Sequence record: MH992122.1
Direction: 5' to 3' (one strand)
Source: Escherichia phage OLB35
DNA: 64,000 nt
Below the pieces are notes generated by a model that saw only the letters and a program-made list of their open reading frames with translations, searched no databases and was not told the origin of the DNA. This document shows, piece by piece, positions 1 to 64,000 of this stretch. The first letter of the stretch is position 1; every line of letters begins with the position of its first letter. A program made the position numbers and the translations under genes.

Positions 1-2214
1 TTATTTGGCTGCTTCCACAGCCTTCATGAATTTAACGATTTGAGCGACTTGTTCTTTAGAAAGAGTACCACGTCGTCCCATGTAGTCTGACACAATATGA
101 TAATTGGTTTCGAATTCAATAACCATTTTATCATCATTATCGTAAGCATTATCTTTAAGCTTATCGAAAATTTTAGCACACAATTCTAACTTTTTATTCA
201 GTTCTCTGTTAGTAGCACCTGAGAATCGATTCCATCCCCAACGATTATTTACTGTTGAGAGTTTTGCAAAATCTTTACTGATTTCTTTGTTTTTAGAGCT
301 AAAATACTTACTAAGGAAGTTAAGCTCTTCATTACGAGTAATATGATTCAAATAAGGCTGTGCTCTACGACTTGGTGATACATACTCATCATAATCCACT
401 TTATCGATTAGCGTAATATAGTCATTAATTGATTTTTCGAACAAACATTCTACTTCACCAAGTTTACGAACTTTCTTAGCAATCTGTGGACGAACTACAG
501 TGAACTCTTTAATACCTGACAAATCAGCAATACGGGTCAAGAAATTGGAGTCATAGTTCAACCAACCTTTATCTGCGTCAAGACATTCAGCATTAGAACG
601 ATTACGAACTATAGCATAACCTTGGATTTCATCTGCTTCACTTGCCGGAATAAAGAGGTCTTCTGATACCCAAACATCGTTTTCATTCTTAAAGAATCGA
701 TGAGCACTTGGCGATTTAGGACGAGGCTCATTAGTCCGTTTCCTGACTTCAATCCATGGCTTAACGATTTGTAAAAGCTCTGAAGTCTTGTACATGTTAA
801 TGTTGTCGCCATCAAAGATAACTTTAAGGCGTTCCAGAAGTTTCATTGCATCTTCGTCTGTAGGGTCAACGAATAGTACACTTTTACCAAAACCGCGTGG
901 AACTTTACCAGTTAATTTAACCTCGTCTTTAGACATTTCAATTGAATTAAGAGCTCGCATTAATGGAACGCGTCCCTTAACATCGTCAATAACAATTTCA
1001 ACATTTTTAATATTAATGCCAATCAGACTGTTAATTGAAATAGTTGCCGATGAGCTACCACTTTCACGAATACGACGAAGACGAGGGGATTCAACTATAT
1101 CGTATACGACGCCGAGATTACACCACTCAGGCCCCATTTTAAAACGTTTGTACAACTCAGAATAAGTTAGTTGTTCTTTAGAGTATTTCAGTGATTCAAT
1201 ATTAGACCCAGCCTTTTCCATGTATTTACGAGCGGTATAGCCAAGAGAATCAATTTCACGGAACACATGACGTGGGTATTTACAATCAATCCATTTCTTA
1301 GAATCTTCAGCGAACAATTTAGCATCGATTTCTGCAACACGTTTATGGATATTTGCTACCGTACGTTTATCAAATGACAATGCTTCACGAGACGGGGCTA
1401 CATCTAGTTCACCCATAGGGAATTTAATATAAGCTGTAGTGCATCGCGTCATCATCCATGTTTGTTCTTTAATAACACTTCCGATTGGATATACAATACC
1501 GCCGTAAACAGCCATGATATTACCACGTTCACCCCATGGAGCTTCCTTGGCCAAATATACATCGTCAAATTCAGGGAAGTATTTAATATCTTTAACACCA
1601 CGAACTTCTGCAATATCGCCGAGAGGACGCATAACATAAGCAATTTCGGATGCAAACTTTTCAAAATCTTCCGGGTTAACCGGTACAACTACTTCTACAC
1701 CCGTACGGTCATCAGGACCCATCTTATCTACAAAGGTCGGCTTAATCTGTGGACCTGTGTCATCTTGGTAGATTACGTAACCACGAACTTCACCATTATG
1801 ATAAGACGTAAGGTTAAACGTATCAGTATATGCTAATGGAGCTTTAGAGCCGAGTCCGAATCCACCAATGAAATCGTTACTCGATGTTTTAGTTGAAGCA
1901 AAATATGAGTTATAAATTCCTGGCTCTTCGTCATTACCACGAATAGTGAAATCGCTCATACCAGGACCAAAGTCTCGAACTACAAAACGTGGGTCTAAAC
2001 GACCTGGAGCCTGAACAATAAACTTATCAGTGCAACCATTAAGAATTTGCCCATCGATACAGTTTGTAATTAATTCACGTACACAAGCCAATTCTTTGTT
2101 TGTATAAAGGTCATTAGACAAAATCTTATAAACTTTGCTATTGCCTTGAATAGTGAATGCTGTGCTCTTACCGCCTGAACCAATAATCGTTTCTTTAGCC
2201 GTTTCAATAATCAT
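1..2214 (-). CDS. rIIA: rIIA membrane-associated protein
   Basis: 737-aa ORF; N-terminus MIIETAKETIIGSGGKS... closely matches T4 rIIA; ATG at 2212-2214, stop at 1-3. Confidence 0.93.
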   Translation of the reverse strand: MIIETAKETIIGSGGKSTAFTIQGNSKVYKILSNDLYTNKELACVRELITNCIDGQILNGCTDKFIVQAPGRLDPRFVVRDFGPGMSDFTIRGNDEEPGIYNSYFASTKTSSNDFIGGFGLGSKAPLAYTDTFNLTSYHNGEVRGYVIYQDDTGPQIKPTFVDKMGPDDRTGVEVVVPVNPEDFEKFASEIAYVMRPLGDIAEVRGVKDIKYFPEFDDVYLAKEAPWGERGNIMAVYGGIVYPIGSVIKEQTWMMTRCTTAYIKFPMGELDVAPSREALSFDKRTVANIHKRVAEIDAKLFAEDSKKWIDCKYPRHVFREIDSLGYTARKYMEKAGSNIESLKYSKEQLTYSELYKRFKMGPEWCNLGVVYDIVESPRLRRIRESGSSSATISINSLIGINIKNVEIVIDDVKGRVPLMRALNSIEMSKDEVKLTGKVPRGFGKSVLFVDPTDEDAMKLLERLKVIFDGDNINMYKTSELLQIVKPWIEVRKRTNEPRPKSPSAHRFFKNENDVWVSEDLFIPASEADEIQGYAIVRNRSNAECLDADKGWLNYDSNFLTRIADLSGIKEFTVVRPQIAKKVRKLGEVECLFEKSINDYITLIDKVDYDEYVSPSRRAQPYLNHITRNEELNFLSKYFSSKNKEISKDFAKLSTVNNRWGWNRFSGATNRELNKKLELCAKIFDKLKDNAYDNDDKMVIEFETNYHIVSDYMGRRGTLSKEQVAQIVKFMKAVEAAK

Positions 2215-2226
2215 ATTTTTCTCTCA

Positions 2227-2427
2227 TCACAAGTTACGTTTAAAAATTTCTGCTACTTCAAGAAGTTCTTCTTTAGTAGCTGTATCGGTTTGTATTTTAT
2301 ATCGAATTTCTTTAAAGCGTTCTTTAAAGGACTCTGCTGACTCGATATCAAAAAATCTTTGGATAAGCCGGAATTCCCGGAGCACTGCTTTATCAAAAAG
2401 TTCCAAGTCCACGTTATATGTTCTCAT
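2227..2427 (-). CDS. small protein in rIIA.1 position
   Basis: 66-aa ORF with ATG, immediately upstream of rIIA, T4 synteny. Confidence 0.5.
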   Translation of the reverse strand: MRTYNVDLELFDKAVLREFRLIQRFFDIESAESFKERFKEIRYKIQTDTATKEELLEVAEIFKRNL

Positions 2428-2519
2428 AATATTCTCTTCAGTAGATTCCTAGGGCACTATTACTAAAGACCATATAATCTATCATCTTATGTGTAATAGT
2501 GCCTCAGGCTATTCAGGAT

Positions 2520-3620
2520 TTACGCTGTGAAGATTTTATCCCACATCGCAACAACTGCATCTCGGTTATACTTCTTCCATACTGCTTCAGCACGTTTAAC
2601 TCGAGCTTCGTATGTGTCAGTGAATTCTAATACAGCTTTTGTGTAAAGCGCAACTACTTCTTTCTTAGGAGTAGAGGAATCAATTTCTACACGCACAGTA
2701 TCTGGGTCGTATTCGAATGTCGCATGAGGATAATCCTTAAAAACTAACTGAATTACAGGGACACCTTTAGAGATGGCTTCAATAGAACTATTCTCTACCG
2801 TACCCGTGTCAGGACACGTATTGATAAGTGCTTTAGCTGTTTTAAGACGTTCCATGATTTCACTGTGTGGAGCATCAATAATAACAGGATACTTAGCCGG
2901 TGGTGCCCATTTACTAGGACAATAACCAATACCATTTTCGCCTAGTGCTTTAATCGCTTCAAGAGCAACATCAGTACGACGCATTTTAGTGTCATAACGT
3001 TGTGCACTAATAATCAGATCAGTCGCCGGAAGAATTTCAGGTTTCTCATTCAAACAAATAACCGGATAATCTTCAGCTTCAAACAACGGATTTGCTCGCC
3101 AATAATCATAATCAATTTTGTCAGTCAGACCTGAAGTCATATAACAATATTTGCGTTCAAATTCACGGAAGGCTTTAGTAGGAGCATAACTCTTACCACC
3201 GTTCTTATGAATTTGAATAGTCTGGTCCCAAATTTGAACAATGCCACGAGATACAGGTTCAAATGGTGTTGCCATAAAATTCTTATGAACTTTAGAAAGA
3301 CCTGCGTCTTTAATTGCCTGAACGGTTAGTTTGGTCGGTTCCATTGTAACAACGAAATCGTACTCATTAATGCCGGCTAGTTCAACAATCTTACGAGCCA
3401 TAGTATAACTCATACCTAGACTGAATTTAGTCAGATGACCAACAGGATGATGATTAACCTTCCAATCACCAAATGTGTCATTATCAAAGCCGATATAATC
3501 AATATCAGCACCGATGGACACAAGATATTTCAACACATTTAAATGTACTGCTTCAAGACCACCTTGTACACGTTCTGGGTTAAATGGGACTGCGCGAGAT
3601 GGGATAAACATAACTTTCAT
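2520..3620 (-). CDS. glycosyltransferase (GT-B/GT1-like), candidate DNA hmC glycosyl(arabinosyl)transferase
   Basis: 366-aa ORF; C-terminal ...TGTVENSSIEAISKGVPVI... resembles GT1 nucleotide-sugar binding motif; lies between rIIA.1 and 39 where T4 has gene 60/mobA. Confidence 0.55.
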   Translation of the reverse strand: MKVMFIPSRAVPFNPERVQGGLEAVHLNVLKYLVSIGADIDYIGFDNDTFGDWKVNHHPVGHLTKFSLGMSYTMARKIVELAGINEYDFVVTMEPTKLTVQAIKDAGLSKVHKNFMATPFEPVSRGIVQIWDQTIQIHKNGGKSYAPTKAFREFERKYCYMTSGLTDKIDYDYWRANPLFEAEDYPVICLNEKPEILPATDLIISAQRYDTKMRRTDVALEAIKALGENGIGYCPSKWAPPAKYPVIIDAPHSEIMERLKTAKALINTCPDTGTVENSSIEAISKGVPVIQLVFKDYPHATFEYDPDTVRVEIDSSTPKKEVVALYTKAVLEFTDTYEARVKRAEAVWKKYNRDAVVAMWDKIFTA

Positions 3621-3629
3621 AATTAAGCC

Positions 3630-3664
3630 TTATTAAAATTAAAATGAAGCTCCCGAAGGAGCTT
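3630..3664 (-). terminator. intrinsic terminator after gene 39
   Basis: hairpin aagctcc-cgaa-ggagctt (3647-3664), followed on minus-strand RNA by cauuuuaauuuu. Confidence 0.5.
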
Positions 3665-3678
3665 AGGACATCTATCAA

Positions 3679-5499
3679 TTAACCAAGCATCCAATCTTTA
3701 CGGAGTTCAGGGTCGTTACCCATGAGCATTTCAAAGAGTTCTTTCCAATTTTCAGGAAGTTTAACTACGTCGTACACAGGGTTCTGAATCATTTCTTTAT
3801 ATTCATCCCGCTGAAGTGAGCCCAATCCCTTTATGTATCGAATACTATGCTTAGGCAGTGTATCTTTAACTTCTTCATACTCAGCTACAGTATAAAACCA
3901 TTTTTGAGTTTTACCAATTTGTGCAATAATTACAGGCGTTTTAACAAAGCGAATACGTCCTTGTTCAAACAATTCAGGCCAATTACTAAAGAAAGCAAGC
4001 AAAGCCGGATAGATACTTCCAAGGCCGTCATGATCGGCATCGGTCATAATTGCAATATTACGATAGTTCGTATTCTCTGCTTTTTCACCAAGAATAAGAC
4101 CCGTGATAGCACAGATATCAAAGAGCTCTTTGTTCTTCATCATATCAGCATATGACATACCCCAGCTATTCATCACCTTACCACGTAATGGGAATCCACC
4201 GTGTAGTTCACGGTCACGAACATCAATGAGATATCCAATTGCCGAATCACCTTCTGTTAAGAACAATGTCGTATCTGCATCTTTACCACATTGGTTAGCT
4301 TTAATATGCTTATGAACCTTAGCTTTAGTTGCCTTTTTAGCTGCTTTAGTTTCTGCAGCCTTTTCTGCTGCCAATTTACGAGCTAATGCTGCTTCAACAA
4401 TAGGCATAATCAAGGCTTCGTTTTTAAGAAGTGCCTGAGCAATTTTCTTAGCATCTAATTGGATATGATTACGAATATCACCATATGTTGACGTTAAACG
4501 TTCTTTAGTCTGAGAATCAAAACGCATGTTGCTCATGTCTCTAATAAACATCAACATTGTGAGACATTCTTTAACACGAGCTTTAGTGACTTCAATACCC
4601 TTATATTTCTTTTTAATACCCGGCAAAAGATGTTCGCAGATATCGTCCATTACACATTCAACATGATGTCCACCGTTTTTAGTATGGATGTTATTCACAT
4701 AAGTTAAATGACGGAAGCCATCTGGTGATGTTGTGAATGCTATAGAGACTTTATCATTTTCTTGAATGATGTTATCTTCACCAAATTGTTTAGCAAATCG
4801 TTTAAAATTGCCATCAACCTTTTTACCATTAAATGTGAACTTGATATCAGGATAAACGACTGCCAATGTTTGAAGTCGGTCTAAAGTAATATCTAAATAA
4901 ATTTGAGATAAATTATGCTCTTCAAATGAAGTGAAATCAGGAGTGAAGATTACTTTAGTGCCTTTACCTTTAGATTTCTTAGAAGACCATGATTTGTTTT
5001 CCATTCCGTTTGAACAGTTAACAGTGATTTCATTTTCGCCATCTGACGTGATGCCTGTAAACAACGTAGAGAAGATATTAGTTAAACTACTCCCGACGCC
5101 GTTCATACCACCAGTCTTGCGTTCAGAGTCATCGCCAAAGTTACCACCGGCCTTTGGAATAGTCCAGGCTGCTACAGGCCCAGGAATTTGTTCACCTGTT
5201 TGGTCGGTAACTAAACCTTGAGGAATACCACGTCCGTTATCTTCCACCGAAACTTGATTATTTTTAATTTGCACATCAATTTTATTTGCAAACTTAAACG
5301 ATGTACGAATAGCTTCATCAACCGAGTTGTCAATAATCTCATCGATTAATTTAACCAGACCAGGAACATATTCAACTTGTTGATATTTACCAAACAAAAA
5401 ACGCTCGTGGGCTTCTTTAGCAGAAGAACCAATATACATACCACTACGTTTCTTAATATGTTCTACATCTGACAATACCTTAATTTCATTTTTAATCAT
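3679..5499 (-). CDS. 39: DNA topoisomerase II large subunit, gp39 fused with gp60 region
   Basis: 606-aa ORF; MIKNEIKVLSDVEHIKKRSGMYIGSS... near-identical to T4 gp39; single continuous ORF of fused 39+60 length. Confidence 0.95.
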   Translation of the reverse strand: MIKNEIKVLSDVEHIKKRSGMYIGSSAKEAHERFLFGKYQQVEYVPGLVKLIDEIIDNSVDEAIRTSFKFANKIDVQIKNNQVSVEDNGRGIPQGLVTDQTGEQIPGPVAAWTIPKAGGNFGDDSERKTGGMNGVGSSLTNIFSTLFTGITSDGENEITVNCSNGMENKSWSSKKSKGKGTKVIFTPDFTSFEEHNLSQIYLDITLDRLQTLAVVYPDIKFTFNGKKVDGNFKRFAKQFGEDNIIQENDKVSIAFTTSPDGFRHLTYVNNIHTKNGGHHVECVMDDICEHLLPGIKKKYKGIEVTKARVKECLTMLMFIRDMSNMRFDSQTKERLTSTYGDIRNHIQLDAKKIAQALLKNEALIMPIVEAALARKLAAEKAAETKAAKKATKAKVHKHIKANQCGKDADTTLFLTEGDSAIGYLIDVRDRELHGGFPLRGKVMNSWGMSYADMMKNKELFDICAITGLILGEKAENTNYRNIAIMTDADHDGLGSIYPALLAFFSNWPELFEQGRIRFVKTPVIIAQIGKTQKWFYTVAEYEEVKDTLPKHSIRYIKGLGSLQRDEYKEMIQNPVYDVVKLPENWKELFEMLMGNDPELRKDWMLG

Positions 5500-5540
5500 G
5501 TTGTCTCCTCGTTATGAAGGTATTCTATCATCCGAAATCT

Positions 5541-5564
5541 AAAGCAAAAAGGGCCGAAGCCCTT
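5541..5564 (-). terminator. intrinsic terminator
   Basis: hairpin aagggc-cgaa-gccctt (5549-5564), then uuuuugcuuu on minus-strand RNA; overlaps stop codon of upstream ORF. Confidence 0.5.
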
Positions 5565-5988
5565 ATTTAAATTTAATTTTCTGAAGTGCATCAATTGCAG
5601 CCAAACGCCCTTGTTCACTTTTAACTGTAATGACCACATCGCCTGATACGATCACCGAACCATCAACAAATTCTATAGAGCCTTTTTTGAAATCGATAGC
5701 TGTATCTGGTTCCTGAACTTCTTCAAAGAATTTAAATTCTGCACCATAAAGCAGAATATCACCTTGCATACTATGAATAGTTCGGCCATAATCGCCTACG
5801 GCTTCTACAGCAATCATTGAAACACCGTAACCAATCATCTCTTCCACAATAAAATCTTTGGACAATAAAGTAGTATGCAGATTAGTATTAAGACGTTTAC
5901 CAGTCGTATTAAGAATTCTCAAGAAATTATCTTCTTGACCTTTGATAATACGATATTTCTTACCAACTTCAAAACCTTTAAAAGCCAT
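5563..5988 (-). CDS. hypothetical protein
   Basis: 141-aa ORF with ATG; operon position downstream of small zinc-ribbon ORF. Confidence 0.55.
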   Translation of the reverse strand: MAFKGFEVGKKYRIIKGQEDNFLRILNTTGKRLNTNLHTTLLSKDFIVEEMIGYGVSMIAVEAVGDYGRTIHSMQGDILLYGAEFKFFEEVQEPDTAIDFKKGSIEFVDGSVIVSGDVVITVKSEQGRLAAIDALQKIKFK

Positions 5989-5990
5989 AA

Positions 5991-6170
5991 TTAACCCTTT
6001 TTAAGTAAGTCGTAAAAACCACCGTTCACATGTTTAGGAGCAGAAACCCGACGAGTAGACAGACGATGACATTCAGGGCAAACATCGTTTTCTCGTTCAG
6101 AAATCCTTTTAATTTTTTCATATTCATGACCACAATCTTCAGATTGGCATTTATAGTCGTATAACGGCAT
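5991..6170 (-). CDS. small zinc-ribbon protein (CxxC...CxxC), below the ORF-track size cutoff
   Basis: hand translation MPLYDYKCQSEDCGHEYEKIKRISERENDVCPECHRL...; ATG at 6168-6170, stop at 5991-5993. Confidence 0.4.
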   Translation of the reverse strand: MPLYDYKCQSEDCGHEYEKIKRISERENDVCPECHRLSTRRVSAPKHVNGGFYDLLKKG

Positions 6171-6172
6171 TA

Positions 6173-6583
6173 TTATTCCTTAAAATGTGCTTTCAACATT
6201 TGATACAAAGACCATGCCTGGTCGTTATTTTTGATAGTAATCGTCATCACCGGAAATTCAGACAATTCATCAAGTTCTCCAGAGTCTTGCTCTTCAGACG
6301 CTTGATATGGATTTCCAACTTCGTCAAAGAACTCTGCTTCATTCGTGGAGAGCCAGATAAAGTTTTCATCAAGAGTATCACCACCTGTCGCGTATCCAAC
6401 CATGCCAGTAGATGTCACAATTTTAGTAGGACGACCAAGATGGTCAACATCTAATACTTTAAATGGTTTCATGCCAAGACGTCGTGCATAAATCCCATTA
6501 TCGGTGTGGTCCTTAATAAACTCTTCTTGGGCACGTTTATCTTTAAATTGGTACCACGAGTTAACGTGGAATTTATTAGCCAT
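6173..6583 (-). CDS. hypothetical protein
   Basis: ORF 6173-6601; internal ATG at 6581-6583 overlaps upstream stop (TAATG), consistent with coupling. Confidence 0.5.
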
Positions 6584-6810
6584 TAGTAAGTTTCCTTCCA
6601 ATAAGTTGTACCGTTTTCAGTGATTTCACGGAAGATACCGTAGATAGGCATTTCATCACCGAGTTTTTCGTAAACGTAAACCACTTCGGTGTAGCATAAA
6701 AATCCGGTCCAGCTTTTCTGTACAACAACTAAATCAGGATTAAACAGAACATCTTCAAACTCATCGATGTTTGAATCAGTAGTTACGTTTTTAATGATTT
6801 GACGTTTCAT
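6583..6810 (-). CDS. hypothetical protein
   Basis: ORF 6583-6855 trimmed to ATG at 6808-6810 preceded by AGAGGAG; the listed longer start would include the promoter. Confidence 0.45.
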
Positions 6811-6838
6811 AATATTCTCCTCTTGTTTTGATAGGTCT

Positions 6839-6868
6839 ATAGTATCATAGACCATAGTTGTTGTACAT
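6839..6868 (-). promoter_or_regulatory. T4-type early promoter (-35 TGTACA / -10 TACTAT)
   Basis: motif gataggtctatagtatca shared with other early promoters in the window. Confidence 0.4.
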
Positions 6869-7392
6869 CATTTTAGCAAAATAAAATCAACTTGTTCTGC
6901 CAATGAACGTCTAAACATTAATTGACAACTTCCGAGGATGAAATCAGGTGCTTCATAGACCGCGATGTAGTATCCTTTAGCTTTCAAGAGTTCAACATCC
7001 ACCTGGTCATCAAACCATGCATAAACCGCGTCAACGCTTTCAAATCCAAAATAGAACCCTTGAGCCCAATCTTCACTCAATTCAAATGTGTACTCAATTC
7101 TACGGTATCTTAAGATATTTTGTTCAAGAAGTTTGTCTTCATTTACTGTAGGACGATTAGGGACATTATAGTTGTCGCCGTGATGGTAGAAGTTACCTGA
7201 GATTATTCCATGTTTATCAAGGAACTCCCATGTTTCTTCAGAGTTGTCAGTGCCAGACCAACCGTAAGGTGAGCGTGGTTCTTTATTCCAAGAGGTTTCC
7301 CAAATTCTGACGGCTTTACCGTCTTCGATAGCAATTCCTGGTAATGATTCACGTTGAGTACAAAAACTACGTTCTACGCGGTAAACTAACAT
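6868..7392 (-). CDS. hypothetical protein
   Basis: 174-aa ORF; ATG at 7390-7392 with AGGAG RBS inside hairpin arm. Confidence 0.55.
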   Translation of the reverse strand: MLVYRVERSFCTQRESLPGIAIEDGKAVRIWETSWNKEPRSPYGWSGTDNSEETWEFLDKHGIISGNFYHHGDNYNVPNRPTVNEDKLLEQNILRYRRIEYTFELSEDWAQGFYFGFESVDAVYAWFDDQVDVELLKAKGYYIAVYEAPDFILGSCQLMFRRSLAEQVDFILLK

Positions 7393-7396
7393 ATTA

Positions 7397-7447
7397 TTCT
7401 CCTCTGGTTGATATGGTTATAATATCAAAACCAGAGGAGAAGTAAAC
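7397..7447 (-). promoter_or_regulatory. early promoter embedded in RBS-sequestering stem-loop (PeSL-like cassette)
   Basis: -35 GTTTAC (7442-7447), 17-bp spacer, -10 TATTAT (7419-7424); inverted repeat ttctcctctggtt (7397-7409)/aaccagaggagaa (7429-7441) contains the SD. Confidence 0.5.
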
Positions 7448-7451
7448 AACT

Positions 7452-7871
7452 TTATGCGAAAGCAGCCGGGCTATATTTTTTAATTTGGAATTCAGGAACT
7501 ACCATGAACTGTCCAGCGAAAACGATGTTATAAAGCTTAACACCATCTTCTACCCAACGGTCGCTAATAAAACCAGCAATTTGCTTAGTTTTCCATGGCG
7601 TTCCATCAGTTGCCGCAGCAATAGTGAATTCATGGTCTTTTTCAACAGAAACTGATCTGCATAGTCCCCATTTGAACGCTTTTTCTTCCGGTTCAATGAA
7701 TTGGCCTGAGACATAGCCAATGTTACCATCGGCGTCACGAACTTTAACTTCATTACGTCCAAAAACCGGATCGCTCACAGAAAGAACTTCAACCAACTTA
7801 CCAGCAACTTTAGAGCGAGAAGCATCTGATACGTGTACATAATCACCAATAGAGAGATTTGCAATATTCAT
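7452..7871 (-). CDS. hypothetical protein, paralog family member 1
   Basis: 139-aa ORF; C-terminal ...WVEDGVKLYNIVFAGQF.VVP shared with two neighbouring ORFs. Confidence 0.6.
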   Translation of the reverse strand: MNIANLSIGDYVHVSDASRSKVAGKLVEVLSVSDPVFGRNEVKVRDADGNIGYVSGQFIEPEEKAFKWGLCRSVSVEKDHEFTIAAATDGTPWKTKQIAGFISDRWVEDGVKLYNIVFAGQFMVVPEFQIKKYSPAAFA

Positions 7872-7880
7872 AATAATTCC

Positions 7881-8366
7881 TTAAGCTTTACGAGGAGACA
7901 CATAACGAGTGATTTCGGATTCTTTAACAACTCTGAAGTCACCTAAGAATACGATATTGTATAACTTTTCACCATCTTCAACCCATTGGTCACTAATGAA
8001 GCCGCACATAGTATCAGTTTTGCTTGGATAACCGTATTCATCGATGAAGTCAAATTCTTTATCAGTCTGGAATTCAACGCCTTTGCAAAGGGCCCATTTG
8101 AACTGTACATTATGCTCTGTGGATTCAACTTTTTCTCTTGAAGCAAAAGCACTACTCACAGGCGTTTCCAAGAACTTTGCACGAACATAAGCAAATTTGG
8201 TTTCCTGTGTCCCAAAACTAGGAATAATACGAACTTTTACCTCAGAATCTTCATCTTTAACGCCTTCTTTAAGTTGAATACTTACAACTTCGACCAATTT
8301 TCCTGCGGCTTTAGAACGAGATTTGTTAGATACGCGAACGATTTCACCAATAATACCAAGATTCAT
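7881..8366 (-). CDS. hypothetical protein, paralog family member 2
   Basis: ORF 7881-8429 trimmed to ATG at 8364-8366 (MNLGIIGEIVRV...); ...WVEDGEKLYNIVFLGDF.VV. Confidence 0.5.
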   Translation of the reverse strand: MNLGIIGEIVRVSNKSRSKAAGKLVEVVSIQLKEGVKDEDSEVKVRIIPSFGTQETKFAYVRAKFLETPVSSAFASREKVESTEHNVQFKWALCKGVEFQTDKEFDFIDEYGYPSKTDTMCGFISDQWVEDGEKLYNIVFLGDFRVVKESEITRYVSPRKA

Positions 8367-8428
8367 AATTTCTCTCTCTTTGTTTAAATTGAATTCATTA
8401 TACTCCATCCATCCTTGGATATACAACA

Positions 8429-8923
8429 TTAATTAAGGATATTAACCGCAGCACTACGTGGAACTACACTAAAATCACCTGCATGAACAACGTTCAGAAG
8501 TTCAACACCGTCTTCAATCCACTGGTCAGTTACCCATCCATTTACTGGACCTGCGAACGGACGTCGAATTGAAACATATTTACACAGCAAATCAGTAGGC
8601 TCAATAGGCTTAATCAGAGTACCGTACATACAAGCGATATCCATATCAATACAGATGTCTTTAACGGGTTCTACTTCTTCAATCAACAGTTCAAAGTCTG
8701 TGCTTGGAAGGGCGGTAGTAGAAATTGTACCATATGAATTTTTAATTTCTAAGAATAACCAAGGGCCTTCAGCTTGTTTGATGAAGTTAACAATAGTGAA
8801 ACTATTGCCTTGAGTGGCACCTAAAATTTCACAAAACTTTTCGTAAGCTCGCACTGAAGCACTGTACCAGTTGATTTGTTTTTCGTCTTTCAGGATGTAA
8901 GTAGCCGTAGTATTGATATTCAT
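8429..8923 (-). CDS. hypothetical protein, paralog family member 3
   Basis: 164-aa ORF; ...WIEDGVELLNVVHAGDFSVVP. Confidence 0.55.
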   Translation of the reverse strand: MNINTTATYILKDEKQINWYSASVRAYEKFCEILGATQGNSFTIVNFIKQAEGPWLFLEIKNSYGTISTTALPSTDFELLIEEVEPVKDICIDMDIACMYGTLIKPIEPTDLLCKYVSIRRPFAGPVNGWVTDQWIEDGVELLNVVHAGDFSVVPRSAAVNILN

Positions 8924-8954
8924 AATGTTTTTCCTGTTTGGTTAAGATAGAAAG

Positions 8955-8984
8955 ATTATACTCCAACCATCCTTGGTTGTAAAC
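8955..8984 (-). promoter_or_regulatory. T4-type early promoter
   Basis: -35 GTTTAC (8979-8984), spacer aaccaaggatggttggag, -10 TATAAT (8955-8960); same sequence recurs at 50869 and 51889. Confidence 0.5.
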
Positions 8985-8989
8985 TGATT

Positions 8990-9667
8990 TTATCGCTGTT
9001 TTACACTTAACGGGTCAGGATTCTCAGGGACATCTTCAAGGCCAAGCGCATAACGCTGAGCATATTTTAACATCAAAATATCTTTAGCACAATCATGAAT
9101 ACTATCATGGGCAACGAATCCTTTTAGCGTACCCATCGGTAATGGACACATACTTAATCCTCGTGTCAACGAGTAAGCTTCGATTGCCGTACGAATATCG
9201 CGTTGAGCCCAGAATTTAACCGGTTCTAATTTATCAGTATCAATCTCTGGTTCAAGAACACCTTCATCACGATAGAGATCACGAATCAAATCGACCAAGA
9301 TCGGGAAGTCAAAGCTCATACCACGGCACCACATCTGTGATTTCCATTGGTCAACTTTATTAGCTCGACAATAATCTAAAAAGATTTTAATGCCTTCAAG
9401 CGTAGTGACATCGTCTTCAGACGGAGCCAGGTTTTTACGTGCTTCTGCTGATTGTTCTTTCCACCATTTCATAGTGGATTTAGCGAAAACTCGCTTCCCT
9501 TTTTGAGAAGCTAAATTAAATTTAATTCGCTTACCTCGTTGAACAAGTTCTTCAAATGATTCAACAACTTCAGGGTCGGAATTATATGCAATAACCGCAA
9601 GGTCAATAACAGCCGCTTTTGATGTATTGCCGAATGTTTCAAAATCTATAATAACATCAGTGCTCAT
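8990..9667 (-). CDS. dexA: exonuclease A (DnaQ-like 3'-5' exonuclease)
   Basis: 225-aa ORF MSTDVIIDFETFGN...; matches T4 DexA; ATG at 9665-9667. Confidence 0.88.
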   Translation of the reverse strand: MSTDVIIDFETFGNTSKAAVIDLAVIAYNSDPEVVESFEELVQRGKRIKFNLASQKGKRVFAKSTMKWWKEQSAEARKNLAPSEDDVTTLEGIKIFLDYCRANKVDQWKSQMWCRGMSFDFPILVDLIRDLYRDEGVLEPEIDTDKLEPVKFWAQRDIRTAIEAYSLTRGLSMCPLPMGTLKGFVAHDSIHDCAKDILMLKYAQRYALGLEDVPENPDPLSVKQR

Positions 9668-9676
9668 AATTTTCTC

Positions 9677-10990
9677 TCAAATAAAATGGACGTCAAAACG
9701 ACCACGAGTTGTGCCGACATACAATAACTGTTTAGCTAATTCTGAATCAGCGTAATGGATGCACGGTGTATAAACAAAGGCCGTGTCAACAGACATACCC
9801 TGAGCCTTATGGAAGGTTGATACTGGTAGTGCCTTCACCTTAGTGAACATACGTTTAGCATCCCAGAATTCGCTCCATGGAGCTTTACCACCTTTATTCC
9901 AAAATTTGTATGTTTCTGCGGTCTTAGCCAAAAACAAATTGAATTTATAAAGCTCTTCTTCAGAAGAAATAACCTTTATATCTTCGCGGATGTATTCTTC
10001 ATCATCCCCATATGTTTCTACTGTAAGATTCCAGTATCGTATCATATACTCGCCAGAAACACCACGTGCTTTAACGAATGTAGACGTTTCTACAGCATCT
10101 CGAATACGAACGAATTGCCCGTTATTGAAAAGCATTTCGGTCATATTTTTACCATCTAGCTTATATGTCTTAGTAAATGGCTCTTGTAGAACAATGACTT
10201 CGTCTTTAATAAATGGCTTTTCTGTTTCAAGAAGTTTTCGGCGAATAATTGAATTTAACTTGTCCACCGACTTATTTGTGAATGCCATCATTCGATTTTC
10301 GAAAAGGTCTTCAGGAGTTTTAACGACGTTAAAATAGTTCATCATATACGATTTAAGGTCTGTATATCCGTGAACACCATGTCCATCAACTACTTTATCG
10401 TAAATCCATTTGCCATTACGAATATCAGTCGCAACATCAATAATTGGTGCATTGCTACGTTTAACTTCTGTAAGGTTGCATTGCACGAAGTCTTTGTGAG
10501 TGAAGAAAGGACTTAGATACGCAGTTGATTCGCCTGGGTCTACTGGTCGAATCTGACATCGGTCACCAATTCCAATTACTGTACACCATTTAGGGATACT
10601 AGCTAACATTATTTTAAACAGAGAACGGTCACACATTGATGCTTCATCAAATAATAGTACACGACACAAGGCTAAGTCGGGGACCTTTTTCTGTTCAAAT
10701 AATACGTTTTCTTCGTATGTAGTTGGGTTGATTTTAAGAATGCTATGAATGGTTGATGCTTCTTGACCCGCAAGTTTGCTTAGAACCTTTTTAGCAGCAT
10801 GTGTAGGGGCTGCTAAAATAATACCTGATTCTCCGGAAGAAATAAGGGCTTCAACGATGAATCTAGTAAGGGTTGTTTTACCTGTACCAGCAGGCCCATT
10901 AATAGTTACGTGATGTTTCTTTTCTTTAATAGCTTTCATAACAACGTTGAAGGCGTTTTTCTGGCCTTCGGTCAAATCATCAAATGTCAT
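9677..10990 (-). CDS. dda: Dda DNA helicase (SF1)
   Basis: 437-aa ORF MTFDDLTEGQKNAFNVVMKAIKEKKHHVTINGPAGTGKTT... near-identical to T4 Dda. Confidence 0.97.
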   Translation of the reverse strand: MTFDDLTEGQKNAFNVVMKAIKEKKHHVTINGPAGTGKTTLTRFIVEALISSGESGIILAAPTHAAKKVLSKLAGQEASTIHSILKINPTTYEENVLFEQKKVPDLALCRVLLFDEASMCDRSLFKIMLASIPKWCTVIGIGDRCQIRPVDPGESTAYLSPFFTHKDFVQCNLTEVKRSNAPIIDVATDIRNGKWIYDKVVDGHGVHGYTDLKSYMMNYFNVVKTPEDLFENRMMAFTNKSVDKLNSIIRRKLLETEKPFIKDEVIVLQEPFTKTYKLDGKNMTEMLFNNGQFVRIRDAVETSTFVKARGVSGEYMIRYWNLTVETYGDDEEYIREDIKVISSEEELYKFNLFLAKTAETYKFWNKGGKAPWSEFWDAKRMFTKVKALPVSTFHKAQGMSVDTAFVYTPCIHYADSELAKQLLYVGTTRGRFDVHFI

Positions 10991-11298
10991 CGTAAAGTCC
11001 CTGCAATTGGAATACTAACAATACGGCCTGTGTCCAGAATTCGTTGATACAATCTTTGCGTCTCCGCATCTAGTTTAATGTGTTTCATTTCAAGCTTATT
11101 AAACCAGAACTTACGCGGAGTTTCGACCATTCTTAGAACTCCCATTTTTAAATCTGTTTTATACTGTGTTTTCAAAGTATCGAAAACTTTATCTGCAATA
11201 TCCTTTCTAAAAAATACTGCAGGACGATGTTCATCAAGTGGAACTGGGACAGTAAATCCTTCCATATCTCGATAAACTATTGCATATACATAAACCAT
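10987..11298 (-). CDS. dda.1: Dda.1-like hypothetical protein
   Basis: 103-aa ORF overlapping dda start by 4 nt; T4 synteny. Confidence 0.55.
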   Translation of the reverse strand: MVYVYAIVYRDMEGFTVPVPLDEHRPAVFFRKDIADKVFDTLKTQYKTDLKMGVLRMVETPRKFWFNKLEMKHIKLDAETQRLYQRILDTGRIVSIPIAGTLR

Positions 11299-11443
11299 AA
11301 TTAACCTTTAATCAGTTGGAATAATGATGCGCTAAGTGGTAGGCCACGTTTCAATTTTAATTTACCAATGAAACCAATCTTTTCAAAACGTTGCAGACCT
11401 TGGATAACTTTATCATATGTATCGAAAAGCGATTCAGCGTCAG

Positions 11444-12049
11444 TTAATTTAGTTTTAGTTTTCCAGTCAGAGCCTTTAAAAGAAGAACGTTGAGTTTAGT
11501 AAGTTCATGTCCTTCCGCTTGATGTGAGCCGTTAATGCGTGCTTTCAAAGCAACAATTCTAAGTTTAGATTCGTTAGATAAAGGTTGATTTTTCATCATG
11601 TTCGCCATATGCTTAACACGATTTTCACGTTTTGCTCGGATTTTTAAAATAGTACCATAAACCTTTTTGATTTGGGCCCATTTCTTCTCGTCGAGATTAA
11701 GTTTCTCTACTTTACGGGCAGAAGGATTAGCGATACGTCTTGCAATGGCATCACGTTTCTCAATAAGTTCTTCTAATGTTAAATCAGAACGAGCCGTGTT
11801 ATATTTTTTCTTAACTGGGATAACATTACCTTTAATGTAGCCGATATTGTTATCAAAACGTTCTAAGGATAATTTCTCACCTTCAACAGAGTTATTGAAA
11901 GATTCACCTGAGTAAGCGCAGACCTTTTGATCAAGAATGTTTTTAAGGTAGTTAAAGTCTAAGTTAAAATCCTTAGAGCGTCTCTTCGCAGAAGCTCTGG
12001 TGTGGTCAAGACGACGATTTATTTTGTTAATTTTATTATTTGATAACAT
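11444..12049 (-). CDS. hypothetical protein in srd position
   Basis: 201-aa ORF between dda.1 and modA-like gene; own early promoter upstream; identity with T4 Srd not verified. Confidence 0.45.
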   Translation of the reverse strand: MLSNNKINKINRRLDHTRASAKRRSKDFNLDFNYLKNILDQKVCAYSGESFNNSVEGEKLSLERFDNNIGYIKGNVIPVKKKYNTARSDLTLEELIEKRDAIARRIANPSARKVEKLNLDEKKWAQIKKVYGTILKIRAKRENRVKHMANMMKNQPLSNESKLRIVALKARINGSHQAEGHELTKLNVLLLKALTGKLKLN

Positions 12050-12098
12050 AATATTTTCCTCTGTCTTACGGACGTTAGGTCATTTGGCTGATAGGTCT

Positions 12099-12127
12099 AT
12101 AATATCATGCCCTCAGGTAGTGTACAC
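12099..12127 (-). promoter_or_regulatory. T4-type early promoter
   Basis: -35 GTGTAC (12122-12127), 17-bp spacer, -10 TATTAT (12099-12104), motif gataggtctataat. Confidence 0.45.
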
Positions 12128-12201
12128 TCTTTTTTCATAAAATGCTTTAATTTTTTATGTGTTATAATGGTTCTGAGTTCCATCCGGTTATTCCAATCCA
12201 G

Positions 12202-12810
12202 TCAGTAACCGACAATAGACAGATTCCAGATTGTATAACGTCCATCTTGAATAATAGAATCTACACGCAGTGTAGTCCCTATAGGGAGCATAAATTCGCA
12301 TTCGTCAGATATAAGTCTAGCATTAGACCGTCTTGTAGCTTCAGGGAAAGCTCCATTGAACTCACAAGATGGCGCAGCCAGAATCATGTTAAGCATATGT
12401 TCACGGAAGTTGAAAGCAAATGGTGCATCTTTGATGCAGAACATATTAAATGTTCCATAAAAATTATATGAAGCGAAGTTACGTGCTACACCGAACACTG
12501 GACTAAAGCTCATTACTCTATCAAATTTAATAATACTACCAACATCTTTATCGTCGAGTGTGGCCATAGTTTTCTTAGAGATTCCACGATACATTGTCTC
12601 AGGAACAGAAGACGTCCAATTTCTACGAACAATTGCACTTAAATCTTGTTGGATGCTATCAGGCTTGTTTTCCATACACTGCCATAGTACACTTTGTTCA
12701 ATGTCGCTGAATTGCTCATCGATTTTGTACTGAAGCATATCTTGATAATCTGGGCATTGAGCACGACGAACCATTTCTTCAATTTCACACTCGTTATACG
12801 GCATAAACAT
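12202..12810 (-). CDS. modA: ADP-ribosyltransferase, ModA-like
   Basis: 202-aa ORF with R-S-E ART motifs (..YRG.., ..SFS.., ..ECEF..); T4 synteny after srd position. Confidence 0.65.
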   Translation of the reverse strand: MFMPYNECEIEEMVRRAQCPDYQDMLQYKIDEQFSDIEQSVLWQCMENKPDSIQQDLSAIVRRNWTSSVPETMYRGISKKTMATLDDKDVGSIIKFDRVMSFSPVFGVARNFASYNFYGTFNMFCIKDAPFAFNFREHMLNMILAAPSCEFNGAFPEATRRSNARLISDECEFMLPIGTTLRVDSIIQDGRYTIWNLSIVGY

Positions 12811-12867
12811 TTAGGTTTCTCCTGTGGTTGATAAAGGTATAGTATCATCATCGGAAGAGTTTGTACA

Positions 12868-13449
12868 CTAAAAATTCAACATTTTTAAATGAATGATTTT
12901 GTATAACCGAGATAAAGGGTCATATTCTAAGTCTTCAATTTCTACAATCTCAAATCTAGAGATACCTGAGACCATGTATTCTTGTTCAGATTCAATCATA
13001 TCTAGGACGTCAACACGTTTTTCTTCCATAACATGCTTAGGGTTCTTTCCGGCGAGTACAATGTTAACCATGTTTTGGTAGTAATCGAAAATGAACGGAG
13101 CATTCCTGAGACTAAGAATAGTGTACGTCTGATATTCCCAACTCCCAGAGAACTGTCTGGCCGTACCAAAGTCTGTTGTAAACGATGTTACTCGTCCAGG
13201 AGACCAATGGCATCCAACAGAAAGAAGGGAAAGACGTTCTACTTCTTCTGGAGTTACACCACGGTAGAGTTCTACTGGTACTGTAGAAGTCATATGCTTA
13301 CGAACAAGACGGTCTAATTCATAGTGGAAATCTGGGTCTTCCTTAGAATCAGTGCAAGCCCAGAGAATGTTTTGTTCTTGGCGGGTGAATTTGCTATCAA
13401 TCAGATTTGTTAGGTATTCGCGTTCTTGAAGTTCAGATTGACATGTCAT
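12868..13449 (-). CDS. modB: ADP-ribosyltransferase, ModB-like
   Basis: 193-aa ORF with ..YRG.., ..SFTT.., ..EQEY.. motifs; paralog of neighbouring gene. Confidence 0.65.
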   Translation of the reverse strand: MTCQSELQEREYLTNLIDSKFTRQEQNILWACTDSKEDPDFHYELDRLVRKHMTSTVPVELYRGVTPEEVERLSLLSVGCHWSPGRVTSFTTDFGTARQFSGSWEYQTYTILSLRNAPFIFDYYQNMVNIVLAGKNPKHVMEEKRVDVLDMIESEQEYMVSGISRFEIVEIEDLEYDPLSRLYKIIHLKMLNF

Positions 13450-13665
13450 GATAGACCTCCATTTAAAGATAAGCCTATCATAACACGAGAGGAGGGAATG
13501 TAAACTACTTTTTAAGCTTTCCTACTAAAGGACCATCTGGGCCAGGTTGTTCTAACATGAATAAGGACGCTTTAAAAAGCAATGTCAACCCTTTCACCAT
13601 TCGATACCATGTCTCAAAGTCTTTTTCCTTGATTTCTAGTAAGAATTTCTCTTTAAATTTCTCTT

Positions 13666-13854
13666 TCATTTCCAAGGACTCCATGGTGGAGGGTCGTCAT
13701 AATAAGAGGCAAGGTCTTTCAGGGCTTCAACAGGTAAACTAAAGCCGTGTCGTTGTATAATACTATCTAGTTCATCAACAAGTTCACTACGATGCACTTT
13801 AGGAGCCTTGACTTCAGGCTCATCAAACATACTCATAAGGTCCATATTATTCAC
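13666..13854 (-). CDS. hypothetical small acidic protein
   Basis: 62-aa ORF, operon context. Confidence 0.35.
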   Translation of the reverse strand: MNNMDLMSMFDEPEVKAPKVHRSELVDELDSIIQRHGFSLPVEALKDLASYYDDPPPWSPWK

Positions 13855-14311
13855 CTAAATAAAAACTAGCAGGTTCAGAGAATGTTTCTAGCGCTACACC
13901 TTTTGTCTTAAAAAATTTCCAAATAGCTCGTTGCAAATGGATTAAATCTGCTAATGATGTAATAAAGTATTTTTTGGCAAAATACGTATGGTCTCGCTTT
14001 TCAAACAGGTCTAAACGCTTTTCAGGATTCACATAAACCGCATTTTCTGTGGATTCATACCCTAAGTCCTTTATGCCTTCTTCAAGACTAAACGGAGAAT
14101 TTTTAGAATGAGTAATAGCTCCAACTCGCTCTACACGAATTTTGTAACCTTTAGGAATCTGCAATTTGCAGAATTCTTCTACGATATATTGCGGATTATT
14201 TAGACTTTTGTTAATGAGAATAGCTATTTCTAGTGGAGTCTTATCTTCTACTGGTATATGTTTAAATGACTTGGCTTCAAGCAAATACATTTTAAATAAC
14301 ATAGCATCCAT
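13847..14311 (-). CDS. hypothetical protein (mrh-region)
   Basis: 154-aa ORF; T4 synteny between modB and soc. Confidence 0.5.
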   Translation of the reverse strand: MDAMLFKMYLLEAKSFKHIPVEDKTPLEIAILINKSLNNPQYIVEEFCKLQIPKGYKIRVERVGAITHSKNSPFSLEEGIKDLGYESTENAVYVNPEKRLDLFEKRDHTYFAKKYFITSLADLIHLQRAIWKFFKTKGVALETFSEPASFYLGE

Positions 14312-14489
14312 TATAATTTCCTCGGTGGTTCACCCATATAAAGTTTTACAATACGTTCGCCTTCATCTTCGACGAGCTTTTCTTCATGTTTCTGGAATTC
14401 TTTAGCCATATTCTCTTCAAGAACATCTAACCAATCTTCTGGTCCGACTCCATCATTCCAGCTTTTAAACCATTTTACTATTCTGTTCA

Positions 14490-14678
14490 CTAATCACAAC
14501 TCCCAGAGTCCGAACTACAATCGTAATAACTTGAACCAGAATCTCCAGACCAGGATGATACGTAAGAATGATTATAACTTGAAGAGTTTGAAGCAGACTT
14601 AGGACGAATAACTTCTTCCATCATGCCGTCACCAATATATTCCCAACTTTTTTCATGTGTATCAGGAATAGGCATCAT
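14490..14678 (-). CDS. hypothetical protein with Ser/Asp-rich C-terminal tail
   Basis: ORF 14490-14801 trimmed to ATG at 14676-14678, just after the upstream stop. Confidence 0.3.
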   Translation of the reverse strand: MMPIPDTHEKSWEYIGDGMMEEVIRPKSASNSSSYNHSYVSSWSGDSGSSYYDCSSDSGSCD

Positions 14679-14691
14679 ACCTTCGCCTGGT

Positions 14692-14919
14692 TTAACAACA
14701 AATAACTTCTTCAGCATCGTAAGCATTAATTGTTCCTCGAACAAAACGAACACCACCATCATCCCAACGGATTTCGGCATTAAATTTGACGTCTTCACCA
14801 TCCATCATGAATGAGTGTACGACTACGTCATCATAATATCCAAGACCGTATTTCAGCGAAACTTCTTGTGCAATCAAAGCGCCTAATGTGTTATTAGGTT
14901 TAATCCAACGATTTAACAT
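14692..14919 (-). CDS. hypothetical protein
   Basis: 75-aa ORF; early promoter (GTTTAC at 14972-14977) and AAGAGGAG RBS upstream. Confidence 0.5.
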   Translation of the reverse strand: MLNRWIKPNNTLGALIAQEVSLKYGLGYYDDVVVHSFMMDGEDVKFNAEIRWDDGGVRFVRGTINAYDAEEVICC

Positions 14920-14980
14920 AGTGTTCTCCTCTTGAGTAAGTAAGAATATCTTAACATAGTTTTTAGTGGATGTAAACTCT

Positions 14981-15013
14981 AGAAACGAAAAAAGGAATCC
15001 CGAAGGATTCCTT
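14981..15013 (-). terminator. intrinsic terminator after soc
   Basis: hairpin aaggaatcc-cgaa-ggattcctt (14992-15013), then uuuucguuu on minus-strand RNA. Confidence 0.6.
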
Positions 15014-15020
15014 AAATTAT

Positions 15021-15257
15021 TTAACCACTTACTGGTGTAGGGGTAAACATTGCAGCGTTCTTAGTACGCCAATCTGCTGCGTCAGTCACCACAGTAGTGT
15101 AAGCAGCTTTTTCAGACGGGAAAGTCTGATAATGAGAATCTGCAATCCGATGTTCGTTTGAATAAATCTCAAACGGAACAGAAACTTCCATACCTTTAAC
15201 TTCTTTGCCTTCACCAGCAGGATGCGTAAAGGTTTTGATGTTTACATAACCACCCAT
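15021..15257 (-). CDS. soc: small outer capsid protein Soc
   Basis: 78-aa ORF MGGYVNIKTF...HYQTFPSEKAAYTTV... matches T4 Soc; late promoter TATAAATA upstream. Confidence 0.85.
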   Translation of the reverse strand: MGGYVNIKTFTHPAGEGKEVKGMEVSVPFEIYSNEHRIADSHYQTFPSEKAAYTTVVTDAADWRTKNAAMFTPTPVSG

Positions 15258-15380
15258 AATTAACTCCTTTGTTGTTTAATTACAGGTGTATTTATAACTT
15301 AATTAGTAACCATTATCCTGACGTTCAAAGTTGTGTTGGTTTTTCAAGTAGTAAAGTTTAAAGATTTCTTCAGCAGAAAG
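15238..15380. repeat. direct repeat copy A (gene 56 3' end + late promoter + first soc codons)
   Basis: about 143 bp, roughly 95% identical to 15579-15724. Confidence 0.85.
15289..15296 (-). promoter_or_regulatory. late promoter TATAAATA for soc
   Basis: plus-strand tatttata at 15289-15296, about 30 nt upstream of soc ATG. Confidence 0.6.
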
Positions 15381-15598
15381 AGGAGTATTAAATTTCCAGT
15401 GGAGTCTAGTATTATATCCATCAGAGCCGAATGCTTTATTAGCCGGTCTCCCGGCTTTTGCCATGCATAAAAATCAAGTTTCATTTGCAACCCAATCAAC
15501 CATATGTAGATGGTCTGATAATTGACTAACATGCTGAAGCTGATTAGACAGGAGTTTACAAATAAGCTCACTGTTATCATGTTTACATAACCACCCAA
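15344..15598 (-). other. chimeric ORF starting with duplicated soc start (MGGYVN) and reading into the inter-repeat insert
   Basis: 84-aa ORF driven by the duplicated late promoter/RBS; coding status uncertain. Confidence 0.3.
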
Positions 15599-15724
15599 AT
15601 AATCGTAACTCCTTGTTGTTTAATTACAGGTGTATTTATAACTTAATTAGTAACCATTATCCTGACGTTCAAAGTTGTGTTGGTTTTTCAAGTAGTAAAG
15701 TTTAAAGATTTCTTCAGCAGAAAG
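15579..15724. repeat. direct repeat copy B (contains the genuine gene 56 3' end)
   Basis: second copy; carries tatttata at 15633-15640 and an MGGYVN start at 15596-15598. Confidence 0.85.
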
Positions 15725-16168
15725 ACCAAGACCTTGGAACATATTTAGAACGAAATGCAGAATATCAATCATTTCAAATTTAATTTCAAGCTGGTCTTCA
15801 GGAGACAGTTCATCGATACGACGATTTCGATATTCAGCGTGTTGTGCTTTCCATGGCTTCCATACACTGCTAGCGGCTTTTTCACCATTGCTCATACCAC
15901 CAAGTGAAGTCAGCAGTTCACGGAATTCATCATCAATATAATCTTTCTGATTACGCAGCCAATCAACAACATCACCAGCAGTAGCCAATTCATCAGGATG
16001 TTTGTTATGTTCAGGCTTGTCATTTGCCAGACGAACCTGTAAAGATTTCTGCATATCAAGCATTACCTGCAGTGGGTCTTTATCTTCGTGAATCAGAGCA
16101 TTAAAATAAGCTTCTTCTGCTTTATCAACACCAGAAATAAGTTGTGAACATTCATTAAAGTGCGCCAT
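15647..16168 (-). CDS. 56: dCTP pyrophosphatase gp56
   Basis: ORF 15647-16183 trimmed to ATG at 16166-16168 (MAHFNEC...), matches T4 gp56 MazG-like dCTPase. Confidence 0.88.
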   Translation of the reverse strand: MAHFNECSQLISGVDKAEEAYFNALIHEDKDPLQVMLDMQKSLQVRLANDKPEHNKHPDELATAGDVVDWLRNQKDYIDDEFRELLTSLGGMSNGEKAASSVWKPWKAQHAEYRNRRIDELSPEDQLEIKFEMIDILHFVLNMFQGLGLSAEEIFKLYYLKNQHNFERQDNGY

Positions 16169-16256
16169 TATTTTTCCTTTCAATTCAGTATAAGAGAGTT
16201 AATTCTAACATTAATTTTATAAAGCGTAATAAATAATAGGTAACTAAGGAGATATT

Positions 16257-16454
16257 ATGTTTAAACTTCCATCGTTAATCAACGCTATTAAAGGCAATAA
16301 AAAGAAAACTGCTATCGCCGCAATAGTTGTAGGTGGCATTATTTCATGGAACTTCGGGATTGCACCATTGTTAGTTGCCCATGGTATTATAGTTCCTTCT
16401 GTTCCATTGGATACTGTAGTTGATTTGGCCTTTGCTATTATAGGACTTGTTTAA
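16257..16454 (+). CDS. small hydrophobic membrane protein (plus strand)
   Basis: 65-aa ORF; strong SD taAGGAGa 4 nt upstream of ATG 16257; AATAAATA late-promoter-like box at 16231-16238. Confidence 0.4.
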   Translation: MFKLPSLINAIKGNKKKTAIAAIVVGGIISWNFGIAPLLVAHGIIVPSVPLDTVVDLAFAIIGLV

Positions 16455-17473
16455 ATCTTCGAATAACGAGATAATCTCATTTTAGCATGCAACCCACTTG
16501 AAATATTCTGTTTCATATATTCTAAAATTTCTTGTGGTGTTGCATTTTCTTTCATTACCATATCATTCACATCCTTTGAACTCCATGGAGCTCGGTCCCA
16601 GAACATAACACGTTCGCCTGCATCTACTAATCGCTTCATACGAGCTATAGTATCCGGATGCCTAGGTTCATTATCCATCACCCATACCCGACGTTCTTTA
16701 AATGGTACCACATCTAAATCTATTGAGCCGCCTGTAATAGCGATTGCATTGGGTATGAATAAACTATCAATAGGGCCTTCCATTACCCAGACGTCTCCTT
16801 CCTTAACACGTTCAACACCATAAATTTTTGTTGCAGACTCAAACGCTTTAATAGTGATATATTTCTGAGGAGCATCTTTGCGAAGTGCACGTCCTTGAAA
16901 TGACTCAGCCTTCCCGTCTTTATTAAAAATAGGAATCACTAAACGCGGTTCTGGAATCTCTTTCTTATACGTGCCTGGTTGAATCTTGTTGACCAATTTA
17001 GGCCATTCTAATGTGAACCATAATCTGTTCCACGATTCTTTAGGAATACACCGAGACTTAACATATTTCACAATAGGATGCTCTTCAGGCAGTTTGTCTA
17101 TGCGAGAACAAGACGGCAAAGAATTTATAGTCTTTTTCTCCGGTTCTGGTTTATGTTCAGGAACCTTTTCAATCTTTGGTTCCATTCTAGCTTTTTCTTT
17201 ACGAACTTCCATTAGATATTCACGATAAAGCTCTTCGTCATACTCTTTTAAGTATCCGGAAATTGTATTATGATATTGACAGTTATAGCAATGCACATTA
17301 CCTGGAGTACCGCCATAATACCATCCGCGAGCTTTCATTGCATCTGTCTGAGAGTCGCCACAAACTGGACATCGAAATGTTAATTTAAATGTGCTTGAAT
17401 TATTGATTTGTCTAAAACGAGGTAGGTGAGAAAACGCACGATAAGCAAATTCATTATCTATCCATTCAGCCAT
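16451..17473 (-). CDS. 61: DNA primase gp61
   Basis: 340-aa ORF ...WIDNEFAYRAF...CPVCGDS... matches T4 gp61 zinc-ribbon/TOPRIM primase. Confidence 0.95.
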   Translation of the reverse strand: MAEWIDNEFAYRAFSHLPRFRQINNSSTFKLTFRCPVCGDSQTDAMKARGWYYGGTPGNVHCYNCQYHNTISGYLKEYDEELYREYLMEVRKEKARMEPKIEKVPEHKPEPEKKTINSLPSCSRIDKLPEEHPIVKYVKSRCIPKESWNRLWFTLEWPKLVNKIQPGTYKKEIPEPRLVIPIFNKDGKAESFQGRALRKDAPQKYITIKAFESATKIYGVERVKEGDVWVMEGPIDSLFIPNAIAITGGSIDLDVVPFKERRVWVMDNEPRHPDTIARMKRLVDAGERVMFWDRAPWSSKDVNDMVMKENATPQEILEYMKQNISSGLHAKMRLSRYSKI

Positions 17474-17512
17474 AGTATTCTCCAGAGGCCTTAAATTAAT
17501 AAGGCCATCATA

Positions 17513-18007
17513 TCACAACTTATTGATATTTACTTTAATTCGCTTTCTTTTCTTGGAAGGAATTTGTTCTGGACCTTTATTTACGACTGCACCTGTAGTT
17601 GTTCCTGATGCAATAGCTTGAGGGCTGCCACCTGAATCACCAGCCACCATATCCTCAAATAAAGGGAGTTCTTTAAATATTTCTTTCTGCTGTTCTTCTG
17701 TAATGTTATAGCGGGATGCTACAGCACTCCAGGCAGACATCATTGAGGCCATTCCATTAAGACCTGGAACAGTACTCATCATTCGCTTCATTGAACGAAC
17801 TGAAGCATGAAAAGGTGTATAAGCCGCTTTCTCTTCGGGAGTAGAAGGACGTTTAAGAACACTTCCACGTTCGTCGATGATTTTGGCTTCGTACGCTTTC
17901 CATTCGGTAAAAGGTTTTTGCATTAGTCGAATAAACTTATATGCGTAAACAGAATCTATTGCAGTGTTAATAATACCCATAGGTACCTCCTGAGTATATT
18001 TAATCAA
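17513..18007 (-). CDS. hypothetical protein
   Basis: 164-aa ORF in 61.x region. Confidence 0.5.
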   Translation of the reverse strand: MIKYTQEVPMGIINTAIDSVYAYKFIRLMQKPFTEWKAYEAKIIDERGSVLKRPSTPEEKAAYTPFHASVRSMKRMMSTVPGLNGMASMMSAWSAVASRYNITEEQQKEIFKELPLFEDMVAGDSGGSPQAIASGTTTGAVVNKGPEQIPSKKRKRIKVNINKL

Positions 18008-18197
18008 TTACAAAGATTGCTTTGTCACCGTTCGCATCTGTGACTTCATATGTAGTGTCTTCATAGTGTGGAATATTCCAAATTACACCATCATTAGCTT
18101 TTACGCTAATATGGCATTGGTGTTTTGAAACAACTTCATAATCTTCAAAACTTGTAAAAACACTAATTTTAGAACCAGTGCAAATTGCAGTAGTCAT
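18000..18197 (-). CDS. hypothetical small protein
   Basis: 65-aa ORF, coupled overlaps. Confidence 0.4.
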   Translation of the reverse strand: MTTAICTGSKISVFTSFEDYEVVSKHQCHISVKANDGVIWNIPHYEDTTYEVTDANGDKAIFVID

Positions 18198-18198
18198 T

Positions 18199-18858
18199 TT
18201 AACCTCGATTCATAAATGCATTAAATATTTGGTCATCAACAGAAATTTCTAATTCGACTTCAATTGTTTCAGCCTTTTCTTCAGGTGGTAATTCGTATCC
18301 ACACACTACAATTTTTTCATCGATATCAAAATATACAGAAGCAATACGATTAATGTTACTTTCAGTTAAGTCTAAATCAACATCAACATCTTTTTGACCT
18401 ACACTTAAAGGATAACTAATACGGGTTATTTTATTATCTTTAACAAAGAGTCCACCAACATACTCTGTACTACGTTTGAAGTTTACACGTTTCCGAATTG
18501 AAAGATATGATACATCTTTACCGTGAGCTCGGCTCATAGGACATAATGAATAGCTAGAATAAGAGATGTCAAATCCTACACCTTCAATATGAGCCAACGT
18601 GTCATGAGTAAACCAATTATAATCATATGCCAAATCCATTATATTGTAATATGTGAAAGGCACAGGATTAACGTCATATGTTGTACCTTTAAAATCTGCC
18701 CAGGCAACGATTTCGTTATCTTTAACAATTACAAAAATTACACCAATATGGTATCCATTATTATTTTCATTCGGCGTTATATTATAACATTGTGCATTAG
18801 GAAATTTACCATATTTAAATGGCGCGTTTTTGTGCATGTAATAAATCATATTATTCAC
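18199..18858 (-). CDS. hypothetical protein
   Basis: 219-aa ORF in 61.x region. Confidence 0.5.
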   Translation of the reverse strand: MNNMIYYMHKNAPFKYGKFPNAQCYNITPNENNNGYHIGVIFVIVKDNEIVAWADFKGTTYDVNPVPFTYYNIMDLAYDYNWFTHDTLAHIEGVGFDISYSSYSLCPMSRAHGKDVSYLSIRKRVNFKRSTEYVGGLFVKDNKITRISYPLSVGQKDVDVDLDLTESNINRIASVYFDIDEKIVVCGYELPPEEKAETIEVELEISVDDQIFNAFMNRG

Positions 18859-19144
18859 CTGTGATTTCGGTTACGATATCTTTGTTATCGAAATTAGGGT
18901 CACAATACAAAACATAGTTGTACTGCATGATACCGCCAGACTTAAGTTGTTCAACAACTTTATTAACCATATTAGGACGATCTCGTTTAGTGATGTTCAT
19001 GATATCAGAGAAGATTTGTTGTTCAACATCTTCTTGATTTGCAGTCATTGACCACTCACAGAGGTCTTTATCATAACCTGCCGTAACTGGAGCTGGTGCA
19101 CATGATACTGCAAGTAAGATTGCTGCCAATGATAACTTTTTCAT
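18851..19144 (-). CDS. sp: Spackle periplasmic protein (superinfection exclusion, lysozyme inhibitor)
   Basis: 97-aa ORF with signal peptide; ...AGYDKDLCEWSMTA...GGIMQYNYVLYCD... matches T4 Sp. Confidence 0.8.
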   Translation of the reverse strand: MKKLSLAAILLAVSCAPAPVTAGYDKDLCEWSMTANQEDVEQQIFSDIMNITKRDRPNMVNKVVEQLKSGGIMQYNYVLYCDPNFDNKDIVTEITGE

Positions 19145-19207
19145 TTTAACTCCTTAGTTGATTTGATAGGACTATTATACTATAGTCCATCTATAATGTA
19201 AACAAGT

Positions 19208-19456
19208 TTATTCTTTTTCGCGAATAATAATTACTTGTTGAGGCTGCTGAGCAGATTTCTTTTCGGCAACGATAGACCAAATTAAAGTTCCAATCCAACC
19301 AACCATCGTCCAGTTAAAGAGCAAAGATACAAAGAAGATCGCTGTTGTGCTTTTTGTGCCACGAATAAGTGCGATTACCCAAGGCAACATGTAAATGATG
19401 ATTGAACCAATACCTGCGATTAAAACTGCTACTGAACTGGCTACGAATAATTCCAT
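19208..19456 (-). CDS. superinfection-immunity (Imm)-family small membrane protein
   Basis: 82 aa, two TM segments; ...MLPWVIALIRG...WTMVGWIGTLIWSIV resembles the Imm_superinfect motif. Confidence 0.5.
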   Translation of the reverse strand: MELFVASSVAVLIAGIGSIIIYMLPWVIALIRGTKSTTAIFFVSLLFNWTMVGWIGTLIWSIVAEKKSAQQPQQVIIIREKE

Positions 19457-19517
19457 GGTAATTTCCTCTTGATTTGTTATGTTTATAGTATCTTATTTTA
19501 ACTTTTGTGTAAACCAA

Positions 19518-19886
19518 TTAATTAAATTTGTTTAAACGTTCAATACACTGGACGTAGTTATTCGCGATTTGTTTCTGGGTAGGCTCTTTACCCGTTGTTT
19601 CAACATAGCGAATGAATGCGATTTCAGTAGCCTGTAAGCAATGTTCTTTAACGCGTTGTTCTTTTGACAATGCTACAGTATCAGAATCACGATAACGTTG
19701 AGCATGAGCATCAGCTTGAATCATTCGATTACCTACAGTAACCGGGTCTTCCACTTCAACTTTAGGTTGGTTGTACTGTTTAACATTCGGGTTATAAATC
19801 AATTGGCCAACGTTATTAGGGATAAAGCCATGGGCACCACATCCGGTTAATCCAAATACCATTGCTAAAGCTATTAATTTTTTCAT
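19518..19886 (-). CDS. putative lipoprotein
   Basis: 122 aa; signal peptide with lipobox LTGC. Confidence 0.55.
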   Translation of the reverse strand: MKKLIALAMVFGLTGCGAHGFIPNNVGQLIYNPNVKQYNQPKVEVEDPVTVGNRMIQADAHAQRYRDSDTVALSKEQRVKEHCLQATEIAFIRYVETTGKEPTQKQIANNYVQCIERLNKFN

Positions 19887-19920
19887 TTCAATTTCCTCTG
19901 TAGTTGATAGAAAGATAGTA

Positions 19921-20034
19921 ACACAGTATGTGGGGCTTGTAAACAGTTATTTTAAAATTATCGAAAATCTGCTTCGAAAACTTTCTCGTCATTAACAAAT
20001 GCTTTAACTAATGCTTTGTTCACTTCAGCAAGAT
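19921..20034. repeat. direct repeat copy 1 (orphan dmd 3' end + early promoter)
   Basis: about 114 bp, near-identical to 20069-20185; contains GTTTAC early-promoter -35. Confidence 0.85.
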
Positions 20035-20068
20035 CGAAAACAGCTTCGTCTTCATAGACGCTACAACC

Positions 20069-20185
20069 ACACAGTAGTATGTGGGGCTTGTAAACAGTTA
20101 TTTTAAAATTATCGAAAATCTGCTTCGAAAACTTTCTCGTCATTAACAAATGCTTTAACTAATGCTTTGTTCACTTCAGCAAGAT
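20069..20185. repeat. direct repeat copy 2 (genuine dmd 3' end + early promoter)
   Basis: second copy, separated from copy 1 by a 34-bp unique spacer. Confidence 0.85.
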
Positions 20186-20303
20186 TGTACCGTAACCCAC
20201 TCGATTTCTTCGCGATCACCTGATAACATGATAACACTTCTTTAGTGAACATCTCCCCGCTTTTAAACCAGCCGATAAAAGTCACTTTAGTTATAATGCT
20301 CAT
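20109..20303 (-). CDS. dmd: Dmd antitoxin (inhibitor of host RnlA/LsoA toxins)
   Basis: ORF 20109-20351 trimmed to ATG at 20301-20303; ...VTFIGWFKSGEMFTKEV...AEVNKALVKAFVNDEKVFEADFR resembles T4 Dmd. Confidence 0.7.
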   Translation of the reverse strand: MSIITKVTFIGWFKSGEMFTKEVLSCYQVIAKKSSGLRYNLAEVNKALVKAFVNDEKVFEADFR

Positions 20304-20304
20304 T

Positions 20305-20622
20305 TTAGATTTCCTCGCAAAATGCCCATTCAGCGTGATAAACTGTAGCACCTTTAGTATTATTCATTTGAACTACATCTACCGGAGAAATTACTCGATA
20401 GAGACGTGGTTCACCTCCATAAGAGCGTGCTGCTCGTCCTGCATAAATCTTTGCTAAACCGATATCTTCAGTAAAGAATACACGATCCAAGTTTTTCTTA
20501 CGTCCAGTTTCAGACAGAACTCCTGTTTCTTCAGGAGGACAAAGCATGTTTTCGATGTTAGCTGAACTACTTGAACCGTGATAAAAAATCTTAAATTTTG
20601 CTTTACAATCGATGGTTTTCAT
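20305..20622 (-). CDS. hypothetical protein
   Basis: 105-aa ORF with ATG; early promoter and hairpin upstream. Confidence 0.5.
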   Translation of the reverse strand: MKTIDCKAKFKIFYHGSSSSANIENMLCPPEETGVLSETGRKKNLDRVFFTEDIGLAKIYAGRAARSYGGEPRLYRVISPVDVVQMNNTKGATVYHAEWAFCEEI

Positions 20623-20648
20623 TTTGTTCTCCAGTAGTTGATAGGTCT

Positions 20649-20677
20649 ATAATAACACAACTACTGGAGAAGTAAAC
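20649..20677 (-). promoter_or_regulatory. early promoter within RBS-sequestering hairpin (PeSL-like)
   Basis: -35 GTTTAC (20672-20677), 17-bp spacer, -10 TATTAT (20649-20654); inverted repeat tctccagtagttg (20628-20640)/caactactggaga (20659-20671). Confidence 0.5.
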
Positions 20678-21052
20678 TTAAAAATGTAATTTAGATACAT
20701 CTGCGTTGATTTCACTTTGGTTTGCGTCATATGCAATTAAACGAACCGCTTTAGATGGGTCATTCAATGCATAGAAATGATGGAACATTGCTCGAACGAT
20801 ATCACCATTTACGAGTTCTACCTGGATAGGAGAACCTTTTTCGAGTTGGAAATGTTCATAAGCTTTGATGGTTCGCAGATAATCAAGTTTTTGATTTCCG
20901 GCTCCAACGATTTGTACGATACGTTTGCCCATGTTTTCCATACGAGATACAATAGATTTAGGAGCAAGAATAACGTAGGTTGCCAGCGGAGAAACTACTT
21001 CAACAGTTGTGTTTTCGGTGATTGCAGTAAAAATTGCTTGAGACATATTCAT
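20678..21052 (-). CDS. hypothetical protein
   Basis: 124-aa ORF. Confidence 0.5.
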   Translation of the reverse strand: MNMSQAIFTAITENTTVEVVSPLATYVILAPKSIVSRMENMGKRIVQIVGAGNQKLDYLRTIKAYEHFQLEKGSPIQVELVNGDIVRAMFHHFYALNDPSKAVRLIAYDANQSEINADVSKLHF

Positions 21053-21116
21053 AATGTTTTCCTCTTGGTTGGTGTAAGTACATCATATCATGCCTAGAGG
21101 AAGATGTAAACCCCGA

Positions 21117-21136
21117 AAGGAGACCGAAGTCTCCTT
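21117..21136. terminator. UUCG-type stem-loop after gene 41 (possibly bidirectional)
   Basis: aaggagac-cgaa-gtctcctt; T-run follows on the plus strand, weaker U-tract on the minus strand. Confidence 0.4.
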
Positions 21137-21140
21137 TTTA

Positions 21141-22583
21141 TTAAAATTTTAACTCGTTGGCTAAGCTATCTAGGTCAGCACGTGTTGCTTTGGCTTTACC
21201 TACGCGTTCCGTACGATTCACCTCTGCCTGACGCATCTGAGCACCTGCGTTTTCATTTACTGTGTTAGGTGTGTTCATGCCTTCTTGCTCAATCTCAATC
21301 CATTTCTGGTTACCTTTACGTACACCCATCAGGAATTTATTCCACTTATTCTTATCACCATATCGTGATTTGATTTGTTTGATAAGTTGTTGTTCAGCTT
21401 GTGCAAGTTCTTCGGTTTCAATTACAGCCAAAATGAAATCTGCTGTTGCTGGTAAACCTGCTGATTCTGCAATATCACTCATGTTCATGTCTGAAGCATC
21501 CCATGCTGCACGTCCTACTTGAGCTGCAGTCCATAGAACTGTTTCAGATTCTACTGCTAATGCACGAAGTTCTTCTGCGATAGCTTTAACTAATGTATAG
21601 CTATTTTCAGTGTAAACTCTGATACGACAAGACCCACAAATACCTAAGTAATCAACCATGATTACAGATGGCACAAAGTTCTTCTTAAGTTTTAACTCAT
21701 TAAGCAATGCACGAAATGTATTAGCGTTAGCTCCACCAGTAGGATACTGTTTAACTACTAAACGTCCTAATGTTGTTTTTGAACGCCATTTTTCCATCTT
21801 GGCTTTATATTCAGCATAAGATACGTTACCATCATCGATATCATCGAGTGATACGTCAAGCATGTTTGCATCTATACGCTTAGCACAAACTTCTTCAGCC
21901 ATTTCCATGGAAATATAAAGAACATTATGTCCTGTTTGAAGATAATCTGCAGCAAGTGAACAAAGGCCTAAAGATTTACCAACGTTAACACCGGCCATTA
22001 AAACGTTCAGTGTACCTGTTTCTGCGCCACCTTTGGTGATTTTATTAAGAATGTTTAATTTGAACGGGACCTTACGTGCTTTATTTAGATAAGAAAGCCA
22101 GCGTGCTTCATAGTCTTCCATCCAGTCATGACCAACATAACTATCAAACGAAATTGAAAGTGCTTGACGCATAATATCAGGAATAGCTCCTACGTCAGGC
22201 ATTTTCTTGTTACGTTGTTCTGGAGGTAGTTCAGCATTAGACTGAATCTCAATGATTTTGGATGTAGCATTATACATCGCTTTTTGCTGGACATATTTCT
22301 CAGTTTCTTTAACCAACCATTCGTGGTCTTCAGGAGTATCAGCCAATTTTTCAATTAGGTCTGAAGTTCCTTTATATTCGGCTTCAGTTAAAGAACTGTT
22401 ATCTAAAGCCACCTTTAATGCATTGATAGATGGCATTGCATTATATTCGTTAACGTGGCTCTTTATAATTTTAAAGACATTTTTTGCCGGTCCACGCTCA
22501 AAATACTCAGAATCCATATAAGGCCAGACCTTAGAAAAATAAGCCTGGTCGTATACGAGATGAGACAAAATAATTTCTACCAC
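21141..22583 (-). CDS. 41: replicative DNA helicase gp41 (DnaB-like)
   Basis: 480-aa ORF MVEIILSHLVYDQAYFSKVWPYMDSEYFE... near-identical to T4 gp41. Confidence 0.97.
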   Translation of the reverse strand: MVEIILSHLVYDQAYFSKVWPYMDSEYFERGPAKNVFKIIKSHVNEYNAMPSINALKVALDNSSLTEAEYKGTSDLIEKLADTPEDHEWLVKETEKYVQQKAMYNATSKIIEIQSNAELPPEQRNKKMPDVGAIPDIMRQALSISFDSYVGHDWMEDYEARWLSYLNKARKVPFKLNILNKITKGGAETGTLNVLMAGVNVGKSLGLCSLAADYLQTGHNVLYISMEMAEEVCAKRIDANMLDVSLDDIDDGNVSYAEYKAKMEKWRSKTTLGRLVVKQYPTGGANANTFRALLNELKLKKNFVPSVIMVDYLGICGSCRIRVYTENSYTLVKAIAEELRALAVESETVLWTAAQVGRAAWDASDMNMSDIAESAGLPATADFILAVIETEELAQAEQQLIKQIKSRYGDKNKWNKFLMGVRKGNQKWIEIEQEGMNTPNTVNENAGAQMRQAEVNRTERVGKAKATRADLDSLANELKF

Positions 22584-22592
22584 GATAACTCC

Positions 22593-22955
22593 TTAAAAGA
22601 ATTTAAATTTTTTCTTGGTTCGTTCATTAAAAGCTTGTTGTACTTGCATTGTAACACATTTTTCAACATGTGGTGCAAGTTCTGCTTTTCTGTCCTGGTC
22701 AAGAACTGCAAAGTCCATTACGATTTTACCATCAACCCAGTCTAGTTTTGTAATATAGACTATATGATGGGAACCGTCTTCAAGTGTAATCAGAATCTCT
22801 TGAATGACATTTTCCATTGCTGAACGGATAATTTTAAGAGATTCATTAAACACTCGTTCTTTGCGAATGTCTTCCCCTTCCGAAGAAGGGGATTCATCAA
22901 CGATTTCTAGATTTAAATCATCGAGATTATTCATCGAAATCTTCCATTTCGTCAA
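22593..22955 (-). CDS. 40: gp40 head-assembly related protein
   Basis: 120-aa ORF between 41 and uvsX, T4 synteny. Confidence 0.55.
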   Translation of the reverse strand: MTKWKISMNNLDDLNLEIVDESPSSEGEDIRKERVFNESLKIIRSAMENVIQEILITLEDGSHHIVYITKLDWVDGKIVMDFAVLDQDRKAELAPHVEKCVTMQVQQAFNERTKKKFKFF

Positions 22956-24099
22956 GGTCGTTTTCTATATCTGCTGCAGACGGAGCATCAGAAGCTTTAA
23001 CAGGAACTTTAGTTGTTGCTTTGCAATTAATAAGGTCGTTAACAGCGTCATCAACTTCTTTAATAGAAGAGATAGCACCTAGTTTATATTTAGTTTCAAT
23101 TGCATCTCGGAAAGGTTTGTGTTTAAACAACGGTCCCCAGAATTCTACACAATCAGTAGCTTTAGCACGCCACGATTTCTCTTCACGAATCATTTCACCT
23201 GTTTCTTCGTCAAGGAATTCACGAGCATACCAACCGGCTTTAGGCTTAACAACAAATCCAATTTCAGTTGCCATTTCTAACAAGCCACTGAATGGGTCGA
23301 TACCGCCATCAAAATTAACCGTGATTGGGAAAGTAGATTTCTCTTTAACTGTACGAGATTTTTCTGCTTTCAACGTGAAGTCATAACCGGTCAATTCTGT
23401 ACCTTCTTTAACCTGACGTTTAGAGATAAAGAATACAGTGTTAGCAGAGTAAAGAATACCTGTACCACCACCCATAATCTCTTTAGGATATAGTCCGCCG
23501 ATTTCCATTGCTGTATGGTTGATTGCAACACACGGAATATCTTTAATAGTCAGATAAGGGGTCACAATACGGAACAGAGATTTAAGTGCCTTAGCACGGG
23601 ACATATCACCTACGACTTTCTCGTTCAATGCATCTTCGGTTTCTTTCTTAGATGCAGTATTACCGATTGAATCGATAAAGATAATAACTTTATCACCGCG
23701 TTCAATAGCGTCAAGCTGATTAGTCATATCAACTTTAAGTTGTTCGACAGATTGAATCGGAGTATGAACTACACGGTCTAAATCAACACCCATTGAACGA
23801 AAATAAGATTCTGAAGCACCGAATTCTGAGTCATAGAACAAACAGATTGCATCTTTATATTTCTTCATATACGCTGCAACCATAGTTAGTCCAAACAGCG
23901 TTTTAAAGTGTTTAGAAGGTGCAGCAAAAATAGTCAAGCCTGATTGCAATCCTGCATTCAGAGCACCACCTAGTGCAATATTCAACATCGGAATACGAGT
24001 AGGGACTTCATCACGATTATTAAACAGCTTAGACTTAGTCAAGTCTGCAGTCATTTTAGAAGTAGAAGCTTTAATCAGACGAGATTTTAAATCAGACAT
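22927..24099 (-). CDS. uvsX: UvsX recombinase (RecA-like)
   Basis: 390-aa ORF matches T4 UvsX in length and sequence. Confidence 0.95.
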   Translation of the reverse strand: MSDLKSRLIKASTSKMTADLTKSKLFNNRDEVPTRIPMLNIALGGALNAGLQSGLTIFAAPSKHFKTLFGLTMVAAYMKKYKDAICLFYDSEFGASESYFRSMGVDLDRVVHTPIQSVEQLKVDMTNQLDAIERGDKVIIFIDSIGNTASKKETEDALNEKVVGDMSRAKALKSLFRIVTPYLTIKDIPCVAINHTAMEIGGLYPKEIMGGGTGILYSANTVFFISKRQVKEGTELTGYDFTLKAEKSRTVKEKSTFPITVNFDGGIDPFSGLLEMATEIGFVVKPKAGWYAREFLDEETGEMIREEKSWRAKATDCVEFWGPLFKHKPFRDAIETKYKLGAISSIKEVDDAVNDLINCKATTKVPVKASDAPSAADIENDLDEMEDFDE

Positions 24100-24198
24100 T
24101 GTATTTTTCCATAGGCATCATTATATTTTACTCATGTTTAAAAGATAAAACGATTATATACTAAGGGTTATACAGCATTTAAAACTTTAAACAGGCTC

Positions 24199-24747
24199 TT
24201 AACGAGCCCATTTGATGATTTCTGTAATCAAACCATTACGTTCGCTTGCATTAAATCCTATAACTTTGTTAGCACCATCATGATTAAGTAATTGATATGT
24301 TTGGATTTTGTTATGAATTGCAAACTCTTCAAAATGTGAAATGACTGTATTAAAACCGAATGAAGACAAAGTAATAAGGTCGTCTTCAAAACTTTCAGTC
24401 ATTTCGTTACGTGTTAAAATAATTGTGAACACATCATGGTTTTGGCAAAGACGAACATAGTCCTGTTCATAAACGTCAAGAATCGAGTCCGCATCTTGTC
24501 GAATACGTCCATAAACCCAGTTACTAATATATCCACGGTCTAACAGATAAATCTTAGTAGGGTCTAAATAATTCAACATCGTTTCGAAACAACCAACTTC
24601 ATTTCGAGACTTAACATCGAAACGTCCATCAACTGTTCGTTTAGGGAAATCAATCTTTACATATCTTTCACTAATTTCCATTATGTCATTAATGAAAGTT
24701 GTTTTACCGGCATTATCCGGGCCATCTACTAAAATAATTTTAGCCAT
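24199..24747 (-). CDS. P-loop nucleotide kinase-like protein (thymidylate/dNMP kinase fold)
   Basis: 182 aa; Walker A GPDNAGKTT and LDRGY motif; abuts the next gene. Confidence 0.55.
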   Translation of the reverse strand: MAKIILVDGPDNAGKTTFINDIMEISERYVKIDFPKRTVDGRFDVKSRNEVGCFETMLNYLDPTKIYLLDRGYISNWVYGRIRQDADSILDVYEQDYVRLCQNHDVFTIILTRNEMTESFEDDLITLSSFGFNTVISHFEEFAIHNKIQTYQLLNHDGANKVIGFNASERNGLITEIIKWAR

Positions 24748-24748
24748 T

Positions 24749-25648
24749 TTATTCCTCGATTACGACATCTTCGTATTTAGGTATATTATACGGCGAAGAA
24801 ATTAAAGCGTTAAAGTAGATGAACTCACCAAGACCTGGATGGAATACTTCTTCAGGATTTTCGAAATATTGAATCTTCGGACGTCCTTTAAGAATTTGAT
24901 AGTACTCAGTTTTAGTTGGTTTAAAAATTCGAATCAGCGCTTCTTCAGGATACTTATTTCTGTCAAAGCTATTATTTGGATCAGTTATATAAAGCGGTTG
25001 ACCTAATTGAATTGCACATTCAACCACTTGTTCAAAATGATAACACGGATCACTAATTCGAAATGGATGAAAAATACCATCTACATGAATAGGAGCCAAA
25101 TCACCTACAAGACGCTGCATGATGGAAGGACGTATAACTTTCTGCGTTACGATAATCTTATTACCATCTGCACCGGCGTTAACCAGCACTTCTTTTTGAC
25201 GTTCATTCAACACAGTAGTTTGAAGTGAACGATTAACTGACAACATATCGGTTTTTAAGAATTCGTCAATATAAAAACGTGGTTTATTAGGGTCTGCCGT
25301 GATATTGAAATTGAATTCTACATCAAAAGCGCCGTCATATCCAGTGATATCTGTTATTAGAAAATCACAATCATAATAAGCAATTAATGAATCAACCACA
25401 AATTCATTTTCAGACCAGAAATATTTACGAGTGTTATACGCGTTATCTTTATACCATAATGGAACAAACTTAAATTCCGGGAAAAGACGTTCACATTCTT
25501 TAATATCAGATGCATTACGTGGATATGTAATCACATCACCTGGATTAGCACGGTGCAAATGAAGTTGGAAGTTGCCGTCCTTAAGGATAGCATACTGTCC
25601 AGTTTCATAAGACCGCATACTCAAGATTGGTACGCGGAAAATAGCCAT
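24749..25648 (-). CDS. hypothetical protein at the T4 beta-gt position (candidate DNA-modifying transferase)
   Basis: 299-aa ORF between uvsX and gene 42; overlaps gene 42 stop; no recognisable T4 Bgt similarity. Confidence 0.5.
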   Translation of the reverse strand: MAIFRVPILSMRSYETGQYAILKDGNFQLHLHRANPGDVITYPRNASDIKECERLFPEFKFVPLWYKDNAYNTRKYFWSENEFVVDSLIAYYDCDFLITDITGYDGAFDVEFNFNITADPNKPRFYIDEFLKTDMLSVNRSLQTTVLNERQKEVLVNAGADGNKIIVTQKVIRPSIMQRLVGDLAPIHVDGIFHPFRISDPCYHFEQVVECAIQLGQPLYITDPNNSFDRNKYPEEALIRIFKPTKTEYYQILKGRPKIQYFENPEEVFHPGLGEFIYFNALISSPYNIPKYEDVVIEE

Positions 25649-26364
25649 TAGTCAAGGAATCCTTTAACATAATCAAAATCACGTTCAAACACATGGGCAC
25701 TTACCATGGTATGAGTATAATCACCAACTTCTACACCGCATTCGTTAGCGATATAATGAAGTAATTTTCCTTGGAGATAAAAATCCAACTGCATAACAAC
25801 AGCACAGTTCTGAGAACGCATATGACAGTGGGTATAAAGCTTACCATCACGAATATAATAAGTTACTGAGTCAGTACATGGATATTCAAGTGTTTCGTCC
25901 GAATCAAGCAAAGCCTGATCAGAACTTTCTAGAATTTGGAACACAACTCTTCGAGAGTTAGGTTTTTCTTTAAGTTCTTTTAGAAGAGTTGGTAATTGGG
26001 CCGCAATGCGAGGACCATAGAAAGTGTTGAAGTTCGCCGGCAAAACATCTGATTTTGGTTTAGAAATAAATTTAGCGACATTAGGATATGCCTTAAACGC
26101 TTCTTCTGCGTTGGTACCACCAGAAATCATAAACTTCCAGAAGTCTTCGGCATATTCATAAGAGATGCGGTTAATACGTGGGTCGGTCATTTTGAATGAT
26201 GATGGAGTGTCAACAACTACTGTCATAGACCCAATTTCATTACAACGTCCAATACGAGAATCAGTTACGAATTCGGGGTTTTCTAAAATTTCACGATTGA
26301 CTGCTTTAAATGCGGTTTGAAAATCTGCGGCTTTGATATATTTCATTGTGTTATGTTTTCCCAT
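25648..26364 (-). CDS. 42: dCMP hydroxymethylase (gp42-like, divergent)
   Basis: 238 aa; ...PCTDSVTYYIRDGKLYTHCHMRSQN... aligns with T4 gp42 CTNTVQYLIRDKKINAVVNMRSND active-site region. Confidence 0.8.
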   Translation of the reverse strand: MGKHNTMKYIKAADFQTAFKAVNREILENPEFVTDSRIGRCNEIGSMTVVVDTPSSFKMTDPRINRISYEYAEDFWKFMISGGTNAEEAFKAYPNVAKFISKPKSDVLPANFNTFYGPRIAAQLPTLLKELKEKPNSRRVVFQILESSDQALLDSDETLEYPCTDSVTYYIRDGKLYTHCHMRSQNCAVVMQLDFYLQGKLLHYIANECGVEVGDYTHTMVSAHVFERDFDYVKGFLD

Positions 26365-26406
26365 GTTTACCTCAATACAATTTATTATATACTCAATTCA
26401 TAAAGC

Positions 26407-26646
26407 TTATTTGAATTTCTTGACAATGTTGATATAACGTAAAGCTTCAGAATCTATACTTCCAAGAACACTATGAAGGAATGCATCAGTGTAGTATTCC
26501 AATTGAACAGGTTCTTTAATCACTTTAGCCGCTTTGGTTTCAAACAGGCCCATAAGGGCCTTTTTAAGAATTTGTTCGTTAGTGTTCAGTTTCATAGTCA
26601 AAATCTCTTCGTTAAGTTTATAATTAAAACTTTTTCTAGAAATCAT
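26407..26646 (-). CDS. hypothetical protein
   Basis: 79-aa ORF; ATG overlaps upstream stop as ATGA (coupling). Confidence 0.45.
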   Translation of the reverse strand: MISRKSFNYKLNEEILTMKLNTNEQILKKALMGLFETKAAKVIKEPVQLEYYTDAFLHSVLGSIDSEALRYINIVKKFK

Positions 26647-26969
26647 TCCGGGTACCTCAAAGCGTCATCAGAGTTAGTTATATCAATAATAGATATGGAG
26701 TTTTCTGCTAACCCGTTTTTAGATAATTGACGTTTATAATACCTTTCACAATATGTACACGTTGACCCACAGATTTCATTAGCACAATCAAAATCTGGAT
26801 GTCTGAACCACCTTTTTTCTAAAAAGCCATCTAACAAAGAGGTTTCAATATTTACTGTATGTGAAAACTCAGTCTCATTTTCAAGAGTGAAAATAGTCTC
26901 TAAAGGCTTCCACAGTTCTAACAAATTACCTTCAAACTTTTCAGAAGCGTATGCTTCAAGAACTTTCAA
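26643..26969 (-). CDS. Cys-cluster segment (CANEICGSTCTYC), probable C-terminal extension of the upstream ORF
   Basis: 108 codons with no ATG at all (only a TTG start); in frame with 26994-27803 across a single TGA. Confidence 0.45.
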   Translation of the reverse strand: MKVLEAYASEKFEGNLLELWKPLETIFTLENETEFSHTVNIETSLLDGFLEKRWFRHPDFDCANEICGSTCTYCERYYKRQLSKNGLAENSISIIDITNSDDALRYPE

Positions 26970-26993
26970 AATGTAGTCTGTGCTACCTGTACG

Positions 26994-27803
26994 TCATGAA
27001 ACTTTGAATTGAGTGATACCAATATCATTATAAAGTTTCAAATCTTGAGGACGAACAAAACGAGTTCTCAGCCAGTTAAATGGGTCTGTATCACGAGCTT
27101 TAATACAGTGCTGCATTGGATATCCATTTAAGGATTTAGCATCATCAGCGGTAACATCAGTACTATGGAAAATATAGCAAGAGACACGATAGCTACAATG
27201 TGTTGTATACCCTTTACCAGCATTAGAACAGAACTCATTTACAAGAACTTCAAATATTATATTGTTCTTATTGCAAAACTCTGCTGCACGCTTCAGGAAA
27301 GAAACTGAACGGTTCTTATGAATTCCGCAACAGACTTTTTTGATGTTATATTGGTCATGCAAGTATTTGATTTGAGTTACAGCATCGACATGTAGAATTG
27401 TTGAAACTTCAATCTCAATATCTTTATTGACTTCACGAACAATTTCCATAACAACAGGGTTAGCGATAGTAATACGCCATACGCCTATTGACCAAAGATA
27501 CTGAACATAATCCTGAATAGCTTTCTTCTTCCACTCAACTAGTTCTCTTTTTGAACCAGGATTTATCGTGTTGAGTGTATAGTTAAAGCAAATACCTAAT
27601 TCGTTACAACGTTTAACGTAGTCTTCTAACATCTTTTTGTCAACGTCAGGAAGCCTAAAATCAGGTCTGGCTGCTACAAAAGCCATTTCTCTTGTAGAGC
27701 CATATACTTCGTTTATCAAGCTATTAGGATAGGTTTTATTGAGCTCTACGATTTTATCAAGAAGAGCTAAATCAAAATTCGTTCCGATTTTAAAAGTATT
27801 CAT
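26994..27803 (-). CDS. Cys-rich enzyme, possibly peptidase-U32-like TIM barrel (family uncertain)
   Basis: 269-aa ORF; ...EVLVNEFCSNAGKGYTTHCSYRVSC... weakly resembles the U32 signature; ends at in-frame TGA 26994-26996. Confidence 0.5.
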   Translation of the reverse strand: MNTFKIGTNFDLALLDKIVELNKTYPNSLINEVYGSTREMAFVAARPDFRLPDVDKKMLEDYVKRCNELGICFNYTLNTINPGSKRELVEWKKKAIQDYVQYLWSIGVWRITIANPVVMEIVREVNKDIEIEVSTILHVDAVTQIKYLHDQYNIKKVCCGIHKNRSVSFLKRAAEFCNKNNIIFEVLVNEFCSNAGKGYTTHCSYRVSCYIFHSTDVTADDAKSLNGYPMQHCIKARDTDPFNWLRTRFVRPQDLKLYNDIGITQFKVS

Positions 27804-27861
27804 TTTTTTGCATCTCGCGTTAATTGATGCGATGGTTTTTTTGCAGGTCTTACTTAAATTA

Positions 27862-28263
27862 TTATAGATTCGGTTTATACGATTTAAATGTTTCGAATTC
27901 GCCTTTATTCATAAGAGCTTTGAATTCGTCAGGACGCATAGCTTTGTCGTCGATAATCCAATCATATACTGGTTTATGTGTTAGCAAATTATGGTACTTC
28001 AAGCCAATGTTTGCCAAGTTCTGAATCAGACTTGGGAGAATGTCAATTGCTATACGACCAGGACCTACTGACTTCATACCGCGAGCAGTGTAAAGCGTTA
28101 TGGTATGCCCTGCATCATACAGGGCATTAATGGCGGTCACCATTTCGACGTCTGGTTTGAAGTTCACATAATCACGATTGTTATTCCACTCTGTTATACA
28201 ATCATCGACATCAAAACAAAGATTAAGCATGTTTTCTACACGGTGCATTAGATTCGTTCCCAT
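27862..28263 (-). CDS. HAD-superfamily phosphatase (sugar-phosphate phosphatase-like)
   Basis: motif I FDVDDCIT, motif II TLYTARG, Lys and WIIDDKA; alternative ATG at 28246-28248 overlaps upstream stop (TAATG). Confidence 0.65.
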   Translation of the reverse strand: MGTNLMHRVENMLNLCFDVDDCITEWNNNRDYVNFKPDVEMVTAINALYDAGHTITLYTARGMKSVGPGRIAIDILPSLIQNLANIGLKYHNLLTHKPVYDWIIDDKAMRPDEFKALMNKGEFETFKSYKPNL

Positions 28264-29933
28264 TGATGAGTGATATCGCCACCGATTGGACGATAGGAAA
28301 CACCAGTTTCTTTATCAGTTAGTACCCATTTACCAGGATTTTTTGTAATCAGAGTAGCCGTTACAGGTTCTGCTACGTCATAACTAATAGAGCCGTCTTG
28401 AAGTACACGGCCCATGTTACGTAATTGCTTAGTTAGAAGTTCCATACCTTTATAATATGCGGCTACCGCTTTAAGTGGATTATTCTTGAAATAACCACCT
28501 AATGCAATCCAGATAATTGCCACTGCCAAATGATGATACTCGTTAAACGAACTCATCTTTCCATATTTGTAAACTAATGGATTGATGTTAATAGTCACAT
28601 TACAAGTTGTTTCATCAATAGTAAACTGGCCCCAGGTCGGATTAGCGTTGAATTCATCATAACCTGAAACAGCATAAAGCACTTTAGCTTCATCATACAA
28701 TTTTGGCCCGTAAATCTTGGTTTCACCAAAATATCCACGAGGGTCGATAAACTTGACTTCGCCGTTATCAGTAATCATAGTATTACTGAAGTTTGGGTCA
28801 CCGTGAATAACAGAGTACTGTCCCTGAGAACGGTTATGATAACGAATAAGGTGTTCTAAAGCTTGTTTCAGCATTGGCTTCAGCCGTCCAATCTTAGTGT
28901 AGTTCACATGTGTGATTTTACCAAATGAATCAATCAATGGTTGAATGCTTTCACAACGATCAATAACTTTCGTATAGAATTCTTTAGTGAAATCACGACG
29001 AACAGTTTCAGGACTTACAAAATAAGTGTCTGTGCTGAATTTCAGTGCATCTAAAATTGCATCAACAATTTGTGGACGAGCAAGACTTGATTTGGATTTA
29101 ATATATTCAAATGCTGGCTTACCTTTAATGCGTTCCATTTCAAAGTTATTTTCATTAACAGAAACTAACTGAGGAACTGAATCTGATTTCACTTTAAGAT
29201 ACCACGAAATCTCATCTTTCTGAAGAGCTCGTCCCTGTTCGGTTAATGCGAATTTAGTTACAGTTTCTTCACCAATTTCAACTGCATTAAAACTACGATT
29301 AAGTTCACGAACTTCATGAGCTTTTTCGAGTTTAGGCATATCACCTAAATCAATTAGATTCATAAGCTCTGATTTATTGAATGCACTGCCGTAAAGGAAT
29401 TCTACGAAATCACGCCCTTTGCAGTATTCATGAATTTCCTCATCAGTAGAACCCATATAGAATTCCCAGTCTTTGAACTGATAAATTCCTACAACATTAC
29501 CGCCTGTTGAACCTACGTTAGTGATATTTTCACCATCGAAATTATATCGACATTCATCACCCTTAACATAGATTGCGTTAACATTCCAAGACCATGAACC
29601 AAAATCAGGAATAATATCACACCAGTTAACAATTACGTTATGGCCATCTAAATCTTTGTATAATTTAGCAAGAGCATAAGCAGAACCATACGCTTCATCA
29701 ACTGTACGAATAGTCACATTGAACCCTTCTTGCTCACAATAAGCTCGAACAGTTTCAACAAATTTTGAATGAACTACTACAATAATTTCATCTGCACCAA
29801 GGTCAGAATAAATTGTATACAAATTGCTCAGAATAGTGTCTTGTTTATAGTTAACAAGCACCTTAGGAATATGGTGCGTTATTGGATACAAACGAGTTGC
29901 CAGTCCAGCACCAAGAATAACAGCTTTTTTCAT
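28248..29933 (-). CDS. bifunctional sugar-1-phosphate nucleotidyltransferase / anomeric sugar kinase (APH-like)
   Basis: 561 aa; N-terminal MKKAVILGAGLATRLYPITHHIPKVLV (NTP-transferase G-x-G-x-R-L); C-terminal ...IHGDPNFSNTMITDNGEVKFIDPRGYFG (kinase catalytic loop). Confidence 0.8.
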   Translation of the reverse strand: MKKAVILGAGLATRLYPITHHIPKVLVNYKQDTILSNLYTIYSDLGADEIIVVVHSKFVETVRAYCEQEGFNVTIRTVDEAYGSAYALAKLYKDLDGHNVIVNWCDIIPDFGSWSWNVNAIYVKGDECRYNFDGENITNVGSTGGNVVGIYQFKDWEFYMGSTDEEIHEYCKGRDFVEFLYGSAFNKSELMNLIDLGDMPKLEKAHEVRELNRSFNAVEIGEETVTKFALTEQGRALQKDEISWYLKVKSDSVPQLVSVNENNFEMERIKGKPAFEYIKSKSSLARPQIVDAILDALKFSTDTYFVSPETVRRDFTKEFYTKVIDRCESIQPLIDSFGKITHVNYTKIGRLKPMLKQALEHLIRYHNRSQGQYSVIHGDPNFSNTMITDNGEVKFIDPRGYFGETKIYGPKLYDEAKVLYAVSGYDEFNANPTWGQFTIDETTCNVTININPLVYKYGKMSSFNEYHHLAVAIIWIALGGYFKNNPLKAVAAYYKGMELLTKQLRNMGRVLQDGSISYDVAEPVTATLITKNPGKWVLTDKETGVSYRPIGGDITHQWERI

Positions 29934-30194
29934 GTTGTGGTCCTCATTGGTAAGTAGGTGTATTGTACACTATTCTAGTTAAAGCATTCATACTTTGCTT
30001 GTAGTCCAATCATAATCCATCCGATTATAAGAGTCGGAATCATTACTGGAGCCGTTAAGCTCCAGTAGATAGTCATGACAAGCATCAATAGTAAAAGTCC
30101 TATTGTTATTGCTTTCATTGCTCGCCTCGTAACATGGCACCTAGTGCACCACCAGGGTGGAACTTAAGGAAGATCATTAGAGGTAAATCCACGT

Positions 30195-30753
30195 TCAGAT
30201 GAAAGGTTGATAGCGAACGTATCGATAAGCGCTAACAACAATGTAGTGGACATGGTCGGAGCTAAAGAGATTCTCGTCGACCTCTACCGCGATGCCTGTA
30301 CAGAAAGAGTAATCAAAAAGGGCTTCATTTTCTTGCGGAATGTCCGGGTTACAATGCAACAGAATCTGTTTAACCTGAGGACGAATCATACGAAGATGTT
30401 TAGCAACACCTATCATTTCTTCGGTCTTACCAGAACGACTAATATGAATCAACACATCATTAGGCGCAATGAATCCTGCATCACCATGAGAATAATGCCC
30501 GGTGTTCAAATACATGCTAGGAATACCCAATGAAGCAAAATGTCTCGGAAGCTTTAGTTGCGATATTAGCGTTCTTACCGACACCTGTAATAATTACACG
30601 ACTTTCATAATTGCTCAGTCCTGGGCGACGAAGAGTTTCAAGAATAGCATTATATCGGGCAGGGTTTTTACTAATTACTTTAGCCATAGTAGCCAAAGAA
30701 GAAGCTTGTTTTACGATTGCGTCAATAGCGATAGTGATTGGTGTAGTTTTCAT
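30195..30753 (-). CDS. SIS-domain sugar-phosphate isomerase (GmhA/KdsD-like), frame broken at a homopolymer
   Basis: ORFs 30517-30753 (...ITGVGKNANIATKASETF) and 30195-30584 (...ASLGIPS...HGDAGFIAPNDVLIHISRSGKTEE) join into one SIS domain if one T is removed from the run at 30537-30540. Confidence 0.65.
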
Positions 30754-30793
30754 ATTTCTCTCATTTAATTAGTTTACCGTCCATGGCATTATA

Positions 30794-33531
30794 TCAAAAA
30801 TCAAACATATCGAACAGAGATGCTTTCTTCTCGTAATCGAGTTTAGCTGCTGTTGTGAATCCTTCAAGTGGTTTAATAAATGTCTTCTCAAGGAGAACAG
30901 TATAGTCCATCCAATGAAGTACATCATCTTTGATTAAATCGGTGATTTCCGTACCAGAAGGCCATGCGATACATTTATCACCGAACGGGTTTCCATCACG
31001 TAAAGGCAGAACATATACTTTTTCACCTTCTACAACTTGTGGAGCATCAATATTACCTTTGATAGCTCGGTTATATGTCAGAATTCCACGAATATGGAAC
31101 GGACATTTAGGACCAGGGAATCCACCAACGTCATATTTAGCAATGTTATTCGCAGAAGATACCGCCGCGATGCTAATATAATTCAATTGACGGAATTCTT
31201 TTTCAAACTCTTTAAAATATTCTTGTAATGATTCTTCACCTTCTTGAAGCATACGACGAATACATTCTTTAAGAGCTTTCTGTACTGCTTTAGGGGTCGA
31301 AGATTTCTGAGTCTCTAGACCCATGATTTTGAGTTTAGGCTCAGCGTATCTGGTTCCTTCCATATCCCACACGTTTAATGCATAACGTTTCTTACCAGTC
31401 CAGAATCCACCAATACCTTTAGAACCGAGCGGAGGACCAGCGATAGCTTCTCGGTCCATGAACATTAAGTGTTGTTTATTGTTCATGTATTCGCACATTT
31501 CACGGAAACCTCTATCAATAGCCGGTTCCATACGTTCACGTGCAAACTTATCTAAGAAGTCTACCCAATGGTTGGTATCACGGAATTTAGATTCACCGAC
31601 CTTATCAATAATTTTATCAGCAGATACGTAAATAGAGTCTGTATCACCGTAAAGAACGAAAGCTTCACCTTCTGTACCACAAACTTCGTTCAGATATTCA
31701 TTAACTTTACGTTCAATCCACTGTAAAGCCATTTGCCCAAATGTTGTGATTGCAGTAGCATTACGCAAATCATAATAACGGAACCAAACGTTGCCAAGTG
31801 CACCATAAAGCGAGTTGATGAGCAATTTACGGTTAATTTGTGCAGTCATACCTGCAACTTCAGTACGTTGAGCTCTAAACAACATTTCATTAAGAGATTT
31901 AGCAGACAACTTTTTAATCTTTTCTTTAATCTCATCGCTGAAGTCGAAACGATAATCAACATCTAATGGTTCGTCAACAGAAAGATTAGGATTATGTAAG
32001 GCTTCTTTAATTATTTCACCATTACGTTGAGCTGCAAGCATGTAACCTTTATGTTCTTTACGTTGATTAAAGACCTTAGTGATTTCAGTTGGAACTACAC
32101 CATCACGGTCTTTATAATACATCATGCCGTTAGGAGAGCAACTGTACACATCTGAAGGACGTTCAGCGATTGCGTTAATATAATCATGCAATGGAGCTAC
32201 TTTAAACGTTCCTGCTATTGTTTCTGGGCTAATATTCACTTGGCGAATAATACTTGGATACAGAGATGTAAGGTCGAAACTCATTACATATTTGTATCGA
32301 TTTGGAATAGGTTCCTTAACAAAAGCGCCAGGATAAGGTTGAACCTGGTGAGAACGACCTTGTGGAATCACCTTGTTCTGCTCTTTAAGGCTATTAAAAA
32401 TAATAACATCCCATGTTTTAATTGGGCTAAACACAGATTGAATCTGTATCTTAGCATAATAACCCATGTCCAAACTCAAGTTTATGAACTGGCGTTTAGC
32501 ATCAATTTGCAATACACGATACACGTCGATAATGTTATAAGAAATATATCGTTGGTGATTACTTTCACGAAGTTTAGAAATAGGACCGTCATATTTCAGT
32601 TTACCGACATTCAATTCAAATTCTGAAATGTAATCCAGAGAATACGACGGTTGGTTTGTGAAAGAGAATTTTTTGTAAAGGTCGATATAATCAAGAACAG
32701 AGATACCGAACAATGTAATGATTTCACGAGAACCGTACATGTTTTCAATAACTTTAACACGAGTCTTGCGATACTGCAAAAACCTAGATCATTGTCGGGT
32801 GGTGATAAACGTTTCGCAGTAGATTCGCCAAAAATATTCTTGATTCGGTTATACACATATGGAATATCAAATGACTCAACGTTCCATCCAGTCAAAATGA
32901 CAGGAGTTTTCTGTTGCCAGAAGTTGAGATATTCCATCAACAATTCTTTTTCGTTATCAAACGGCATATAAATGATTTTATCAATAATTTCGGATGGAAC
33001 TTCATCACCACCTTGTTCTTGAAGCTTAGCAGCGATTTCAATAGACCATTCTTCTACATTACCATATGGAGAATTCAATAGATCAAATACGTAGAACCTG
33101 TCGTCAATTGAGTCATAATGGGTGATAGCATCAATCGGATGTTTTGCTTGTGACGGCTCAGGGAACCCATCCGGAGATGTTACTTCGATGTCGAAGTTAG
33201 CCACACGAATTTTTGTATGGTCGTATTTGATTTCATAGTTATAAGTGTCAGACAAATACGCCAATTTGAAATCGTCCATACCTAATGCTTCAAGACCAAT
33301 ATCTTCCATGCGTTTAATCCATTGGGAGGCATCACGCATATTAGCGAACAACTTACGAGTACACGGCTTACCGTAGATATCGAAATATTTAGTAGCCTGA
33401 CTTTCTGGACAATGAGCAAACAATGATGGTTTATATTCTACTTCACGAGTACGTTCACGGCCATTAGAATCGATGTAACGTTCAAAAATTGAATCACCAA
33501 TCTGTTCAACCGTTAAGTAAAATTCTTTCAT
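30794..33531 (-). CDS. 43: DNA polymerase gp43 (family B), two overlapping frames
   Basis: ORF 32611-33531 (MKEFYLTVEQIGDSIFERYIDSNGRERTREVEY..., RB69-type N-terminus) and ORF 30794-32779 (...NMYGSREIITLFGISVLDY...YGDTDS...); frame break near 32771-32799. Confidence 0.9.
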
Positions 33532-33612
33532 TTAATTTCCTTTAGACGAGTTATTGTCTTTTGTTTGTTGATGAACTTATTATACTCCAAATGGGACCGA
33601 AGTCCCATTGCT

Positions 33613-33981
33613 TTAATTACCAATTGTGTATTTTGCTTTCAAAGTCCAGTCATCTTTCTGTTTAAAAGAGATAACACGGAAGTTATTAGTCAGGCCAAAC
33701 AGATCTTCACGAGCAGAGTCTTCAATAACAATCAATCCCCAGTCTTCAAGCAGCTGAGCAATCGAATCACGTCGCTGATAGTCTTCACCATCAATATCAA
33801 CCTGACGTCCGTCCATACGCAGCATTTCTTTAAAGTGGACGATGTAATATTTACCTTGCTTTTGGAGGATATGACAGGACTGATAAAGGACTTTATCTTT
33901 GTTATTAGCGATGCCCATACGGGTTAGAGTCTCTTTGACTTTCAGAAAATCTTCAGGGTTCTTCAATTTAATTTCAATCAT
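33613..33981 (-). CDS. regA: translational repressor RegA
   Basis: ORF trimmed to ATG at 33979-33981 (MIEIKLKNPEDFLKVKETLTRMGIANNKDKVLYQSCHIL...), near-identical to T4 RegA. Confidence 0.85.
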   Translation of the reverse strand: MIEIKLKNPEDFLKVKETLTRMGIANNKDKVLYQSCHILQKQGKYYIVHFKEMLRMDGRQVDIDGEDYQRRDSIAQLLEDWGLIVIEDSAREDLFGLTNNFRVISFKQKDDWTLKAKYTIGN

Positions 33982-33983
33982 TT

Positions 33984-34547
33984 TTACCATTCCAATGCTA
34001 ATTTTTTAAATTGTTTTTGTTCTTTTACGTTTTTAGTAACTTCTTTGAGAAATTCATCAGTGACCATGGCCTTCAGTTCTTTAAGGACTATTGGCAACTT
34101 GTTATTTTTTTCAAGGAGCCGCTTATACTCGGTAGCATCATTCATGTTGATTGTGTAATGTTTCATCAACAGTTTGATAACTAGTAACTCTGAAGTGTCT
34201 TCGACTAGTTTAGCCCATTTAGAGAATCGACGACCACGTGGAATTGCCGCCATCATATAGTTGAAGTGCGCTTCATCACTTAATTCAGAACCGACTAAGT
34301 TCATCATGTAAACGGCTGGCATACATTCTGGAAACTGTGATAATGAGTTCTCAACCATAAATTTTGAGTAGTCGACCTGAGCAATTGACATAGATTTCTT
34401 TTCATTAATAGCATTAATGATTTTAAAGAATTCATTCTCAGGTTTTTCTTTAAACATATCAGCACATTTTTGAATCGCATCAGCGTCATTAGACTTCCAT
34501 GCAATTTGGTGCTCGTTAAGCTGGACGTCATCATCGAATAAGTTCAT
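33984..34547 (-). CDS. 62: clamp loader small subunit gp62
   Basis: 187-aa ORF, T4 gp62 length and synteny. Confidence 0.88.
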
Positions 34548-34548
34548 A

Positions 34549-35511
34549 TTATTTCCAAGTCAGTTCGCAGGTCAGTTGAAGAAGCATATACATAACATGT
34601 AATTCAATATTACTTGCTAGTCCATGAAACTTATTATTTTCGCCTGCAATTTCGTAAAGCGAAATAATACTTTTACCAGGTGCAACTTGATCATAACATT
34701 CTGAAACTAATTTATCGATGAACCATGAATAATCTGCAGCATATTTTGGAGCTAATGCACGAAGTTGTTTGATATCTTTGTTCTTCATTGCTTCGATAAC
34801 ATCGGAGACTGTGCCACGGTCATTAGTTACGATAGACAGAATACCTGCATCAAGAACACCTTTAGACGAGTACTGGTCTAATTGGCCAATTGTACGACGA
34901 AAGTCTGGGAAGTTCTTTTTAACCAGAGCTGCAACAACTTTCATATCAGCGATTTCGATATTTTCGTTCTTACAGATTTCAACCATACGATGAATCATTT
35001 TCTTCATCATCGAGATTTTATCTTCTTCAGTCGGACGACCGAATTCGATAACTCGACAACGACTACGTAATGGTTCAATAATTCCATCAATATTGTTAGC
35101 AGTGATAATAATAGAGCAGTTACTAGAGAATTCTTCCATAAACGTACGAAGGTGACGTTGTGATTCGGCAAGGCCACTACGGTCAAATTCGTCAATAACA
35201 ATAACTTTAGGCTTGCCTTCCATTGAGACTGAACGAGCGAATGCAGTTAACGGACCACGCACAAAATCAATCTTACAATCAGAACCGTTGACGAACATCA
35301 TTTCGGCATTGATATCATTACATAATGCTTTTGCTACGGTTGTTTTACCTGTACCAGGAGAAGGAGAGTGCAAAATAATATGAGGAAGTTTTCCTTTAGA
35401 TACTAAAGACTTGAATATTTCATGGTCATACGCAGGCAGAATACATTCGTCAATGGAAGAAGGACGATATTTCTGTTCTAGAATGTGTTCTTTGGAATTG
35501 ATAGTAATCAT
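34549..35511 (-). CDS. 44: clamp loader large subunit gp44 (AAA+)
   Basis: 320-aa [30 protein letters not shown]...[10 protein letters not shown]... matches T4 gp44. Confidence 0.95.
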
Positions 35512-35586
35512 GTAATTTTCCTCATTATCATTAATCTGGAGGATTTCTCCTCCATAATCGTACTACATTAAACGTAAAGCTTTGAC

Positions 35587-36273
35587 TTAGAAGTCGTGAG
35601 TAGAATCGGCTTCCATTGCAATAACATAACTTACTTGAGAGCTTTCAAACTTGGCTGCAACTTTATCACCAGCTCCCCACAACATTACTTTATAGTTACC
35701 TGGCTGGATTTTCATATTAGCCATGTTGATTACGAAGTTAAAGTTGTTAGAACCATCATAATCGGTAAGAGTCAAAGAATACTTAGGACGAGTCAAGCCA
35801 GAATCTTCAACTTTATTGTAACCATTGATAACAATTTTACCATCTTTATTTGTAATAGCAATTGTATCAATCTGGAGACCACGTGAAACTCGAAGCAATT
35901 GTTGAAGGTCTTCAGCTTTAATTTCAGTAATCACAGAAGCCACCGGGAATTGAATTGGCTTATTAGGAAAAACAATGGTGCTCTTGTCGGCGGCAGGCCA
36001 ATAAACTGTGGAACGCGTATCGGCAATTTTAATATTGCCGTCAGTGTGCATTGAAATTTCAGCATCGTCAGACACTAGACTCAAAATGCTTAAGAAGCTA
36101 TTCAAATCATAAAGTGCTACGTCAAAATCAATTTCATCAGAGATATTTGCTTCCGCATAAGTAGTGCCATTAACTGCACGCGTCATAATAAATTTACCTT
36201 GACTCAGCAGAATACCGGAGTTAATAGAGGCAAAGTTTTTCAGAATAGCGATAGTATCTTTAGACAGTTTCAT
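35587..36273 (-). CDS. 45: sliding clamp gp45
   Basis: ORF trimmed to ATG at 36271-36273 (MKLSKDTIAILKNF...), 228 aa as in T4; AGGAAA RBS. Confidence 0.95.
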   Translation of the reverse strand: MKLSKDTIAILKNFASINSGILLSQGKFIMTRAVNGTTYAEANISDEIDFDVALYDLNSFLSILSLVSDDAEISMHTDGNIKIADTRSTVYWPAADKSTIVFPNKPIQFPVASVITEIKAEDLQQLLRVSRGLQIDTIAITNKDGKIVINGYNKVEDSGLTRPKYSLTLTDYDGSNNFNFVINMANMKIQPGNYKVMLWGAGDKVAAKFESSQVSYVIAMEADSTHDF

Positions 36274-36315
36274 TTTATTTCCTTTCAAGACAATTCAAAG
36301 TTTATAACAAATTTA

Positions 36316-36732
36316 TTATGCAGCGACCATCTGCTTTTTAATAGCTTCAGGTAGTGATTCAATATATTCTGGAATTTTAGAAGCAACAATTTCGCCAGCT
36401 GCAATTAATTGTTCGTCGGCATCAACACAGTAGAAATCTTCCAGACGCTCAGAACCATCTTTATCAAGAACGATTTTTCCACCAGCTTCAATAGAATCTT
36501 TATAGTGCTTACGCATCAGATGAATCCACATATCAGATACATCGTTATCAATAAAACCATAAATCATAAAACGAGTTTCTTGTGGCAAAGATTGAAGCTT
36601 TTTAGCACTTGCGTCATCACAATGCAGGACCCATGCTTTACGAACACGATTATGGTTATGCGGGTTAGCGTCAGTACGGATAGAAGTAACTTTCAGATCA
36701 GCAGCGGTAAAACCTTTAGCAGTAGTAAACAT
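36316..36732 (-). CDS. rpbA: RNA polymerase-binding protein RpbA
   Basis: 138-aa ORF downstream of 45, T4 synteny. Confidence 0.6.
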   Translation of the reverse strand: MFTTAKGFTAADLKVTSIRTDANPHNHNRVRKAWVLHCDDASAKKLQSLPQETRFMIYGFIDNDVSDMWIHLMRKHYKDSIEAGGKIVLDKDGSERLEDFYCVDADEQLIAAGEIVASKIPEYIESLPEAIKKQMVAA

Positions 36733-36744
36733 ATTATTTCTCTC

Positions 36745-36945
36745 TTATTCGTAGAAGTCAGTAACTGTCCATGCGGAATTGCGATTAGACATTATTTTAT
36801 TATACTCATCTTTAAAAGCAGATTTGAGCATTTGTTCAGTAACAATATGTTCTTCACCTGAAAACGTATTGGTCAAAACATATTTTTTAATTTCAGGGAC
36901 AACAAGAAGATGTTGTCCGGTTGAATACTCCATGTTGTTCTCCAT
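36745..36945 (-). CDS. hypothetical small protein (45.2 position)
   Basis: 66-aa ORF. Confidence 0.45.
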   Translation of the reverse strand: MENNMEYSTGQHLLVVPEIKKYVLTNTFSGEEHIVTEQMLKSAFKDEYNKIMSNRNSAWTVTDFYE

Positions 36946-36987
36946 TTAATTTGATGTGGTCATTATAACCACATCGTGTTAAAGCGT

Positions 36988-38676
36988 TTATGAAACAGTC
37001 ATTACAGTAAATCGTCCAACTTTACTCATCTGAAGATGTTGTCCATAACGTTGAGGGTCATGGTCTCGATGAGAGATAATGAACACGTTAGTATTTTGTA
37101 AACTTCCAAGAATGGTATCTATAGCCTTAACAGCTTCAGAATCTACAGCGCCGTCAAAAACCTCATCAAGAATCAACGTGTTGATTTTAACACCAGAAAC
37201 CTTTTCAGCAATATCTCGCCATGTAAACAACAATGCGATATCGATACGTGCCTTTTCACCTTGACTAAATGAAGCATAACTAAAATCTTCACGACCACGT
37301 GATTTTATAGATTCATTGAATTCTTCATCAATAGAAAACACGTAATCAGCTTCCATGATTTTAAGGTAATGGTTAATCTGCTTGTTGAACAGAGGCACAT
37401 ATTTTTTAATGATAGCACCTTTAATACCAGAATCTTTTAACATATCTGTGATAATACCACGATGGTATTTTTCAAGAACGATATCCGATTTTGTTTTAAT
37501 GATTTTATCAAGTTCTTTTTGAAGCAAAGCTATCTCATCGGCATGGTCGATAAATTCTGCCGAGGCTTGCTCTATTGCAGCTTTAACTTTCTTAGCTTTA
37601 TCAATAGTGGCAATCATTGCTTGTTTCTTGGTACGAATATCAGATGCAAGGTCCTGTTTAGTCTTAACATTAGCTCTATATTCGTCCACTAGGACACTCA
37701 GATTATCTCTGTGACAGGTAAGTTGCTCGAATGAGTGATTACATTCATGAAGCTTATCGGTAATCTTAGAGACAATAGGATCACCCTGGTGCAACTGTGA
37801 TGCACAAGTAGGACATGTACCGCCATCGTGATACATCTTAATAACTTTGTTATACGAGTCAATTTTAGATTTAATCAAGAATGCTTCTTGTCCGATCTTG
37901 TTGAATGCCTCAGTAGGGTCTTCGTCAAGAACGATATTAAGTAGTCGCTCATTAGCTTCTTCGATTTCTGCTTTTAATGAACGAGCTTCTTTGGCTAGGT
38001 CGTCATACATATTCTGTAGACGCGCTACATTATCGCCAGATAATTTCTTTTGACGTTCGATATTCTCGTTATAAATCTTAATTTGTTGGATAATACCATC
38101 TTTCTTGGCATCGAGAACTTGTCCCTGGGAATTAAGTTCTCGAACTTGAGACTTATTGATTTTATCCATTTCAGCGAGTGTTCCAACTTCTAATAAGTCT
38201 TCAACAAGCTTTCTGCGAGCAGGGGTGTTAAGAGCCATGAAAGGGGTATACCCTGCCGTCCCAAGCACAACGATCTGTTTAAAAGACGCGTATGACATTC
38301 CGATGCTACGTTCAAATTCTTCTTGGAAGTCACGACTGCTGGCAGATTCATCAAGACGAACACCGTCAACGGAGATTTCGAAAATATTGGGCTTTTGGCC
38401 ACGTTTAATGAAGTATTTTTTATCATCAAATTCCATCCAAAGCTCAACTAAGAGCTCTTTCTTGTTCGTGCTATTAATGATTTGTCCTTTCTTAACATCA
38501 CGAAATGGTTTACCGAAAAGTCCGAAAGTAATGGCTTCTAACATCGTAGATTTACCACCGCCATTTTTACCAGTGATTAATGTCTTTTGGACTTTATCTA
38601 ATTGGATATCAATAGGATTCCCACCTACCGACATGATGTTTTGATAACGAACACGATTTAATTTAAATGATTTCAT
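36988..38676 (-). CDS. 46: recombination endonuclease subunit gp46 (Rad50/SbcC-like ATPase)
   Basis: 562 aa; Walker A GKNGGGKST; matches T4 gp46. Confidence 0.95.
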   Translation of the reverse strand: MKSFKLNRVRYQNIMSVGGNPIDIQLDKVQKTLITGKNGGGKSTMLEAITFGLFGKPFRDVKKGQIINSTNKKELLVELWMEFDDKKYFIKRGQKPNIFEISVDGVRLDESASSRDFQEEFERSIGMSYASFKQIVVLGTAGYTPFMALNTPARRKLVEDLLEVGTLAEMDKINKSQVRELNSQGQVLDAKKDGIIQQIKIYNENIERQKKLSGDNVARLQNMYDDLAKEARSLKAEIEEANERLLNIVLDEDPTEAFNKIGQEAFLIKSKIDSYNKVIKMYHDGGTCPTCASQLHQGDPIVSKITDKLHECNHSFEQLTCHRDNLSVLVDEYRANVKTKQDLASDIRTKKQAMIATIDKAKKVKAAIEQASAEFIDHADEIALLQKELDKIIKTKSDIVLEKYHRGIITDMLKDSGIKGAIIKKYVPLFNKQINHYLKIMEADYVFSIDEEFNESIKSRGREDFSYASFSQGEKARIDIALLFTWRDIAEKVSGVKINTLILDEVFDGAVDSEAVKAIDTILGSLQNTNVFIISHRDHDPQRYGQHLQMSKVGRFTVMTVS

Positions 38677-38927
38677 ATGTATTCTCTTCGAATGAAGTCC
38701 TCTACATATTTTAACATGTCATCCCTATCAGCAAAATATTCATCTAGTTCTGCATACATAACAACACCTGGTGCGTACTCACAGGTAACATACATTGTTC
38801 CAAAGAAACGAGGAGTTGATTCCTCGTAATTCTCAGTCCATTCAACTATACCAATATAACCGTCACCAATACTAAATTCATGACGATGGATTTCATAATC
38901 AGTCTTCGTCATTATACGCATCCTCAA
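38673..38927 (-). CDS. hypothetical protein (46.1 position)
   Basis: 84-aa ORF overlapping gene 46 start. Confidence 0.45.
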   Translation of the reverse strand: MRMRIMTKTDYEIHRHEFSIGDGYIGIVEWTENYEESTPRFFGTMYVTCEYAPGVVMYAELDEYFADRDDMLKYVEDFIRREYI

Positions 38928-39156
38928 TACACGCTTCAGCCATTTTAAGAATAGAGCCAGGAGTATCGTTGTCCATTATATTAAAGCTAAATTCAATAGC
39001 CCAGTCGGTACAGACATGAACGGCTTTAACTTCATTGCCTTCAACGCGTAATGGCTCAATCCAATACTTGATAGTGTTCTCGAATCCATCATCATCTTTA
39101 ACGTCTATTTCAACTTCAAGCCCAAGCCCAGCATTGTTAAATTCATCTAAAGTCAT
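38899..39156 (-). CDS. hypothetical protein (46.2 position)
   Basis: 85-aa acidic ORF. Confidence 0.45.
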   Translation of the reverse strand: MTLDEFNNAGLGLEVEIDVKDDDGFENTIKYWIEPLRVEGNEVKAVHVCTDWAIEFSFNIMDNDTPGSILKMAEACIEDAYNDED

Positions 39157-40172
39157 TGTGTTGCCTCAATATAAAGTTCGTTGGAATATTTGACCAGCGC
39201 TTCTCTGTCTTCGTCTGAGATATCCGGAATCGCGTCAATATATTCTTTAATGATATCTTGAAGTGATTTAATCTCGATTTCCTGGTCGTCATCAGATTCA
39301 ACACTGTTATCAACTTTAGAAACCATACGAAGAGAGTGAACTACTTTTTCAAGTTCAGATTCAAACTTAGTCAACTCTGAATCAATTTCTGATACTATAA
39401 CACGTACGGCTAGATTAGTATAATCAGAATAATTAATTTTGCCTTTAAACGGATAAGTGATTCGTCGATGCCATGTCGTTTCATTGGGAATAAATTCCAT
39501 ACGTTCAACAACAGTGTCAAATACCCAGAATCCTCGCGGATCGTTCTCATCACCTGCAGTAAGGGTCCATGGTGTCCCAATATATTTGACGTTAGCAGCT
39601 TCAGAGATTGTGTGGAAGTGGCCAGACCAGACTTGTTTATAGGTCTTTAAGAAATCAGGTTCAAGCCCATGAGACTTCATTCCTTTATAGAAATAAAAGC
39701 CGTTCAGTTCCCAGTGCCCAACACAGTACGCTGCGGAAGAAGTCTTGATGTGCTCTAAGATTTCACCTGTATTTTCTTCACACATCCACGGAACGATATC
39801 GATCAGACATCCGTCAAAATCTACAGTAGTTGGATGTTCGTAAATAGTAAAGTTTTCAAATTGAGTTAACAATTCAGAAACAGTGTTAGGTGTTATTGTA
39901 TTCTTAAACGCCATGTCATGGTTTCCTATCGTGACATGAACGTGAATGCCTGCCTTAGAAATCATATCAACTATTTCACGATTGAATTCCATCGTACGAT
40001 GTGTAATTGCTTTACGGACGTCAAACCAATCACCGTACTGAATCCAAGTTTTAATACCGTGTTTCTTAGAGTATTCAATTGCTTGACGAATACCATCACG
40101 TTGAATATCTTGAACCCATGGGTCGTCCTGTTTAACGCCGATATGGAAGTCACCTAAATGTAAAATTTTCAT
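39153..40172 (-). CDS. 47: recombination endonuclease subunit gp47 (Mre11/SbcD-like)
   Basis: ORF trimmed to ATG at 40170-40172 (MKILHLGDFHIG...), 339 aa as in T4. Confidence 0.95.
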   Translation of the reverse strand: MKILHLGDFHIGVKQDDPWVQDIQRDGIRQAIEYSKKHGIKTWIQYGDWFDVRKAITHRTMEFNREIVDMISKAGIHVHVTIGNHDMAFKNTITPNTVSELLTQFENFTIYEHPTTVDFDGCLIDIVPWMCEENTGEILEHIKTSSAAYCVGHWELNGFYFYKGMKSHGLEPDFLKTYKQVWSGHFHTISEAANVKYIGTPWTLTAGDENDPRGFWVFDTVVERMEFIPNETTWHRRITYPFKGKINYSDYTNLAVRVIVSEIDSELTKFESELEKVVHSLRMVSKVDNSVESDDDQEIEIKSLQDIIKEYIDAIPDISDEDREALVKYSNELYIEATQ

Positions 40173-40233
40173 AAGTCTAACGCCGTTATCGCGATGCAAA
40201 TTAAAACCACAGAAATAAATAAAAAAGGAAGCA

Positions 40234-40443
40234 CTAGGCTTCCTTTCCAATTAATACACCGTACAGAGGCTCATTTGAACTTTTAAATCGAATTGGCTTG
40301 TACGTAATAGTTCCTTCGGCTTTAGCTTTATCATAAGACTCTTTAAAACGTCTCATTCTTTCTGCTTTGCCTTTACGGATTTTATCGAAATTTTCAGAAG
40401 TCGGGATGTTCGTCATGCATAAGCACCTCTCAGAAAAAGCCAC
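40234..40443 (-). CDS. hypothetical small protein
   Basis: 69-aa ORF; occupies the region where T4 has alpha-gt. Confidence 0.4.
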   Translation of the reverse strand: MAFSERCLCMTNIPTSENFDKIRKGKAERMRRFKESYDKAKAEGTITYKPIRFKSSNEPLYGVLIGKEA

Positions 40444-40455
40444 CTGTCCACGTTA

Positions 40456-40677
40456 TCATCGTTTCCACCATTTCTTAACTTGAAATGAATCAACCCACAC
40501 GAGTTGTTTTGGGTCTGCCTTTACAATAGGCGGACAAATTTCTGTAATAGAACCGTCGTGATATTCCTTTTCAGAAATTTTAACACAAAGAGGACCTCCC
40601 AATTTAAGGGTGAACCCTGCGTTCAAATTCAGACGTTTAAACTTTGTTTGAAGTAGTGCCATTAATGATGTCCTCAA
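40456..40677 (-). CDS. hypothetical small protein
   Basis: 73-aa ORF. Confidence 0.4.
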   Translation of the reverse strand: MRTSLMALLQTKFKRLNLNAGFTLKLGGPLCVKISEKEYHDGSITEICPPIVKADPKQLVWVDSFQVKKWWKR

Positions 40678-40960
40678 TAGCCTGACGAGTAGTAACCCAT
40701 TGGATTTTAATTAACTTTTCATTATATGGTTGTCGTAGAATATCCCGAGATTTCTTAATAGCATATTCGTAAGCTTCGAAGTTGTTTTGAATTGCTGCTT
40801 CTTGAGCATGAGCATAAAGACGGTTTAGTTCAAAACGATTCTTTTTAAGAATCTTTTCGGATTTTTTACGTGCTTCAGCTTCATTTTTCTTTTGGATTTC
40901 TTGTAGCATTTTAGCTACTGCATCTTCTGCTTCTTTATTTTCAATAATCTCGGTAGTCAT
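40637..40960 (-). CDS. hypothetical protein
   Basis: 107-aa ORF. Confidence 0.45.
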   Translation of the reverse strand: MTTEIIENKEAEDAVAKMLQEIQKKNEAEARKKSEKILKKNRFELNRLYAHAQEAAIQNNFEAYEYAIKKSRDILRQPYNEKLIKIQWVTTRQAIEDIINGTTSNKV

Positions 40961-40961
40961 A

Positions 40962-41177
40962 TTATCTCATTAAATTAAAATAAAAACGTCCGTCCTCTTC
41001 AATACAGAACTCGTACTCAACTGGAGTCCCATTTATCGAAAATGACACGTCATGTGGGTTCAAAGGGTCGATGTCAAAATTAATTTTAAATTCTCGACCC
41101 AACAGTTTTACCAAATAAGGGATTGCTTCGTCAAAAGGTTCTTCTAAGTAGTTAGAGATATCAATTGTCATCCTCAT
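40962..41177 (-). CDS. hypothetical small protein
   Basis: ORF 40962-41255 trimmed to an ATG downstream of the gene 55 stop. Confidence 0.4.
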
Positions 41178-41718
41178 ATAAAAAATCCAAACTAGGCGAA
41201 TCGCTAACAACTTCCTTCTTTTCAGCCCCAGGAGCTTTATAAGCGGATTCTTCATAATGCGTCATTTTATCGTAGATGTCTTGAATAAACGTTTCATCTA
41301 CCAACGCTACCATATCATCGTCATGACTGTCGTAGACATTATGAACGAAGTAACTATATTTCTTTGCAACTTCCTTACGTTCTTTTTTGATACGTTGGAC
41401 AAAAGCATTAAAACAAGCTCGAGTTATGTATGCATGTGGGTTATTGTACTTAGTTTCGTCGAAATTATGAAGTCCCTTAATAGAGGCTTCAATCCCATCT
41501 GCAATCATCTCCTGCTTCCAAGACTGGGTATATCCTGAAAAGTTGAAACGTTTGGACAGGCCTTCGGCGATAAGCATAATTGCTAAACCGATGGTATCAT
41601 TCTGACGAATAATTTTGTTTGGGTCTTTATTATTTAAGAGCTCCTTTTTCCACTCGATTATAGCGGCGAGAAGCTCTTTATTATTCACATAGTTATTTTT
41701 AGGTTTTTGTTCAGTCAT
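41161..41718 (-). CDS. 55: late sigma factor gp55
   Basis: ORF trimmed to ATG at 41716-41718 ([17 protein letters not shown]...), 185 aa, near-identical to T4 gp55; AAGAGG RBS. Confidence 0.93.
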
Positions 41719-41790
41719 AAGTACCTCTTGGCTCAATTCATAGGTCTATTATATCATAATATTTAGAGACCTATCTTAAAGCACGAGATA

Positions 41791-42060
41791 CTATCGGAGC
41801 AAACAATACGCCTGGAATACTTTTTCCATTAAACGTTTGAACTCATGGATATCGATATAAAGCTCAGTAAGACCGGCATTATAAAGAAAATCTAAAAAGT
41901 TCTCATGTGTTTCGTTATAGTCGCCTTCGTTTAATTGAGATACATGAGTTTCCCAAAAACCAACACCTTTAACGAATGGAAAATACGTGACTTTCATGTA
42001 TTCGTCAACATAAAATTCGCCCAGCTTTTCTTCAGTTATACTGATTCGAGTTAATTTCAT
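41791..42060 (-). CDS. hypothetical protein (55.x region)
   Basis: 89-aa ORF. Confidence 0.45.
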   Translation of the reverse strand: MKLTRISITEEKLGEFYVDEYMKVTYFPFVKGVGFWETHVSQLNEGDYNETHENFLDFLYNAGLTELYIDIHEFKRLMEKVFQAYCLLR

Positions 42061-42284
42061 TCTAGTTCCTTTGCTGCTTCAAGAGCAGCATCCAGCGAAT
42101 CAAATTGGTCAACGAAATCAATATTCAACGCATCGTCAACCGTAGCATATAACCACCATTGTTTGAATTCGTATTCTAGAATAAATCCAGGACCTTCAAT
42201 CTGAGGAAGACCTAGGCTATTTGTACCAACTTCGTAACCAGCTAGACGCAGGTCATTAATCAAAGTTTCTGTTAATACGCTCAT
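42057..42284 (-). CDS. hypothetical protein
   Basis: 75-aa ORF, 4-nt overlap coupling. Confidence 0.45.
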   Translation of the reverse strand: MSVLTETLINDLRLAGYEVGTNSLGLPQIEGPGFILEYEFKQWWLYATVDDALNIDFVDQFDSLDAALEAAKELE

Positions 42285-42613
42285 TTTACCGCCTTAACAA
42301 TTTTCAGGTCAACGAATTTTTTCTTACGTTGATTTTTCATACGACGGATAGTCTTTTCAGAGATTTCATGTTTCTGATAAGCTTTAGATTCAACACCAAA
42401 TGCAGCAACGTCAAATTCAGAAAGAATATATTGTACTAGAATTTCACGAATAGAATTACGTCCAATTTTCTGGTCATGTTTTTGCATAATTTCGTAAAGA
42501 CGGAATTCCCACGCGTCAAGAACTTGAGGAGTAACAATATTGCCGGATTCCAGAAGAGCAACAACTTTATCGAAAGCGAAAGAATTAACTACGTTTTTGA
42601 TTTTAGTAGACAT
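42281..42613 (-). CDS. hypothetical protein
   Basis: ORF 42281-42661 trimmed to ATG at 42611-42613 with GAGGA RBS; the longer start remains possible. Confidence 0.45.
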   Translation of the reverse strand: MSTKIKNVVNSFAFDKVVALLESGNIVTPQVLDAWEFRLYEIMQKHDQKIGRNSIREILVQYILSEFDVAAFGVESKAYQKHEISEKTIRRMKNQRKKKFVDLKIVKAVK

Positions 42614-42679
42614 ATTATTTTCCTCGGTTATTTTATTATCCAACGAGAGAATTATACTCATCTCTCAAGAGTTTGTATA

Positions 42680-42919
42680 CTATTTTTTAAGCATGAAAAG
42701 CAAGTAATTTGTATCGCGTGGAGTAATATCAACACCCATATCAAAGATGCCTTTATAGATTGGGTATTTGTTTTCGGTTGTATCGAAGCTGAAACTATTT
42801 CCATCACAACTAACAGTAATAGCATCTGTTAAAATGTCATACTCAATCCTAACAATTGAATCTCCAATTTTAACGTCGAGGTGTTTTTTGAATTTGATAA
42901 AATCTAATTCTTGGGCCAT
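42680..42919 (-). CDS. hypothetical protein
   Basis: 79-aa ORF. Confidence 0.45.
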   Translation of the reverse strand: MAQELDFIKFKKHLDVKIGDSIVRIEYDILTDAITVSCDGNSFSFDTTENKYPIYKGIFDMGVDITPRDTNYLLFMLKK

Positions 42920-42982
42920 GATATTTTCCTCATTTTAAGACGATAGGAAGACATGTTATTATCTTCCTATCGTTGTACATTA

Positions 42983-43195
42983 TTAACCGAACTTTTTAGC
43001 GCCTTTCCAGCCTTCGTACATAACTGCACAAGTCAATAGTACAGCATGTTGGCATTCTTTGTATTTGTAAATCCAGAACCAGCGTAAGAAGTCTTCATCC
43101 TCAACGCCGTTGAGTTTCATATTGGCAAAGAATTCAGCACGTTCTTCACGAAGCTTTTGCGATAACATAGATTCAGGATTCATTTTGTGTTCCAC
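42983..43195 (-). CDS. hypothetical protein
   Basis: 70-aa ORF. Confidence 0.4.
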   Translation of the reverse strand: MEHKMNPESMLSQKLREERAEFFANMKLNGVEDEDFLRWFWIYKYKECQHAVLLTCAVMYEGWKGAKKFG

Positions 43196-43314
43196 ACCCC
43201 ATTTTCATCGATGAACTTAATCCAGTCATTTACAGACCATTTAGTTGTATCACCCTTTGGATTAACATTTAAAGTATATAATCCCTGCTTAAAAAGCATT
43301 CGTTTGATATTCAT
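43180..43314 (-). CDS. hypothetical small protein
   Basis: ORF 43180-43407 trimmed to ATG at 43312-43314 with GAGGAAATT RBS. Confidence 0.4.
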   Translation of the reverse strand: MNIKRMLFKQGLYTLNVNPKGDTTKWSVNDWIKFIDENGVWNTK

Positions 43315-43321
43315 AATTTCC

Positions 43322-43615
43322 TCAACTGTAACGATAACATTCGTTAGCTTTACGTTTGGCTTCAGTATGAGAAGTATTATAATCATACTCTTCTTTACTG
43401 TAAACATCTTTTTTCAACTTACGAACTTCTTTGCGGAGTTGTTGATTCATTTCATTCTTGACTTCAGAATCAACGCCTTTCATACGTTTCCATTTATCTG
43501 AGCGGAAAATGTTTTCAACCATGTCTTTGTGGCTAACACCGTCAGGAGCTTTACGTTTACCAAAATAGTCATAATCGCGAACTTTCAAATCTTTACGACG
43601 ATACGTTTTACCCAT
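43322..43615 (-). CDS. hypothetical basic protein
   Basis: 97-aa Lys/Arg-rich ORF. Confidence 0.45.
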   Translation of the reverse strand: MGKTYRRKDLKVRDYDYFGKRKAPDGVSHKDMVENIFRSDKWKRMKGVDSEVKNEMNQQLRKEVRKLKKDVYSKEEYDYNTSHTEAKRKANECYRYS

Positions 43616-43622
43616 AAGTACC

Positions 43623-43871
43623 TCAGAGGTTGATTGATACGATGCGTTTGATAAAATTCACTTCACTTACTGAAAGGTTTTTAAGACCGATTGATTCTAA
43701 ACGCTGAGTAAGCGTCAACATTGGGATATAGTCCCAATGAGTTTTATATGCTTGATAAGTACGAACGCCATTAGCAATTTCAACATGCAAATCAGAAATG
43801 GTAACGAATACCGGATGCTCGTCATTAACTCTAAGTGTTAGAACAACCTTCTTTGAATCTAAACTAATCAT
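43623..43871 (-). CDS. hypothetical protein
   Basis: 82-aa ORF. Confidence 0.45.
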   Translation of the reverse strand: MISLDSKKVVLTLRVNDEHPVFVTISDLHVEIANGVRTYQAYKTHWDYIPMLTLTQRLESIGLKNLSVSEVNFIKRIVSINL

Positions 43872-44170
43872 AGTTTAATTTCCTTCGCAATTGAACAGAA
43901 GATACTACGGTCACAAAGCATTTCACCAATTTCTGGATATTTGATTGAACGGTACCAAACATCCAGGCTTGAAACTCTGGTTATCTGTACGGCATTACCG
44001 TTGACAGAATAGTACTGGTCAACCTTAATTTCTTTATCTTCAATTGTCATTTTGTTTTCCTCTATAGCAGATGGTTTAATCTTAACATAACTATCGAGGA
44101 TGTAAACTGTTTTATGAAAATATTTTTGATTTGAGAGGGGCACAAGGAGATAGTGAAGTGAAGATTCCAA
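43868..44170 (-). CDS. hypothetical protein
   Basis: 100-aa ORF. Confidence 0.45.
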   Translation of the reverse strand: MESSLHYLLVPLSNQKYFHKTVYILDSYVKIKPSAIEENKMTIEDKEIKVDQYYSVNGNAVQITRVSSLDVWYRSIKYPEIGEMLCDRSIFCSIAKEIKL

Positions 44171-44215
44171 TGGATTATATTAGAAATAAGATAAAGAAGA
44201 CCAGGCGGCACCTGG

Positions 44216-44539
44216 TCAATCTTCTATGATATCAGAGTCGTATCCTAATGAAATCAAGGACTTTTTAAACTCTGCAATATTCTTTTGTTTCTTATCATTT
44301 AAAAATATGACAGGATAACGAATATTAAGTGAAGTGAATCCTGCACGTTTAGCAAGAGATACGATTAAAGAACGGTCGTATTCGATCTTACCATTATTAG
44401 TGAGGACTTTATAAAATGTATAAGGAACATTGAGCTCCTTTAAAAGTTTTATAACAGTATAACATCCTGGACAACGTCCTACTTCTTCAGGGATACCATA
44501 AATTTCAATCTTGTTCTTTAAGTTCGAGTTTTGTTCCAC
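44216..44539 (-). CDS. nrdH: glutaredoxin-like protein NrdH
   Basis: ORF 44216-44668 trimmed to GTG at 44537-44539; ...IEIYGIPEEVGRCPGCYTVIKLL... CPGC redox motif; upstream of nrdG. Confidence 0.5.
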   Translation of the reverse strand: MEQNSNLKNKIEIYGIPEEVGRCPGCYTVIKLLKELNVPYTFYKVLTNNGKIEYDRSLIVSLAKRAGFTSLNIRYPVIFLNDKKQKNIAEFKKSLISLGYDSDIIED

Positions 44540-44822
44540 GAGAAATAATTCCTTGGTAAGCCCAATAAGGAGGATTAACAGAATCCTCGCCAGAGTTTTC
44601 TTCAGGAAAATAAACCTGGATAACAAATCCAGATGCATCAAAGGTAAAATAAACCGTAGGCAGTTCACCTAACAATTCGGCACGAGCATTAATTTCTTCG
44701 AGATCTCGTTCACGTCCAGCCCAAAAACTAGGATTTAGATTACATTCGTAAAAATAATAGTCATTACCGAACATATCAAACCCCTTCCAACTCTCTACCA
44801 CGTACCGCTCAAAACTAATCAT
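44505..44822 (-). CDS. hypothetical protein
   Basis: 105-aa ORF. Confidence 0.45.
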   Translation of the reverse strand: MISFERYVVESWKGFDMFGNDYYFYECNLNPSFWAGRERDLEEINARAELLGELPTVYFTFDASGFVIQVYFPEENSGEDSVNPPYWAYQGIISRGTKLELKEQD

Positions 44823-44824
44823 AA

Positions 44825-45040
44825 TTAAGCCTTTTTATCAAGAACAGAATTCAGTTTGTTAGTAATTTTATCCAGACGCTCATTGAACTCATTAGAAGAT
44901 AAGCCCTTTTCTGGAGAAATTAAACTAATCACGAAAAATACACCAGTAAAAGGAATAAGAAAAATAGCTCCAACTGCCATAAACAAAAAGAACGTTACAG
45001 TTGTAAGAAAATCAGCTAAACCTTTACGAAATTTATACAT
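44825..45040 (-). CDS. hypothetical membrane protein
   Basis: 71-aa ORF with hydrophobic segment. Confidence 0.4.
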   Translation of the reverse strand: MYKFRKGLADFLTTVTFFLFMAVGAIFLIPFTGVFFVISLISPEKGLSSNEFNERLDKITNKLNSVLDKKA

Positions 45041-45154
45041 ATTTACCCTTAATTAATTAACCAAGCATTGATAAGCACTAAACCATATTGCGAATAAAAT
45101 TCTGGACCAAAATGAAAAATCATATCATTTATAGTATCCATAATGTAATTCAAT

Positions 45155-45625
45155 TTAATCATGTTTCCACACCCCATCGGTATTTGACCAAAGTCGCTGA
45201 TTATCTGATCCTCGCCACAGCTTTTTGGTCGGAAGATTTTTCTCATACTTCCCATCAATAATAACATCAACATATTTAAGCATTTCTAGCTGTTTAATAT
45301 CTTCAAACTTATATCCTGTCCACAACCAAATGCTTTTATTGGGATAAAAATTTTTTACTGTTTGAACAATGCAATGAATAACATCTCGATTGTCAGGATA
45401 GAGAGGGTCTCCTCCAGATATAGTTAATCCTTCTATATAATCATTATTCAAACATTCAATTAATTGTTCTAGTGTTTCACCAGTGAATGGAATACCATTT
45501 CTAGCATTCCATGTTGATTTATTATAACACCCTTCGCATTTATGCAAACACCCTGTAACGAAAAGAACAGTCCTGCAGCCCGGGCCATTCACAAAATCGC
45601 AAGGATAAAATCTATCATAATTCAT
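45155..45625 (-). CDS. nrdG: anaerobic ribonucleotide reductase activating protein NrdG (radical SAM)
   Basis: 156 aa; CxxxCxxC-type cluster ...GCLHKCEGCYN...; matches T4 NrdG. Confidence 0.9.
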   Translation of the reverse strand: MNYDRFYPCDFVNGPGCRTVLFVTGCLHKCEGCYNKSTWNARNGIPFTGETLEQLIECLNNDYIEGLTISGGDPLYPDNRDVIHCIVQTVKNFYPNKSIWLWTGYKFEDIKQLEMLKYVDVIIDGKYEKNLPTKKLWRGSDNQRLWSNTDGVWKHD

Positions 45626-47439
45626 TGGTGTTTAACCCTATGCATGATTTCTTTATTTTTACCGAGATTAAATCCGCGTTCGTTCGGATTTCCCAAATAA
45701 CCGCATGTCCTTCTTATAGTGTTCATCTTTTTAGGATCAGTTTCTCCACAAACTGAACAAACAAATCCGTTTTCAGTAGGAGTCATTTCATGAGTACTTC
45801 CGCATGTAAAACATTTATCCACTGGCATATTAACACCAAAATAATCTAAATGTTGTGCAGCATAATCCCAGACAGCCTCAAGACCCTTTAAATTGTTTTT
45901 CATATCTGGAAGTTCAACATAAGAAATGTGACCACCTGTCGCAATGAAATGATATGGGGCTTCGCGAGAAATCTTTTCAAACGGAGTGATATTTTCTTCT
46001 ACTGAAACATGGAAACTGTTAGTGTACCAGCCTTTATCAGTAACATCTTTTACACTTCCATATTTTTCAGTATCAAGTTTACAGAAGCGATAACAAAGGT
46101 TTTCAGCAGGAGTAGAATATAAGCTAAAAGCAAATCCAGTTCTTTCAGTCCACTGTTTAAGATGAGCATTCATTTTAGTTAAAATTTCTTGTCCAATATC
46201 ACGACCAACAAGAATATTCAATTCATGAATACCAATGTATCCTAAAGACACTGAACTTCTACCGTTTTTAAATAACTCAATTATATCGTCATCAGGTTTA
46301 AGACGAACCCCGAATGCACCTTCTTGGTAAAGAATAGGAGCAACAGTAGCTTTAACTCCTTTTAAGGAACCAATTCTACACATCAAGGCTTCAAAGCACA
46401 GATCCATTCGTTCATTGAATAATTCAACAAATTTCTGTTCATTGAACTGTGTTCCAATATAAGAATCTAATGCGATACGAGGAAGATTCAGTGTTACAAC
46501 ACCAAGATTATTGCGACCATCAAGAATTTCATTACCAGTCGAATCTTTCCATACGCTCAAGAAACTACGACAACCCATTGGAGAAACTGGAACTGAAGAA
46601 CCAGTAATAGCTTTATTATTCTTAACCGAAATAATGTCAGGATACATTCTTTTGCTTGCACATTCTAACGCAAGTTGTTTAATATCATAGTTTGGATCAT
46701 CTTTATAAAGATTAACACCTTCTTCAACAAACATAACAAGTTTAGGAAAAATAGGAGTTATTCCATCACGACCGAGACCTTTAATACGATTTTTCAGAAT
46801 TGCTTTCTGAATCATTCGTTCAGTCCAATCAGTTCCAGTACCAAATGTAATTGTTACAAAAGGCGTTTGTCCGTTTGAACTAAAGAGAGTATTTACTTCA
46901 TATTCATAAGCTTGGAATGCGTCATAGACATCTTTTTCTGTTTTGGATTGAGCATAATTCAGAATGTCCGGTATTTGCCATTTTTCTGCATCTTCAACAT
47001 GTTTAGCGTATGTACGTTTAACATAAGGAGAAAGTACTTTATCGACATTCGCAAATGTAGTTCCGCCATACTGATGTGAAGCAACTTGTGCAGTAATTTG
47101 TGCCATAATTGCAGTAGCAACACCAATCGATTTAGGCGTTTCAATTTGAGCATTGCCTAATTTAAATCCGTTCTCAAGCATTCCTTTTAAATCTACTAAA
47201 CAACAATTAGTAAATGGCAATGATATACTGTAATCTAAATCATGAAAATGAATTAACCCGGCATTATGAGCATTTACAATATGGCTTGGAAGAATACTAC
47301 AAGCGATATGTTTAGAAACAATACCGGCCATTAAATCTCTTTTTGTTGGAAAGACACGAGAATCTTTGTTGGCGTTTTCGGTATTTAATTCTTTATCTTT
47401 ATTTGAAATAAAATATAATAGTTTATATACTACATTCAT
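45622..47439 (-). CDS. nrdD: anaerobic ribonucleoside-triphosphate reductase NrdD (uninterrupted, no intron)
   Basis: 605-aa continuous ORF; C-terminal ...RRTCGYLGNPNERGFNLGK... glycyl-radical region as in T4 NrdD. Confidence 0.95.
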   Translation of the reverse strand: MNVVYKLLYFISNKDKELNTENANKDSRVFPTKRDLMAGIVSKHIACSILPSHIVNAHNAGLIHFHDLDYSISLPFTNCCLVDLKGMLENGFKLGNAQIETPKSIGVATAIMAQITAQVASHQYGGTTFANVDKVLSPYVKRTYAKHVEDAEKWQIPDILNYAQSKTEKDVYDAFQAYEYEVNTLFSSNGQTPFVTITFGTGTDWTERMIQKAILKNRIKGLGRDGITPIFPKLVMFVEEGVNLYKDDPNYDIKQLALECASKRMYPDIISVKNNKAITGSSVPVSPMGCRSFLSVWKDSTGNEILDGRNNLGVVTLNLPRIALDSYIGTQFNEQKFVELFNERMDLCFEALMCRIGSLKGVKATVAPILYQEGAFGVRLKPDDDIIELFKNGRSSVSLGYIGIHELNILVGRDIGQEILTKMNAHLKQWTERTGFAFSLYSTPAENLCYRFCKLDTEKYGSVKDVTDKGWYTNSFHVSVEENITPFEKISREAPYHFIATGGHISYVELPDMKNNLKGLEAVWDYAAQHLDYFGVNMPVDKCFTCGSTHEMTPTENGFVCSVCGETDPKKMNTIRRTCGYLGNPNERGFNLGKNKEIMHRVKHQ

Positions 47440-47909
47440 TTTAAACTCTTTCTAAGCTGCTTTTTGAATGAAGCTATTAATTGTGTTTTAGTATCAGATT
47501 CATTATATTCAAATCCTCTTTGAAGCATCTCAGTCATCATTTCCTCTTTACCTAGTCTTGAGAACTCTTTAGTTTTGTCTGGAACAAAATTAGGATGGAT
47601 ATTATTATCAGAATAATCTTGTTTCAAATAAACAAGAAGAGCTTCAAGCCATTCGAGGTAGTCGACATCACGACCTTTAAGACCAGAACGGTTGAACTTA
47701 TGCTTCATTTGACCTTCTGCTGCATTGCACAGGTTACATAGTAAACCACGAACCTTACCAGCTTTTGGCCCGTTTAATTCATGGTCGTGGTCAAGATGGT
47801 TACCTTGAACATCAGGGTCTAATTCACGGTGGCAAATAGGACACTTACCGTTCTGTGCATCATAAAATTTTTGTTTTTCTTCTTTATATTTTGCGCCTGA
47901 TAATAACAT
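47436..47909 (-). CDS. 49: endonuclease VII (Holliday junction resolvase) gp49
   Basis: 157-aa ORF MLLSGAKYKEEKQKFYDAQNGKCPIC... near-identical to T4 endo VII. Confidence 0.95.
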   Translation of the reverse strand: MLLSGAKYKEEKQKFYDAQNGKCPICHRELDPDVQGNHLDHDHELNGPKAGKVRGLLCNLCNAAEGQMKHKFNRSGLKGRDVDYLEWLEALLVYLKQDYSDNNIHPNFVPDKTKEFSRLGKEEMMTEMLQRGFEYNESDTKTQLIASFKKQLRKSLK

Positions 47910-47938
47910 GATAAACCCTTACCTTAAATAGATAAGGG

Positions 47939-47946
47939 TATTTATA
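47939..47946 (-). promoter_or_regulatory. late promoter TATAAATA upstream of gene 49, next to an RBS-sequestering hairpin
   Basis: plus tatttata at 47939-47946; hairpin ccctta (47916-47921)/taaggg (47933-47938) overlaps the SD of gene 49. Confidence 0.55.
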
Positions 47947-48247
47947 ATTTAGTAAATGTTATAAAAGTTACGATGAGAACGTTTAGCTTTGCGAAGCTGA
48001 CGTTTAGTAGGACGAACTGTAAATGGTTGTCCAGAGAAAAAATTCGGATCGGTTTTAATAAGCAAATACCAATCACGCTTGCCATTTTTTAATAAACGGT
48101 ACAATAATTTAACTTGCATAATAATCTCTTCCCATTTCCATATCGATTAATTCATTTATTGAAGGTTCATCATAACATGGTTCTTCGTCGTTGTAATCTG
48201 TTTCGACGTCTGGCTCGACAGTCTCCCATCGAGCAGAATACCACGGT

Positions 48248-48604
48248 TTAACCCCGGAGTTTATTGAGCTCTTCATAATCAATCCAGGATTCTAGCCCTG
48301 ACGGCAGGTCACATTCAATGTTCCACAGAAGCTCTTCAATGGCTTGCAGGCGATTATATTCTTCAACGGTAATGGTAACCATTGGTGCAACCGGTTCTGC
48401 CTTTTTAACCATCATGTCGTTCATCAGGACGTAAAGGTCATCACGAACGACAGTGTCGTTCCATCCCCATGATTTGGCTTCGTAAGCTAATGATGAAGGG
48501 AGCACATTTAAAACTTCAATAATAGTTGGAGCATCAGGACCAAGTTCATTGGCACAAACTTCGTATACATCCTGGAAATCTTTAAGATTTAATGAATATG
48601 TCAT
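48248..48604 (-). CDS. hypothetical acidic protein
   Basis: 118-aa ORF. Confidence 0.5.
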   Translation of the reverse strand: MTYSLNLKDFQDVYEVCANELGPDAPTIIEVLNVLPSSLAYEAKSWGWNDTVVRDDLYVLMNDMMVKKAEPVAPMVTITVEEYNRLQAIEELLWNIECDLPSGLESWIDYEELNKLRG

Positions 48605-48622
48605 TTAAAATTTTCTCGCAGG

Positions 48623-48919
48623 TTATTGTTCTACCCATGAACAAGAGACTTCAAAATCAGGACCACCGTATTCCCAGTGATATTCACCAACAGGAATCCA
48701 GTCACCGTGCTCGTTTTCTTCATAGTCCTCAGGCTCAAGGCCAACGAATCGCCATTGGACACCGATGATTCGATTACCCATCATTACTCGAAATTCGCCC
48801 CATGGATTATCGATAGCATACTGAATATCGTTCTTGGCACGAGAGCACATTTCTTGATATAATAAAGCTTCTAATTCACCCTGGTCATAAGGGCCAGGGA
48901 AAGTTAAATCAATACTCAT
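48623..48919 (-). CDS. hypothetical protein
   Basis: 98-aa ORF. Confidence 0.5.
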   Translation of the reverse strand: MSIDLTFPGPYDQGELEALLYQEMCSRAKNDIQYAIDNPWGEFRVMMGNRIIGVQWRFVGLEPEDYEENEHGDWIPVGEYHWEYGGPDFEVSCSWVEQ

Positions 48920-49179
48920 TTAAAATATTCTCGTAGTTGGTCAAATCCACCAATGTGACTTCCGTCAGGAGCAAACACTTGAGGCATAGTCAATCCAACT
49001 TGTGATTCACGTCCAAGCTTAACCAGAAGCTCAGCAATTTTCTCATCGTCGAACACACCTTTTTCCGGCATAACATTAATGAATTCGAATGGCTGTTTCT
49101 TAACAGTCAGCAATCGTTTCGCATTATCACAATAAATGCATTTATGAATAGTAGAGTCATACCCGTACACTTTAAACAT
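48916..49179 (-). CDS. nrdC: thioredoxin/glutaredoxin NrdC
   Basis: ORF trimmed to ATG at 49177-49179 (MFKVYGYDSTIHKCIYCDNAKRLL...), 87 aa as in T4. Confidence 0.9.
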   Translation of the reverse strand: MFKVYGYDSTIHKCIYCDNAKRLLTVKKQPFEFINVMPEKGVFDDEKIAELLVKLGRESQVGLTMPQVFAPDGSHIGGFDQLREYFK

Positions 49180-49585
49180 TATTTTTCCTTTCATCGATTA
49201 AATATGCAATGCCAAATACAATACATGTAATAAAACCTGTGATACAGATAGAAACCAACAACACTGTACCAAAGAACCAAATCAAGTTATCTTTAGTAGT
49301 TTGTTTGATATCCATCTCACGAATTTCTATAGCTATCGTATCACCTTTATTCAGAAGCGTATAAAACGATGGCGATACACACCTGTCAAAAACTCGTCCT
49401 TGCTCATCTTTATAGACTGCAATAAATTCTAATTTAGAATATTTTCCTGTAGATTGGCCTGAGATTAATTCCACTACCTCCACAGGAATTACTTTAGTTT
49501 CCATGTAAGTATTCTGACTGTTCCAAATGAATGGAATAATAGCAAAAACTAAAGCTGCGATAAAACAACGAAGGCTATATCTCAT
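49172..49585 (-). CDS. hypothetical membrane protein
   Basis: 137 aa with N- and C-terminal hydrophobic segments. Confidence 0.5.
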   Translation of the reverse strand: MRYSLRCFIAALVFAIIPFIWNSQNTYMETKVIPVEVVELISGQSTGKYSKLEFIAVYKDEQGRVFDRCVSPSFYTLLNKGDTIAIEIREMDIKQTTKDNLIWFFGTVLLVSICITGFITCIVFGIAYLIDERKNNV

Positions 49586-49890
49586 TATAATGTTCTCTCA
49601 AATTTGTGGAAGCATTTACGGCATTTCAATTTCAAGTTATCAGTGGTCCAGTTAACCAGTTGGACCTGGATAGTTCCACATTCCGGGCATGGATGTTTTG
49701 CTGCTGATTTGGCAGCATTTTCACGTCGTTCAACCATTTTCATTATTTCGTTCCATGCTGGAGGAACGAACTCTTCTTCACCGTGGATTTTATCTCGCTG
49801 AACAAATTCAATCTTTGAACTATCGTCAATAAACTTAGCCAAGCCATGATTAGTGCTCATATCAATATCCTCTAAAAGACGTAGTTTCAT
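49585..49890 (-). CDS. zinc-ribbon protein
   Basis: 101 aa; CPEC...CRKC. Confidence 0.5.
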   Translation of the reverse strand: MKLRLLEDIDMSTNHGLAKFIDDSSKIEFVQRDKIHGEEEFVPPAWNEIMKMVERRENAAKSAAKHPCPECGTIQVQLVNWTTDNLKLKCRKCFHKFERTL

Positions 49891-50840
49891 TATAACACCT
49901 CAATGGCATTTCGTAAACCGTCCGCTTTCGCATTCAGAGCTTTTAACGATTTAGTTTGTTCTTTAATCTGGGCTTCGACTTCTTTCAGACGAGATTTGAG
50001 GTACTCACGTTCTTCTCTCAAGTTGTCAACTTTTTCTACTTTAGGTTCTTTAATAGTCTTAAGTTTATACTCGTTAGGGTTCTTCAGCTTAATTCGGGTG
50101 CGAGAACTGTATAACATTGAACCGTTATCTTCGGATTCGTCGAACGTTTCAACAACATCCATAGTCTCTAACAATGTAATAAGTTTATAAGACAATGAAC
50201 GAACGGTTTTGTTATGCTTATTAATTTCTTCAGCTTTCATGGTACCGAGATTACGTGAGTAGTAATAAGGAACCTGGATATCAATTGATAATGATGCGTT
50301 ACCATTACCGGTCGGTTTGAATACTGCAGTAACCCAATCTTTAACATGAACTTTATTTGTACGACCATCACCGCCCGTGAATAATTTACGAGAATGTTTA
50401 AAAAGCATATTCACTTGGTTATTGAATTCACAAGCAAATTTATCAGCAAATTTAGTTTCAGGAATGGTAGATAACCAATCAGCCAAATGAGTCTTTTTAA
50501 CATCATTAACAATAGTGAATTCAACCAAATCGGTTTTAGATGTCACAGATTTAATAAAGCTCGGCTTCATAAAGTTTTTAATGTTATCGCGAGCTACAGT
50601 AGAAGATAATAAACGAGAACGTTTGAACCATTGAAGCAGTGTCCCTAATGAATGAGAATATGCATTCTGAGTATCTTTACAGATATGATTTTCTTGGCCT
50701 GTGTATGTACCAAAATCGCGAAGAATACCACTTACTACATCTCGGTGTGGAACATCAAATCCTAGTGCACCAGAAGCGCGCTGAGCATGAACGTTAGCGA
50801 TAAGACCGGCAAAGTATTCAATGTAATGTGAACGTGTCAT
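49890..50840 (-). CDS. hypothetical protein with C-terminal coiled coil
   Basis: 316-aa ORF; ATG at 50838-50840; own early promoter. Confidence 0.55.
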   Translation of the reverse strand: MTRSHYIEYFAGLIANVHAQRASGALGFDVPHRDVVSGILRDFGTYTGQENHICKDTQNAYSHSLGTLLQWFKRSRLLSSTVARDNIKNFMKPSFIKSVTSKTDLVEFTIVNDVKKTHLADWLSTIPETKFADKFACEFNNQVNMLFKHSRKLFTGGDGRTNKVHVKDWVTAVFKPTGNGNASLSIDIQVPYYYSRNLGTMKAEEINKHNKTVRSLSYKLITLLETMDVVETFDESEDNGSMLYSSRTRIKLKNPNEYKLKTIKEPKVEKVDNLREEREYLKSRLKEVEAQIKEQTKSLKALNAKADGLRNAIEVL

Positions 50841-50868
50841 AATATTTTCCTCTAGTTAAGATAGATTC

Positions 50869-50898
50869 ATTATACTCCAACCATCCTTGGTTGTAAAC
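50869..50898 (-). promoter_or_regulatory. T4-type early promoter
   Basis: -35 GTTTAC (50893-50898), spacer aaccaaggatggttggag, -10 TATAAT (50869-50874). Confidence 0.5.
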
Positions 50899-50902
50899 TA
50901 TT

Positions 50903-51862
50903 TTATGATTTTAATGCATTCATTGCGTTAAAAAGTTTAGAATACTGCAACTGGAGATTCGTTACAACACTTTGAGCATCACGAAGCTTAGCTTGTGCTT
51001 TGTCAAGTTCAACAGACAGTTGGTCCATAGTGGCCTTGATTTGATTGTAATGGTAATCTTCGACCGGAAGAAGGTCATTAGAAACATTTAGTTTTACTGC
51101 AGACAGTTTGCACACATTTGGCAAACCTTTAAACATTGATTTACCCGAAGTAGAATATGAACCTAGAACTTCAGCATTACCAATTGGGGTTGCAGTAATT
51201 GACGCTTCAAATGTTGCATTTTCCTTTTTAAGATTTTGATAGTATTCAGAGTCTTTGTGCCACCACGGCGCAGGAACCTTTTTACCAATAGATACACGAG
51301 CCTGGATAGCGATATGGCCCTTATTCTTGATAGGGTCGATAATATTAAGCTCACGAGAATAAATTGCTTTAATCTGGTGGATATTATCACCTAAAACTTC
51401 CAACGCTTGGTGGAATACACGAGCAACGTTATCATTCTTAGGTTTATACGTAAGAGTGAACTCGTTCTCACTGATAACCATGATTTCTAACTTATCGTAA
51501 GTATATTTCAAATGTTTCATGTTAATTGCTTGAGGACGAATACGAGAAGCAATGGCCATCAGATTGTTAAGGTTATTCCGGAACTGCTTAGCGAAATATT
51601 GACCTTCACCGCCAATACAAAAATTACGAAGTTTCTGTTTGGCCAATAAACGGCTGAACTCACCATTTTTAATGAACTCTTTAACGGGTGTGTTAGTAAC
51701 GCATTCAAATTGGGTAAACATACGAGAAGTAATCCCATAATATGAACAGATTTCCTCAATCTCTTCAGGAGTCTTTACAGGCATACGGATAGGATTAGGT
51801 CCTGGAGTATATGCGTTCGAGGTAAATTCTTTGATAAGTTCTCTACGTGTAATAAAAGCCAT
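50903..51862 (-). CDS. hypothetical protein with C-terminal coiled coil
   Basis: 319-aa ORF; ATG at 51860-51862. Confidence 0.55.
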   Translation of the reverse strand: MAFITRRELIKEFTSNAYTPGPNPIRMPVKTPEEIEEICSYYGITSRMFTQFECVTNTPVKEFIKNGEFSRLLAKQKLRNFCIGGEGQYFAKQFRNNLNNLMAIASRIRPQAINMKHLKYTYDKLEIMVISENEFTLTYKPKNDNVARVFHQALEVLGDNIHQIKAIYSRELNIIDPIKNKGHIAIQARVSIGKKVPAPWWHKDSEYYQNLKKENATFEASITATPIGNAEVLGSYSTSGKSMFKGLPNVCKLSAVKLNVSNDLLPVEDYHYNQIKATMDQLSVELDKAQAKLRDAQSVVTNLQLQYSKLFNAMNALKS

Positions 51863-51888
51863 TTTATATTCCTCATGTTGAAAAATTT

Positions 51889-51918
51889 ATTATACTCCAA
51901 CCATCCTTGGTTGTACAT
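51889..51918 (-). promoter_or_regulatory. T4-type early promoter
   Basis: -10 TATAAT (51889-51894), same spacer as at 50869, -35 ATGTAC (51913-51918). Confidence 0.45.
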
Positions 51919-52913
51919 CATTCCTTAAGAAGTTTTACTACTTGAATAAGATTAGCTCGTTCTGTTTTATTTTTACCGTTTAAGCCTGCTAATCGTGAGA
52001 TTTCATCGTCAGTCTGTTGAATAGTTACATTAAGTTCGTTAATCAAAGCTTCAAAGTATTTGATTTGCTCAGCATGTTTTGATTCAAATTTCTGAACAGG
52101 AATAACATCTTGGTTCAGTTCATCAATAAGGTCTTTAAGAGCATCTTCTTGGTTGATATCATATTCAACTTCTTTTATTTCTTCAACGAGCTCGTCTTTA
52201 TATCTAACGTCTTTTAGTCCTGGAGCTGGTCCTGAAATCTCTTCTTTAAGAGTACAAACATACCCAATACGGTATCCAATGCCGTCTCGCTTGATATCAA
52301 CTTCGTCGATAAATCCACAATGTTTAAGACCAGAGCCGATTATGTCAAAATATCCTTGACGTCGTCCTTCAAACGTTACACGAACTACTAAGACAGTTTT
52401 ACCACCAACCTTTTGAAGCTCACATTTATAAAAGTCTGTTGAACCTGAATAACGTGGATGAGTTTTAAAGTTCATCTGACGATCTAGGCCCATTTGTAAA
52501 CGTGCTGTTACGGCCATAAAACGTGTTTGGTTCTCGTTAAGATGAGCAACAATCCATTTCAAAGGCATTTTACACTGTTCACGACCGAACAAATCAGTAC
52601 GTCCTAGATTACGCAGGATATTGTTAGAGTTAATCATCGACAGAACGTTAAGTTTATTCAGCGCGCTGAAGATTCCATCAGCCATTGATTTTCCATAACC
52701 TTTACACGCTTTAATAAGTGCTCGCGGCAGATTAGTATAGATTTCAGACGGCATATGAAAATCAAATTTACTAGTCAGTAATTGATGAACTTGGATAGCA
52801 ATTTGCTCGTAATTAAGTGCTCTGCGATCATTATGGTCTTTAAACCACACTTTAATCTGTGAAGCACATAAACCGTTAATTTCATGTTTTACCGCATCAG
52901 ATGTAATACTCAT
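51918..52913 (-). CDS. hypothetical protein with C-terminal coiled coil
   Basis: 331-aa ORF. Confidence 0.55.
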   Translation of the reverse strand: MSITSDAVKHEINGLCASQIKVWFKDHNDRRALNYEQIAIQVHQLLTSKFDFHMPSEIYTNLPRALIKACKGYGKSMADGIFSALNKLNVLSMINSNNILRNLGRTDLFGREQCKMPLKWIVAHLNENQTRFMAVTARLQMGLDRQMNFKTHPRYSGSTDFYKCELQKVGGKTVLVVRVTFEGRRQGYFDIIGSGLKHCGFIDEVDIKRDGIGYRIGYVCTLKEEISGPAPGLKDVRYKDELVEEIKEVEYDINQEDALKDLIDELNQDVIPVQKFESKHAEQIKYFEALINELNVTIQQTDDEISRLAGLNGKNKTERANLIQVVKLLKE

Positions 52914-52975
52914 AACTATTTCCTCAGATTGAATTGGAACTCAAAACCATTATAACCCGTCCTTGGGTAAAGCGT

Positions 52976-53503
52976 TTATGCGTGAACCGTCTTTAAACGT
53001 TCTTCAAATTTCCGAAGAGTACTAATACGTTCTGCTTTCTGTTTTGTATAGTTTGCAATACGTTCTGAAGTGAGAGCGTATCGTTCGTTTACTGTTTCTT
53101 TCATGAAGTCAGGGATTTCACGAGAAGCTTTAATTTCATCAAACTTGTCGAGTACTGCCTGGTCTTCAGCGATTAAATTTTCGTACATCTCGATATCTTT
53201 CTTGATAAACTCGATATCTTCCTGGGTTACTTTGGATAAACGAGACGCTTTATCCTTTTTGTACTGCTCGTTAGTTTCACGAGACCAGAATAATGTACGT
53301 TTTTTGTTAGTGTTTTTGTAGACTTCCACAATTCCAACTGAATCGATGATAACAATCCAATTCCAGCGAGATTTGAAAATCTGACCTCCGTCCACGGTAA
53401 TCTCGTTATCATAAGCAACGTCATTAAAGAACTTGCTTTGTGCTTCAGATTTAAATTTACCGTCGTTATAATTTACCAGGTTGAAAATATCTTTAGCGTT
53501 CAT
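52976..53503 (-). CDS. hypothetical protein
   Basis: 175-aa ORF. Confidence 0.5.
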   Translation of the reverse strand: MNAKDIFNLVNYNDGKFKSEAQSKFFNDVAYDNEITVDGGQIFKSRWNWIVIIDSVGIVEVYKNTNKKRTLFWSRETNEQYKKDKASRLSKVTQEDIEFIKKDIEMYENLIAEDQAVLDKFDEIKASREIPDFMKETVNERYALTSERIANYTKQKAERISTLRKFEERLKTVHA

Positions 53504-53530
53504 GTTTTACCTCCAGTAGTTGATAGGTCT

Positions 53531-53559
53531 ATAATAACATAACCATAGACCTTGTAAAC
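53531..53559 (-). promoter_or_regulatory. T4-type early promoter
   Basis: -35 GTTTAC (53554-53559), 17-bp spacer, -10 TATTAT (53531-53536), motif gataggtctataataac. Confidence 0.5.
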
Positions 53560-53561
53560 AA

Positions 53562-53849
53562 CTAAAAGAAACTTTTTTCAGTATTTTTTCCACTGAACCA
53601 AACAGACTTCGGGATTTTTTGTAATTTTTCAGACTTAAGTTTCTCTTCCTGTTCTTTCTTATATACTCCCTTGTCGTACTGGAGCATCTCTAGGGCATTC
53701 TTTTGCAAACGATCTAAGGTAATTAAGGCTTTAGTTTTTCCTTTCAAGGAAGAGTCCTGGCGAACTTCCTCGCTATATTGCATCGTAGAACTAACCATAC
53801 GATGTGCATACAGTTCGACTGCGGCTTTGATTTTTTGCATAAAATCCAT
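53562..53849 (-). CDS. hypothetical protein
   Basis: 95-aa ORF. Confidence 0.45.
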   Translation of the reverse strand: MDFMQKIKAAVELYAHRMVSSTMQYSEEVRQDSSLKGKTKALITLDRLQKNALEMLQYDKGVYKKEQEEKLKSEKLQKIPKSVWFSGKNTEKSFF

Positions 53850-53987
53850 AACATATCCTCTTTGATTTGTACATCATTATTTTTAAATATTTCTATGCCC
53901 TCAGTAGGTTCCTGGTGTCCTTCTTTGAGGTAAGCCATATGGTTATTAATCTTTATGGCTTTTGTTACCTCAGGACTTCCTGTAAGC

Positions 53988-54968
53988 TTATTTCAGTAAA
54001 GTTACTTCAGAGATTTCCTCCCAACCATCTTTATCAGTTGAAATAAAATCTGCTACATAAAGAGCCGTACGTAATGATACATTGCGAAGACGAGATACGT
54101 TAGCCTTCATCCAGGACAATGCTTTGTACGTTTCAGCATCAGTCAAGCCACGTTTCTGCATCATGTCAGTAGATAATATTACATCTTCAACTCGAACCAT
54201 AATCTCTTCATTAGAGTGTACTCCAAGGTCCAAATACACTGAACGAGATACTAAAGCTTGAAGGTGTGGAGCAAGTTTCGAACCGCGTTCTAACTCTTTA
54301 TCAATATCAACGTTTGTAATGAAAACGATAGTACCTTCAAACTCAAATTCTTTATCGATACCCTTATCATCGAGATAAGATGACGCAGTGCTCCAGCAAA
54401 CTTTGCGTTTATCACCAGTATCTAATGCTGCTTTAAGAAGGTTCAAGATGTCCATATCCGAGAATACGTCAACGTCGTCGATTAAGAGAACGCTGTCTGC
54501 ATCACGGTTGAGCCAAAGTTGTTCGTAAAGGCCAATACCAGAGATTTTACCATTAATGCTTTTGTATTTGATGAAACCGTTATCATTAGCATTATTAAGT
54601 GCTTTATCCAGAGAATACGTCTTACCAATACCGGCTGCACCTGAAATAATGAGTGAACGAATTTTGCCATCGATAATACCATTCGTCATCATGTTCATTA
54701 CTTTAAAGCGTTTGTTGATACGAGTTTTCATATCTTCAGTGCTTTCAACAACTGCAACTGGTGATGTCTCAACTCCTTCCATTACGATGTCTGATTTGAA
54801 GACCCATACTCCACGTTCAGAACCATCAATCATAACGAAAATTTTACCGTCACCTAAGTGGGAACATTCAGGATTAAGCTTTGCCGGGAACCATGTCTTT
54901 GTGGCAACATAAGAACCAGAGATTTCGTTATTACGATAGATACCTTTTTTGATTTGAACGTTGAACAT
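53988..54968 (-). CDS. P-loop ATPase (AAA-like) with N-terminal extra domain
   Basis: ORF trimmed to ATG at 54966-54968 with GGAGAATAAA RBS; Walker A GAAGIGKTY, Walker B LLIDDVD. Confidence 0.6.
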   Translation of the reverse strand: MFNVQIKKGIYRNNEISGSYVATKTWFPAKLNPECSHLGDGKIFVMIDGSERGVWVFKSDIVMEGVETSPVAVVESTEDMKTRINKRFKVMNMMTNGIIDGKIRSLIISGAAGIGKTYSLDKALNNANDNGFIKYKSINGKISGIGLYEQLWLNRDADSVLLIDDVDVFSDMDILNLLKAALDTGDKRKVCWSTASSYLDDKGIDKEFEFEGTIVFITNVDIDKELERGSKLAPHLQALVSRSVYLDLGVHSNEEIMVRVEDVILSTDMMQKRGLTDAETYKALSWMKANVSRLRNVSLRTALYVADFISTDKDGWEEISEVTLLK

Positions 54969-55007
54969 TTTATTCTCCAAATTTACTCATTTCGTTTCGA
55001 TAGGTCT

Positions 55008-55036
55008 ATAATAACATGTTTAAAGCAAAAGTAAAC
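55008..55036 (-). promoter_or_regulatory. T4-type early promoter
   Basis: -35 GTTTAC (55031-55036), 17-bp spacer, -10 TATTAT (55008-55013). Confidence 0.5.
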
Positions 55037-55038
55037 AA

Positions 55039-55257
55039 TTATTTGCGACGAGATTTTTTGGTAAGAGGTTGAAAGAACACTGCTTTACCGGCAGGAGTCA
55101 AAGTGACTCGTAATGCATTACCGATTCCCAAGGATGCTTTAACCAGACCTTTAGATTTCAGTTCACCGAATGCTTGACGTTGGTCTGCATTACGAGTGTT
55201 AACCATAAGACCTTTATCACCAGCTTCACGAATCATTTCTAGCATTTTGGTTTTCAT
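55039..55257 (-). CDS. small basic protein, possible DNA-binding
   Basis: ORF trimmed to ATG at 55255-55257 (MKTKMLEMIREAG...) with GAGGAG RBS; the listed longer start would include the promoter. Confidence 0.5.
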   Translation of the reverse strand: MKTKMLEMIREAGDKGLMVNTRNADQRQAFGELKSKGLVKASLGIGNALRVTLTPAGKAVFFQPLTKKSRRK

Positions 55258-55288
55258 TTTGTTTTCTCCTCTTGTTTTGATAGGTCCT

Positions 55289-55317
55289 ATAATAACATAT
55301 CCTAAAAGCATGTACAC
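55289..55317 (-). promoter_or_regulatory. T4-type early promoter
   Basis: -35 GTGTAC (55312-55317), 17-bp spacer, -10 TATTAT (55289-55294). Confidence 0.45.
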
Positions 55318-55363
55318 TACTTTTTAAAAATATTTTGACCCCTAAAGGGCCCGAAGGCCCTTA

Positions 55364-56353
55364 TCATTTATAGTATGAATTATGATTTTCGAGATAGACT
55401 TGCTCAAGGAAATCATCCCAGAAACTCATATCTACCTTTTGTTGCATACCGTTCTTAGCGGCTTGTTCTGACGCGTGTTCAACTTGGTCAACGATATCTT
55501 CTAGGAATTCTTGTACAGTTTTAAACGTATGTTTACCAAGCTTAACATCGAGAATAAATGGAGCATCCTGAAGTGGGTAAACCAGGTCGCCGGTTTTGTA
55601 AATTTCCAATAATTGAAGTCCACCACGACACGCATGACTCAATGCTTTCCAGTCAATACCTTCATTGGCTTCTGCCTTACGAGCACGTTCACCATAGTTC
55701 TCTTCCAGTTTAACCAGGATGGCATTGAACTCTTTATTGGTTAACGTGTCTTGGAATTTACGGTCTAACAGATTATAGAATGTTTGCTTACCTGTTTTCT
55801 CGTTTTCGGTTTCAACCCACGAAGCAAATTCACCTATAGGCAGAACATTCTTCATATGTGATAAACGAATTACTGCACCGTTATCAAAGTATTGTCCCCA
55901 TTCATTAGAACGTTTAAGGGCTTGACGAAGAACAGCCAGTCGAGAACCCTTGACGCCATATTTAGAAGCTTGCTTACGGACATACCCTAAATAAGATTTC
56001 ATGTTAGTGGTATAGAAACGAGACCTGTTATCTTGAATATACTTCCATACATCAGGCAAATCAGATTTAACTACTAGACTTGGTGGAGTGTGAAGCATAT
56101 CTAATGCGACGGTTTCACCATCAGCAGCTAGTTTAAAGAAATATTTGAGACTATACAACTCATGGTCCACGTCGTCTTTTGTGTTCTTAGAAGATGTGTT
56201 ATTCGTGTTCTTGCTCATATGTTCTTTAACGTTACCGGTCAAGATATCACGAGCATGAGGGACATAAATTTCTTTAAAATCGACGTCAGATTCAGGAGTA
56301 GACGTTCCATAAAGGTGGCTACCAAAGTAGCCTTTCATAATTGTTTTCATCAT
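55364..56353 (-). CDS. Pol-beta-superfamily nucleotidyltransferase-fold protein
   Basis: 329 aa; N-terminal GSHLYGTSTPESDVD matches the GS-x(9-13)-D-h-D NTase motif; UUCG-type hairpin directly downstream (55345-55362). Confidence 0.55.
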   Translation of the reverse strand: MMKTIMKGYFGSHLYGTSTPESDVDFKEIYVPHARDILTGNVKEHMSKNTNNTSSKNTKDDVDHELYSLKYFFKLAADGETVALDMLHTPPSLVVKSDLPDVWKYIQDNRSRFYTTNMKSYLGYVRKQASKYGVKGSRLAVLRQALKRSNEWGQYFDNGAVIRLSHMKNVLPIGEFASWVETENEKTGKQTFYNLLDRKFQDTLTNKEFNAILVKLEENYGERARKAEANEGIDWKALSHACRGGLQLLEIYKTGDLVYPLQDAPFILDVKLGKHTFKTVQEFLEDIVDQVEHASEQAAKNGMQQKVDMSFWDDFLEQVYLENHNSYYK

Positions 56354-56823
56354 TTAGCCTTATATTCAAGAGTAGGACAGACTTTTTCTTTACGAGCTTT
56401 AAGGTATTCACCTATTAATGATTTCTTACGTTCAATAGGCTCAAGTCCATTTTTAATTCGTTCTTGGTTTTGTGCAATGAGCTCAACTTCTTTATAATAC
56501 TTCCGCTCTCTGTATAAGTCGATTAGCCACGGTATGCCTAATACTAAAACTATAGAAATACCAACACATAATGCAATGAATAAAACACCTACACCAATTG
56601 AGGCCGGAACCAATGTCCATAAACTACTAAAGACAAAGAATTTAGTTAAAATTTCCTGGCCAACGATTGTGGCCGCTGCTAAAATCGCAAATCCAATAAT
56701 CGAAACAAACAATACCGGGAGAAACGTTTTCCAAAAATAAGCACACAACGTTTTCGGACGATTCCATGTACTATTAAACGCGGCATAAATTTTAAAGTGC
56801 CAAGAGTTTTCATTGATAATCAT
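56350..56823 (-). CDS. hypothetical membrane protein
   Basis: 157 aa with about three TM segments. Confidence 0.5.
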   Translation of the reverse strand: MIINENSWHFKIYAAFNSTWNRPKTLCAYFWKTFLPVLFVSIIGFAILAAATIVGQEILTKFFVFSSLWTLVPASIGVGVLFIALCVGISIVLVLGIPWLIDLYRERKYYKEVELIAQNQERIKNGLEPIERKKSLIGEYLKARKEKVCPTLEYKAK

Positions 56824-56832
56824 AATAATTCC

Positions 56833-57363
56833 TTATTTCAAAGTTGGGATAATAGAATCGAGATAAGCTTTAAGAGCAACTGCTTCATCTTTGTCTAATG
56901 TAACGATATGTTGACGAAGGTCATCAATTTGACGAATAACTACAACATCGCCATCTTCATAAGAAGGATTAACGCCTAGGACCGTTGTATAGTCAGGGCG
57001 GTCCTGATTTGTAATAAAAGCATTACGGCATTTAGCCCATTGAAGTTTGGCCTTTTTGGCTGTTTCAGATTCCATTAATTCTTTCACCTTAGTGACGAAT
57101 GTTTTCCAATTATTAATAGAAAGGCATTCATCTTCTGTTTCGATATTAACCCCACTATAAAGACCGTGATAAAAACGAACTTGAAGGTCTTCATCGATGT
57201 TAATTACAGATGCATGGCCGGGCGGATTGAGTTTCAAAATCTTGTCCAGTTCCATAGGAAGAATAGTAACAGAATCATCTTCTTGTGTCAGAACATACAC
57301 ATAACCACGTTTTTCGATACATAAATCGCCAAACAACTCGGTTGTTTCAATTACAGTTTTCAT
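56833..57363 (-). CDS. hypothetical protein
   Basis: ORF 56833-57375 (TTG) trimmed to ATG at 57361-57363. Confidence 0.5.
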   Translation of the reverse strand: MKTVIETTELFGDLCIEKRGYVYVLTQEDDSVTILPMELDKILKLNPPGHASVINIDEDLQVRFYHGLYSGVNIETEDECLSINNWKTFVTKVKELMESETAKKAKLQWAKCRNAFITNQDRPDYTTVLGVNPSYEDGDVVVIRQIDDLRQHIVTLDKDEAVALKAYLDSIIPTLK

Positions 57364-57708
57364 ATTATTCACCAATTAAAGTTTCAACAAAATTCACCAA
57401 ATCATTCAGACAAGCATCAACCTGTTTTTCATAAAAGTCTTCGTTATCATTTACTGCATGATAAGCTACATCATTCAAATCTGAATCGGCTTCACGTAAG
57501 TTACGGATAAGTTCCATCAATTTATTAGCTTGTTCACGGGTCATTTTACCATACTCGTTTCAATAAGATTCACTATGCCGTTTACCATGTTATAAGTAAA
57601 CATCGGATAATTGTATTGTACTACAACATAAGCGATAAGCAAAAGTTTCATTTTGTTCTCCGTTCGTTTTGGTAGGACTACTATAACATAATCCTACCAA
57701 GATGTAAA

Positions 57709-57945
57709 CTACCGATTGTGTTTTAAATGTTGATAAAGTTCTTCAACTTGTTTAGGGTCCAAAACAATTAGGTCATTTTCTTGACGAAGATAAATCCATC
57801 CCTTATCACCAGGTCCATTTTTACAAAACATCACCGTCGTCATATCATCATCTTCAGCGCTTTCAGGTAAAAGTTCAAGTACACCGTCTTCAGATTTTCC
57901 AGTATAATCGTAAAGCATAATATCCTCACATAATCTCGTTAACAT
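57709..57945 (-). CDS. hypothetical protein
   Basis: 78-aa acidic ORF. Confidence 0.45.
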   Translation of the reverse strand: MLTRLCEDIMLYDYTGKSEDGVLELLPESAEDDDMTTVMFCKNGPGDKGWIYLRQENDLIVLDPKQVEELYQHLKHNR

Positions 57946-58174
57946 ACATTTGCAATTCGGTGTGGGCGTCGGCCATCTTTTTCATTGCCTTATTGATATC
58001 AATATCGCCATCTTCGCACCCATGAGCATTTTCCCAATCGGATACAGAATTAGCATACTCTTCAATCAAAAACATCAACTTAGAAATCTTTTCTTTACGT
58101 GTCATAACGTTCTCCTCTAGTAAGTAAGGACTACTATAACACAACCTGAGGAGAAGTAAACTGATAATATCCAA
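57926..58174 (-). CDS. hypothetical protein
   Basis: 82-aa ORF. Confidence 0.45.
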   Translation of the reverse strand: MDIISLLLLRLCYSSPYLLEENVMTRKEKISKLMFLIEEYANSVSDWENAHGCEDGDIDINKAMKKMADAHTELQMYVNEIM

Positions 58175-58206
58175 AAAGCCCCAACCATAAGGAAGGGGCT
58201 AGTAAA

Positions 58207-58509
58207 TTAGATAGATGTAGACTCTAATTTTATTTTCATGAACTCGGCAAATTGTTTGGCAGTTTTTATGCCTTGTTCATGACATTCAAATGCATCATCA
58301 CAGGGGCTATTTTTGTAATGCTTTGCCATATACTTATAGAATTTTTCAGAGTTCTCGACATTTTGAATTTCAAACAAAGTATATACGTTTTTAATCCCTG
58401 ATTCCATAAAGTTATCAAAGTATGGGTCAACATATGCAGTACCAACGATAGGAGTTGTTGCTGCAAAAAACCCAAGCATCGCCATGACAGCTATCGCTCT
58501 TAAGGCCAT
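58207..58509 (-). CDS. rI: lysis-inhibition protein RI (antiholin)
   Basis: 100 aa with signal-anchor; ...VDPYFDNFMESGIKNVYTLFE...KNSPCDDAFEC... matches T4 RI. Confidence 0.8.
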   Translation of the reverse strand: MALRAIAVMAMLGFFAATTPIVGTAYVDPYFDNFMESGIKNVYTLFEIQNVENSEKFYKYMAKHYKNSPCDDAFECHEQGIKTAKQFAEFMKIKLESTSI

Positions 58510-58521
58510 ATAGGCCTCCTG

Positions 58522-58734
58522 TTAATTTTGGCCAGTATTTATTTTTCGCCTTTGGACGGCCTTAACATCTGCGAGGTATTTTTCCAGCTTTCGCTTGCGT
58601 GTATAATCAGCTTTAGAACCAGTTTGACGGATATCCTCGTTTAAATGAGAAATAGAATGTCCTAATTCTCTTCGGATTTCGTCCAATTGGGTTACAGTAA
58701 GATTACGAAGTTGTCTTTCGTTTAATTGCTGCAT
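58522..58734 (-). CDS. hypothetical protein
   Basis: 70-aa ORF, ATG at 58732-58734 with AAGAGG RBS; late promoter upstream. Confidence 0.5.
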
Positions 58735-58758
58735 ATATACCTCTTGGTTAGATATTAG

Positions 58759-58766
58759 TATTTATA
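58759..58766 (-). promoter_or_regulatory. late promoter TATAAATA
   Basis: plus tatttata at 58759-58766, overlapping the tk stop codon, about 25 nt upstream of the 58734 ATG. Confidence 0.45.
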
Positions 58767-59343
58767 ACAACCCTGTCAAATCATTCCAATGCTTCCGGCA
58801 TAATGACACGTATCTATCGGTATCACCAATTTCAATTTGACTGCCATCTGTAATTGGAAGTCCGTCTTCCGTGACTCTAGCTACCATTGTGGCTTTTTTA
58901 CCGCAATGACAGACACCTTTAAGTTCAACAAGCTTATCGGCAATAGCCATTAATGCTTGAGAACCTTCAAATAGATTACCTTTAAAATCTGTTCGTAGTC
59001 CGTATGCCATTACCGGCACATTGTATACGTCAACAATACGACTAAGTTGATACACCTTTTCAGTAGTTAAGAACTGAGCTTCGTCAACAAATACACAGTG
59101 AATATCCTTTTGTGCTGCAGCCCATTTATAAAATTCAAAGATATCCATGTCTTTTGTAATTATATTGGCATCCTGACGAATACCAATACGGGAGACTATT
59201 TCACCTTTTGAATCGCGAGTATCAATAGCCGGTTTAAGAACTAATACACCCATGCCACGTTCTTTATAGTTATGTGCGGCAGTAAGTAATGAAGCAGACT
59301 TACCAGCGTTCATAGCGGCATAGGTAAAAATTAAACTAGCCAT
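58762..59343 (-). CDS. tk: thymidine kinase
   Basis: 193 aa; P-loop AAMNAGKSASLL and Zn-ribbon cysteines; matches T4 Tk. Confidence 0.92.
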   Translation of the reverse strand: MASLIFTYAAMNAGKSASLLTAAHNYKERGMGVLVLKPAIDTRDSKGEIVSRIGIRQDANIITKDMDIFEFYKWAAAQKDIHCVFVDEAQFLTTEKVYQLSRIVDVYNVPVMAYGLRTDFKGNLFEGSQALMAIADKLVELKGVCHCGKKATMVARVTEDGLPITDGSQIEIGDTDRYVSLCRKHWNDLTGLL

Positions 59344-59352
59344 AAGAGTCCC

Positions 59353-59535
59353 TTATAGTGAATTCACGTAGTCAATGAGTTCTTGTTCTTTCCTGTCAAA
59401 TGATTCCATCAATGCTTGATATTCTTCGTCTGTTAAAGGAGCATATTCATCGTACGCATTAGTGGCTGCTTGCTCATCCAATAGGTCATGGATAAGTTCG
59501 AACAGTTTAGTTTTCTCTTCTTTAGTTAATTTCAT
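59353..59535 (-). CDS. hypothetical small acidic protein
   Basis: 60-aa ORF. Confidence 0.4.
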   Translation of the reverse strand: MKLTKEEKTKLFELIHDLLDEQAATNAYDEYAPLTDEEYQALMESFDRKEQELIDYVNSL

Positions 59536-59753
59536 TTAGGTTCACCTTCTTTAATGAAATCCGGATAAGGATTAAATCCAGAATAAAATCCTTCACCTTT
59601 ATGATTGCTACAACCCTTGTTCGAGCAATAGCACCAATAATCAAAATCACAAGCCATTTCGTCATTGCATAGAGCAAATACTACAGGCCATTCACATTTT
59701 TCACATTTAGCACCTGTAAGAATTTTTGTTTGGCTCATAACAATGGTTCCCAA
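59532..59753 (-). CDS. Cys-rich small protein
   Basis: 73 aa with multiple Cys pairs. Confidence 0.45.
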   Translation of the reverse strand: MGTIVMSQTKILTGAKCEKCEWPVVFALCNDEMACDFDYWCYCSNKGCSNHKGEGFYSGFNPYPDFIKEGEPK

Positions 59754-60232
59754 TCAACAATCACAATTTCTAGTTTAGTGGAATACGTATCTAAAATCTC
59801 TTCGATGACATCCCAGTTTCCGCCACCGATACCTGCACCAATTCTTGGCATATAAATTACAGGCTTTGTTATCTTATTCTTTCCGAATTCATTTAATTCT
59901 ATTATACAATTCATTAAAGCAGGGTACTCAAAATTAGGTCCCGGCTCAAACTGTGTATAAAGATTAAAGCAATAAGCTTTATGGGTCTTAAAATATTTTT
60001 CATAAACCGAATAAGTCCCGAGTTTAGACTCGTCTCCGAATTCGGTTTGAAGTTTATCTGCTTCCAGAATTTTTGGATAAGCCTTTGCCAATTGACCTGC
60101 TACACCGGCACCCATTGTATGAAAACAATTGCACCCATGAGCAATATTATTACCTTTAGAAAACAGGGCGACAATATCGCCCTTGATATAGTTTTTAATC
60201 ACTTGCTGCAAGTCCTCTAGTATAAGAGTCAA
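59735..60232 (-). CDS. macro-domain protein (ADP-ribose binding/hydrolase-like)
   Basis: 165 aa; ...NIAHGCNCFHTMGAGVAGQLAKAYP... and ...GAGIGGGNW... resemble macrodomain motifs. Confidence 0.6.
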   Translation of the reverse strand: MTLILEDLQQVIKNYIKGDIVALFSKGNNIAHGCNCFHTMGAGVAGQLAKAYPKILEADKLQTEFGDESKLGTYSVYEKYFKTHKAYCFNLYTQFEPGPNFEYPALMNCIIELNEFGKNKITKPVIYMPRIGAGIGGGNWDVIEEILDTYSTKLEIVIVDWEPLL

Positions 60233-60542
60233 CTAGACGGTCCACCATAGAATTGCATGCTGCCTTATCTTTAGGTTCCGCCACCGAGCATTCTAATATT
60301 TGCCATTTTTTATGATATCGTTTAATTAAGGTAGACGCCTTGAACCTACTAGACGCCCCATCTTTTTCTCCGTCTTTATATGCGTATAACAATTTTTGTG
60401 AAAAATCTACTTTACACTCTTGACTTTTACCACAATAATCAGACGCCGTTCTGTTTGTATACTCCGTTACATCAGTATATGTAGTATTAGCAAGAGCGTT
60501 AAATGAAACCAAGCCAACTATTAAAGCCAACATTTTGGTCAT
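60195..60542 (-). CDS. secreted protein (signal peptide)
   Basis: 115 aa, N-terminal signal peptide, several Cys. Confidence 0.5.
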   Translation of the reverse strand: MTKMLALIVGLVSFNALANTTYTDVTEYTNRTASDYCGKSQECKVDFSQKLLYAYKDGEKDGASSRFKASTLIKRYHKKWQILECSVAEPKDKAACNSMVDRLVDSYTRGLAASD

Positions 60543-61081
60543 TCTTTTACTTCCAGTAGTTTATTTGATTTAAGGTAATTAGCCTTTTCTAGGACTTCAG
60601 AAGCATATTTACTGCCAGCACTTGTCTTCCATCCCGCATTATATGAGGATATAGCTTTTCTTATATCCCCGTTATGTATATTTAACCAATAAGAAAATTC
60701 GATATAAGCCCATCTTGTTGAATTAGACCGCTTAGATAGCATTTTCTTAATTTGGGCATCAGTCATATTATAACCAAGCTGGTTAATTCTTGCCCTCATT
60801 GTTGGTAGATAGTTTTGGAACATTCCATACGCATGGTGACCTTTCTTATCTTTAAGATTAATACCGGCAGATGATTCTTGCCATAGTATTGCGGCCATTA
60901 TGTATCCAAGTCCTTTCTTATGCATATTTTCATGCGTTTTAAATTTTCCGTCCTTAGAAAACTGTTCCCCAAACTGATAAGCATAATTCAAGTTATCGAG
61001 TTGGACATTACTAAAAGTATGCTCGGAGCTATGTGCTGATAACGAAAGAGCAAATAGACCAGCGAGTAGTGCTTTTCTCAT
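60539..61081 (-). CDS. periplasmic lytic transglycosylase-like protein
   Basis: 180 aa; signal peptide; ...AAILWQESSAG... SLT-type catalytic Glu motif. Confidence 0.55.
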   Translation of the reverse strand: MRKALLAGLFALSLSAHSSEHTFSNVQLDNLNYAYQFGEQFSKDGKFKTHENMHKKGLGYIMAAILWQESSAGINLKDKKGHHAYGMFQNYLPTMRARINQLGYNMTDAQIKKMLSKRSNSTRWAYIEFSYWLNIHNGDIRKAISSYNAGWKTSAGSKYASEVLEKANYLKSNKLLEVKE

Positions 61082-61089
61082 GTTTACCT

Positions 61090-61548
61090 CTAGATTTTAA
61101 TCACTGCTTTAGAAGCTTTTCCTGGTAGTCGTTTACTGTTAATAATAGCCATTCTACATTGAAGAGTCTTCATTTTGAATGCCGGATTTTCGCGACAAAC
61201 TGTAAGTCCTAACCAAAGATTTCCATCAGTTATTTCTAAACGGCCTGGGCGATATTCGACACCTTCGACAAAATCTTCATCAACATCTGGACGTGCCGGC
61301 ATTGATAAAAATTCTGCAACTTCTTTAACATGATTTTTTACTTTACGAAATAATTCAAAAACGTAATTCTCATCTATTTCTCTCTGGATGGCACGATCTA
61401 AGAGATGTTGAGAATACTTGATATGAAAGCCTGGTAGTCCAAGAGACTTTGCAGCATCTTTTATACCGGCATTGATTTGACGAAACTCCGTTTCAAAGAT
61501 TCGACGGAGTTTATTGCGACGGATAAAAACTTCCGAATTGATAGTCAT
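61090..61548 (-). CDS. regB: RegB site-specific endoribonuclease
   Basis: ORF trimmed to ATG at 61546-61548 (MTINSEVFIRRNKLRR...), matches T4 RegB. Confidence 0.88.
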   Translation of the reverse strand: MTINSEVFIRRNKLRRIFETEFRQINAGIKDAAKSLGLPGFHIKYSQHLLDRAIQREIDENYVFELFRKVKNHVKEVAEFLSMPARPDVDEDFVEGVEYRPGRLEITDGNLWLGLTVCRENPAFKMKTLQCRMAIINSKRLPGKASKAVIKI

Positions 61549-61556
61549 TTTTATTT

Positions 61557-61605
61557 CTCCTCTAGTTGACAGGTCTATAGTAACACAACTAGAGGAGAAG
61601 TAAAC
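61557..61605 (-). promoter_or_regulatory. early promoter within RBS-sequestering hairpin upstream of regB
   Basis: -35 GTTTAC (61600-61605), 17-bp spacer, -10 TACTAT (61577-61582); inverted repeat ctcctctagttg (61557-61568)/caactagaggag (61586-61597) contains the SD. Confidence 0.5.
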
Positions 61606-61628
61606 CACTTTTTGATAGGAATTAACTT

Positions 61629-61905
61629 TTAAACTGCTTTAGATACTTCGTCACGAACCTGGTGGAAGTTCTTGAGCTGTTCAAGGCGTTGTTCGTAATA
61701 CGCAATCTCATCTTCTTCAAGACAATCGTCAGCGTCTTCTTTCAGATATGCCTTGTACTCATTAAAGAGGGCCCATAGGCGGTTCTCAAAGTCATCAAGG
61801 CTTTGAATTTTCTTGTGCTTAGGAACAAGGCTAAAAGGATTGCTTTCAGTTATGCTTGTGACCTTTTCTTATGAGTTCCAAATACCCAGTAATAGTAGAA
61901 GCCAT
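61629..61905 (-). CDS. hypothetical protein, frame-broken at a homopolymer (absent from the ORF track)
   Basis: ATG 61903-61905 overlaps upstream stop (TAATG); after about 14 codons a T4 run (61864-61867) shifts the frame; the other frame reads ...[57 protein letters not shown] to TAA at 61629-61631. Confidence 0.35.
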
Positions 61906-62171
61906 TAGTATTTTTCCTCAGGTCGAAATACTGCACGACACGCCCACATGCTGGCTTCTTTTAGATGTTGCTTAGCGTACTTAAGAGCCTGCACTGCATC
62001 CATATCTTCTTTGGTTTGCTGCTCTGTTTCATTTTCTTTCAAGATATATGCTTCTTCAATAAGAGCATCAAACAGCAATCCAAGACGGACTTCTGCATCT
62101 TTAATAGCGTTCACTTTACCGATTTTATCATCGGTATGCGGCTTGTAGCCTTTGATGTCTTCAATCGACAT
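61905..62171 (-). CDS. hypothetical protein
   Basis: ORF 61905-62345 trimmed to ATG at 62169-62171 because the listed N-terminus overlaps the upstream gene in another frame. Confidence 0.4.
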   Translation of the reverse strand: MSIEDIKGYKPHTDDKIGKVNAIKDAEVRLGLLFDALIEEAYILKENETEQQTKEDMDAVQALKYAKQHLKEASMWACRAVFRPEEKY

Positions 62172-62385
62172 AAGGAATTTCCTCATCGGTGGCAAGGTCA
62201 TATTCGACCAATTGGATAGGCTCGTTAATACCATATCCACGTACAGTGATATCGGTTGTCGGATATTTTCCAGTAATATCACCCATTCTAAATGATTCAG
62301 TGAATGATTGCTCGCCTGAATTACTAAACCATTCTGCGAAAGCATTTAGCACATCTTTAGACCCTTCTATAATCAATTTAGCCAT
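62161..62385 (-). CDS. hypothetical protein
   Basis: 74-aa ORF, ATG overlaps the upstream stop. Confidence 0.45.
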   Translation of the reverse strand: MAKLIIEGSKDVLNAFAEWFSNSGEQSFTESFRMGDITGKYPTTDITVRGYGINEPIQLVEYDLATDEEIPYVD

Positions 62386-62747
62386 TATAGACTCTCAGTA
62401 AAGGTACGAGCGATAACGTCGCGCTGCTGTTCCGGAGTCAGAGAGTTAAAGCGAACTGCATAACCGGATACACGGATGGTCAGCTGCGGATATTTTTCCG
62501 GATGCTTAACTGCATCTTCCAGAGTTTCACGTCGCAGAACATTAACGTTCAGGTGTTGTCCACCTTCAATTTTAACTTTAGGTTGATGTTCAATTTCAAT
62601 TTCACGGGCATTCAAACCGTAGAAAATTTCCGGGTCTACAATAGCGTCTTCTTTAAAAGTCTTAGAGGCAATAATCCGGGCTTGAGTACCGTCTTCAAAA
62701 TAAATAGTGCCTTTATGTGCACCTTCAAGAATTTGATATGCTTTCAT
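62385..62747 (-). CDS. autonomous glycyl-radical cofactor (GrcA/YfiD-like, T4 Y06I-type)
   Basis: 120 aa; C-terminal ...[60 protein letters not shown] carries the RVSGY glycyl-radical motif and is essentially identical to E. coli GrcA. Confidence 0.85.
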
Positions 62748-62753
62748 ATAACC

Positions 62754-63062
62754 TCAATTAGAAAATAAATTTATCCAAGTTTTTTCTTTAATCAAAAATG
62801 GGTCGGAATTAAACGCCATTAAACTTTGAGTGATTAATCCCTTAAATGGACCATCAATAAATTCCATTTTGAAATGCGGAATAGTAGTCATCAACCGTGC
62901 ATTAGGAGCAGTACAAAGAACCTGCTGCCCTGCGAACGGACCTTTAGTCAAACGGTATCGTTTAGGTTTAAAATGGTAAATCTCATAATTTTCTACAAGG
63001 GCCCTTTTATTGCATACTGGGCTGTTATAACAATATTCAAAAACTTCAATAGTGGTCATCAT
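62754..63062 (-). CDS. hypothetical protein
   Basis: 102-aa ORF. Confidence 0.45.
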   Translation of the reverse strand: MMTTIEVFEYCYNSPVCNKRALVENYEIYHFKPKRYRLTKGPFAGQQVLCTAPNARLMTTIPHFKMEFIDGPFKGLITQSLMAFNSDPFLIKEKTWINLFSN

Positions 63063-63634
63063 TGCATTCCAATCACAAAAAATTGAGGACGAGCATTACC
63101 GCCGATGCAATATTTGCTTTTGCAGCAGTACTGTACTGTTTTAATATGGACATTGTAAATCTTATCCATATCAGGAGCTTTAATAGGCTCGTCAATTATA
63201 TACAGAATACGAGAAAGCGTTAATCCACGGAATTTAGAACCTTCATTGCCAATAAAACTACGGACAGAATCAGTAAATAAACGGAATCGAATATCATCGC
63301 TAGAATAACGAGAAAATTCTTTTTCAATGTTGCCAGCAGAAATTTTAGCATAAGCTGAAGTATTAGAAAGAACAATAACTGTTCCACCATCATACAGCCA
63401 ATTAGCAGCAAAATTAGTCACAGCAATTGATTTACCTGATTGTCTGCCGCCGTCTAAACGAAGTGTACAGTACTGCTTGAGTACGTCTTCAAATGGTGGG
63501 ATATAACCGTTCTTACAAATTTCTTCTACTCTAGCATCAGAATGGTGTGTAAAAGCATTCATCAGGGATAGATAAGGTCCAGTTAAAAATGTTCTCATAT
63601 TATTTCTCTTAAGGTTTGGGCCATTCCGTGGCAC
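63059..63634 (-). CDS. hypothetical protein
   Basis: 191-aa ORF. Confidence 0.5.
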   Translation of the reverse strand: MPRNGPNLKRNNMRTFLTGPYLSLMNAFTHHSDARVEEICKNGYIPPFEDVLKQYCTLRLDGGRQSGKSIAVTNFAANWLYDGGTVIVLSNTSAYAKISAGNIEKEFSRYSSDDIRFRLFTDSVRSFIGNEGSKFRGLTLSRILYIIDEPIKAPDMDKIYNVHIKTVQYCCKSKYCIGGNARPQFFVIGMQ

Positions 63635-63711
63635 ATGTTAGGTCCTTCGACTCGCTATGTAAACCCATTACCGCATTGCGCTCGACCACAATTCTAGGAG
63701 AAAGTAAACTG

Positions 63712-63978
63712 TTATTTACCTTTAATTACTTTAGCTGCTTCGATAGCCGCTTGCTGAAGGTCATCCATAGACATACCGAATTTAGAAGCAAAGTTATCAA
63801 TTTTCTTTTCGACAGCATTCAAAGGCTTGGCCTGTTTACCTTCATTAGCGCCAGGAAGAGCGAGAATACGCTCTTTGTCAATATAAAGGCTTACAAGTTT
63901 CTTACGGTCTTTATCGGACAAATCATGAAATGAATGGGCCTTTTTATTTATAGCGGCTTCTAATTTACCTGCACTCAC
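63712..63978 (-). CDS. hypothetical Lys-rich protein
   Basis: 88-aa ORF. Confidence 0.4.
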   Translation of the reverse strand: MSAGKLEAAINKKAHSFHDLSDKDRKKLVSLYIDKERILALPGANEGKQAKPLNAVEKKIDNFASKFGMSMDDLQQAAIEAAKVIKGK

Positions 63979-64000
63979 TCGCGCTTCAGTAATAAATTCT

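Follow-up and report, generated by a model that had tools for sequence, protein, structure and literature searches.

Gene vs.6 of Escherichia phage OLB35 very probably encodes the known repair cofactor of pyruvate formate-lyase (PFL) and has a 3′ half into which gene conversion has brought fresh host sequence. Both the gene and what its product does biochemically were already established. The new element is a sharply bounded patch of host DNA inside a gene of a virulent phage, which is 98-100% identical to the host sequence and homogenised across two phage genera. The window analysed here is a stretch of 64,000 nucleotides from sequence record MH992122.1, to which all positions refer. A description of the vs.6 mosaic was not found in the literature searched, a search that did not cover the T4 genome review PMC150520.

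Results

The vs.6 gene and its neighbourhood

The Y06I-type coding sequence of the window occupies positions 62385-62747 on the minus strand, runs from an ATG start to a TAA stop and specifies a GrcA-like autonomous glycyl-radical cofactor of 120 amino acids. The phrog_1209 profile covers the protein over its full length (1.8e-62; residues 1-120 on profile positions 1-121), and Pfam Gly_radical (PF01228) matches residues 59-101 (2e-18). Two structures match as well, GrcA (PDB 6OWR) at 2.4e-42 and residues 696-759 of PflB (PDB 1H16) at 3.3e-26. Alignment with both places the predicted radical site at Gly95 of the RVSGY motif (residues 92-96; codon at 62463-62465, minus strand), which corresponds to Gly102 of GrcA and Gly734 of PflB. 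As in the GrcA/YfiD family (TIGR04365, IPR011140), the product is a small stand-alone protein made up essentially of one glycyl-radical domain, with RVSGY intact and with homology to PflB ∼696-759 in its C-terminal domain. Its score against NCBIfam TIGR04365 (158.8 bits, E 7e-47, residues 19-120) misses the curated equivalog cut-off of 170 because the N-terminal half is divergent. RefSeq names the near-identical proteins of phages PhAPEC2 and JS09 GrcA, despite the sub-cut-off TIGR04365 score of the window protein.

The surroundings of the gene are those of a phage block. Its upstream neighbour is a vs.7 homologue of 102 amino acids (62754-63062, minus strand; phrog_2049, 1.4e-48), whose TGA stop overlaps a putative GAGG Shine-Dalgarno sequence of vs.6 at 62752-62755, read from the minus strand (...TTGAGGTTATATG). 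Downstream lies a translationally coupled vs.5 homologue of 74 amino acids (62161-62385, minus strand; phrog_1986, 3.6e-39), with whose ATG the vs.6 stop codon shares bases (TAATG); both neighbours also follow the PhAPEC2 annotation. The order vs.8-vs.7-vs.6-vs.5-vs.4-regB is that annotated for the denV-vs-regB early region in T4 and PhAPEC2, Pfam matches to RegB and Acb2/Vs.4 adjoin vs.6, and the same gene order is present in KP179, CC31 and MHG19. The ung-grcA context of bacteria is absent; in E. coli the locus reads yfiF-ung-grcA-eamB. Promoters predicted in a promoter and terminator scan of positions 61000-64000 did not exceed shuffled expectation.

At the nucleotide level the gene is 97-98% identical to its counterparts in the Mosigvirus phages CCU7, JS09 and PhAPEC2, and 92.8% identical to that of T4. 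Like T4 Vs.6/Y06I (PHROG 1209), the window protein has 120 residues, of which 112 are identical, and the two genes share their neighbourhood, vs.4/Acb2 included, as well as the mosaic described below. The eight substitutions are confined to the N-terminal half, between residues 10 and 57; the window allele differs further by three extra synonymous changes in the tract and by other synonymous codons at 118-120. Homology and gene order together identify the window gene as the orthologue, in Mosigvirus, of vs.6 (Y06I) of T4; its product is a glycyl-radical domain of 14 kDa that stands alone.

A grcA tract inside an older phage gene

The initial annotation held that the C-terminal ∼60 residues, RVSGY included, are essentially those of E. 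coli GrcA/YfiD and that the N-terminal half differs. A codon-by-codon comparison bears this out: residues 61-120 are identical at 60/60 positions, whereas the N-terminal halves share only 13 of 43 residues (30%, E 7e-6). The nucleotide comparison with host grcA proposed there as a check revealed extended identity. Over codons 61-117 (gene nt 181-351; 62397-62567, minus strand) 168 of 171 nucleotides equal E. coli grcA, the three differences being synonymous and private to the phage, and the longest exact run extends over 137 nt (62395-62531, minus strand). The glycyl-radical domain is encoded in this stretch; its counterpart in PflB is ∼700-756. Identity over the preceding gene nt 64-180 is 47% (55/117), against 98.2% in the tract (Fisher p = 2e-26). 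A max-chi-square analysis places the breakpoint after gene nt 178 (chi2 102), so that the boundary lies at codon 60/61. Counted over the last 180 nt, the gene differs from E. coli grcA at six positions (174/180), all six of them synonymous.

Base composition changes at the same place. Codons 1-60 (62568-62747, minus strand) are AT-rich sequence of the phage lineage (GC 0.36, GC3 0.23), distant from bacterial grcA, while the tract has a GC content of 0.48-0.49 and a GC3 of 0.40, compared with a GC3 of 0.43 in E. coli. The GC3 step from 0.23 to 0.40 falls at the breakpoint, and host grcA genes are not mosaic. The 3′ edge is formed by the last three codons, GAG AGT CTA, and the TAA stop (62385-62396, minus strand), which are of phage type, the codons differing from one phage genus to another as well as from E. 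coli; no host homology was found past the vs.6 stop. A discrete tract of host identity inside one open reading frame, with a coincident GC/GC3 step, is the signature of a host-phage mosaic of the psbA type. When window positions 39001-64000 were compared by megablast with 5,426 E. coli genomes, the vs.6 tract was the sole match, an identity well beyond what chance would give. Together these comparisons indicate that a patch of ∼171 nt, and not a whole gene, was taken from the host, and that the gene around it is older phage sequence whose 5′ half has descended vertically within the T4-like phages.

Constraint, DNA exchange and the donor of the tract

The near-identity had been put down to either recent capture or strong constraint. 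Our results point to both, each at its own level, although the capture of a whole gene does not hold. Across Enterobacterales and Pasteurellaceae, GrcA hardly varies in its C-terminal 60 residues, and dN in the tract is 0. Synonymous sites behave differently. Measured against E. coli grcA, the window phage has a dS of 0.145 and T4 one of 0.046; E. coli and Citrobacter are separated by 0.36, and E. coli and Salmonella by 1.02. The vs.6 tract thus lies nearer to E. coli grcA than the Citrobacter or Salmonella gene does. In Cronobacter phage JC03 the 60 residues are unchanged, yet the tract has 28 synonymous differences (dS 1.36), and HK6 likewise combines the same 60 residues with 28 differences. 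Protein constraint as the only cause is ruled out by JC03, and the nucleotide identity in the window therefore shows host-to-phage DNA exchange. Amino-acid identity in the tract reflects family-wide constraint and synonymous-site identity recent exchange with the host.

The donor was grcA and not pflB, since over the last 180 nt the identity is 174/180 to grcA, compared with 138/180 to pflB and 129/180 to tdcE; these two were rejected as donors. Transfer in the phage-to-host direction was rejected as well: the two halves of host grcA diverge concordantly between genera, and the GC3 of the tract fits each host, not the phage. The three private substitutions of the window tract are carried by none of the 5,426 E. 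coli genomes, and therefore nothing speaks positively for different E. coli alleles as donors; variant alleles found no support, the best grcA identity among these genomes being at most 96.7%. T4 recombines efficiently with homologous cytosine-containing DNA (plasmid) donors inside the cell (PMC8442874), which makes conversion from host to phage mechanistically plausible.

Distribution of the tract among coliphages

A GrcA-like gene is present in about 1,590 of 50,697 phage records, and ∼640 records of T-even phages carry the host-type tract at ≥95% identity. The E. coli tract occurs in Tequatrovirus and Mosigvirus, T4 and T2 among them. In T4 it equals E. coli grcA at 156/156 nt over codons 61-112, and at 100% over codons 61-118 (174 nt). 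With the E. coli grcA tract as query, 365 phage records matched at ≥99% and 277 at 95-99%, and almost none at 90-95%. With the window tract as query, 630 records matched at ≥95% but only one at ≥99%, against 365 for E. coli grcA. The 5′ half of the window gene, by contrast, yielded 154 records at ≥95% and 494 at 80-95%, so that most of these phages match it in the lower band.

Fixed differences were compared among nine aligned coliphage alleles, the other coliphage support consisting of BLAST identity bands. Between Mosigvirus-type and Tequatrovirus-type alleles, nt 1-180 contain 13 fixed differences and nt 181-351 none (Fisher p 2e-4). Variants within the tract are all singletons among these alleles, and the tract consensus is the E. 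coli sequence. From this pattern we infer that the tract has been overwritten recurrently by host grcA within the coliphage clade.

Other phages behave differently. Homologues from T5-like, RB49-like, CC31-like and Slopekvirus/Pseudotevenvirus phages have diverged to an ordinary degree from all the hosts sampled. Comparison of CC31, JC03, HK6, RCIP0002, MHG19, GEC-3S, T5 and EPS7 with the sampled Enterobacter, Yersinia and other hosts gave background identity only; for the CC31/JC03/T5-type comparison the hosts were represented by one genome per species, without Cronobacter. Salmonella grcA matched no phage at >95%. Conversion from the host thus appears not to be universal among phages with a GrcA-like gene. 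The 116-kb record EC.W14-2, with its 100% match, at first suggested that a T5-like phage had been converted independently, but it is a partial Tequatrovirus genome and was discarded.

A second host genus: Klebsiella phages

In Klebsiella phage KPV15 (Jiaodavirus), 155 of 156 nt over codons 61-112 equal K. pneumoniae grcA; the 5′ boundary of this tract is that of the coliphages and the 3′ boundary is different. The K. pneumoniae tract is matched at 95-99% identity by 95 Klebsiella-phage records. At residues 77 and 81 the Klebsiella type has L and E where the E. coli type has E and K. KPV15 and KP179 belong to one genus and differ at 12 of 156 tract sites, at 11 of which KPV15 has the K. pneumoniae nucleotide, while outside the tract their 5′ halves differ at ∼7/180 sites and their 3′ ends at 0/24. 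The GC3 of KP179 rises from 0.20 to 0.55 at the tract, compared with 0.67 in K. pneumoniae. Independent lineages have therefore received the tract from their own hosts, E. coli in the case of Tequatrovirus and Mosigvirus and K. pneumoniae in that of Jiaodavirus KPV15. Comparison with K. aerogenes grcA was abandoned, its record being frameshifted and unusable in the ungapped comparison.

PFL, NrdD and the function of Vs.6

The initial annotation mentioned a report that the T4 homologue Y06I restores oxygen-fragmented PFL, and the literature agrees. According to the passages of PMC8683613 that cite Wagner et al. (2001), Y06I was reported to rescue oxygen-cleaved PFL, its radical being introduced by PFL activase, and the experimentally validated PFL spare parts named there are two, T4 Y06I and E. 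coli YfiD. We transferred this function to the window protein from the characterised T4 protein, to which it is 93% identical. The function of vs.6 is presumably that of GrcA, namely activation by PflA and rescue of oxygen-cleaved PflB.

The phage also encodes a glycyl-radical enzyme and activase of its own, as had been pointed out: nrdG at 45155-45625 and nrdD at 45622-47439, both on the minus strand (Pfam NRDD 7e-171; Fer4_12/Radical_SAM). They lie ∼15 kb from vs.6, in another gene block. The suggested connection between vs.6 and NrdD finds no support in the sequence: a BLASTP comparison of the two window proteins gave a best E value of 5.7, away from the radical site, and no similarity to the NrdD radical domain, as against 3e-26 for PflB 696-759. 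The converted part is the domain that fits host PflB and PflA, which argues that Vs.6 acts on host PFL and not on phage NrdD.

Discussion

The explanation that we consider very probable joins the established function of Vs.6 to the mosaic structure of its gene. By analogy with the characterised T4 protein, host PflA would place a radical on Gly95 of Vs.6, and the activated protein would dock into host PFL molecules whose C-terminal radical domain has been removed by oxygen, restoring the conversion of pyruvate to acetyl-CoA and formate while the phage shuts off host gene expression. Codons 1-60 are old AT-rich phage sequence inherited within the T4-like phages, and codons 61-117 a patch of E. 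coli grcA, exactly the part predicted to fit the host PflB core and to be recognised by PflA. During infection, homologous gene conversion with the host chromosome as donor probably installed the patch and renews it now and then, with crossovers resolving within the two best-conserved stretches, EGGQHLNVN and RTFTE. Such renewal would leave the phage copy matched to its current host in both protein and DNA. A broader claim, which we favour with more reserve, is that a strictly lytic phage keeps an auxiliary metabolic gene host-matched by continual one-way conversion, the tract taking the E. coli form in T4, T2 and Mosigvirus and the K. pneumoniae form in Jiaodavirus.

How the tract arose could be read in other ways. 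A single capture by the ancestor of Tequatrovirus and Mosigvirus, followed by slow evolution or phage-to-phage spread and no further host input, would account for the 5′ boundary common to all ∼640 coliphage alleles and for the phage-private differences of the window tract (in 0/5,426 E. coli genomes); the extreme protein constraint on the tract (dN = 0) and the free recombination of T-even phages among themselves also speak for it. We nevertheless regard it as unlikely. Synonymous fixed differences between the genera number ∼8 at ∼38 sites in the 5′ half and 0 at ∼43 sites in the tract, and E. coli grcA is nearer to most phage alleles than the window tract is (365 against one record at ≥99%). 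In addition, the stretch of low divergence between the genera ends within ∼10 nt of the limits of host homology, which is expected of host-to-phage and not of phage-to-phage events, and in Klebsiella phages there is a clear conversion that postdates the split of two close relatives, KPV15 and KP179. Pure convergence, with protein constraint and host-like codon preference producing the tract and no DNA exchanged, can appeal to the nearly invariant C-terminal residues and to the biased codons of the highly expressed grcA. This reading is effectively refuted, and we accord it a negligible probability: 28 synonymous differences go with unchanged residues in JC03 and HK6, dS in the tract is 0.36-1.4 between host genera, the 5′ half of the very same gene uses AT-rich codons (GC3 0.23) up to an abrupt boundary, and Klebsiella phages match the codons of Klebsiella, not those of E. 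coli. An assembly artefact, in which host reads or contaminating DNA gave a chimeric consensus, has nothing specific in its favour beyond the fact that chimeras do happen in draft assemblies, and is already refuted by an in-frame mosaic with the same boundaries in ∼640 independently sequenced phage genomes, T4 included, by the lack of host DNA beside the tract and by private substitutions found in none of the 5,426 E. coli genomes.

Two further readings concern what the protein does. Vs.6 might be a spare glycyl-radical domain for oxygen-cleaved phage NrdD, activated by NrdG, instead of for host PFL. The presence of both enzymes in the window would fit this, as would the Salmonella jumbo phage SE_PL, in which nrdD and nrdG immediately flank a grcA-like gene; involvement in nucleotide metabolism was a guess made in an early genomics paper (PMC1524935), and a review calls spare parts for other glycyl-radical enzymes conceivable (PMC8683613). 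We judge it very improbable, given the E value of 5.7 for the NrdD radical domain compared with 3e-26 for PflB 696-759 and 2e-42 for GrcA. Moreover, the tract follows host grcA and not a phage gene, vs.6 lies far from nrdDG, and T4 Y06I works with PFL and PFL activase in the account given in PMC8683613. Alternatively, Vs.6 could be a decoy that absorbs host PflA activity or occupies PflB, redirecting fermentation rather than rescuing the enzyme. A competitive inhibitor, too, would be well served by imitating the host radical domain perfectly, and the divergent N-terminal half could alter the behaviour of the protein relative to GrcA. This is hard to reconcile with a radical site that is not disabled, RVSGY being intact, and with the reconstitution of PFL activity in vitro by the T4 protein (Wagner et al. 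2001, as cited in PMC8683613), and there is in our view very little chance that it is correct. Repair of host PFL by a cofactor with a converted radical domain remains the reading that we prefer.

Like E. coli GrcA (YfiD; PDB 6OWR), Vs.6 is a stand-alone glycyl-radical domain of ∼14 kDa with the same last 60 residues, but its N-terminal half is seven residues shorter and ∼30% identical, and its gene sits in a phage early-gene block. The C-terminal radical domain of PflB (∼696-759; PDB 1H16) and TdcE are homologous to vs.6 and contain RVSGY; the PflB domain is the piece that Vs.6 and GrcA are thought to replace after oxygen cleavage. The same domain with its conserved core is found in T5-like Demerecviridae, Krischvirus/RB49, Karamvirus CC31, Pseudotevenvirus and jumbo phages (RaK2, SE_PL), but those genes lack a host-identical tract, being 72-88% identical to E. 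coli grcA, with dS near saturation to each host sampled.

A close parallel is offered by cyanophage psbA and psbD, for which intragenic recombination between host and phage, patchy %GC and exchanged tracts have been described (Zeidner 2005; Sullivan et al. 2006, PMC1484495). There too an auxiliary metabolic gene of T4-like phages keeps a damage-prone domain of a host protein host-like. Unlike psbA/psbD, vs.6 contains a single sharp patch of ∼156-174 nt that is 98-100% identical to a named host species, is present in the T4 model itself, is replicated in a second host genus and has a direction that is clearly host to phage. If our reading is right, vs.6 would be a clean natural case of homologous gene conversion from host to lytic phage, a process elsewhere inferred more loosely, as for cyanophage psbA, and a 'host-tracking' locus that acts as a natural recorder of recent host history. 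The 100% identity over 174 nt in T4 would make the rate and the genetic requirements of conversion measurable in the best-developed phage model. For T4-like phages with doubtful host labels in databases, the tract could also indicate which host genus they infected recently.

The vs.6 gene and its product

The window comes from a Mosigvirus-type, T4-like coliphage. The coordinates of the GrcA-like ORF in the initial annotation are exact: on the minus strand, its 120 codons extend from an ATG at 62747 to position 62385, with a GAGG Shine-Dalgarno sequence 6 nt 5' of the ATG and a TAA stop overlapping the ATG of vs.5. This ORF, vs.6, lies in a conserved early-gene block with the order vs.8 (63059-63634), vs.7 (62754-63062), vs.6, vs.5 (62161-62385), vs.4/Acb2, regB (61090-61608), vs.1 and vs. 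Phages CCU7, JS09 and PhAPEC2 share 97-98% identity with the window in the vs.6 region, and T4 shares 92.8%. The gene keeps this synteny across Tequatrovirus, Mosigvirus, Jiaodavirus, Karamvirus and Pseudotevenvirus, among others, and was noted earlier as conserved in six of six T4-like genomes (PMC1524935).

The protein matches Pfam Gly_radical (2e-18) and, along its entire length, PHROG 1209 (1.8e-62). It also matches E. coli GrcA as solved by NMR (6OWR; 2.4e-42) and residues 696-759 of pyruvate formate-lyase (PFL; 3.3e-26). It shares 112 of 120 residues with T4 Vs.6/Y06I, all eight substitutions being confined to residues 10-57. Its NCBIfam GrcA equivalog score (158.8) falls just under the cut-off of 170 because of the N-terminal half. 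Vs.6 satisfies the structural definitions of both a GrcA-type protein and the vs.6 family, and is most aptly classed as an orthologue of Vs.6/Y06I working like GrcA, the name that RefSeq already gives to the PhAPEC2 and JS09 copies. Judged by sequence, both this orthology and a function as autonomous glycyl-radical cofactor are very likely. The initial annotation was right overall and its object is an ordinary one; neither the gene nor its annotation or biochemical role is new.

Two genes downstream of vs.6, the ORF at 61905-62345 (minus strand) encodes a Vs.4 homologue matching the Acb2/Tad1 hairpin domain (PF24729; 1.6e-17), which we take to be an anti-CBASS sponge. Because the listed 146-aa ORF overlaps vs.5, its true start is probably internal; Vs.4 of PhAPEC2 has 81 aa. 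In Escherichia phage vB-Eco-KMB39 (OR539219.1) the vs.6 locus, annotated as two CDSs, aligns over 418 nt, not 363, with 81% identity, which suggests an insertion or a split allele.

The 3' half of vs.6 is a host-derived patch

The near-identity to E. coli GrcA and the divergent N-terminal half noted initially were both borne out. Residues 61-120, including RVSGY with Gly95, are identical at 60 of 60 positions, and the N-terminal halves, with 30% identity (13/43; E 7e-6), are still recognisably homologous. Of the two readings proposed, recent capture or strong constraint, both hold, at different levels: constraint is seen in the residues and capture in the synonymous sites. Across all Enterobacterales and Pasteurellaceae sampled, GrcA hardly varies in this 60-residue domain, and Cronobacter phage JC03 encodes precisely these 60 residues while differing from E. 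coli by 28 synonymous changes (dS 1.36); amino-acid identity alone is therefore uninformative on recency.

The nucleotide comparison with host grcA that had been proposed revealed extended identity. Over gene nt 181-351 (window 62397-62567), 168 of 171 positions agree with E. coli grcA, with a longest perfect run of 137 nt (62395-62531), and the 117 aligned nt directly 5' of this tract show 47% identity. Maximum chi-square analysis placed the breakpoint after nt 178, at codon 60/61 (chi2 102; Fisher p 2e-26), where GC3 changes from 0.23 to 0.40 (E. coli tract, 0.43; overall GC of the window, 0.37). The final 180 nt contain six differences from E. coli, three within the tract and three in the last three codons, and every one of them is synonymous. 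T4 is more extreme, with 100% identity over codons 61-118. When window positions 39001-64000 were compared by megablast with 5,426 complete E. coli genomes, the tract was the sole match, first to grcA and second to pflB.

The phage tract matches E. coli grcA at 174-178 of 180 positions, whereas grcA of every other sampled genus matches that E. coli gene at no more than 167 of 180. Over the last 60 codons, dS from E. coli is 0.145 for the window phage and 0.046 for T4, compared with 0.36 for Citrobacter, 0.72 for Klebsiella and 1.02 for Salmonella. Since host grcA genes are not mosaic and the composition of the tract follows that of the host, the direction is from host to phage. The related host genes pflB (138/180 versus 174/180 for grcA in the tract region) and tdcE (129/180) were rejected as donors in favour of grcA. 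The tract is thus almost certainly host-derived.

The 5' half of the window gene is identical at 134 of 180 positions to that of the Klebsiella phage KP179 (Jiaodavirus), at 132 to CC31 (Karamvirus) and at about 104 to JC03 and RCIP0002; the 5' halves across T4-like genera form a phage lineage. In most other genera the 3' halves are near-saturated, with ordinary divergence from every sampled host, and the E. coli tract is limited to the E. coli T-even clade. vs.6 is thus an older phage gene that contains a host patch, not a captured gene.

An independent replicate in Klebsiella phages

For Klebsiella, host grcA was taken from a PLSDB record that bears a plasmid label but is a K. pneumoniae chromosome. 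Codons 61-112 of the Jiaodavirus KPV15 (IMG/VR record L119) are identical to K. pneumoniae grcA at 155 of 156 positions. The 5' boundary is that of the coliphages, the 3' boundary differs, and both flanks are phage-type. Ninety-five Klebsiella-phage records show 95-99% identity to the K. pneumoniae tract, and Klebsiella phages carry the Klebsiella-type residues L77/E81 (E77/K81 in E. coli). KPV15 and KP179 differ at about 7 of 180 sites in the 5' half, 12 of 156 in the tract and 0 of 24 at the 3' end; at 11 of the 12 tract sites KPV15 agrees with K. pneumoniae. On these alignments, the contrast is one of conversion after the two close relatives split. At least two independent host-specific events are likely to have occurred.

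The 5' half of KPV15 vs.6 has a 1-nt deletion relative to KP179 that breaks the frame (L119, about nt 545-550), and a 1-nt insertion truncates grcA of K. aerogenes NCTC10006 (L176, about nt 475); these are either sequencing errors or pseudogenes. 'Salmonella phage PSE-D1' (ON550260.1) carries a K. pneumoniae-type tract (97.6%; 87% to the E. coli-type tract of the window), suggesting a Jiaodavirus with recent Klebsiella history. Whole or partial chromosomes occur among the 'plasmid' records of PLSDB (L175, CP125156.1; L176, LR134122.1; L177; L178), such as a 'plasmid unnamed2' of 5.37 Mb from K. pneumoniae and several E. coli entries of 0.7-4.9 Mb. They supplied host grcA, pflB and tdcE here, and are a caveat for plasmid statistics of any kind.

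Probable renewal of the tract and a possible mechanism

We aligned nine alleles, four of Mosigvirus type (window, PhAPEC2, records L094 and L095) and five of Tequatrovirus type (T4, records L096-L099). Between the genera, nt 1-180 contain 13 fixed differences, but nt 181-351 contain none (Fisher p 2e-4); such differences reappear in codons 118-120. All tract variants are singletons and the consensus is the E. coli sequence. Weaker constraint in the 5' half fails to explain this contrast, because about 8 of the 13 fixed differences there are synonymous. With E. coli grcA codons 68-124 as query, 365 phage records showed at least 99% identity, 277 showed 95-99%, 3 showed 90-95%, 329 showed 80-90% and 533 showed 60-80%. 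E. coli grcA is the centre of the star, with 365 records at 99% or above versus 1 for the window's own tract. The larger sample agrees with the alignment: 630 records reached at least 95% with the window tract, but only 154 with the 5' half (494 at 80-95%). Repeated renewal of the patch within the coliphage clade is therefore the somewhat favoured reading. Two comparisons served as negative controls: Salmonella grcA had no match above 95% among phage records, and no conversion was seen in T5-like and RB49-like coliphages, where the homologue shares only ~75% identity with grcA. This fits a homology-dependent process.

The homologous donor during infection would be the host chromosome or its fragments; T4 recombination readily copies intracellular cytosine-DNA donor sequence into the phage genome (PMC8442874). 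Crossovers would have to resolve within homology, which would account for two observations: in all lineages the 5' edge lies in the EGGQHLNVN-coding stretch, and the final codons, next to non-homologous vs.5 sequence, are still phage-type. Because a donor would be present in every infection, conversion would be one-way and could keep the tract host-like even in the absence of selection; a selective advantage of matching host PflB and PflA may contribute too.

Our literature search, which did not cover the T4 genome review, found no paper describing a nucleotide-level mosaic or host-specific conversion. The nearest likeness is host-phage exchange inside the cyanophage genes psbA and psbD (PMC1484495). 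The evolution of the 3' half of vs.6 offers an example of gene conversion from host to lytic phage that is of moderate interest and open to direct testing, and the tract might serve as a marker of host history.

Client enzyme and unusual records

T4 Y06I is reported to be radicalised by the PFL activase and then to restore activity to PFL cleaved by oxygen at Gly734 (Wagner et al. 2001, summarised in PMC8683613); the rescue of oxygen-damaged PFL was also named in the initial annotation. Vs.6 may supply such a spare part during shut-off of host gene expression. NrdD (45622-47439) and NrdG (45155-45625) are encoded in the window, as also annotated. The converted tract is exactly the domain contacting host proteins, and Vs.6 has no similarity to the radical domain of the phage NrdD, which together argue that the client is host PFL and not NrdD. 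A contrary hint comes, however, from the Salmonella jumbo phage SE_PL (L089 1-2324; MT001829.1, 349 kb), in which nrdD and nrdG directly flank a grcA-like gene (1495-1857); this order hints that the genes form a co-regulated anaerobic module or that the protein serves another client enzyme in this lineage.

Two records named 'Pseudomonas phage' (PV654520.1 and OR584013.1) carry a T4-type vs.6 92% identical to that of the window, E. coli-like tract included, and their host labels look doubtful. On a 19-kb contig (L122, IMGVR_UViG_2706794630_000006; GC uniform, 0.47-0.48) a GrcA-like gene matches Yersinia artesiana grcA at 164 of 180 positions; either the contig is misclassified and the gene is bacterial grcA, or this is a further phage copy that resembles the host gene. 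In several 'viral' IMG/VR contigs (L161-L163, L166 and L168-L172), the C-terminus of a bacterial PflB (...TQSM/TQTM) forms the end, and GC is uniform at ~0.5 on either side. Rather than phage grcA, these are probably copies of host pflB, on contigs that flank prophages or were misclassified.
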